22,525 nt of DNA from positions 1-22,525 of the forward strand of contig JAKSVZ010000014.1 in the NCBI GenBank assembly GCA_024407725.1. The letters run 5' to 3'. Shown piece by piece: positions 1-22,525 of this stretch. Position numbers and translations under genes: made by a program. The stretch comes from Opitutales bacterium. Lineage in GTDB: Bacteria > Verrucomicrobiota > Verrucomicrobiia > Opitutales > UBA9783. The notes beneath the pieces are model-generated. The model was not told the origin of the DNA and made no database searches. It was given only the letters and a program-made list of their open reading frames with translations. Each line of letters starts with the position of its first letter. Positions within the stretch are counted from its first letter, which is position 1.

Positions 1-55
1 GGAACCCTTATTGCGGGAACCCTTATTGCGGGAACCCTTATTGCGGGAACCCTTA
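1..55. repeat. Tandem repeat with a 15-nt unit GGAACCCTTATTGCG, 3 full copies plus a 10-nt partial copy, truncated by the window edge
   Basis: Direct reading: 1-15, 16-30 and 31-45 are identical, and 46-55 repeats the first 10 nt. The unit length is a multiple of 3. Frames stay open on both strands, for example + frame 1 gives (GTLIA)n-GTLKKF with TGA at 64-66, and the - strand ATG at 92 gives MLAWHKNRIQNFL(RVPAI)n. It could therefore be coding or non-coding. Confidence 0.9.
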
Positions 56-117
56 AAAAATTTTGAATGCGATTTTTATGCCATGCAAGCATTTTTTATT
101 TAAAGGAAGAACGGTGG

Positions 118-145
118 TTGATAAACGCGTTAAATTAGCTTTAAT
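118..145 (+). promoter_or_regulatory. Candidate sigma-70-type promoter upstream of the OstA/LptA-like gene (TTGATA, 16 nt, TTTAAT)
   Basis: TTGATA at 118-123 and TTTAAT at 140-145, each 5/6 to consensus with a 16-nt spacer. It would leave only a ~5-nt leader before the ATG at 157, and no Shine-Dalgarno is visible. Hexamer matching by eye only. Confidence 0.25.
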
Positions 146-156
146 GGTAATGAAAA

Positions 157-1134
157 ATGCGTTATTGGTGGGTACTTTTATTAGGGTTCATTCCGTTTTA
201 TAAGCTAGAGGCGGCAGATGAGTTATTTCGCTTTCAATCGAATGCGCCGATTCAAAAGTTTTCGATGCCGTTTTTCAATGAATTTGGGGTGCAAACGTGG
301 CTGTGTACTGGGGATGAGGTGCGGTACGGAGTAGATGGACGGTTTCAGGTTAGCAATTTAACGTTAATGCTGTTTAATCCGCGCGACAAAGCTTCGGTGG
401 ATGTATTGATTCGCAGTGAAGATGCTATTGTTTCTCCTGCCATGCATCAGGTGACAGGGGAATCCTTGCTGACGGTTACCCACGCGCATTATGTGTTGGT
501 TGGGGAGCAATGGGTATGGGAAGAAAAGGATGCGGACGCGCTATGTTCGAAGATTCGTATTGGGAAAAAAGCGAGTGTTATCTTTTATGAAGGGACGCGT
601 TCGCGCACCAGTATTTCGAGCGACCGCATGGTCTTGTTGCGCTTTATCGACCGCAATGAATTTCAGTTTGAAGGGCATGTGGTGATTAAAAGCGACCGTT
701 TTTATGGATCTTGTGAACGCATGTGGGTTTGTTCGCAATCGGAGGAACAAGCCCGATTGCAGTATCTATTCCCTCGGTGGAGTTATACGCAACCGCATAC
801 CAAGGTACCCCTGCGTTGCTTTTGTTGGGCGCTTCAGGTACAGCATTCCTTTGAGGTTTTGGAGTATATTGGCAAGATTAAGCTGATTATTGCGCGCCAG
901 CATGTGTTTTTGCAGGTGGAGGATCCAAAAACAGGAGAGATTCGAAAGGCCAACTCGCAGAAGGCTGTTATTGAGCCAACCTTGGGAGAATTGGTGCTGA
1001 CGGGCAATGTGGTGGTTAACTGTTCGCAGCAAGGGACCTTTAGGGGCGAAAAAGTTACGTTTTATAAAGAATCGGAACGGGTTTTGGTAGAAAAAGCTAA
1101 ACAAAGTAAGCGTTCCCGAGTAATATTAGACTAA
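157..1134 (+). CDS. OstA/LptA-family LPS transport protein, unusually long at 325 aa (possible LptC-like plus LptA-like modules in one chain)
   Basis: N-terminal hydrophobic anchor or signal MRYWWVLLLGFIPFY. The C-terminal segment ELVLTGNVVVNCSQQGTFRGEKVTFYKESERVLVE and the internal ISSDRMVLLRFIDRNEFQFEGHVVIKSDRFYGSCERMWV match the LptA/OstA beta-jellyroll pattern. Its stop TAA (1132-1134) directly abuts the lptB ATG (1135), as in lptC-lptA-lptB operons. Confidence 0.7.
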   Translation: MRYWWVLLLGFIPFYKLEAADELFRFQSNAPIQKFSMPFFNEFGVQTWLCTGDEVRYGVDGRFQVSNLTLMLFNPRDKASVDVLIRSEDAIVSPAMHQVTGESLLTVTHAHYVLVGEQWVWEEKDADALCSKIRIGKKASVIFYEGTRSRTSISSDRMVLLRFIDRNEFQFEGHVVIKSDRFYGSCERMWVCSQSEEQARLQYLFPRWSYTQPHTKVPLRCFCWALQVQHSFEVLEYIGKIKLIIARQHVFLQVEDPKTGEIRKANSQKAVIEPTLGELVLTGNVVVNCSQQGTFRGEKVTFYKESERVLVEKAKQSKRSRVILD

Positions 1135-1875
1135 ATGATTATGGAAACGGCAAATCCATCGATTACGGTTAATCAGCTGGTAAAAACTTATGGGGCACGC
1201 GATGTAGTGCGCGGGGTTGATATGGCGATTAAAGCAGGCGAAATCGTTGGGTTATTAGGTCCCAATGGTGCGGGAAAAACCACCTGTTTCTATATGATTG
1301 TTGGGTTGATTGAAGCGACGAAGGGAAAAGTTTTTTTCAATGAAGAAGATATTACCCAAATGCCCATGTATCAACGGGCGCGTATGGGAATTGGGTATTT
1401 GCCGCAAGAGCCGTCTATCTTTCGCAAATTGAGCGTTGAGGATAATATCCGTGCGATTTTAGAAACCTTAACTTTATCCAAGATGGAGATTGAGGAACAA
1501 ACCCGCTCCTCATTGGCTTATTTAGGGCTCACCAAGGTCGCCAAGCAGAAAGCGTATACCTTAAGCGGTGGCGAAAGAAGACGTTTGGAAATCACCCGTG
1601 CGCTATTGACCCATCCCAAATTCTTATTGATGGACGAGCCATTCAGCGGAGTAGATCCCATCAGTGTTCAAGAGGTACAGGCTATTATTTTGCAATTGAA
1701 ACAGCAATCCATCGGCGTGTTGATTACCGACCATAACGTACGGGAAACCTTACGGGTGGTTGACCGTGCGTATTTGTTGTACGACGGCAAGGTGCTTTGT
1801 TCAGGCGACCGCGATACGTTGTTAAACGACCCCAATAGCCGCAAATTCTACTTAGGTGAAGGATTCGAAGCTTAA
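1135..1875 (+). CDS. lptB: LPS export ABC transporter ATP-binding protein LptB
   Basis: Walker A GPNGAGKTT, signature LSGGERRRLE, Walker B LLMDEPFSGVDP, H-loop ITDHNVRE. Size (246 aa) and the C-terminal KFYLGEGF tail are typical of LptB, and it lies immediately downstream of the OstA-like gene. Confidence 0.93.
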   Translation: MIMETANPSITVNQLVKTYGARDVVRGVDMAIKAGEIVGLLGPNGAGKTTCFYMIVGLIEATKGKVFFNEEDITQMPMYQRARMGIGYLPQEPSIFRKLSVEDNIRAILETLTLSKMEIEEQTRSSLAYLGLTKVAKQKAYTLSGGERRRLEITRALLTHPKFLLMDEPFSGVDPISVQEVQAIILQLKQQSIGVLITDHNVRETLRVVDRAYLLYDGKVLCSGDRDTLLNDPNSRKFYLGEGFEA

Positions 1876-2014
1876 AAGGTGATATTTAGATTCTTTTGCT
1901 GCGCACAATGCGTGCGGTTAGATAGTAGCGCTTTTTTCTAAAAAACAACGCCTGAAAAACTTTACGTTCGAGCAGGGAACCAAAGGCTAACGACAAAAGC
2001 TTTCAGAAACGCCC

Positions 2015-2035
2015 CTAAGCATGGGCAATGCTCAG
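2015..2035 (-). terminator. Weak hairpin just downstream of the rpoD stop (possible terminator)
   Basis: CTAAGCAT (2015-2022) pairs with ATGCTCAG (2028-2035), giving an 8-bp stem with one G.U and a 5-nt loop. It starts 4 nt after the rpoD stop on the minus strand, but no immediate U-tract follows. Confidence 0.25.
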
Positions 2036-2039
2036 CCAA

Positions 2040-3869
2040 TTAGTTGCGTTTGGATACTCTTTTGGTTTTTGCAGGCTTTGTACCCTTTTCGCCCGCTTCT
2101 TCTTGGGCGCTAAGGCTTCCATTGGGATTTAAATGCAACTGACGCAGCTGTTCCAACAAGGCTTTGTTGTCTGCGCGGCGATTTTTTTCCAAAATCTCAT
2201 CAATAGCGCTTTGGCTGATCGTATCCTCTTCTTCCAAAAATCCTTTGATTTGATGGATACGCATAGGATGGCGCATCTTACGCAGGGCTTTTGCTTCAAT
2301 TTGACGGATACGTTCGCGGGTTACTTGGAATTTCTTGCCCACCTCTTCTAGCGTGTGGCTATAACCGCCATTTAAACCAAAACGCAGGACAATGACGCTG
2401 CGTTCGCGTTCAGTTAGGGTATCCAAAACCGCCAAAAACCGTTCTTTCAAGAGGTTATAAGCAGCAATTTCGGAAGGATTACCGCTGGATTTATCTTCAA
2501 TAAAATCACCTACGCAACTATCTTCGTTGGTGCTGGTTGGACTTTGTAACGAGATAGGTTGTTGAGCCATCTTAAAGACGTTTTTCGCCGTATCAACCGG
2601 TATTTGAGCGGCTTCTGCAATTTCTTCAATCGTTGGGTCATAACCCAGCTCTTGGAACAATTGTTTTTGCGCTTGAGTTAGCTTATTCAACACTTCAATC
2701 ATGTGAACCGGCATACGAATCGTACGCGCTTGATCAGCGATAGAACGCGTAATGGATTGACGAATCCACCACGTAGCATAGGTCGAAAACTTATACCCGC
2801 GGATATATTCAAATTTTTCAACCGCGCGCATTAGACCGACATTTCCTTCTTGGATTAAATCGAGGAAGGATAAGCCGCGATTGGTGTATTTTTTGGCAAT
2901 ACTGATGACCAAACGTAGGTTGGATTCAACCATTTTGGATTTTGCAGCGTCGGCCTTTTGGGTATTCGACCGAACCACTTGCACCATTTTAACGAAATCG
3001 CTAGGTTTTATGCGCAATTGATACTCAATTTCCTGCAAACGCTTTTTCATTTCGTTTTTAGGTAATGCTTGAGGATCGTTTGCCGGAATTCCGTCTTTTA
3101 AATATTTATTGTATTTTTCGATTTCTCGAACGGTAGGAGAGTACTGATCTAAGAAATCTTCAAACAGCTTTAGTTTGAAACAGAACTTTTTGAAAATAGG
3201 CTTTAAATGGCGCTCATACTCATGGTAACGCTTGAATAACGTTTCCTTTTTCTTGGCATTGCTTTCATCCCAGTATTTTTGCCATAACGTATTGATTTGG
3301 GTTTTGAGCGTTTTGCATTGATTGATTAATTTCGGCAGATCTTCATAATACTCTGCGCGATTCATGACTTTTTTCTCAATCACCAATTGATCAAAGCGTT
3401 CGTTATGATCGATCAATTTATTCGCCAAATCCAATTGATAATCAAGGGATAAGGAGAATGAAAATAGTTGATCAAACGCAGTATGTTCTGCCTGCTCAAT
3501 ATCCTTTGAAATTTGAATTTCTTGTTCGTAGGTCAACAATGGGATCGAACCCATTTGTTTGAGGTACATGCGAACAGGATCTTCTACTCCATCGGGCGTA
3601 CTACTTAAAGCTGCATCGATTTCCTCATCTTTGTCAGAAGACAAAATATCTTCTTCCGCCGTATCGATTACCTTAATGTGTAATCCCTCGAGGATGTTAA
3701 CGACCTTTTCGAGTTCGCTGGCAATCGCAATGGTATCCGGTAAAATACGACTGATGTCTTGAATCGATACAGTCGATTTTTGTTGCTTCGATAGATCGAT
3801 GAGCTGACGGATTTTTTCGTCTAAAATCTCATCCGCTTTAATAACTTTTACCTTGCGAGAAAATGGCAT
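2040..3869 (-). CDS. rpoD: Primary RNA polymerase sigma factor (sigma-70 family, RpoD), 609 aa
   Basis: Region 1.2 [11 protein letters not shown], region 2 [55 protein letters not shown], region 4.2 [29 protein letters not shown]. It sits directly downstream of dnaG with a 12-nt gap, as in the classical dnaG-rpoD operon. Confidence 0.97.
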
Positions 3870-3881
3870 GATTAACGAAAA

Positions 3882-5711
3882 TTATTGGATATATACATGT
3901 GAAGCAACTTTAGACAGTTCTTGTTTGCAGGCGTTGCGATCGGCTTGTAGTTTTTGAATGGAATGCTCGTTTAAATTAACAGATTCTGAAAGCATTTTGT
4001 CAATTTTGTAAAGCGATTTTTTTAAAAACCGCCGGTGGAGTTGCTGGAGCACAAAGTTTAACGTTTCCAGTGCGTGCTTGGTATCTAAATAGGGTGCGGC
4101 TAGCGCATGGGACCATAGTTCAACTTCTTCGGGGGTTAATTGCCAGCGCGAGCGATCCTGTAGCGAACTAATGCCGTTTGTTTGAAATTCACTCAGTATT
4201 TTTACGAGCAACTGGCCGGTTGGATGAGTGGTATCGATCCAATCGAGCGATAATTGTTCAATGAGTTGCGGAGTCCATTGGGGAGTCTGAAAAAGTGCCT
4301 GCAAGATTTGTCCTTCTAAGGTAGCTATGCTGGGCTTGGAATCAGCAGGGGTTGTTGGGTTTTCGGCGGTTGGAGTGGTTTGCAACTGTTGCAATTCAGC
4401 TTCCAAAATCCTTTGGGGTATTCCTAGGGTGACCGATAATTCATTCAATAGGTCGAAGCGCAAGACAGGGGAAGTGCAGCGCGCAATAATCGGCAGTAGG
4501 TGTTTGAGCACTTGCTGTTGAACACGATTTGGAGTGTATTCGCGGGCTATTGACTGGAAAAATTGAATGGGGGTTTGAGCTTCAGGAACAATCGCTTGAG
4601 CTAATGCTGGTCGTTTCAACAAAGCACTATCGGGGTCTTCGGTACTGGCTAAACGGTAATAATGAATTGGAATTTCGAGTGGAATTCCTAAGGTCATTAA
4701 GCGAACTCCAGCTTTAATACCGGCTGCATCTCCATCGAACAGTCCGACAATGGGGGTATCGTAGCGCTTGATCAACTTCAGCTGTTCTTCGGTCAGTCCC
4801 GTTCCTTGAGGAGCAACGGCTGTTTTGAGTCCGCATTCCCAACAACGGATGACGTCCATAGGGCCTTCAACCAAAAAGAATGGCTGATCGGGTTGATTGG
4901 CTTGCCGCGCACGGTGCAAATTAAAGACCGTATGCCCTTTAACAAACAAAGGAGTTTCGGGAGAATTAACATACTTAGATTCTTGCGTTGGGTCATTCGG
5001 ATTGGAGATGAAGGGCAGATGGCGTCCGGAAAATGCAATGACGCGCCCTTGAATATCGTGAATGGGGATGATTAAGCGTCCCTGAAAGCGCGAAACCAAT
5101 GCGTTTTGTGGCCGCTTGGGCTGATAGAACAATCCGCTTTGTACGAGGTCTTCATAGGTAGCTCCTTCATGACGGAGCGTGTTAAACAGTTCGGTGGGAT
5201 TGGTTGAAGCAAATCCTATTTCGAACATCCGTGCGGTTTCTAGCTTAAAATGCCGCTCATGTTGCCAAAAATCTTGTACTTTGTGCGCCAAGGGATCGTC
5301 CATCCAAAAACGCTGCTGAAAGAGTTGATGAGCGCGGGCATAGAGCTGCAATAGAGCTTTTTTTTGTGCTGCAGCAGAGGGTGTTCCCGTTTTAGAATGG
5401 CCGGATGTAGATGCTTCGTATTCTAACGGAATCGAAAACTTTTCGCAGATCCATTCAACGCTTTCGGGGAAAGACAATTGTTCTTTGAGCATTAAAAACC
5501 AAAACATATCGCCTGCGTTGTGACTGCTGTAGCACGTAAAAATGTTCTTTTGAACATCGATGAAAAACGATGGAGTTTTTTCGTGCGTAAACGGACTGAG
5601 CCCTTTTAAATAGCGACCGCAGCGTTTTAATTGCGTATAGGGGGCAACGACGTCAACTATGGAGACTCGTTGACGAATGTTTTCGATGCAGCTATCTGAA
5701 ATAAAAGTCAC
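3882..5711 (-). CDS. dnaG: DNA primase DnaG, 609 aa
   Basis: HEKTPSF motif, RNA-polymerase core RFQGRLIIPIHDIQGRVIAFSGR, and Toprim motifs FLVEGPMDV and GLFDGDAAG. The N-terminal zinc-binding domain is recognisable but its ligand residues are substituted (see findings). Confidence 0.95.
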   Translation of the reverse strand: MTFISDSCIENIRQRVSIVDVVAPYTQLKRCGRYLKGLSPFTHEKTPSFFIDVQKNIFTCYSSHNAGDMFWFLMLKEQLSFPESVEWICEKFSIPLEYEASTSGHSKTGTPSAAAQKKALLQLYARAHQLFQQRFWMDDPLAHKVQDFWQHERHFKLETARMFEIGFASTNPTELFNTLRHEGATYEDLVQSGLFYQPKRPQNALVSRFQGRLIIPIHDIQGRVIAFSGRHLPFISNPNDPTQESKYVNSPETPLFVKGHTVFNLHRARQANQPDQPFFLVEGPMDVIRCWECGLKTAVAPQGTGLTEEQLKLIKRYDTPIVGLFDGDAAGIKAGVRLMTLGIPLEIPIHYYRLASTEDPDSALLKRPALAQAIVPEAQTPIQFFQSIAREYTPNRVQQQVLKHLLPIIARCTSPVLRFDLLNELSVTLGIPQRILEAELQQLQTTPTAENPTTPADSKPSIATLEGQILQALFQTPQWTPQLIEQLSLDWIDTTHPTGQLLVKILSEFQTNGISSLQDRSRWQLTPEEVELWSHALAAPYLDTKHALETLNFVLQQLHRRFLKKSLYKIDKMLSESVNLNEHSIQKLQADRNACKQELSKVASHVYIQ

Positions 5712-5773
5712 ATCTTTAGAGTGTGTTTGTTTTCATGCAAGGTCAAATGTTTACCCGCATGAGAGCTTAGGGC

Positions 5774-6886
5774 TTAACGAGGAGCGTATTTGCGATAGAG
5801 GACGATACCAGTGACCAACAGGGCTATATTGGGAAACCAAGCGGCTGCAATGGCGGGCAAAAAGCGTTGTCCCCCTAATACATGACCGATTCCGCCTAGT
5901 GCGTAGTACAGGAATAGCAACCCTGCTGCTTTGGATACTCCCACAACCGGACTTGTGCGTACTTGGTTCAACGAAAAGGGAATGGCAATCAGCACGATGA
6001 TGAGGCAGATAAAGGGGCTGGCTAAAATCGATGCGTATTGAATGCGGTGTTCGGTAAAATGCCGATAGTTGCTGGGGAAGAAATGAGTAATGGCGCGCAA
6101 TTCGTGAACCCCTAAAGTTTTTAACGGTTTTGTAATGCAATGCATCAATTGAGGGGTTTCTTCGCAGGTAAAATGGGTATGTTGGAATGGTTCGAAGTGG
6201 GTAGGGTTGGCTTGGTCATCAAAATACCACGTGCGGCCATTATATAAATGCCACGTGCGGTCGGCAGGATTAAAGGTAATGCGTTGCGCTTCTAAACGCT
6301 TCTGTTCTTGACCTTTTGTTAATAGGGTTACGGTAGCAAAGGTGCCTGTTTGGGTATACAAACTGAAACGGTTGATGCGCCATAGACGTCCGGATCTTGG
6401 ATTATAAAAGCACAGGTTGTCTTGAACATTGATTTGGTTATCTTCCTGCGTATTGCGTTTTTGAGCAGCGTAATCGATTTGCTGATGAATATTTTGGGTG
6501 GTTCGTGAGGTGTAGGGCAACAGGTAGCCGTTGAATAGGAACAGGAGCAGCATAAGCGCAACGGCGGCTCCCCAAAGGCTACGGGTGATTGATAGGACGG
6601 TTAATCCGGATGCGCGTAAGGCAATGATTTCCCCATTAGATTGTAGAACGTTTAACGTGTACAGGATGGAGATGAAGAAAGCGATCGGCAGTACCGTTCC
6701 CAAGCAATTAGGCGTAATTAAGGCATAATAAGTGGCAACGGTTTGGAAGGATGCGCCGCGTTCGATGAAATTTTTTAAATTACGCGACATATCTTCCAGC
6801 AGGAGAATGCCTAACGTAAGCCAGATGACGATGAAGAACGCCTTAAGCCATTCCTGTAAAATGTAACGATCGATACGCCTCAGCAT
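5774..6886 (-). CDS. LPS export ABC transporter permease, LptF/LptG (YjgP/YjgQ) family
   Basis: 370-aa membrane protein. N-terminus MLRRIDRYILQEWLKAFFIVIWLTLGILLLED and ...NGEIIALRASGLTV... match the YjgP/YjgQ pattern. A central soluble beta-jellyroll-sized segment lies between TM blocks. I cannot assign F versus G. Confidence 0.85.
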   Translation of the reverse strand: MLRRIDRYILQEWLKAFFIVIWLTLGILLLEDMSRNLKNFIERGASFQTVATYYALITPNCLGTVLPIAFFISILYTLNVLQSNGEIIALRASGLTVLSITRSLWGAAVALMLLLFLFNGYLLPYTSRTTQNIHQQIDYAAQKRNTQEDNQINVQDNLCFYNPRSGRLWRINRFSLYTQTGTFATVTLLTKGQEQKRLEAQRITFNPADRTWHLYNGRTWYFDDQANPTHFEPFQHTHFTCEETPQLMHCITKPLKTLGVHELRAITHFFPSNYRHFTEHRIQYASILASPFICLIIVLIAIPFSLNQVRTSPVVGVSKAAGLLFLYYALGGIGHVLGGQRFLPAIAAAWFPNIALLVTGIVLYRKYAPR

Positions 6887-6889
6887 AGA

Positions 6890-8116
6890 TTAACGATGCT
6901 CTAAAATCGCAAGGCATTCAATATGTTTTGTTTGAGGGAACATATCGAAGGGTTGAATGTGCGTAAGGGTATAGGGGCCTTGCAGGAGGATTTGCAAATC
7001 ACGAGCCTGAGTATCCGGAGCGCACGAAATGTACAAAATCGCTTGGGGTTCAAAGGCAAGCAATTGGGTTAAAAAGTCCGTACAGCTACCCTTGCGCGGT
7101 GGATCCATGATGAGGCAGGTTTTGGCTGCTTCAAACGGTACGTTGGCGAACAAAGCGTTGGCGTTACCTTGGATGAATTCCCCATTGGTAATCGCATTGA
7201 GTTGTAAATTGCGGCGTGCCAAGTGAATTGATTTTTCATCGCTTTCAATGCCGATGAATTGCTTGACTTGGCTTGCTAAGGTAAGCCCAAATACTCCTGT
7301 TCCGCAGTAAGCATCCAATAAAAACTGAACCTTAGGATGTTGTTGTATCCACGTTTTTAAGTGCGTTACTAAGGCATTGAGAATATAGGGATTGTTTTGG
7401 AAAAAGCTGCCAGCGCTGAATTCCAATGTTAACGATTGAACGTTTGCAGTACCTACCGCGTTGCAATGGGTTAAAATGCCATTCTTATCTTCTCGCAACA
7501 AACAGGTACCGTTGCGTGCAGAGGATGCTTGAACTTGAGCGCGTACATCCGGCAGAGCTGCATTAATCGCATCGCTTGCAATAGGACATTGGGGAACATC
7601 CACAATCGTACGGCGTTGGTCAACGGCCAAAAATCCAATCGGGCACTGAGAGCCTCGGCGGTCAAAATGCGGCGTAAGTTTGGTGCGGTAACCATAGGTT
7701 TTTTCAGACGGAACCACCGGCGGTACGTCGGCTTTAATCTTTCCAATGCGTTCCAAACAATCGCTAATCTGTTGGCGTTTCCACTTCAATTGTTCTTCGT
7801 AGGTCAAATGTTGATATTGGCAGCCACCGCAATGACCAAACAGAGGACATTTGGGGGCAATACGATGCGGAGAGGGTTCAAGCACTTCAATTAAATCCGC
7901 TTCGGAATAATTTTTGTGGTTGCGAAAGATGCGTACGCGTACGGTTTCACCCGGTACTACAAAGGGAACCATAACCGCCCAGTTGTTGATGCGACCGATT
8001 CCTCGCCCCTCATTGGTCAGGTTTTGAATATTGAGGGTTAGTTCCTCGTGATACTGAAAAGGAGTGGGGATGAACTTTTTAGGAGCTGCGTCCATGGAAC
8101 GTATGGTTATGCCCAT
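6890..8116 (-). CDS. RNA (uracil-5-)-methyltransferase, RlmD/RumA/TrmA family (TRAM plus Fe-S plus class I SAM MTase)
   Basis: Cys cluster CPLFGHCGGCQYQH plus the downstream CPIA typical of RumA-type 4Fe-4S. SAM-binding LLDAYCGTGVFGL, MDPPRKG, and the catalytic-region ISCAP motif. Confidence 0.88.
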   Translation of the reverse strand: MGITIRSMDAAPKKFIPTPFQYHEELTLNIQNLTNEGRGIGRINNWAVMVPFVVPGETVRVRIFRNHKNYSEADLIEVLEPSPHRIAPKCPLFGHCGGCQYQHLTYEEQLKWKRQQISDCLERIGKIKADVPPVVPSEKTYGYRTKLTPHFDRRGSQCPIGFLAVDQRRTIVDVPQCPIASDAINAALPDVRAQVQASSARNGTCLLREDKNGILTHCNAVGTANVQSLTLEFSAGSFFQNNPYILNALVTHLKTWIQQHPKVQFLLDAYCGTGVFGLTLASQVKQFIGIESDEKSIHLARRNLQLNAITNGEFIQGNANALFANVPFEAAKTCLIMDPPRKGSCTDFLTQLLAFEPQAILYISCAPDTQARDLQILLQGPYTLTHIQPFDMFPQTKHIECLAILEHR

Positions 8117-8120
8117 TCGG

Positions 8121-8912
8121 TTAGATAAGACCGCGAATGGAAGCTTTTTCTAAGAAATCAAAAAAGATGGCTTTTAATTTTGGATAGCTATTGAGCGTTG
8201 CCCAATTGTGAAGCTGCGTAATTGATTGCGACCGATTCCGGTTGGATTCGTATAATACTTTGAAGATGTGCTTAACCACAGCGCATTCTTCGGGCGAAAA
8301 CCCATGGCGTGCCATCCCAACATAATTGTAGCTTTTAACAACGGCTGGGGAACCAAAAGCAATCATAAAGGGCGGTAGGTCTTTTTTGAGGAATGCGTGA
8401 CCGGCTAACATTGCGTGCGTTCCAATGTGGCAAAATTGATGAATAGAGGAATTACCGCCGATATTAGCAGCATTACCGATATGAACATGACCTCCAGTAG
8501 CCACTTGCGCGCTCATGATGATGTTATCCCCCAATTGGCAATCATGACCGACGTGGGAAAAGGCTAGAATGTAATTATGGTTGCCAATAACCGTTGCGTC
8601 GCCGTCGGCTGTTGCGGTGTGAATCGAAACATATTCGCGAAATACATTATGATTGCCGATGGTTAAAAAACAACGACCTCCCTTGTACTTTAAATCATGG
8701 GTTTTGGCTCCAATAAAGCTGTAGGGATGAATTTCGTTATCCGTGCCTAGGGTGGTATATCCATCGACAGTTGCGTGATGTTCTACCCTGCAACGGTCTC
8801 CCAGCTGTACGTTAGCGCCAATATAAGCGTAGGGTCCTACAAATACCTGTGTCCCTAATTGCGCACCGGTCTCAACAATAGCGGTTGGATGAATAAAGGT
8901 TGTGGTATTCAT
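8121..8912 (-). CDS. lpxA: Acyl-ACP--UDP-N-acetylglucosamine O-acyltransferase LpxA
   Basis: IHPTAIVETGAQLG start, hexapeptide-repeat left-handed beta-helix pattern throughout, HDLKYKG, SHVGHDC and GGHVHIGN motifs. 263 aa, located after lpxC/fabZ. Confidence 0.93.
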   Translation of the reverse strand: MNTTTFIHPTAIVETGAQLGTQVFVGPYAYIGANVQLGDRCRVEHHATVDGYTTLGTDNEIHPYSFIGAKTHDLKYKGGRCFLTIGNHNVFREYVSIHTATADGDATVIGNHNYILAFSHVGHDCQLGDNIIMSAQVATGGHVHIGNAANIGGNSSIHQFCHIGTHAMLAGHAFLKKDLPPFMIAFGSPAVVKSYNYVGMARHGFSPEECAVVKHIFKVLYESNRNRSQSITQLHNWATLNSYPKLKAIFFDFLEKASIRGLI

Positions 8913-8920
8913 GGCTAACG

Positions 8921-10234
8921 TTACAAATCTCCGAGCATAAACATTAATTCAGCCGACGAAACTACCTGATCGGCTACTAAGCATTGCGCTTCGGCGTATC
9001 CAATACAATTGTTTTTTATTTTAAGCAATTTTGCTTCGATGCGCAATTGATCGCCGGGTTGAACAATATGACGGAATTTTACCTTATCCGCACTCATGAA
9101 AAACACCTGTTTGTTTTGGGCGCTTGTATTGAGTTTGATGCCCAACAGGATACCCGCGGCTTGCGCCATGGCTTCAACCTGTAACACGCCTGGAAACACC
9201 GGATTTTCAGGGAAATGTCCGGTAAAGCACGGTTCATTGATGGTGATGTTTTTAAGCGCGACCAAGGTATTATCTTGTATGGCCAACACGCGATCGACCA
9301 TGGCAAAGGGGTAACGGTGCGGTAATAGCTTTAAAATTCCATGAATATCAATGGCAGCGGACGAATTGGATGGCGATAATGGCAGCGCCGTTTGTTCTTC
9401 TTGTGCCAAAATAGCTTTGGTTAAGCGCGCATTGAGCGTATGTCCGGTCTTAATCGCAATGATATGCCCTTTAATCGGATGTCCTACTAGGGATAAATCT
9501 CCCAAAATATCCAATATTTTGTGGCGTACGAACTCATCCGCATAACGCATGGGGCCGTTTGATAAGTATTTATCGCCCTTGATAACCACGGCGCAATCCA
9601 AGGTACCGCCTTTAATCTTCCCCAACTTCAGCAGCGGTTCGATATCCTCATAGGTTGTGAATGTGCGGGCAGCAGCGATCTCACTTGCGTAGGTGTTGGG
9701 ATCAATCGTGAGCGATAAATGCTGCGTGTGGGTTTTACGGCTATCCGTTGAGGTGCATGTAATTTTCAACGTCTCGCAGGGTAATGCGAGCAAGGAACGA
9801 TCTCCATCTACAATGGAAATGGGTTCCATGATTTCCCAGCAAAACGCTTCGGCTTTTTGCGTTATAATTTCGGCTTTTGTTAACGCTTCGACCCAAGGCT
9901 GTGCGGAACCATCCAAAATAGGCAGTTCGCATCCATTGACCTCAACGGTTAAGTTGGTAATTCCCAATCCGTAGCAGGCGCTTAATAAATGCTCAATCGT
10001 ATTGATTTTTACCCCATCCTTATTAAGGGTGGTGTTGCGTAAGCAATCCGATGGGTTTAAATGCTCGATGGTTGCTGGAATTTGTACGGTATGTCCCTTG
10101 TGGGTTACTTGAAATAGAATTCCTTGATTTTCAGGTGCTGGGCATAAAACAGCCTTAGTAGCTTCTCCGGTATGAAGGCCATTACCGGCTACTTCGATTC
10201 TATTTTTAATCGTTTTTTGTACTAACGAACTCAT
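8921..10234 (-). CDS. lpxC/fabZ: Bifunctional UDP-3-O-acyl-GlcNAc deacetylase / 3-hydroxyacyl-ACP dehydratase (LpxC-FabZ fusion)
   Basis: The N-terminal ~280 aa are LpxC-like (TIKNRIEVAGNGLHTGE..., NTIEHLLSA, HKILDILGDL). The C-terminal ~145 aa are FabZ-like (LLPHRYPFAMVDRV..., CFTGHFPENPVFPGVLQVEAMAQ). It is one continuous 437-aa ORF. Confidence 0.93.
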   Translation of the reverse strand: MSSLVQKTIKNRIEVAGNGLHTGEATKAVLCPAPENQGILFQVTHKGHTVQIPATIEHLNPSDCLRNTTLNKDGVKINTIEHLLSACYGLGITNLTVEVNGCELPILDGSAQPWVEALTKAEIITQKAEAFCWEIMEPISIVDGDRSLLALPCETLKITCTSTDSRKTHTQHLSLTIDPNTYASEIAAARTFTTYEDIEPLLKLGKIKGGTLDCAVVIKGDKYLSNGPMRYADEFVRHKILDILGDLSLVGHPIKGHIIAIKTGHTLNARLTKAILAQEEQTALPLSPSNSSAAIDIHGILKLLPHRYPFAMVDRVLAIQDNTLVALKNITINEPCFTGHFPENPVFPGVLQVEAMAQAAGILLGIKLNTSAQNKQVFFMSADKVKFRHIVQPGDQLRIEAKLLKIKNNCIGYAEAQCLVADQVVSSAELMFMLGDL

Positions 10235-10248
10235 GGGGCTAATTTAAA

Positions 10249-10596
<348 letters not shown>

Positions 10597-10607
10597 TTAA
10601 GGGTAGG

Positions 10608-11840
10608 TTAGTTGATATATTTTTGAAGGGCTTTTTCGCGCTCAACAAGGGTTGGATGGGTGTAATGGAAGGTGCTGAACCAAGGGTGCGGAAATGGATT
10701 GCTCGCATTTTCCCGATAAAGCTTCTTTAACGCATGGATGAGGTTGGCAGCACACTGTTCGTACTGTTTGGCTGCAAACGCATCCGCTTGGTATTCAAAG
10801 TGACGAGAGAAGCAATTGAACAGAGGGCTTAGCCAGTAGGTGAACAAGGAACCTGCCGTTGCCAATAACACCAACACAACCAAGGGGGTCGTACTGGGTA
10901 CATGCAATTGAGTCGCAATCCAATCGCTATGCAGGAGGCAATCGCATAGTTTTAAGAGCATACCGGTTCCAACGCCAAAAATAAGCAGTTGTTTGGGTAA
11001 ATGGTGGCATTTATCGTGTCCCATTTCGTGCGCTACCACCGCAACAATTTCATCCTCGGTTGCTTGCTTAAGCAGGGTATCGTAGAGGACGATATGCTGA
11101 ATGCCGCCAATGCCGCTGTAGTAAGCGTTCGAGTGGGTAGAGCGTTTGCTTGAATCTAGTACTTGAATTTTAGTGGCTTTAAACCCAGCGCATTCTCCCA
11201 ATTGGGTTAAGCGCTGTTTGAGCGTTCCGTCTTCTAAGGGTGTCAGTTTGTTGAAGAGCGGTAAAATCAGTTTGGGATAGACCCAAATCAAAATAACCTG
11301 AAGTCCTGTATAACCGATGGCGCCCAACAACCACCAGCTGTTTGGATAGCCTTGAATGAGCCATAGTAAGGCGGTAATTAAGGGGATTTGGAGGCAGGCG
11401 CTGACAAAAATTCCTTTGAGTTGATCCATGAACCATAGGCTGCGCGAGGAACGATTAAACCCAAAACGGCTTTCGATTTGAAAGGTATGCAGGTAGTCCA
11501 ATGGCAGAGTGGGTAGGCTCAACAAGAACATCCAGAGGAACAGTATGGTGCTTTGCCCCCATAGGGAGTGAACGGACGGAAAGCAGTTCAAGAATAAACT
11601 CATGAGCTCTAGGGCAAAAATCAGTCCCAGCCAAGACGAACGGTAAAAAGTTTTTAGGATAGAAAATGAATTGCAGCTTAAGGAATAGTGGATGCTTTTG
11701 CGAAACGCCTCCTCATCCAAAAAGTCCTTAAAGGGATTATTGTTGCTGTTTTTACGGATGTTGTGATGGTTAAGAATCAACAGCGCGGTCTCGCAGATAA
11801 AATAAACCACCAAAAGAATAAACAACTGGGTTGTCAGCAT
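10608..11840 (-). CDS. M48-family zinc metallopeptidase (Ste24/HtpX-like, multi-TM)
   Basis: HEMGH zinc motif (VVAHEMGHDKCHH), several N-terminal hydrophobic helices, and a C-terminal ...HYTHPTLVEREKAL tail typical of Ste24-type M48 peptidases. 410 aa. Confidence 0.85.
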   Translation of the reverse strand: MLTTQLFILLVVYFICETALLILNHHNIRKNSNNNPFKDFLDEEAFRKSIHYSLSCNSFSILKTFYRSSWLGLIFALELMSLFLNCFPSVHSLWGQSTILFLWMFLLSLPTLPLDYLHTFQIESRFGFNRSSRSLWFMDQLKGIFVSACLQIPLITALLWLIQGYPNSWWLLGAIGYTGLQVILIWVYPKLILPLFNKLTPLEDGTLKQRLTQLGECAGFKATKIQVLDSSKRSTHSNAYYSGIGGIQHIVLYDTLLKQATEDEIVAVVAHEMGHDKCHHLPKQLLIFGVGTGMLLKLCDCLLHSDWIATQLHVPSTTPLVVLVLLATAGSLFTYWLSPLFNCFSRHFEYQADAFAAKQYEQCAANLIHALKKLYRENASNPFPHPWFSTFHYTHPTLVEREKALQKYIN

Positions 11841-11868
11841 AGTTACCTCTTCATTTTAATAATGCAAT

Positions 11869-11898
11869 TTGCAAATAAACAAATCCTTTTTTTAATAT
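11869..11898 (+). promoter_or_regulatory. Candidate promoter for xseB (TTGCAA, 17-18 nt, TTAATA/TAATAT), implying a leaderless or near-leaderless mRNA
   Basis: TTGCAA at 11869-11874 and an AT-rich -10-like hexamer at 11892-11898. The xseB ATG is at 11904 with no Shine-Dalgarno. By-eye hexamer match in an AT-rich divergent intergenic region. Confidence 0.2.
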
Positions 11899-11903
11899 AA
11901 ATT

Positions 11904-12131
11904 ATGGGCGAAGGAAAAAGTAAGAAAGCGCTTTCGTTTGAAGAAGCTATAGGGCATTTAGAGCGCATTGTTCGTGAGTTGGAATCAGGAGATGTTCCGT
12001 TGGAGCAATTGGTGGCCAGCTACAAAGAAGGATTGTTTTATCAACGATACTGCCAAAAGCAGTTGGAACGATCGGCTTTATTGCTGGAACGGCTTAAGCC
12101 AGATGGTACGACCGACAGCTTGGATGCGTAA
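11904..12131 (+). CDS. xseB: Exodeoxyribonuclease VII small subunit XseB
   Basis: 75 aa. LSFEEAIGHLERIVRELESGDVPLEQLVASYKEG matches the XseB helical-hairpin signature. Confidence 0.88.
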   Translation: MGEGKSKKALSFEEAIGHLERIVRELESGDVPLEQLVASYKEGLFYQRYCQKQLERSALLLERLKPDGTTDSLDA

Positions 12132-12187
12132 AATCGTTGACCCTGAGGGCTGTTTAGGCTTAATTTTTTAATAAAAAATTACAATTG

Positions 12188-13171
12188 ATGAACAACAGGT
12201 CTGAACAGGTTAAGACATTTTTAGATTCCATTGCTACCATGAATGTATGGGTCATTGGCGATGGAATGTTGGATCATTACATTTGGGGTAATGTCCATCG
12301 TATTTCGCCGGAAGCGCCGGTTCCAGTGGTGGCTATCGACAAAGATACTTATCGTTTGGGCGGTGCGTGTAATGTAGCGTTAAATTTGCAGAAATTGGGC
12401 GCGTCGGTAAGATTTTTTGGCCCAATTGGCGCAGATAATGCGGGGCGGATGATGCAGCAATTATTAACGGACAATCACATCCATTATCCCCAAACAGATG
12501 AGTCATCGGCGGTATCAACCATTGTAAAAACGCGGGTGATTGCGCGCAATCAGCAGCTGTTTCGCTTAGACCGAGAGAAAGTATTTACACCCGATCAGGT
12601 GCGCTATTTGGAGCATCAAATCGAACAGGGATTAGCAACCGAGAAGGTTACAGCGGTAATTGTTTCAGATTACGCTAAAGGGAGTGTTACCCAGTCCTTG
12701 TTGAATAAGCTGTGCGAGCTCAAACAAAAATACGGATTTTTCTTAGCCATTGATCCGAAACCCGGACATGGATTGAACTACAGCGGTGCAGATTTGTTAA
12801 AGCCGAATCAGGCAGAAGCACGGCAATTAGCGAAACTTGAAGCTTCTGATGCCTCGTTAACGGAAATTGCTCAAGCTATTCTGCATACCCATCGTGTACG
12901 TTATTTAGCGGTTACCTTGGGGGAAGATGGCTTAGCAATCATTCATGAATCGGGCAAGGTGGATATCATTCCAACGGTTACCAAAGAAGTTTTTGATGTT
13001 TCGGGTGCCGGTGATACTGCTTTAGTTGCGTTAACAGCCGCATTGTGTGCCAAAGCTGCTCCAGAGGAAGCCGGTTGGTTTGCCAATCTGTTATCGGGAT
13101 TGGTGATCAAAAAAGTGGGTACTGCCAGTACAACCCCAGAGGAAATTTTAAACGCTGTTTCTAAAGCGTAA
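12188..13171 (+). CDS. hldA: D-glycero-beta-D-manno-heptose-7-phosphate kinase (RfaE/HldE domain I only; PfkB family)
   Basis: VWVIGDGMLDHYIWGNVHRISPEAPVPVV is the characteristic RfaE domain I N-terminus, and the PfkB signature DVSGAGDT lies near the C-terminus. No adenylyltransferase domain is attached. The ORF track begins at TTG 12185, but the adjacent ATG at 12188 is the more likely start. Confidence 0.85.
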   Translation: MNNRSEQVKTFLDSIATMNVWVIGDGMLDHYIWGNVHRISPEAPVPVVAIDKDTYRLGGACNVALNLQKLGASVRFFGPIGADNAGRMMQQLLTDNHIHYPQTDESSAVSTIVKTRVIARNQQLFRLDREKVFTPDQVRYLEHQIEQGLATEKVTAVIVSDYAKGSVTQSLLNKLCELKQKYGFFLAIDPKPGHGLNYSGADLLKPNQAEARQLAKLEASDASLTEIAQAILHTHRVRYLAVTLGEDGLAIIHESGKVDIIPTVTKEVFDVSGAGDTALVALTAALCAKAAPEEAGWFANLLSGLVIKKVGTASTTPEEILNAVSKA

Positions 13172-13173
13172 GG

Positions 13174-14421
13174 TTAAAGCGTCGTTTCTCCTTGAAACAC
13201 AGCTTTTTCTTTAAAAAAGCGGGCAACGCACGCCGTTGTAATGATGAGCATGACGGGAATAATGCTTAATCCAAGGCGGTAAGATTCGCTTAAGGTATGG
13301 GTTGAGGAAACTCCATCAATGATCCAACCCACAATCGGTTGCCCTAATCCGCAAACCGTCATACAAAGCATGTTGGTGAATGAGATGGAGCTGGCTCCCA
13401 TATGGCTTGGATTCAAGTTGGCGCAGGCAACAAACCCAACCACTTGTCCGCCGCAGCTGCCCCCTAATGCGGCAATTAAAATGGCCATCGAAATAAATTG
13501 TTGGGGAGGGAACCAAAGTAAGGCAGTAAATAGGAGGGTTGCTGCTATACCGCTAACAACGAGCGGCGTTTTTCTGGATTGCAAGCGATCTGAAATCCAA
13601 CCGACCGTAGGAGCCGCGATAGCCCAGCTTATATTCAGAATGGATACCAACTGAGACGCTTCTAGTTGAGTGAAATGGCATATTTGTGTAAAGTAGGGAA
13701 TTCCCCATAAGTCTGCAAAGATGGCAAAGGGCGCAAATAAAGTACCGGTTAATAAACCGATGAGCCACGTGTGTTTTTGCTTTGCTAAGTACCATAGGCG
13801 CATACGAACCGCTTGCCAAGTGCTTTCAAACACTTGCGTTGGTTTGTCGTGCGGAATGAAGCAATACAGAAGGGAAAGGACGAGCAATCCAAATCCAAAG
13901 GCTAACAGCCAAACGTTCGTATAGGTTGTAGATAGAGCGGACAAAGAGGTTTGGGCGGTGACAGCGCCTACAATTCCCAAGGTACTGGTTAATCCGGATA
14001 GCATTGCTAAGCGTTTTGGTGGGAATAAGGTGGTGCATAGATACATGATACCCACGAAACCGAATGCGGATGCAAATCCCATTCCAAAACGCCCGATGCC
14101 TAAAAACATGAGGGGTTCTAAGGGGATGAGGGGTAACAAGCAACTGACCGCTAAAAGTCCGCTGTGCAGCAAAAAGAGTTTACGGCCACCAAAGCTGTCG
14201 AACAAAGGCCCTACCAGCAATTGCATAGGAGAATAAATCAAAAAGTAGATACTAGCGGCAGCCGCGATTTGCGACATGGAGGCGTTTAGTGGCGATTCAG
14301 CTGTCCGATTTAAAATACTGGGGATAACGCGTACAAAGTATTCATATAAATAAAAGAGAGACCCAACGCTCCAGATAAAATAAGCGTAAAAACTGCCTTT
14401 TTTCATATCTTTTTTCAGCAT
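13174..14421 (-). CDS. MFS-family transporter (substrate unknown)
   Basis: 415 aa, hydrophobic throughout with about 12 predicted helices arranged 6+6 around a central loop (HDKPTQVFESTWQAVRMRLWYLAKQK). Motif-A-like GPLFDSFGGRK follows TM2. Confidence 0.8.
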   Translation of the reverse strand: MLKKDMKKGSFYAYFIWSVGSLFYLYEYFVRVIPSILNRTAESPLNASMSQIAAAASIYFLIYSPMQLLVGPLFDSFGGRKLFLLHSGLLAVSCLLPLIPLEPLMFLGIGRFGMGFASAFGFVGIMYLCTTLFPPKRLAMLSGLTSTLGIVGAVTAQTSLSALSTTYTNVWLLAFGFGLLVLSLLYCFIPHDKPTQVFESTWQAVRMRLWYLAKQKHTWLIGLLTGTLFAPFAIFADLWGIPYFTQICHFTQLEASQLVSILNISWAIAAPTVGWISDRLQSRKTPLVVSGIAATLLFTALLWFPPQQFISMAILIAALGGSCGGQVVGFVACANLNPSHMGASSISFTNMLCMTVCGLGQPIVGWIIDGVSSTHTLSESYRLGLSIIPVMLIITTACVARFFKEKAVFQGETTL

Positions 14422-14450
14422 AATGCATTGAATGTAGGTTGCAACGTATT

Positions 14451-16743
<2,293 letters not shown>

Positions 16744-16803
16744 TTAACAACGCCCCTTGCTTTTTTAAAAACATTGAGTTTTTTAGCGTACTGCAAATTT
16801 ATA

Positions 16804-16878
16804 TGGCACCCTGTAGGAGAATCGAACTCCTATTGTCGAGATGAGAACCCGATGTCCTGACCGTTAGACGAACAGGGC
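16804..16878 (-). tRNA. tRNA-Glu (anticodon CUC), CCA encoded
   Basis: The minus-strand read GCCCTGTTCGTCTAACGGTCAGGACATCGGGTTCTCATCTCGACAATAGGAGTTCGATTCTCCTACAGGGTGCCA folds by hand into a cloverleaf. It has a 7-bp acceptor (with G1.U72), D stem GTCT/GGAC, anticodon stem TCGGG/CTCGA, loop TT-CTC-AT, T arm AGGAG-TTCGATT-CTCCT, discriminator G and CCA. Its D-arm resembles E. coli tRNA-Glu. Confidence 0.9.
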
Positions 16879-17000
16879 AGCTTATATTATTAGAAAAAGT
16901 TTTTATGCCCCGAGTTGCAAGCCTTTTTGCTTAAGTTTGCTGGCAGATTGTAGGACGAGGTAAAAAGGGTGCAAATAAATATAGCTAAGCATAGGGCAAC

Positions 17001-17032
17001 AAAAAAACGCATGCAAATTGCATGCGTTTTTT
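17001..17032 (-). terminator. Rho-independent, bidirectional-looking terminator downstream of the outer-membrane protein gene
   Basis: The A7 run (17001-17007) precedes a perfect palindromic hairpin, CGCATGCA-AAT-TGCATGCG (17008-17026). A T6 run (17027-17032) follows it. It lies 25 nt beyond the OMP stop codon (17058). Confidence 0.85.
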
Positions 17033-17057
17033 GTTATTTCTTTAACAGTTAGTTAGA

Positions 17058-17846
17058 TTAGAACTGTAATCCAGCACCGATAAAGAATTGATCCGACTTT
17101 AGATTGGCTTGCTTATCCCAGTCGTTACCTAACATACGGGAAGTTCCGATTTGCTTGGTGGCTACATGACGATAACCGAAGTCAAACAAGATCGCTTGCC
17201 AGTTGATACGTCCGAAGATCATGAAGTTGTACATGAACATTCCAGCATGTAGGTATCGATGACCTACAACACTCTTAGCGCCACCGAAGAGCCCCCCATT
17301 ATTCAATTTGGGAGTAATTATCGTTGTGAACCTTGTTGCGGAATATCCACCACCGATACCACCGGCGATACATACAGAAGCCCAGTCCAATAGGTATTGC
17401 TCATAAGTCAAGTTAACCATTGCGCCTACCATACGGATGTTTTTAGGAGCTAATTGTAGATTGTCAATCTGGTCATCCACAACCATCGCTGGAATCTCAG
17501 CATCTTTCAAAATGTTCTTGGAGGCTAAAAATCCATCATCCTTTTTGAATTTAGCATAAGCACCCATGATTTCGAAATCGACATTGATGCCAGCGAAATT
17601 CCAAATATCATACATCGAACCAAAAGCAACCGATAAATTCTTGTGGCTCTTGTATTCAGGTTTTTCTAATTCATCCAATCCCTTTTGTGTCTCTTCGTGA
17701 TTACAAGTAACCTTGTCTTGAGCTTTGAGGGAGCCAAATCCGCTACGTACCATTACGTAATGTCCTACGGCACCTTCACCTACGCTAGCGAACAATGCAC
17801 TGCTGGATACAGCACCGCATAACGCCATTAATAATTTTTTATTCAT
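17058..17846 (-). CDS. Outer-membrane beta-barrel protein (porin/OmpA-barrel-like), 262 aa
   Basis: Signal peptide MNKKLLMALCGAVSSSALFASVG, alternating amphipathic beta-strand pattern, aromatic girdle residues, and the C-terminal terminal-Phe signature FFIGAGLQF. Good RBS (AAGGA) upstream of the ATG. Confidence 0.8.
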   Translation of the reverse strand: MNKKLLMALCGAVSSSALFASVGEGAVGHYVMVRSGFGSLKAQDKVTCNHEETQKGLDELEKPEYKSHKNLSVAFGSMYDIWNFAGINVDFEIMGAYAKFKKDDGFLASKNILKDAEIPAMVVDDQIDNLQLAPKNIRMVGAMVNLTYEQYLLDWASVCIAGGIGGGYSATRFTTIITPKLNNGGLFGGAKSVVGHRYLHAGMFMYNFMIFGRINWQAILFDFGYRHVATKQIGTSRMLGNDWDKQANLKSDQFFIGAGLQF

Positions 17847-17925
17847 TTTATTCCTTTTTTATAAAAAGTTTTCAGTAAAAATTTGTTTTGTCAAGTTTCT
17901 TTGTTCGATAATTTAAATAAATATA

Positions 17926-19407
17926 CTAAACTTTAAATAAAGCATTGAGTTTTGTCAACGTCTTTTTTGCATCTCCATAGATCATACGAACGGAATCTTT
18001 TGTAAACAGAGCATTTTCTAAGCCGGAATAGCCGCTGCCAGAACCGCGTTTGAGGATCAATACATTTTTAGCTTTGGATACTTCCAAAATGGGCATGCCG
18101 TACAAAGGTGAATTGGGGTTATCGACTGCATCGGAATTAACCACATCGTTTGCTCCGACCACAATGACCACATCGGTATTGGGGAAGCGTTCGTTGGCGG
18201 CTTCTAATTCGAGCAGTTGGTCATAATCCACATCGGCTTCTGCCAATAAAACATTCATGTGACCGGGCATACGTCCTGCCACGGGATGGATAGCAAAGAA
18301 CACTTCGGCCCCATGCTCCATCAGTTTTTGTGCGAAATCCTTAAGGGCATGTTGTGCTTGAGATACGGCGAGGCCATAACCAGGGACAATTCCGATCGTG
18401 CGGGCGGCCTCAATAGGATAATACGCATCCTCGATGGATAATTCTTTGGGGGTCTTATTGCTACTAGATTGCGCTTTGGTGGCTGTTGTTTTGAACCCTC
18501 CTAATAATACTTTAAGGATGGAACGGTTCATGGCCTTGCACATGATAACCGTTAAAATAAGGCCGCTGGTTCCTACCAGACAACCGGCAACAATCAGGAC
18601 TTTGTTTAAGGAAATAAGACCGGCTGCACAGGCTGCTAACCCTGAAAGGCTATTGAGCAGGGAGATGATGACGGGCATGTCCCCTCCTCCGATATGAAGT
18701 GTCCATAGAATTCCTGCAGCCAAGCACCAAATAATAACACCTATAAAGGGCGCCATGGTATCCCCATAGGCATAGGTTAAGGAGCGAGGGCCTAACCAAC
18801 GGTAGGAGCCAGCAATCAGCCCGATTAATAAGATAATATCCACGGCGCGTTGACCAGGGAAGGTGATAGATTTGCTGGGGAGCTTGCGGCTAAGTTTGCC
18901 ATAGGCTACTAAACTGCCCGTAAAGGTAATGCCTCCGATAATCACTGCCAACACAATGGCGATTTGTTCAAAATAGAGAGCAGGGCTATAAGGGGCTTGC
19001 GACCATGATATTTGATTAGCTATAAACTGATAGATAAGTTGATGGGTTGCCCGTGGGGTAGCAAACCATTCTGCAGGTAATGGGCGCATCAACTTTAGGC
19101 CTTCTACAATCCCAATCGCCCAGCTGGCTAATCCACCGAAGCCGTTAAATAGGGCGACCAGTTCGGGCATAGCGGTCATCTGAACTTTAATTGATAAGAT
19201 GAAGCCCAAAATCGCTCCTATTAATACGGTAAGGGATACCCAAAGCGGATTGGGTACGGGATAAGCGTATAAAGTGACGCTGATGGCGATTCCCATGCCG
19301 ATAGCAGAAATGAGATTTCCTTGGCGCGCGCTTGTGGCCTTTCCCATTTGCTTAATGCCGGTAATGAGTAAAATAGCAGCCAAAATGTAACCGCAATCAG
19401 CAATCAT
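17926..19407 (-). CDS. pntB: NAD(P) transhydrogenase subunit beta PntB
   Basis: N-terminal multi-TM domain plus C-terminal NADP(H)-binding dIII (GYGLAVSQAQH, HPVAGRMPGHMNVLLAEA, VIVVGANDVVN). Its start overlaps the pntAB stop (ATGA, 19404-19407). Confidence 0.95.
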   Translation of the reverse strand: MIADCGYILAAILLITGIKQMGKATSARQGNLISAIGMGIAISVTLYAYPVPNPLWVSLTVLIGAILGFILSIKVQMTAMPELVALFNGFGGLASWAIGIVEGLKLMRPLPAEWFATPRATHQLIYQFIANQISWSQAPYSPALYFEQIAIVLAVIIGGITFTGSLVAYGKLSRKLPSKSITFPGQRAVDIILLIGLIAGSYRWLGPRSLTYAYGDTMAPFIGVIIWCLAAGILWTLHIGGGDMPVIISLLNSLSGLAACAAGLISLNKVLIVAGCLVGTSGLILTVIMCKAMNRSILKVLLGGFKTTATKAQSSSNKTPKELSIEDAYYPIEAARTIGIVPGYGLAVSQAQHALKDFAQKLMEHGAEVFFAIHPVAGRMPGHMNVLLAEADVDYDQLLELEAANERFPNTDVVIVVGANDVVNSDAVDNPNSPLYGMPILEVSKAKNVLILKRGSGSGYSGLENALFTKDSVRMIYGDAKKTLTKLNALFKV

Positions 19408-19694
19408 CGATTTTCCTTATCTTTTGCATGAAACATTTTAAGCATGCGATCGGTTACCGCATAGCCACCTACAATGTTTAAGGTTGCGAACAAGATGCCG
19501 CCATAAGCTAAGATGGTTGTAATGCAATCAGTAGTGTGCGATAGAGCGATAAAAGCGCCTATGAGGGTAATGCCTGAAATCGCGTTGGTTCCTGACATTA
19601 AAGGGGTATGAAGCTGAGAGGGAACCTTTGTGATGAGCTCAAGCCCCAGCCAACTTGCTAAAACAATACAAATACCTAACCAACCGTATTCCAT
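19404..19694 (-). CDS. pntA: NAD(P) transhydrogenase subunit alpha part 2 (PntAB, membrane segment)
   Basis: 96-aa, three/four-helix membrane protein with LHTPLMSGTNAISGITLIGA, typical of the split-alpha PntAB. Translationally coupled to pntB. Confidence 0.88.
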   Translation of the reverse strand: MEYGWLGICIVLASWLGLELITKVPSQLHTPLMSGTNAISGITLIGAFIALSHTTDCITTILAYGGILFATLNIVGGYAVTDRMLKMFHAKDKENR

Positions 19695-19744
19695 TAAAAA
19701 TCATACAAAACGCTTTTGATGGTTTTGTAAAGAAAAGGTACGTT

Positions 19745-21715
19745 TTACTTTATAGGATCTTCGGTTTTGATTGGCTCTTCGGTTGCTGAGGATGTCGTTT
19801 CTTGTTCAGGGAAAAGATAATTTTTTGCTTCCATTAAAATTCTCTTTATGTCTTCTACAGCACCATCCGAAAAGATTTTATACCTCAAATTCTTTTCTAA
19901 ATTGGCTAAGGTTGTTTCTTTACCACCAACTAGCGTTTGAAAATACGATTGTACAGCGCTTTTACAGTCTTTTTCTTCTTCTTTATTAGTGACTTTTAGA
20001 ACATCCTTCATAATGTCCGCATTATCCCAATCGGGGGTCGTATTATCGGTTAAGTTATTAAATCGGTTTTTAAACCTGTTATCTTGAGTGTTTTTTGAGA
20101 ATTCCCGATAGAATTCTACGCTAAAATAATTTTCAAGTTCTCGTGTTTTGGTATGTGTCAAGCCAGGCTGATCAGGTTCATTACCATCGTCCTTGTCCAT
20201 AATCATGAACGTGAACAGTCCGCATAATTCTGATAATACATTATGTGGGTTTTTCATAGTGTCCTTGCCCTGAGCGTTTATAATGTATATCTTCTTTGAT
20301 GTATCAAAAATTTCTTTGAAGTCGGAAATATTGTTAATGTTCTCAAAAAAACGTTGATCGCATAAGCCTTCAACCAATAAAAAGTTCTTGGAAAAATAGG
20401 GAAGAAGCCCCATTTCTTCTATGAGTTTTCGTTTGTTTCCTTCGATTTTTTCAGCTTTGCCGTTTTGAACCAACACTGTCTGACTGCTTATTTCTGGTAT
20501 ATTTACTATCTCCGGCGTATGGGTTGTGAATAAGACTTGGTGATGGCCTGTTTTGGAAAGGGTTAGGATGGTTTTAAGCAAGTGTAATTGCCAATCGGGA
20601 TGTTGACCGATTTCCGGTTCCTCTAGGGCGTAAATTACGTTTCTGCCTTCATTGTTTTGCTCTTTTGCTTCTGCTTTGAAAAGAGCAAACAACAATAGCC
20701 GATTAAGTCCACTTCCCTGTTGTTCTATAGGAAGTCCGGTTTGATCTTTAAAGCTATAATCAAATAATGATAGCGCATGCTTGTTATTTAGTTGGGTATG
20801 TTCTGTTAACTGGAATGAATTCTTTAGGTTTTCAGGAAAATCTACTTTTATCTGCTCATTTATCGCTTCGGTGCTTATTCCCAATTCTTTTTCTACATTG
20901 CTTTGCAACTCATTAAGTTGTGGTTGTAGTTTCTCAATTATTTTGTCATTAATTTTTTTAGTAAAATCCGACGTGTTTTTATTGTTTGAGTAGGATATAG
21001 TATCCGCTTTGAATAGGTAATACCGAGGAAGCGCCTTCAGTATGTACTGACAAAATGTATTACAGTCGTCCTCACTTGTGTCGATATAGATTTTGCCTGC
21101 TTCCCTTTTAAGCCTGCTTTGGTTGGGTTGATAGATTTCCCAGAGCTTTTGGCGTAATTTCGGTTTGCTATAATATTTTTTATCATTGGGTGCCAAGAAG
21201 TTGTATGTACTTTTGAGTTTATCAAAAGATAGGCAGCTAAGTGGGCGGTCATGATATGTGAGATGTTCTTTTGGGCAGATGTATTTTGTTGTGTAGACTT
21301 GATTTTGTTTTCCCCAAGTAAACCTTTTGGTGATGGTTAACCTACTTTTTTCATCGAGGAAGTGTTCAGCCGCTAAAGTGGTTATGTCCCCGCTGGGTAA
21401 TATAATGTCTGCATCGCCAGCAATCTCAAACGAGCAGGTGATTTCTATAGAGTCGGATTGCTCTCTCTCTCTCTCTCTCTCTCTCTCGGGCTCAACATGC
21501 CTATCGTTTTCGGTAAGCTCATCGTCATCGGAAAAAAAGATATCCAACGCCTTTAATATGGTTGATTTTCCGCAGTTATTTTTACCGACAATGGCGCAAA
21601 GATCTTGGAACTCAATGGTTATATCTTTAAAAATCCTGAAATTCTTTAAGGTTAAGCTTCTGAGTTTGCAGGAGTTAGCTAATGATTTTTTTGATAAAGG
21701 TTCTTCCGTGGACAT
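19745..21715 (-). CDS. OLD-family-like nuclease: N-terminal ABC-type ATPase with a long helical insertion, fused to a C-terminal Toprim/DUF4435-like domain (candidate standalone defence nuclease)
   Basis: Walker A GKNNCGKST (aa ~44-52), QQGSGLNRLLLFALF signature-like loop, Walker B VIYALEEPEIGQHP, H-loop VLFTTHTPE. The C-terminal Toprim motifs are FLLVEGLCDQRFF (catalytic Glu) and FMIMDKDDG (DxD), comparable to E. coli YbjD LLVEGETE / VLVDGDEAG. The gene is visibly more AT-rich and Lys/Asn/Ile-rich than its neighbours. Confidence 0.75.
   Translation of the reverse strand: MSTEEPLSKKSLANSCKLRSLTLKNFRIFKDITIEFQDLCAIVGKNNCGKSTILKALDIFFSDDDELTENDRHVEPEREREREREQSDSIEITCSFEIAGDADIILPSGDITTLAAEHFLDEKSRLTITKRFTWGKQNQVYTTKYICPKEHLTYHDRPLSCLSFDKLKSTYNFLAPNDKKYYSKPKLRQKLWEIYQPNQSRLKREAGKIYIDTSEDDCNTFCQYILKALPRYYLFKADTISYSNNKNTSDFTKKINDKIIEKLQPQLNELQSNVEKELGISTEAINEQIKVDFPENLKNSFQLTEHTQLNNKHALSLFDYSFKDQTGLPIEQQGSGLNRLLLFALFKAEAKEQNNEGRNVIYALEEPEIGQHPDWQLHLLKTILTLSKTGHHQVLFTTHTPEIVNIPEISSQTVLVQNGKAEKIEGNKRKLIEEMGLLPYFSKNFLLVEGLCDQRFFENINNISDFKEIFDTSKKIYIINAQGKDTMKNPHNVLSELCGLFTFMIMDKDDGNEPDQPGLTHTKTRELENYFSVEFYREFSKNTQDNRFKNRFNNLTDNTTPDWDNADIMKDVLKVTNKEEEKDCKSAVQSYFQTLVGGKETTLANLEKNLRYKIFSDGAVEDIKRILMEAKNYLFPEQETTSSATEEPIKTEDPIK
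21461..21487. repeat. Perfect dinucleotide microsatellite (CT)13C, read as (GA)n on the coding strand, inside the ATPase-Toprim gene
   Basis: Direct reading: 27 uninterrupted alternating C/T bases flanked by G on both sides. It is translated on the minus strand as EREREREREQ (codons ~76-85), just downstream of the Walker A helix. Confidence 0.97.
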
Positions 21716-21781
21716 TTTAAAAAATTAAATTACTAGGCATGTTAGCCTAAAATTTATAAAAAGCAAAAAATTTTGCGAATT

Positions 21782-22480
21782 TTACTGAACCGGCGGCAGG
21801 GGGGTTGGTTCTTGTTCGCCGGACAAAACCGCGTACGGTACGCCGCAATCGCCTAGTTTTGCGATTTGACGTGCCATGTGCTTAAGCGTCCAGCGATGGC
21901 TAATGAAATTGGTTGCATTGAAAAACAGTAGTTTTAGGTCAACGCTGATGGAGCGATGTTCTAGGTAAAACAACGATAAGCGGGAGCGTATGGGTTTGCA
22001 GATCTGATGAAAGGTTTGCTCTGGGTTATCGTGTTGGGCTAGGAAACGCCCCATGCGCGACAAGAAAATAGATGCAAAATCGGAAATGCCGGGGGTTAAA
22101 CGCATGACCTGCTTTTCTTTGGCGCTATAGGTTTTCCATTCGCTAAATACGACGGGGCGCGGCCCTATTAACAACATATCGCCTTTAATGACATTGATCA
22201 GTTGTAAAAACTCATCGATTTTAAAACGCCGAAATATACGCCCAACCAAGGTGATTTCAGGGGAATTGGAAGGAACGGTGATGTGAGACGAACGGATCCG
22301 CATGGTACGCATTTTAAACATGAGGAAGGGTTTTCCGTTTTTACCGATTCGCGTGTGGATAAACAGCGGATGTTTGAAGTCGCTAATCCACATAATACCG
22401 AAGGAAATAATCAAAACAGGCGTTAAGAGGAGCAACAATACTGCCGCCAATACTCGTTGTGTATAATCCCAAATTGCCAT
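21782..22480 (-). CDS. Small bacterial sugar transferase (PglC/WbaP C-terminal-domain type polyprenyl-phosphate phosphoglycosyl transferase)
   Basis: The re-entrant N-terminal helix (RVLAAVLLLLLTPVLIISFGIMWI) is followed by HPLFIHTRIGKNGKPFLMFKMRTM, ITLVGRIFRRFKIDEFLQLINVIKGDMLLIGPRP and LTPGIS. These match the bacterial sugar-transferase family. The ATG at 22480 is the preferred start. The ORF stays open to a TTG at 22522, 3 nt from the window edge. Confidence 0.8.
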   Translation of the reverse strand: MAIWDYTQRVLAAVLLLLLTPVLIISFGIMWISDFKHPLFIHTRIGKNGKPFLMFKMRTMRIRSSHITVPSNSPEITLVGRIFRRFKIDEFLQLINVIKGDMLLIGPRPVVFSEWKTYSAKEKQVMRLTPGISDFASIFLSRMGRFLAQHDNPEQTFHQICKPIRSRLSLFYLEHRSISVDLKLLFFNATNFISHRWTLKHMARQIAKLGDCGVPYAVLSGEQEPTPLPPVQ

Positions 22481-22525
22481 GAATATTGATTTTATAAAAG
22501 GGATTTGATGAGCGGGTGGCAACCT

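Follow-up and report, generated by a model that had tools for sequence, protein, structure and literature searches.

The 22,525-nt stretch of Opitutales DNA analyzed here (hereafter, the window) raises the question of what a gene for an apparent ATPase-nuclease is doing among housekeeping genes, and to which OLD class, if any, its single-chain product belongs. As described below, the gene encodes an intact, very divergent single-gene OLD-family ATPase-nuclease, which is of Class 1 by profile, fold, and gene context.

Domain organization and conserved residues

The ORF listing and the translation confirmed that 19745..21715 on the minus strand is a real ORF of 656 aa plus stop with an ATG start, and an identical protein, derived from a metagenome-assembled genome (MAG), is recorded under the name 'ATP-binding protein [Opitutales bacterium]'. 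The features assigned to it were as follows.

19745..21715, minus strand: OLD-family ATPase-Toprim protein, complete ORF (ORF listing, translation, and full-length fold matches)
20504..21667, minus strand: ABC-type ATPase domain, aa 17-404, including an inserted beta/helical (dimerization-type) region (Pfam AAA_15 and AAA_21; AF2 model)
21560..21586, minus strand: Walker A/P-loop GKNNCGKST, aa 44-52 (G44, N46, G49, K50, and S51 invariant in 29 sequences)
20699..20716, minus strand: ABC signature-like motif GSGLNR, aa 334-339 (G334, G336, and R339 invariant in 29 sequences)
20600..20635, minus strand: Walker B and D-loop VIYALEEPEIGQH, aa 360-372 (E365, E366, P367, E368, and H372 invariant in 29 sequences)
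20513..20527, minus strand: H-loop TTHTP, aa 397-401 (H399 invariant in 29 sequences)
20126..20395, minus strand: Toprim nuclease core, aa 441-530 (PF20469 over aa 441-509; conserved acidic residues)
19811..20125, minus strand: C-terminal helical region, aa 531-635 (AF2 helices 533-634, low to moderate confidence)
19748..19810, minus strand: low-complexity acidic/Thr-Ser tail, aa 636-656 (pLDDT <50)

Pfam AAA_15 spanned the whole of the ATPase domain (E=7.8e-54), AAA_21 was also matched (E=8e-20), and the N-terminal ABC-type ATPase of the OLD family was present with its Walker A, signature-like, Walker B, D-loop, and H-loop motifs. Within these, the GSG signature corresponds to aa 334-336 and the Walker B ALEEPE to aa 363-368, and Q393 was likewise invariant in the 29-sequence alignment. 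The D-loop His (H372) is the counterpart of the trans-acting H283 of Thermus scotoductus (Ts) OLD (PMC7049728). A preliminary description made from the sequence alone had described a ~280-aa helical insertion that separates Walker A from the signature; its length was correct, but in the AF2 model a beta-rich ABC subdomain (strands at aa 89-148) precedes the long helices (aa 246-351). Every ATPase and Toprim motif quoted in that description was found in the ORF, and the residues concerned were invariant in the 29-sequence alignment, apart from D453, which was conserved in at least 90%. The motifs are not chance occurrences.

In the C-terminal half, the OLD-like_TOPRIM profile PF20469 scored 30.5-32.6 bits, above its threshold of 23.2, and the catalytic Glu and the DxD of an OLD Toprim (the metal A site) were both present: the motif LLVEGLCD contains E449 and D453, and MDKDDG contains D507 and D509. 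E449, G450, G483, D507, and D509 were invariant in the 29 sequences, and T522, E528, and Y530 were invariant in a 13-sequence alignment of C-terminal domains. By analogy with E377/D431/D433 and D381/S478/E480 of Ts OLD, we propose E449, D507, and D509 as the putative metal A ligands, and D453, E526 or T522, and E528 as candidate ligands of metal B; in Ts OLD, the second-metal set is accompanied by R487 as the transition-state Lys/Arg (PMC7049728). The conservation of D453 together with the invariant E528 fits the metal B pattern, and the distance from D509 to E528 is unusually short. The protein has ~20 residues fewer than its relatives between the DxD and the next strand (columns ~708-735 of the 29-sequence alignment), and the Toprim core is thus trimmed, leaving just 19 residues from D509 to the putative metal B Glu.

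The model has no helix linking the DxD strand to the one after it, and the Toprim is followed by ~100 aa of helices (pLDDT 45-70), closed by the family-conserved final helix GAVEDIKRILMEAKNYL, that align with Class 2 C-terminal regions. The Toprim of Ts OLD has neither the Insert 3 helix, with which the lack of a modeled helix here is consistent, nor a C-terminal helical domain (PMC7049728). The acidic tail, which is missing from all relatives in the 29-sequence alignment and in which EEPIKT/EDPIK stems from an 18-nt tandem duplication (19749-19784), is one of two low-complexity insertions in the protein, the other being an ERERERERE run.

Fold and OLD class

The profile searches and structure comparisons that the preliminary description had suggested were in good agreement with a single-chain OLD-family ATPase-Toprim protein, as it had proposed. 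AAA_15 and PF20469 (both above cut-off), AAA_21, and the PADLOC model 'Old' were matched, and DUF4435 was not; 'Old' was the best full-length PADLOC model (4.5e-35, 119.5 bits), while the GajA models reached 3.7e-23 at best and the retron-type ATPase-Toprim_I-B model 6e-17. By sequence, the best solved relative was the Class 1 enzyme Ts OLD (6p74; 1e-10). A Foldseek search with the full-length model (pLDDT 71, pTM 0.59; moderate confidence) retrieved GajA (1.6e-16), Ts OLD (7.8e-16), and the retron Eco8 OLD (1.6e-14), each over ~670-740 columns, and thereby matched the two-domain fold with a dimerization region inserted in the ATPase. When the profile of the C-terminal alignment was compared with PDB sequences, nothing significant was found, neither OLD nor AriB, the best hit being the small Toprim protein 1t6t (E=0.19); since this profile could not rank the classes, a fold search was used for the C-terminal domain. 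The isolated C-terminal model (pLDDT 69, also moderate) found OLD C-terminal structures best (prob 0.96-1.0), and its alignment with 6njw and 6nk8, two C-terminal regions of Class 2, extended over ~228 columns.

In its standalone gene and variable, non-operonic context, the protein resembles the Class 1 OLDs (Ts OLD, phage P2 Old, Vibrio cholerae Vc OLD, and E. coli YbjD/OldB). The metal A residues of E...DxD, the acidic residue of ExxxD, and the ATPase motifs together with the D-loop His are also common to both. It differs from them in length (656 aa versus 528 to ~590 aa), in a 16-aa N-terminal extension, the (ER)n insertion, and the acidic tail, in the shortened DxD-to-beta4 segment, and in its verrucomicrobial host. 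With Ts OLD it has ~14% identity over the Foldseek alignment, and that enzyme lacks a post-Toprim helical region, of which ~100 aa are apparent here (PMC7049728). GajA of Gabija (Class 2; 8sm3, 8x5i) shares the two-domain fold and was the top Foldseek match, and the C-terminal regions of the Burkholderia and Xanthomonas Class 2 OLDs (6nk8 and 6njw, respectively) fitted the isolated C-terminal model best over its whole length, Toprim and helical domain alike. In contrast, no UvrD/PcrA-like GajB adjoins the gene here or in any relative examined, and the PADLOC GajA scores were well under that of 'Old'. The Class 3 effector of retron Eco8 is similar in full-length fold and in its N-terminal part (NCBIfam retron_eff_Eco8, E=1e-11), whereas the NCBIfam score of 44 bits falls far short of the required 250 bits and the window has no reverse-transcriptase ORF or retron ncRNA. 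PARIS (Class 4), which combines AriA with a DUF4435-containing AriB and has rare fused forms, likewise pairs an AAA_15-type ABC ATPase with a VEGxxD Toprim effector, but does so in two genes rather than one, and the C-terminal domain here matched OLD-like_TOPRIM/'Old' rather than DUF4435/AriB. Of the two options that had been offered, a Class 1 OLD or a fused AriA-AriB-type protein, the 'Old' profile, the fold, and the standalone context therefore favor the former.

Gene context, composition, and loss in a sister genome

The neighbors of the gene were identified as a sugar transferase, pntAB, pntB, an OMP-like protein, tRNA-Glu, LigA, and others, which bore out its description as embedded among housekeeping genes; its immediate surroundings are not a defense island. 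Among the window ORFs, no helicase (UvrD/PcrA/Rep-like), reverse transcriptase, or DUF4435 gene adjoins it, as had also been noted from the sequence, and Rfam detected only tRNA and no retron RNA in the window. Signatures of mobile elements were looked for around the gene: neither integrase nor transposase ORFs were found, the junction lacks a tRNA, and the repeats are short and at chance level. The host is an Opitutales (Verrucomicrobiota) MAG, and the flanks share ~90% nucleotide identity with Verrucomicrobia bacterium UBA3869; the earlier suspicion of an intracellular PVC/Chlamydiae-type organism was thus right as to PVC but not as to Chlamydiae, and nothing points to intracellular life.

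The base composition departs from that of the housekeeping neighbors, as had been claimed: its GC (0.373) and GC3 (0.384) are the lowest among the 18 genes in the window, the others lying at 0.41-0.48. It is the most AT-rich gene, but its description as the only one of clearly deviant composition was too strong, as low GC is seen elsewhere too, with 0.36 in the N-terminal half of rpoD and 0.42 in the OMP-like gene. The upstream spacer contains the following feature.

21733..21750, minus strand: terminator-like hairpin that separates the sugar-transferase gene from the OLD start codon (terminator scan; junction alignment)

This hairpin is also kept in UBA3869 (junction alignment). A promoter scan limited to the sigma-70 type found no such promoter in the 66-nt spacer that holds it.

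In UBA3869, synteny was retained on both sides and, in place of the gene, there was a 42-codon scar made up of its first and last codons. By blastn, window 22525-21686 corresponded to 8721-9561 and window 19753-7894 to 9657-21479 of the UBA3869 locus (L005).

19866..21685, no strand assigned: segment absent from the syntenic site of UBA3869, a ~1.82-kb internal deletion there (blastn and scar alignment)

The scar (L005 9564-9661) aligned to window 19865-19767 with a score of 48, compared with 22.4 +/- 2.6 for shuffled sequences, under strict gap penalties; lenient penalties scattered the alignment. Since the scar retains both ends of the gene, the site carried the gene ancestrally, and the deletion in UBA3869 came later. 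An insertion in the present genome was therefore rejected as the cause of the indel, and a chimeric contig was rejected as the source of the odd GC, both ORF ends being homologous to the scar. The gene, which is AT-rich and of foreign composition, already occupied this site in the common ancestor with UBA3869. None of 80 Verrucomicrobia loci had a homologue at 10 kb or less from pntB; taken with the deletion, this runs against a universally conserved core gene, the outcome that the preliminary description had named as contradicting its reading.

The dS between the two genomes was 0.19-0.35. In a simulation of neutral drift, a 656-codon ORF stayed open in 0 of 5000 runs at 0.10-0.15 substitutions per site, and drift over the divergence predicts ~9-12 stop codons, whereas the ORF here is intact. 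The OLD gene is a dispensable accessory gene that is selectively maintained here and was deleted in UBA3869, whose allele amounts to a natural 'knock-out' of a very divergent yet intact verrucomicrobial OLD.

Relatives and mobile DNA

Clustering at 90% identity leaves the protein a singleton, and neither a set of 5.8 billion nor one of 1.84 billion sequences contains a close homologue; even the nearest of the 1.84 billion representatives shares only 31-33% identity with it. The subfamily comprises ~100 clusters at 50% identity (E<=1e-30), most members being 600-630 aa, and its members are scattered over phyla and plasmids. PF20469 is missing from the closest relatives in the precomputed Pfam list; a direct scan matched it in 7 of 13 C-terminal domains, and it scored higher on the present protein than on most relatives.

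Plasmid records with a relative number 371, and 293 of these are conjugative; members of the subfamily are also often met as Tn7 cargo. One lies beside a Tn7-like tnsD on an IncHI2A plasmid, one beside an LlaMI/Dcm restriction-modification pair, one beside a HigB-type toxin-antitoxin pair, and one near an MmeI-type enzyme, and the neighborhoods of six relatives had no partner gene in common. Proteins of 258-269 aa beside four relatives were considered as a hidden partner and rejected, being unrelated by all-against-all blastp. A phage origin was also rejected, with just four weak matches in 50,697 phage records.

Alternative explanations

That the protein is instead a fused PARIS-type system, in which AriA is joined to an AriB/DUF4435 Toprim and which would respond to phage anti-restriction proteins by cleaving tRNA, is highly improbable. 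The top-scoring PADLOC model was indeed an 'AriA' model (2.1e-51), AriA chains were matched in the PDB at 2e-6, and the VEGxxD motif is shared by OLD and DUF4435 Toprims. However, the 'AriA' match was confined to aa 17-404 and the model has the length and coordinates of the generic Pfam AAA_15, so that it covers the ATPase only and does not discriminate classes, and by sequence AriA was outscored by both Ts OLD and GajA. The C-terminus had been thought at least as DUF4435-like as classical OLD; yet no DUF4435 was detected at E<=10 in the whole protein or in the C-terminal domains of 12 relatives, while PF20469 was matched in 7 of these 13, PADLOC assigned the C-terminal domain to 'Old' only, with no AriB model match, and the top 50 folds for the isolated domain included OLD C-terminal regions but no AriB. 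The DUF4435 reading was rejected on these grounds.

A housekeeping ATPase or nickase of the OLD family, acting in chromosome biology or the cell cycle rather than in immunity, has a precedent in archaeal Cran1, a case of OLD proteins with non-defense roles (PMC12796447), and would suit a gene that is co-oriented with the surrounding core genes rpoD, dnaG, ligA, lpx, lpt, and pnt and whose ORF is kept by selection. We nevertheless consider it very unlikely, since, far from being a conserved essential core gene of its lineage, the gene is deleted in UBA3869 between otherwise intact flanks and missing from the equivalent neighborhood in the 80 Verrucomicrobia loci, and it combines a deviant composition with 90%-singleton status, no relative above 33% identity, and relatives dispersed over phyla and plasmids. 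An inactive or decaying relic, or an ATPase-only re-purposing in which the trimmed Toprim no longer cuts and the phenotype comes from the ATPase, is unlikely as well. The ~20-residue Toprim deletion relative to other members, the ERERERERE run and the acidic tail, the loss of the gene in the sister lineage, and the case of YbjD, which retains its anti-phage phenotype without the Toprim (PMC13261556), would all accord with it; against it stand the retention of all invariant Toprim acidic residues and the ENY motif, the ORF kept open where drift predicts stop codons, and the PF20469 score exceeding that of most relatives.

Proposed function

All these considerations leave a standalone OLD-family nuclease, Class 1 by gene context, as the probable identity of this predicted enzyme, which would most likely serve in innate defense against phages or mobile DNA. 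The analysis establishes the domain content, the conserved catalytic residues, the fold, the lack of a partner gene, the presence/absence polymorphism, and the maintenance of the ORF; we infer the enzymatic activities, defense role, substrate, and trigger. Published activities of Class 1 OLDs (PMC7049728, PMC12392090, PMC12445682, PMC13261556) speak for this reading. The N-terminal ABC-type ATPase would bind and hydrolyze ATP, probably dimerizing via the inserted domain, and would control the C-terminal Toprim nuclease, for which we propose that nucleic acid is cut by two-metal catalysis with the putative ligands E449/D507/D509 and D453/E528. Upon sensing of infection, the enzyme may nick or degrade replicating foreign DNA, as do Vc OLD and Ts OLD; alternatively, it may cut structured RNA, for example tRNA anticodon stems, as does P2 OLD.

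What standalone OLDs do outside phage P2 had been called poorly defined, which in part still applies, although Vc OLD (PMC12392090) and E. coli YbjD (PMC13261556) have been characterized and tRNA cleavage has been described for P2 OLD itself (PMC12445682). Studies of Class 1 OLDs are limited to a few proteins (those of P2, Thermus, and Vibrio, and E. coli YbjD), and substrate and trigger differ among them; Class 1 OLDs are found in 0.45% of genomes according to the DefenseFinder figure cited in PMC12392090. Standard defense-finder profiles already recognize the present protein, as the PADLOC 'Old' match indicates, and it does not constitute a new category. More speculatively, and with considerable doubt on our part, the protein and its subfamily may represent an uncharacterized standalone OLD clade with its own trigger and substrate, mainly engaged in conflicts of plasmids or mobile elements with phages. 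Were it such a clade, double-stranded RNA stems of tRNAs, as for P2 OLD, would be a possible substrate, and the gene described here would represent a member that has become domesticated on a verrucomicrobial chromosome. The frequent occurrence of the subfamily on conjugative plasmids would offer a more tractable setting for the study of its function.

Domain organization and conserved residues

The gene under study and its flanks comprise the following features:

19745-21715, minus strand: OLD-family gene, 656 uninterrupted codons from an ATG start (translation)
aa 17-404 of its product: AAA_15 domain (Pfam, E=7.8e-54), with AAA_21 nested within it
aa 441-509 of its product: OLD-like_TOPRIM domain PF20469 (Pfam, 30.5 bits against a gathering score of 23.2)
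17926-19694, minus strand: pntAB and pntB, one flank
21782-22522: Bac_transf sugar transferase, the other flank

In an alignment of the OLD protein with 28 relatives (29 sequences), on which the invariance calls are based, the invariant residues were G44, N46, G49, K50 and S51 of Walker A, G334, G336 and R339 of the signature motif, E365, E366, P367, E368 and H372 of Walker B and the D-loop, Q393 and the H-loop H399, and E449, G450, G483, D507 and D509 of the Toprim domain, with conservation of at least 90% at D453. A second alignment, of C-terminal domains only, added an invariant T522...E528-x-Y530 ('ELENY') motif. The ATPase and Toprim motifs quoted in the preliminary description were thus all found, lined up with those of homologues and at a level well above chance (Pfam and both alignments). 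Compared with the subfamily, about 20 residues are missing between the DxD and the next strand (columns about 708-735 of the 29-sequence alignment). A low-complexity insertion, EPEREREREREQ (aa 75-86; 21458-21493, minus strand), follows the Walker A helix and is absent from all relatives; the acidic tail is a second lineage-specific low-complexity feature, and a tandem duplication of 18 nt that closes the gene on its 3' side (19749-19784), encoding EEPIKT/EDPIK, is likewise absent from all relatives. The 66-nt upstream spacer showed no recognisable promoter and contains a terminator-like hairpin.

Family and class assignment

Four independent comparisons (PADLOC, a PDB sequence search and two fold searches) agreed that the protein is a member of the OLD family. 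The best full-length PADLOC model was 'Old' (4.5e-35), followed by GajA models (no better than 3.7e-23) and the retron-type ATPase-Toprim_I-B (6e-17), and the gene is thus already within reach of standard defence-system profiles. The 'AriA' model scored higher (2e-51) but spans aa 17-404 only, and since its length and coordinates are identical to those of Pfam AAA_15, this match is uninformative on class. The PDB sequence search placed the Class 1 OLD of Thermus scotoductus (Ts OLD, 6p74) at the top (1e-10), then GajA (~1e-9) and, third, AriA (2e-6, ATPase part only). A full-length AlphaFold2 model built on the 29-sequence alignment, of moderate confidence (pLDDT 71, pTM 0.59), matched GajA (1.6e-16), Ts OLD (7.8e-16) and the retron Eco8 OLD effector (1.6e-14), and in all three cases nearly the whole chain was aligned. 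When aa 425-656 were modelled on their own (pLDDT 69, pTM 0.68), the four top matches were crystal structures of Xanthomonas and Burkholderia OLD C-terminal regions (E=4.5e-3 to 1.8e-2, probability 0.96-1.0, ~228 aligned columns).

The preliminary description had left a choice between a class 1 OLD and a fused AriA-AriB protein, regarding the C-terminus as at least as DUF4435-like as OLD-like. DUF4435 gave no Pfam match in the whole protein at E<=1 or in 13 C-terminal domains scanned on their own at E<=10, of which seven matched PF20469. The isolated C-terminal domain retrieved 'Old' alone from PADLOC (1.4e-5) and no AriB model, and no AriB chain was found among the 50 best fold matches of the C-terminal model. 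The Pfam, PADLOC and fold results thus gave no support to a PARIS fusion or a DUF4435-like C-terminus. The window contained neither a helicase nor a reverse transcriptase nor another Toprim gene, and an Rfam scan of it returned nothing except the tRNA, in agreement with the earlier statement that no helicase, reverse transcriptase or DUF4435 gene is adjacent. The neighbourhoods of six relatives contained no recurring partner gene; similarly sized ORFs adjoining relatives, considered as a shared partner, were unrelated by blastp. Gene context defines the OLD classes (PMC10568477; PMC12796447), and because no partner occurs at the window locus or in the six neighbourhoods, the protein is a Class 1 OLD by the published definition. 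About 100 aa of modelled helices after the Toprim domain align, at low confidence, with the C-terminal regions of class 2 OLDs; since Class 2 is nested within Class 1 diversity in published phylogenies (PMC12796447), we took these helices as variation within kind.

Host and a deleted allele in a sister genome

A single database record carries the exact protein, from an 'Opitutales bacterium' MAG (assembly GCA_024500545.1). Scanning with the neighbouring PntB as query yielded 80 verrucomicrobial loci, the best of which (DGGR01000022.1 of Verrucomicrobia bacterium UBA3869, hereafter L005) was collinear with the window to either side of the OLD gene at 89-91% nucleotide identity. These observations speak against the chlamydia-like host once hinted at. 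The syntenic blocks are:

window 22525-21686, L005 8721-9561
window 19753-7894, L005 9657-21479

Only 95 bp separate the two blocks in UBA3869, and the empty site is a 42-codon ORF (L005 9532-9660, MLTEEHSSEKI-GAVEVLKDRLKQAK...), of which codons ~1-10 match the OLD N-terminus MSTEEPLSKKS and the rest matches the last ~35 OLD codons (GAVEDIKRILMEAK...). The 3' part, compared with window 19865-19767, had a local score of 48 (200 shuffles, 22.4 +/- 2.6, maximum 32); its identity of ~70%, against ~90% in the flanks, is as expected for a neutral remnant. Because GAV(E/D)xI is a conserved C-terminal helix across the subfamily, the scar derives from an OLD gene and not the reverse. It follows that the gene already occupied the site in the common ancestor with UBA3869, which has since lost ~1.82 kb of it through internal deletion; an assembly chimera as the source of the odd composition is ruled out by the same scar. 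No OLD homologue lay within 10 kb of pntB in any of the 80 loci, and the gene is therefore accessory rather than a universally conserved core gene. The locus presents a very divergent OLD from a phylum with no previously studied member, and the deletion allele in a sister species makes a small evolutionary story.

Selection and composition

Six flanking gene pairs between the window and UBA3869 gave dS of 0.19-0.35 and dN of 0.012-0.035, with a neutral divergence per branch of about 0.1-0.17 substitutions per site. Random substitutions were simulated in the OLD ORF.

Simulated decay of the OLD ORF: substitutions per site, runs with the ORF open, mean stop codons
0.03, 5.5%, 3.0
0.05, 0.8%, 4.8
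0.10, 0/5000, 8.8
0.15, 0/5000, 12.3

Since the ORF is intact and every invariant residue is kept, it owes its preservation to purifying selection, assuming vertical descent since the split from UBA3869. Among the 18 window genes, this one ranks last in both GC (0.373) and GC3 (0.384) (others, 0.41-0.48 and 0.42-0.55), which is compatible with horizontal acquisition at an older date; a Lys/Glu/Asn-rich sequence (GC2 0.307) contributes to the low values. Its composition deviates as described, but it is not the sole AT-rich stretch: the variable N-terminal half of rpoD (2040-3869, minus strand; 609-aa sigma factor) dips almost as low (GC 0.36), and low GC alone is therefore no marker of foreign DNA in the window.

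Relatives and their settings

Searched exhaustively with phmmer, 1.84 billion representatives gave 5094 matches at E<=1e-3, 757 at E<=1e-10 and 104 at E<=1e-30, the top non-self relative (596-625 aa, E=7.7e-55) sharing no more than 31-33% identity. Hosts include Bacteroidota, Actinomycetota and others; in annotated collections, relatives occur on 371 plasmid records (293 conjugative), and the four phage matches were all weak. A 608-aa relative labelled only 'AAA family ATPase' lies on the E. coli IncHI2A plasmid pEC476 (NZ_AP027418.1 145188-147014), directly downstream of a Tn7-like tnsD and two small genes; this type is widespread on conjugative plasmids of Salmonella, E. coli and Enterobacter, and offers a tractable model for the subfamily. 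Other relatives adjoin an LlaMI restriction enzyme and Dcm methylase (Psychrobacter plasmid) or a HigB/HI1420 toxin-antitoxin pair and methyltransferase (metagenomic), or lie near an MmeI-type enzyme and ArdC-like protein (Tenacibaculum). Further relatives sit amid ordinary metabolic genes, as Class 1 OLDs typically do. The nearest ATPase relatives (28-30% identity), P0014 and other proteins of 507-508 aa from Bacteroidaceae MAGs (P0006, P0008, P0011 and others), are without Toprim and carry instead an unrelated C-terminus of ~100 aa (…EIIRHQIHHPENTLNPRY…), which suggests effector-domain swapping on one ATPase chassis.

Proposed mechanism and target

Catalytic residues were mapped onto Ts OLD by analogy (PMC7049728).

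Putative catalytic residues: site, Ts OLD, candidate here
Metal A: E377, D431, D433; E449, D507, D509
Metal B: D381, S478, E480; D453, E526 or T522, E528
Transition state: R487; no counterpart placed

The ATPase catalytic set is complete, including the D-loop His, whose Ts OLD counterpart works in trans (PMC7049728). In the best-supported model the protein would act as a two-metal Toprim nuclease, probably as a dimer, under the control of ATP. Caveats to this model are the ~20 residues missing after the DxD, the low-complexity insertions, the moderate confidence of the structure models and the upstream spacer with its hairpin and no recognisable promoter. Ts OLD both degrades DNA and nicks it (PMC7049728); the Vibrio cholerae OLD nicks DNA, blocks phage replication and requires both active sites in vivo (PMC12392090); phage P2 OLD cleaves tRNA anticodon stems on both strands, dependent on ATP hydrolysis (PMC12445682); and E. 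coli YbjD still yields phage phenotypes when its Toprim domain is lacking (PMC13261556). We infer, as the favoured reading, a role against phages or mobile elements, with DNA slightly more likely than tRNA as the target.

Other features of the gene neighbourhood

Beyond pnt lie an OMP-like gene, tRNA-Glu, ligA, an MFS transporter, rfaE, an M48 peptidase, a HIT protein, lpxC-fabZ, lpxA, dnaG and rpoD. Both pntAB (4TM, 96 aa) and pntB are also present in UBA3869 (L005 9714-11482), and no pntAA (dI, AlaDH-like) precedes pntAB in either genome; its upstream neighbour is the sugar transferase in both, with the OLD gene additionally in the window. LpxC (PF03331, aa 6-276) is fused to a FabZ/FabA-like dehydratase (PF07977, aa 304-428) in one 437-aa ORF (8921-10234, minus strand), and an ORF of equal length occupies the syntenic UBA3869 position (L005 19139-20452). 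For the 262-aa protein at 17058-17846 (minus strand; relatively low GC, 0.42), whose N-terminus resembles a signal peptide, Pfam gave nothing at E<=1e-5; an outer-membrane beta-barrel protein specific to the lineage is one possible identity. Between the OMP-like gene and tRNA-Glu, 34 nt (17002-17035) match L005 12354-12387 in inverted orientation at 94% identity, probably as a palindromic terminator hairpin.

Follow-up and report, generated by a model that had tools for sequence, protein, structure and literature searches.

Phase variation through slippage at simple sequence repeats (SSRs) is well documented for the surface structures and restriction-modification (RM) enzymes of a few host-adapted pathogens, and RM systems and surface structures predominate among the phase-variable functions known to date (PMC11868660). 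In Helicobacter pylori, the outer-membrane adhesin gene sabA carries CT tracts of 6 to 10 units that vary within single strains and show a three-unit ON periodicity (PMC2715451). SSR enrichment toward the N-terminal end of coding regions is an accepted signature of phase variation, and selection otherwise acts against long SSRs; long perfect dinucleotide tracts are intrinsically unstable and are generally removed from prokaryotic coding sequence (PMC3315296). Pgl of Streptomyces coelicolor is referred to, in passages of two papers, as "phase-variable phiC31 resistance" (PMC3710099, PMC12839542). In the literature, we found SSR phase variation reported neither for OLD or Gabija proteins nor for Verrucomicrobia, and no SSR in the gene of any characterised OLD protein. 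Here, we describe a perfect dinucleotide tract in the 5' coding part of an OLD-family nuclease gene from an uncultured horse-gut Verrucomicrobium, which we regard as a probable SSR contingency locus, unusual for both its gene class and its phylum.

A stand-alone OLD-family nuclease gene

The gene occupies positions 19745 to 21715 on the minus strand of the window, by which we mean the whole 22.5-kb stretch of DNA analyzed, and is intact over 656 codons. The original prediction had described it as an ATPase-nuclease gene; Pfam, PADLOC, and Foldseek place its product in the OLD family, with an ABC-type ATPase and a Toprim domain. Pfam AAA_15 matched residues 17 to 404 in one stretch (E = 7.8e-54), and this profile match together with the alignment delimits an ABC-ATPase region at positions 20504 to 21667 (minus strand). 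On the same grounds, a Toprim nuclease domain was assigned to residues 441 to 509 (positions 20189 to 20395, minus strand), where OLD-like_TOPRIM (PF20469) scored 30.5 bits against a cut-off of 23.2 (E = 5.3e-07). PADLOC returned matches to AriA, Old, and GajA, and Foldseek ranked the Thermus scotoductus OLD nuclease (6p74) best, followed by GajA and retron Eco8. All 20 columns that are invariant in the family are kept in the tract-bearing protein. In the ATPase, the matching residues are G44, N46, G49, K50, and S51 in the Walker A motif or P-loop (GKNNCGKS, residues 44 to 51; positions 21563 to 21586, minus strand), G334 and G336 in the signature, E365 and E366 in Walker B, and H399 in the H-loop; in the Toprim domain, they are E449, G450, and the D507-x-D509 pair. 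That the ORF and the catalytic residues are intact speaks against ongoing decay.

With an N-terminal ABC ATPase, a C-terminal Toprim domain carrying the Glu and DxD residues, and no partner gene, the protein has the composition of a class 1 OLD nuclease. By homology, it is a putative ATP-dependent nuclease that may act against phages or mobile genetic elements. The presumed roles in defence and toxicity rest on homology at 14 to 33% identity, and autotoxicity would be a property taken from the family. Affiliation with three other systems was rejected. For Gabija, no ORF for GajB (a UvrD-like helicase) lies on either side of the gene, nor beside three homologues. For PARIS, the PADLOC match to AriA is limited to the generic AAA_15 region, no partner gene is present, no match to DUF4435 (AriB) was obtained at E ≤ 0.1, and the Toprim domain is of the OLD-like type. 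For a retron Eco8-type effector, NF038234 scored 44 bits against a cut-off of 250, no RT ORF lies nearby, and an Rfam scan of the window gave a tRNA only.

The gene is foreign in composition, with a GC content of 0.373 versus 0.455 in its neighbours and AGR codons for 11 of 20 arginines versus 14 of 283. It is also dispensable, an accessory gene with a history of turnover: its flanks, pntA/pntB and a sugar transferase gene, are kept in UBA3869, the closest sequenced relative, which lacks the gene and has at the same site an in-frame deletion remnant consisting of ~10 codons from the start and ~40 from the end of the gene. Three homologues elsewhere have unrelated neighbours and no conserved partner. 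Since the neighbours are conserved in UBA3869 without the gene and no conserved partner is found near the homologues, the gene acts as a single-gene unit. The upstream boundary of this unit is a terminator-like hairpin, TTAGGCTAACATGCCTAG, with a T-rich tail (positions 21733 to 21750, minus strand), located in the gap that separates the stop of the sugar-transferase gene from the start of the OLD gene. The hairpin is conserved in UBA3869 (L001, positions 9497 to 9514), and its motif TAGGCAT shows no meaningful recurrence elsewhere in the window.

A GA tract built by DNA slippage

The tract at positions 21461 to 21487, CTCTCTCTCTCTCTCTCTCTCTCTCTC, is a perfect dinucleotide microsatellite, (GA)13G or (CT)13C according to strand, of 27 nt and 13.5 units at 100% purity. 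It corresponds to nucleotides 229 to 255 of the 1971-nt minus-strand ORF, lies in frame 0, and supplies codons 77 to 85, (ER)4E, read as ERERERERE and followed by Q. The sequence agrees exactly with the original prediction, which had described a perfect 27-nt CT tract about 230 nt into the coding sequence (CDS), read as EREREREREQ. The tract thus falls within the first 12% of the CDS, 25 codons downstream of the Walker A motif, and its unit length is not a multiple of three; we propose it as the slippage site. The further claim that nothing comparable occurs in the window was borne out as well: the tract stands alone among its dinucleotide arrays, the runners-up being two (GC)4 runs, and dinucleotide-preserving shuffles of the window gave 0 matches even to (CT)6. 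In a comparison set of 85 loci, mostly from Verrucomicrobia and totalling 1.40 Mb, dinucleotide runs of 4 units occurred 178 times, of 5 units 16 times, and of 6 units once, and no run reached 7 units or more. Likewise, (ER)4E is the sole dipeptide repeat of at least 4 units among 207 family members.

The assembled 13-unit allele is a metagenome consensus, and within the collections searched the tract-bearing gene is present in one assembly only. The source samples are 11 faecal metagenomes from horses (PRJNA438436; SRR17543904 to SRR17543914). The sole independent contig, Logan L086 (1646 nt), is 100% identical to positions 18708 to 20353 of the window and ends 1.1 kb before the tract; exact searches with the OLD protein and the products of the neighbouring genes retrieved no second contig that reaches it. 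That no independent contig covers the tract and that the source is a short-read metagenome assembly would be compatible with an assembly or sequencing artefact, either a mis-join at low-complexity sequence or a repeat whose length was collapsed or expanded. However, the AAA_15 homology continues through the tract without a break or a change of frame, the 27 nt are shorter than a read, both flanks belong to one gene, and the insertion measures exactly 9 codons, all of which makes an artefact very unlikely.

Relatives of the protein are distant. In 5.8 billion proteins, a word-indexed search reached 32% identity at best, and an exhaustive phmmer search of 1.84 billion representatives reached 33%, so that no relative above 33% identity was found among 1.84 to 5.8 billion proteins. 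Scans for orthologues yielded distant fragments only in JGI metagenome contigs and nothing in viral contigs. Moreover, the 10 proteins predicted for slip variants of ±1 to 5 units were looked up by exact sequence in ~15 billion proteins, and none was found; this shows only that another allele is not carried by a second assembly there, and the negative is weak because essentially one sample holds the organism.

The origin of the tract was addressed by comparison with the homologues. The loop from F60 to I92 comprises 31 residues, whereas in 23 aligned homologues its modal length is 23 (range, 20 to 28), and without the tract it would comprise 22; the tract amounts to some 9 residues inserted into a surface loop. 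In the predicted structure, residues 62 to 88 form a loop (block-mean pLDDT, 62 to 69) between a helix at residues 50 to 61 (block means, 86 to 92) and a strand at residues 89 to 98 (91). The ER repeat could in principle have been selected as protein, as a charged flexible linker or an interaction motif of the ATPase, with the DNA repeat as a by-product, and the in-frame position of the tract and its regular, alternating-charge surface peptide would suit such a role. Against this, neither the tract nor an ER-rich peptide occurs in any of 206 homologues, at the tract site or elsewhere, and the loop returns to the modal length of the family once the tract is removed. The codons are equally telling. 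Outside the tract, GAG accounts for 23% of the Glu codons of the gene and AGA for 15% of its Arg codons, and the probability of five GAG and four AGA by chance is 3e-7 with the gene's own usage; for exclusive GAG/AGA under the codon usage of the neighbours, it is 4e-10. A protein-level role was rejected on this codon test and the homologue comparison, and we consider it highly improbable.

Because peptide selection leaves a codon choice of P ~3e-7 unexplained, the tract must have been built by slippage; it arose as a DNA repeat and not as a selected peptide. The original prediction had named the opposite case, orthologues in which mixed codons encode the same ER-rich peptide; this was found in 0 of 206 relatives, all of them distant homologues, an outcome in favour of the prediction. 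The comparison of repeat number that it had also proposed was run on homologues, the best of which is 33% identical, and returned no ortholog with another repeat number. Growth by single units must, we infer, have crossed out-of-frame states, and the gene is intact now.

A candidate frameshift switch

Both alternative frames downstream of the tract were recomputed, and the stops foreseen in the original prediction, a TGA after 11 codons and a TAG after 5, proved correct. Loss of one GA unit leads through ...AIRLYRNHLLV to the TGA at positions 21426 to 21428 (minus strand) and a 95-aa product, and gain of one unit leads through ...SNPTL to the TAG at positions 21445 to 21447 (minus strand) and a 90-aa product. 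The frame is kept at tracts of 7.5, 10.5, 13.5, and 16.5 units, i.e., every 3 units. Given that Walker A comprises residues 44 to 51, both truncations drop everything beyond the first ATPase helix, which upholds the claim that a single-unit slip truncates the protein just past this motif. Out-of-frame variants lose all of the ABC-ATPase region downstream of the tract.

These frames suggest a switch, and we lean toward the view that the tract is a hypermutable microsatellite making the OLD-family gene a frameshift ON/OFF locus. Slipped-strand mispairing in replication would add or remove GA units; unless the change came to three units or a multiple thereof, the frame would shift just past the Walker A helix, and out-of-frame translation would end within 5 to 11 codons. 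The resulting fragment of 90 to 95 aa would be a null allele, since the ABC signature, Walker B, the H-loop, and the whole Toprim domain would all be missing. A later slip would bring the frame back, and the in-frame lengths (10, 13, and 16 units) would merely resize the surface ER loop. Given slippage and restoration of the frame, a population should contain nuclease-ON and nuclease-OFF cells side by side. With both kinds of cell present, the population would hedge the gain from the nuclease, which by homology to P2 Old, class 1 OLD proteins, and GajA may be restriction of phage or foreign DNA, against its cost, which could be self-damage or the shutting out of useful DNA. The phase-variation switch that had been predicted from this tract is well supported anatomically, that is, from the sequence of one allele: length (13.5 units, exceeding the 6 to 10 units of the sabA CT tracts of H. 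pylori), purity, 5' position, early stops, and gene class all fit. We infer the remaining elements, namely, the slippage rate in the host, reversibility, the defence function, and the selective advantage.

Two explanations would give the tract a different significance. In the first, an H-DNA triplex or R-loop formed by the tract would dampen transcription, either of the nuclease gene itself or of downstream pntAB, with no part for frameshifting. Polypurine-polypyrimidine mirror repeats can form H-DNA, the tract is a perfect repeat of this kind on a transcribed gene, and a consensus scan detected no independent pntA promoter (~50 nt upstream, by gene order). However, the tract folded as single-stranded DNA has no secondary structure (z = −0.3), so that slippage would need no hairpin and no structural signal emerges; moreover, 27 nt is short for stable H-DNA, UBA3869 has the same pnt genes without the tract, and frameshifting follows from the sequence in any case. 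We regard this explanation as extremely improbable.

In the second, the tract would be an incidental neutral microsatellite, grown from a short GAGAGA seed where a loop of a weakly selected accessory gene tolerates it. It would then be fairly stable in a mismatch-repair-proficient host, or else a step to gene loss, and no consequential switching would follow. Consistent with this, the gene is a dispensable one that the nearest relative has deleted outright, the loop receiving the insertion varies in length across the family, and none of the slip variants was found. Furthermore, neither the 22.5-kb window nor the 21-kb syntenic locus of UBA3869 contains another long SSR, and hence there is no sign of general SSR switching in the lineage. 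On the other hand, prokaryotic CDS is generally cleared of long perfect dinucleotide tracts, which are intrinsically unstable (PMC3315296), runs of at least 7 units are absent from the 1.40 Mb of comparison loci, purity of 27/27 implies slippage faster than point mutation, and neither the ORF nor any catalytic residue is disrupted. Taken together, a neutral microsatellite is possible but on the unlikely side. Adaptive bet-hedging, as against mere instability, is a reading that we rate as somewhat short of even. We hold more tentatively still that the frameshift locus is a genuine selected contingency locus, at which a gut Verrucomicrobium hedges its bets on a single-gene OLD-family nuclease by means of an SSR.

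If this last reading is correct, the gene would be the first nuclease defence gene outside RM, of the OLD family or any other, to show phase variation through an SSR, and the phylum Verrucomicrobia would gain its first described SSR contingency locus. The fitness cost of an OLD nuclease would then be handled by stochastic ON/OFF switching and not by regulation. Bet-hedging logic would extend to stand-alone ATPase-nuclease defence proteins, whose cellular cost is a current question, and to uncultured gut commensals beyond the classical phase-variable genera. In addition, defence-gene inventories drawn from consensus metagenome assemblies may mask ON/OFF heterogeneity.

Comparison with described systems

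As in class 1 OLD proteins (T. scotoductus 6p74 and phage P2 Old), the product of the tract-bearing gene combines an N-terminal ABC ATPase with a C-terminal Toprim domain and has no partner. Among solved structures, 6p74 is the best match in both sequence and fold, and the catalytic residues are conserved; identity over the fold is, however, only ~14% (Foldseek). The protein belongs to a distinct OLD subfamily whose nearest members are 31 to 33% identical to it. The ATPase-Toprim fold is likewise homologous to that of GajA of Gabija.

Pgl, which is BREX-related, resembles the OLD gene in being a defence outside classical RM whose activity switches on and off, as proposed here, but it is a multi-gene system of another protein family. 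The Pgl switch is a homopolymeric G tract in pglX and not a dinucleotide repeat.

The tract itself is closest in kind to that of H. pylori sabA, with which it shares the CT/GA unit and the 5' coding position. In both genes, every third unit restores the frame (7 or 10 units in sabA; 10, 13, or 16 in the OLD gene), and other lengths lead to an early stop (PMC2715451). In contrast, sabA encodes a surface adhesin, whereas the OLD gene product is a predicted cytoplasmic ATPase-nuclease; sabA tracts have 6 to 10 units with documented length heterogeneity, whereas the OLD tract has 13 units and is known from one allele; and the host is an uncultured gut Verrucomicrobium without a known phasome.

With the phase-variable type I and type III RM systems (phasevarions), the locus shares an SSR within the CDS of a defence enzyme that targets nucleic acid. 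Unlike phasevarions, the OLD system is a single-gene ATPase-Toprim nuclease without a methyltransferase, and therefore no epigenetic regulon is expected. The SSRs of phasevarions give rise to stochastic ON/OFF subpopulations, and the same is proposed for the OLD gene.

Identity and setting of the OLD-family gene

The tract lies in a minus-strand ORF at 19745-21715 that encodes a 656-residue OLD-family protein. Pfam places an AAA_15 domain at residues 17-404 (7.8e-54) and an OLD-like Toprim domain at residues 441-509 (30.5 bits; cut-off, 23.2), and the protein matched the PADLOC models AriA, Old, and GajA. We used its AlphaFold model (mean pLDDT, 70) as the query for fold comparison; by both sequence and fold, the top solved structure was Thermus scotoductus OLD (6p74), followed by GajA and the retron Eco8 effector. 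Aligned with 23 homologues, the protein matches the family at each of the 20 invariant columns, among them Walker A (G44-S51), signature (G334/G336), Walker B (E365/E366), H399, and the Toprim residues E449/G450 and D507-x-D509. Downstream lie a 4TM pntA fragment and pntB, and upstream lies a Bac_transf sugar transferase; the neighbours of three homologues elsewhere are unrelated as well. No helicase, DUF4435 protein, or reverse transcriptase adjoins the gene, which ruled out Gabija, PARIS, and a retron effector, respectively; for the last, the NF038234 score of 44 bits also fell short of the cut-off (250). Since domains and catalytic residues are kept and the neighbours are unrelated, the gene is, by sequence, an intact, stand-alone (class 1-like) OLD-family gene with predicted ATPase-nuclease activity.

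Several other features were observed nearby. A hairpin with a T-rich tail, TTAGGCTAACATGCCTAG (21733-21750, minus strand), separates the stop codon of the sugar transferase from the start of the OLD gene and is conserved in the relative UBA3869 (locus L001, 9497-9514); its form suggests a terminator, but it could also serve as an operator for the OLD gene. The pnt genes comprise only the 4TM pntA fragment (19404-19694) and pntB (17926-19407), and neither here nor in UBA3869 does an adjacent gene encode the soluble pntA dI domain. A minus-strand 262-aa ORF (17058-17846) with a signal-peptide-like N terminus had no Pfam or NCBIfam match; its position is kept in UBA3869 (L001, 11561-12328), and it possibly encodes a lineage-specific outer-membrane protein. 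At the extreme contig end, GGAACCCTTATTGCG, a perfect 15-nt tandem repeat of 3.7 copies (1-55), precedes an LptA/LptC-like ORF (157-1134) and may be the reason that the contig ends there.

Host and history of the gene

The host is an uncultured Verrucomicrobium whose nearest species representative is the MAG UBA3869, with the same gene order and amino acid identities of 94% for pntB and 95% for the sugar transferase. The OLD gene is absent from UBA3869. At its site is a 250-nt spacer retaining the upstream hairpin, the start codon plus ~10 codons, and ~40 3'-end codons fused in frame (L001, 9535-9672; 45 codons), i.e., a clean internal deletion of ~1.8 kb at the same chromosomal position. Sequence comparison therefore indicates that the gene predates the lineage split and was later removed from UBA3869. 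Despite this age, its composition is foreign, with a GC content of 0.373 versus 0.455 for its neighbours and AGR at 11/20 Arg codons versus 14/283. The gene is both accessory and dispensable, of the fast-turnover kind. An independently assembled Logan contig (L086) from SRR17543914 was 100% identical to 18708-20353 (1,646 nt). This run comes from a horse faecal metagenome study with raw reads for 11 animals (PRJNA438436; PMC9529974), placing the organism among gut commensals, in a phage-rich habitat.

Origin of the tract

The tract (21461-21487) is a perfect 27-nt (CT)13C. As originally predicted, nothing comparable occurs in the window: Tandem Repeats Finder reported it as the sole dinucleotide array, no other dinucleotide run is longer than (GC)4, which occurs twice, and dinucleotide-preserving shuffles of the window yielded no (CT)6 or longer. 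Across 85 fetched loci, mostly from Verrucomicrobia (1.40 Mb), dinucleotide runs of 4, 5, and 6 units numbered 178, 16, and 1, and none reached 7 units. As sequence, the tract is genuine, and chance falls far short of explaining it. An assembly artefact is unlikely, because the AAA_15 match runs through the tract.

Three lines of evidence bear on whether DNA or peptide shaped the repeat. First, the F60-to-I92 interval has 31 residues here against a mode of 23 (range, 20-28) in the 23 homologues, and 22 without the nine tract codons; thus, the tract is a net insertion. Second, among 207 family members, only this protein has a dipeptide repeat of at least 4 units. The original prediction had named ER-rich orthologues with mixed codons as the case against slippage, and no other member carries an ER-rich peptide at this site. 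Third, outside the tract, GAG makes up 23% of Glu and AGA 15% of Arg codons in the gene, so that a tract with GAG at all five Glu and AGA at all four Arg codons has P = 3e-7 by the usage of this gene (4e-10 by that of its neighbours). These observations argue that the tract was built by slippage at the DNA level, and they make a protein-level role for the ER repeat unlikely. Growth by one unit at a time would have taken the lineage through out-of-frame states and back.

Frame, slip products, and precedents

Read from gene nt 229 in frame 0, the tract specifies residues 77-85, ERERERERE; the frame is kept at 7.5, 10.5, 13.5, and 16.5 units. Loss of one GA unit gives ...AIRLYRNHLLV and TGA (21426-21428; 95 aa), while gain of one gives ...SNPTL and TAG (21445-21447; 90 aa). 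Both translations agree with the original prediction, as does truncation after Walker A: the products end 40-45 residues beyond it, with none of the remaining catalytic elements. Beyond the tract, the next in-frame ATG is codon 435 (20410-20412), leaving no obvious restart to rescue the ATPase. The Toprim domain follows shortly after this ATG, and a Toprim-only product is conceivable in cells with an out-of-frame (OFF) tract. Because pntA follows ~50 nt downstream of the OLD gene and is oriented the same way, early termination in OFF alleles might be polar. In the AlphaFold model, residues 62-88 form a loop (block-mean pLDDT, 62-69) between helix 50-61 and strand 89-98 (10-residue block means, 86-92 and 91), where length changes should be tolerated.

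From this anatomy, the most likely reading, which we hold to be probable, is a candidate hypermutable frameshift switch, in which slippage would toggle the nuclease gene between full-length (ON) and null (OFF) states. Selection of such a switch for bet-hedging goes one step beyond this and is possible but short of probable. The main rival, somewhat unlikely in our estimate, holds that the microsatellite is incidental and that the accessory gene carrying it is under weak selection; action via DNA structure is unlikely. Neither the window nor the syntenic 21 kb of UBA3869 holds a further long simple sequence repeat (SSR). In searches for other alleles, the OLD gene was a singleton in two large protein searches (best relatives, 31-33% identical); JGI metagenome and viral contigs gave no close relative, no independent contig reaching the tract was found, and a 15-billion-protein collection held 0 of 10 predicted slip variants.

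Selection otherwise acts against long SSRs in prokaryotic coding sequence, and an N-terminal excess of SSRs is read as a sign of phase variation (PMC3315296). Our literature searches turned up no report of SSR phase variation in OLD-family or Gabija proteins or in Verrucomicrobia. The mechanism is already known, and an OLD-family gene is a candidate new target: most of the targets described so far are surface structures and RM systems (PMC11868660), and Pgl/BREX provides a precedent outside RM. The likeness to Helicobacter pylori sabA is close, as both have a CT repeat in the 5' coding region. The sabA tracts vary within single strains and are in frame at 7 and 10 units (PMC2715451), but they have only 6-10 units, compared to 13 here.
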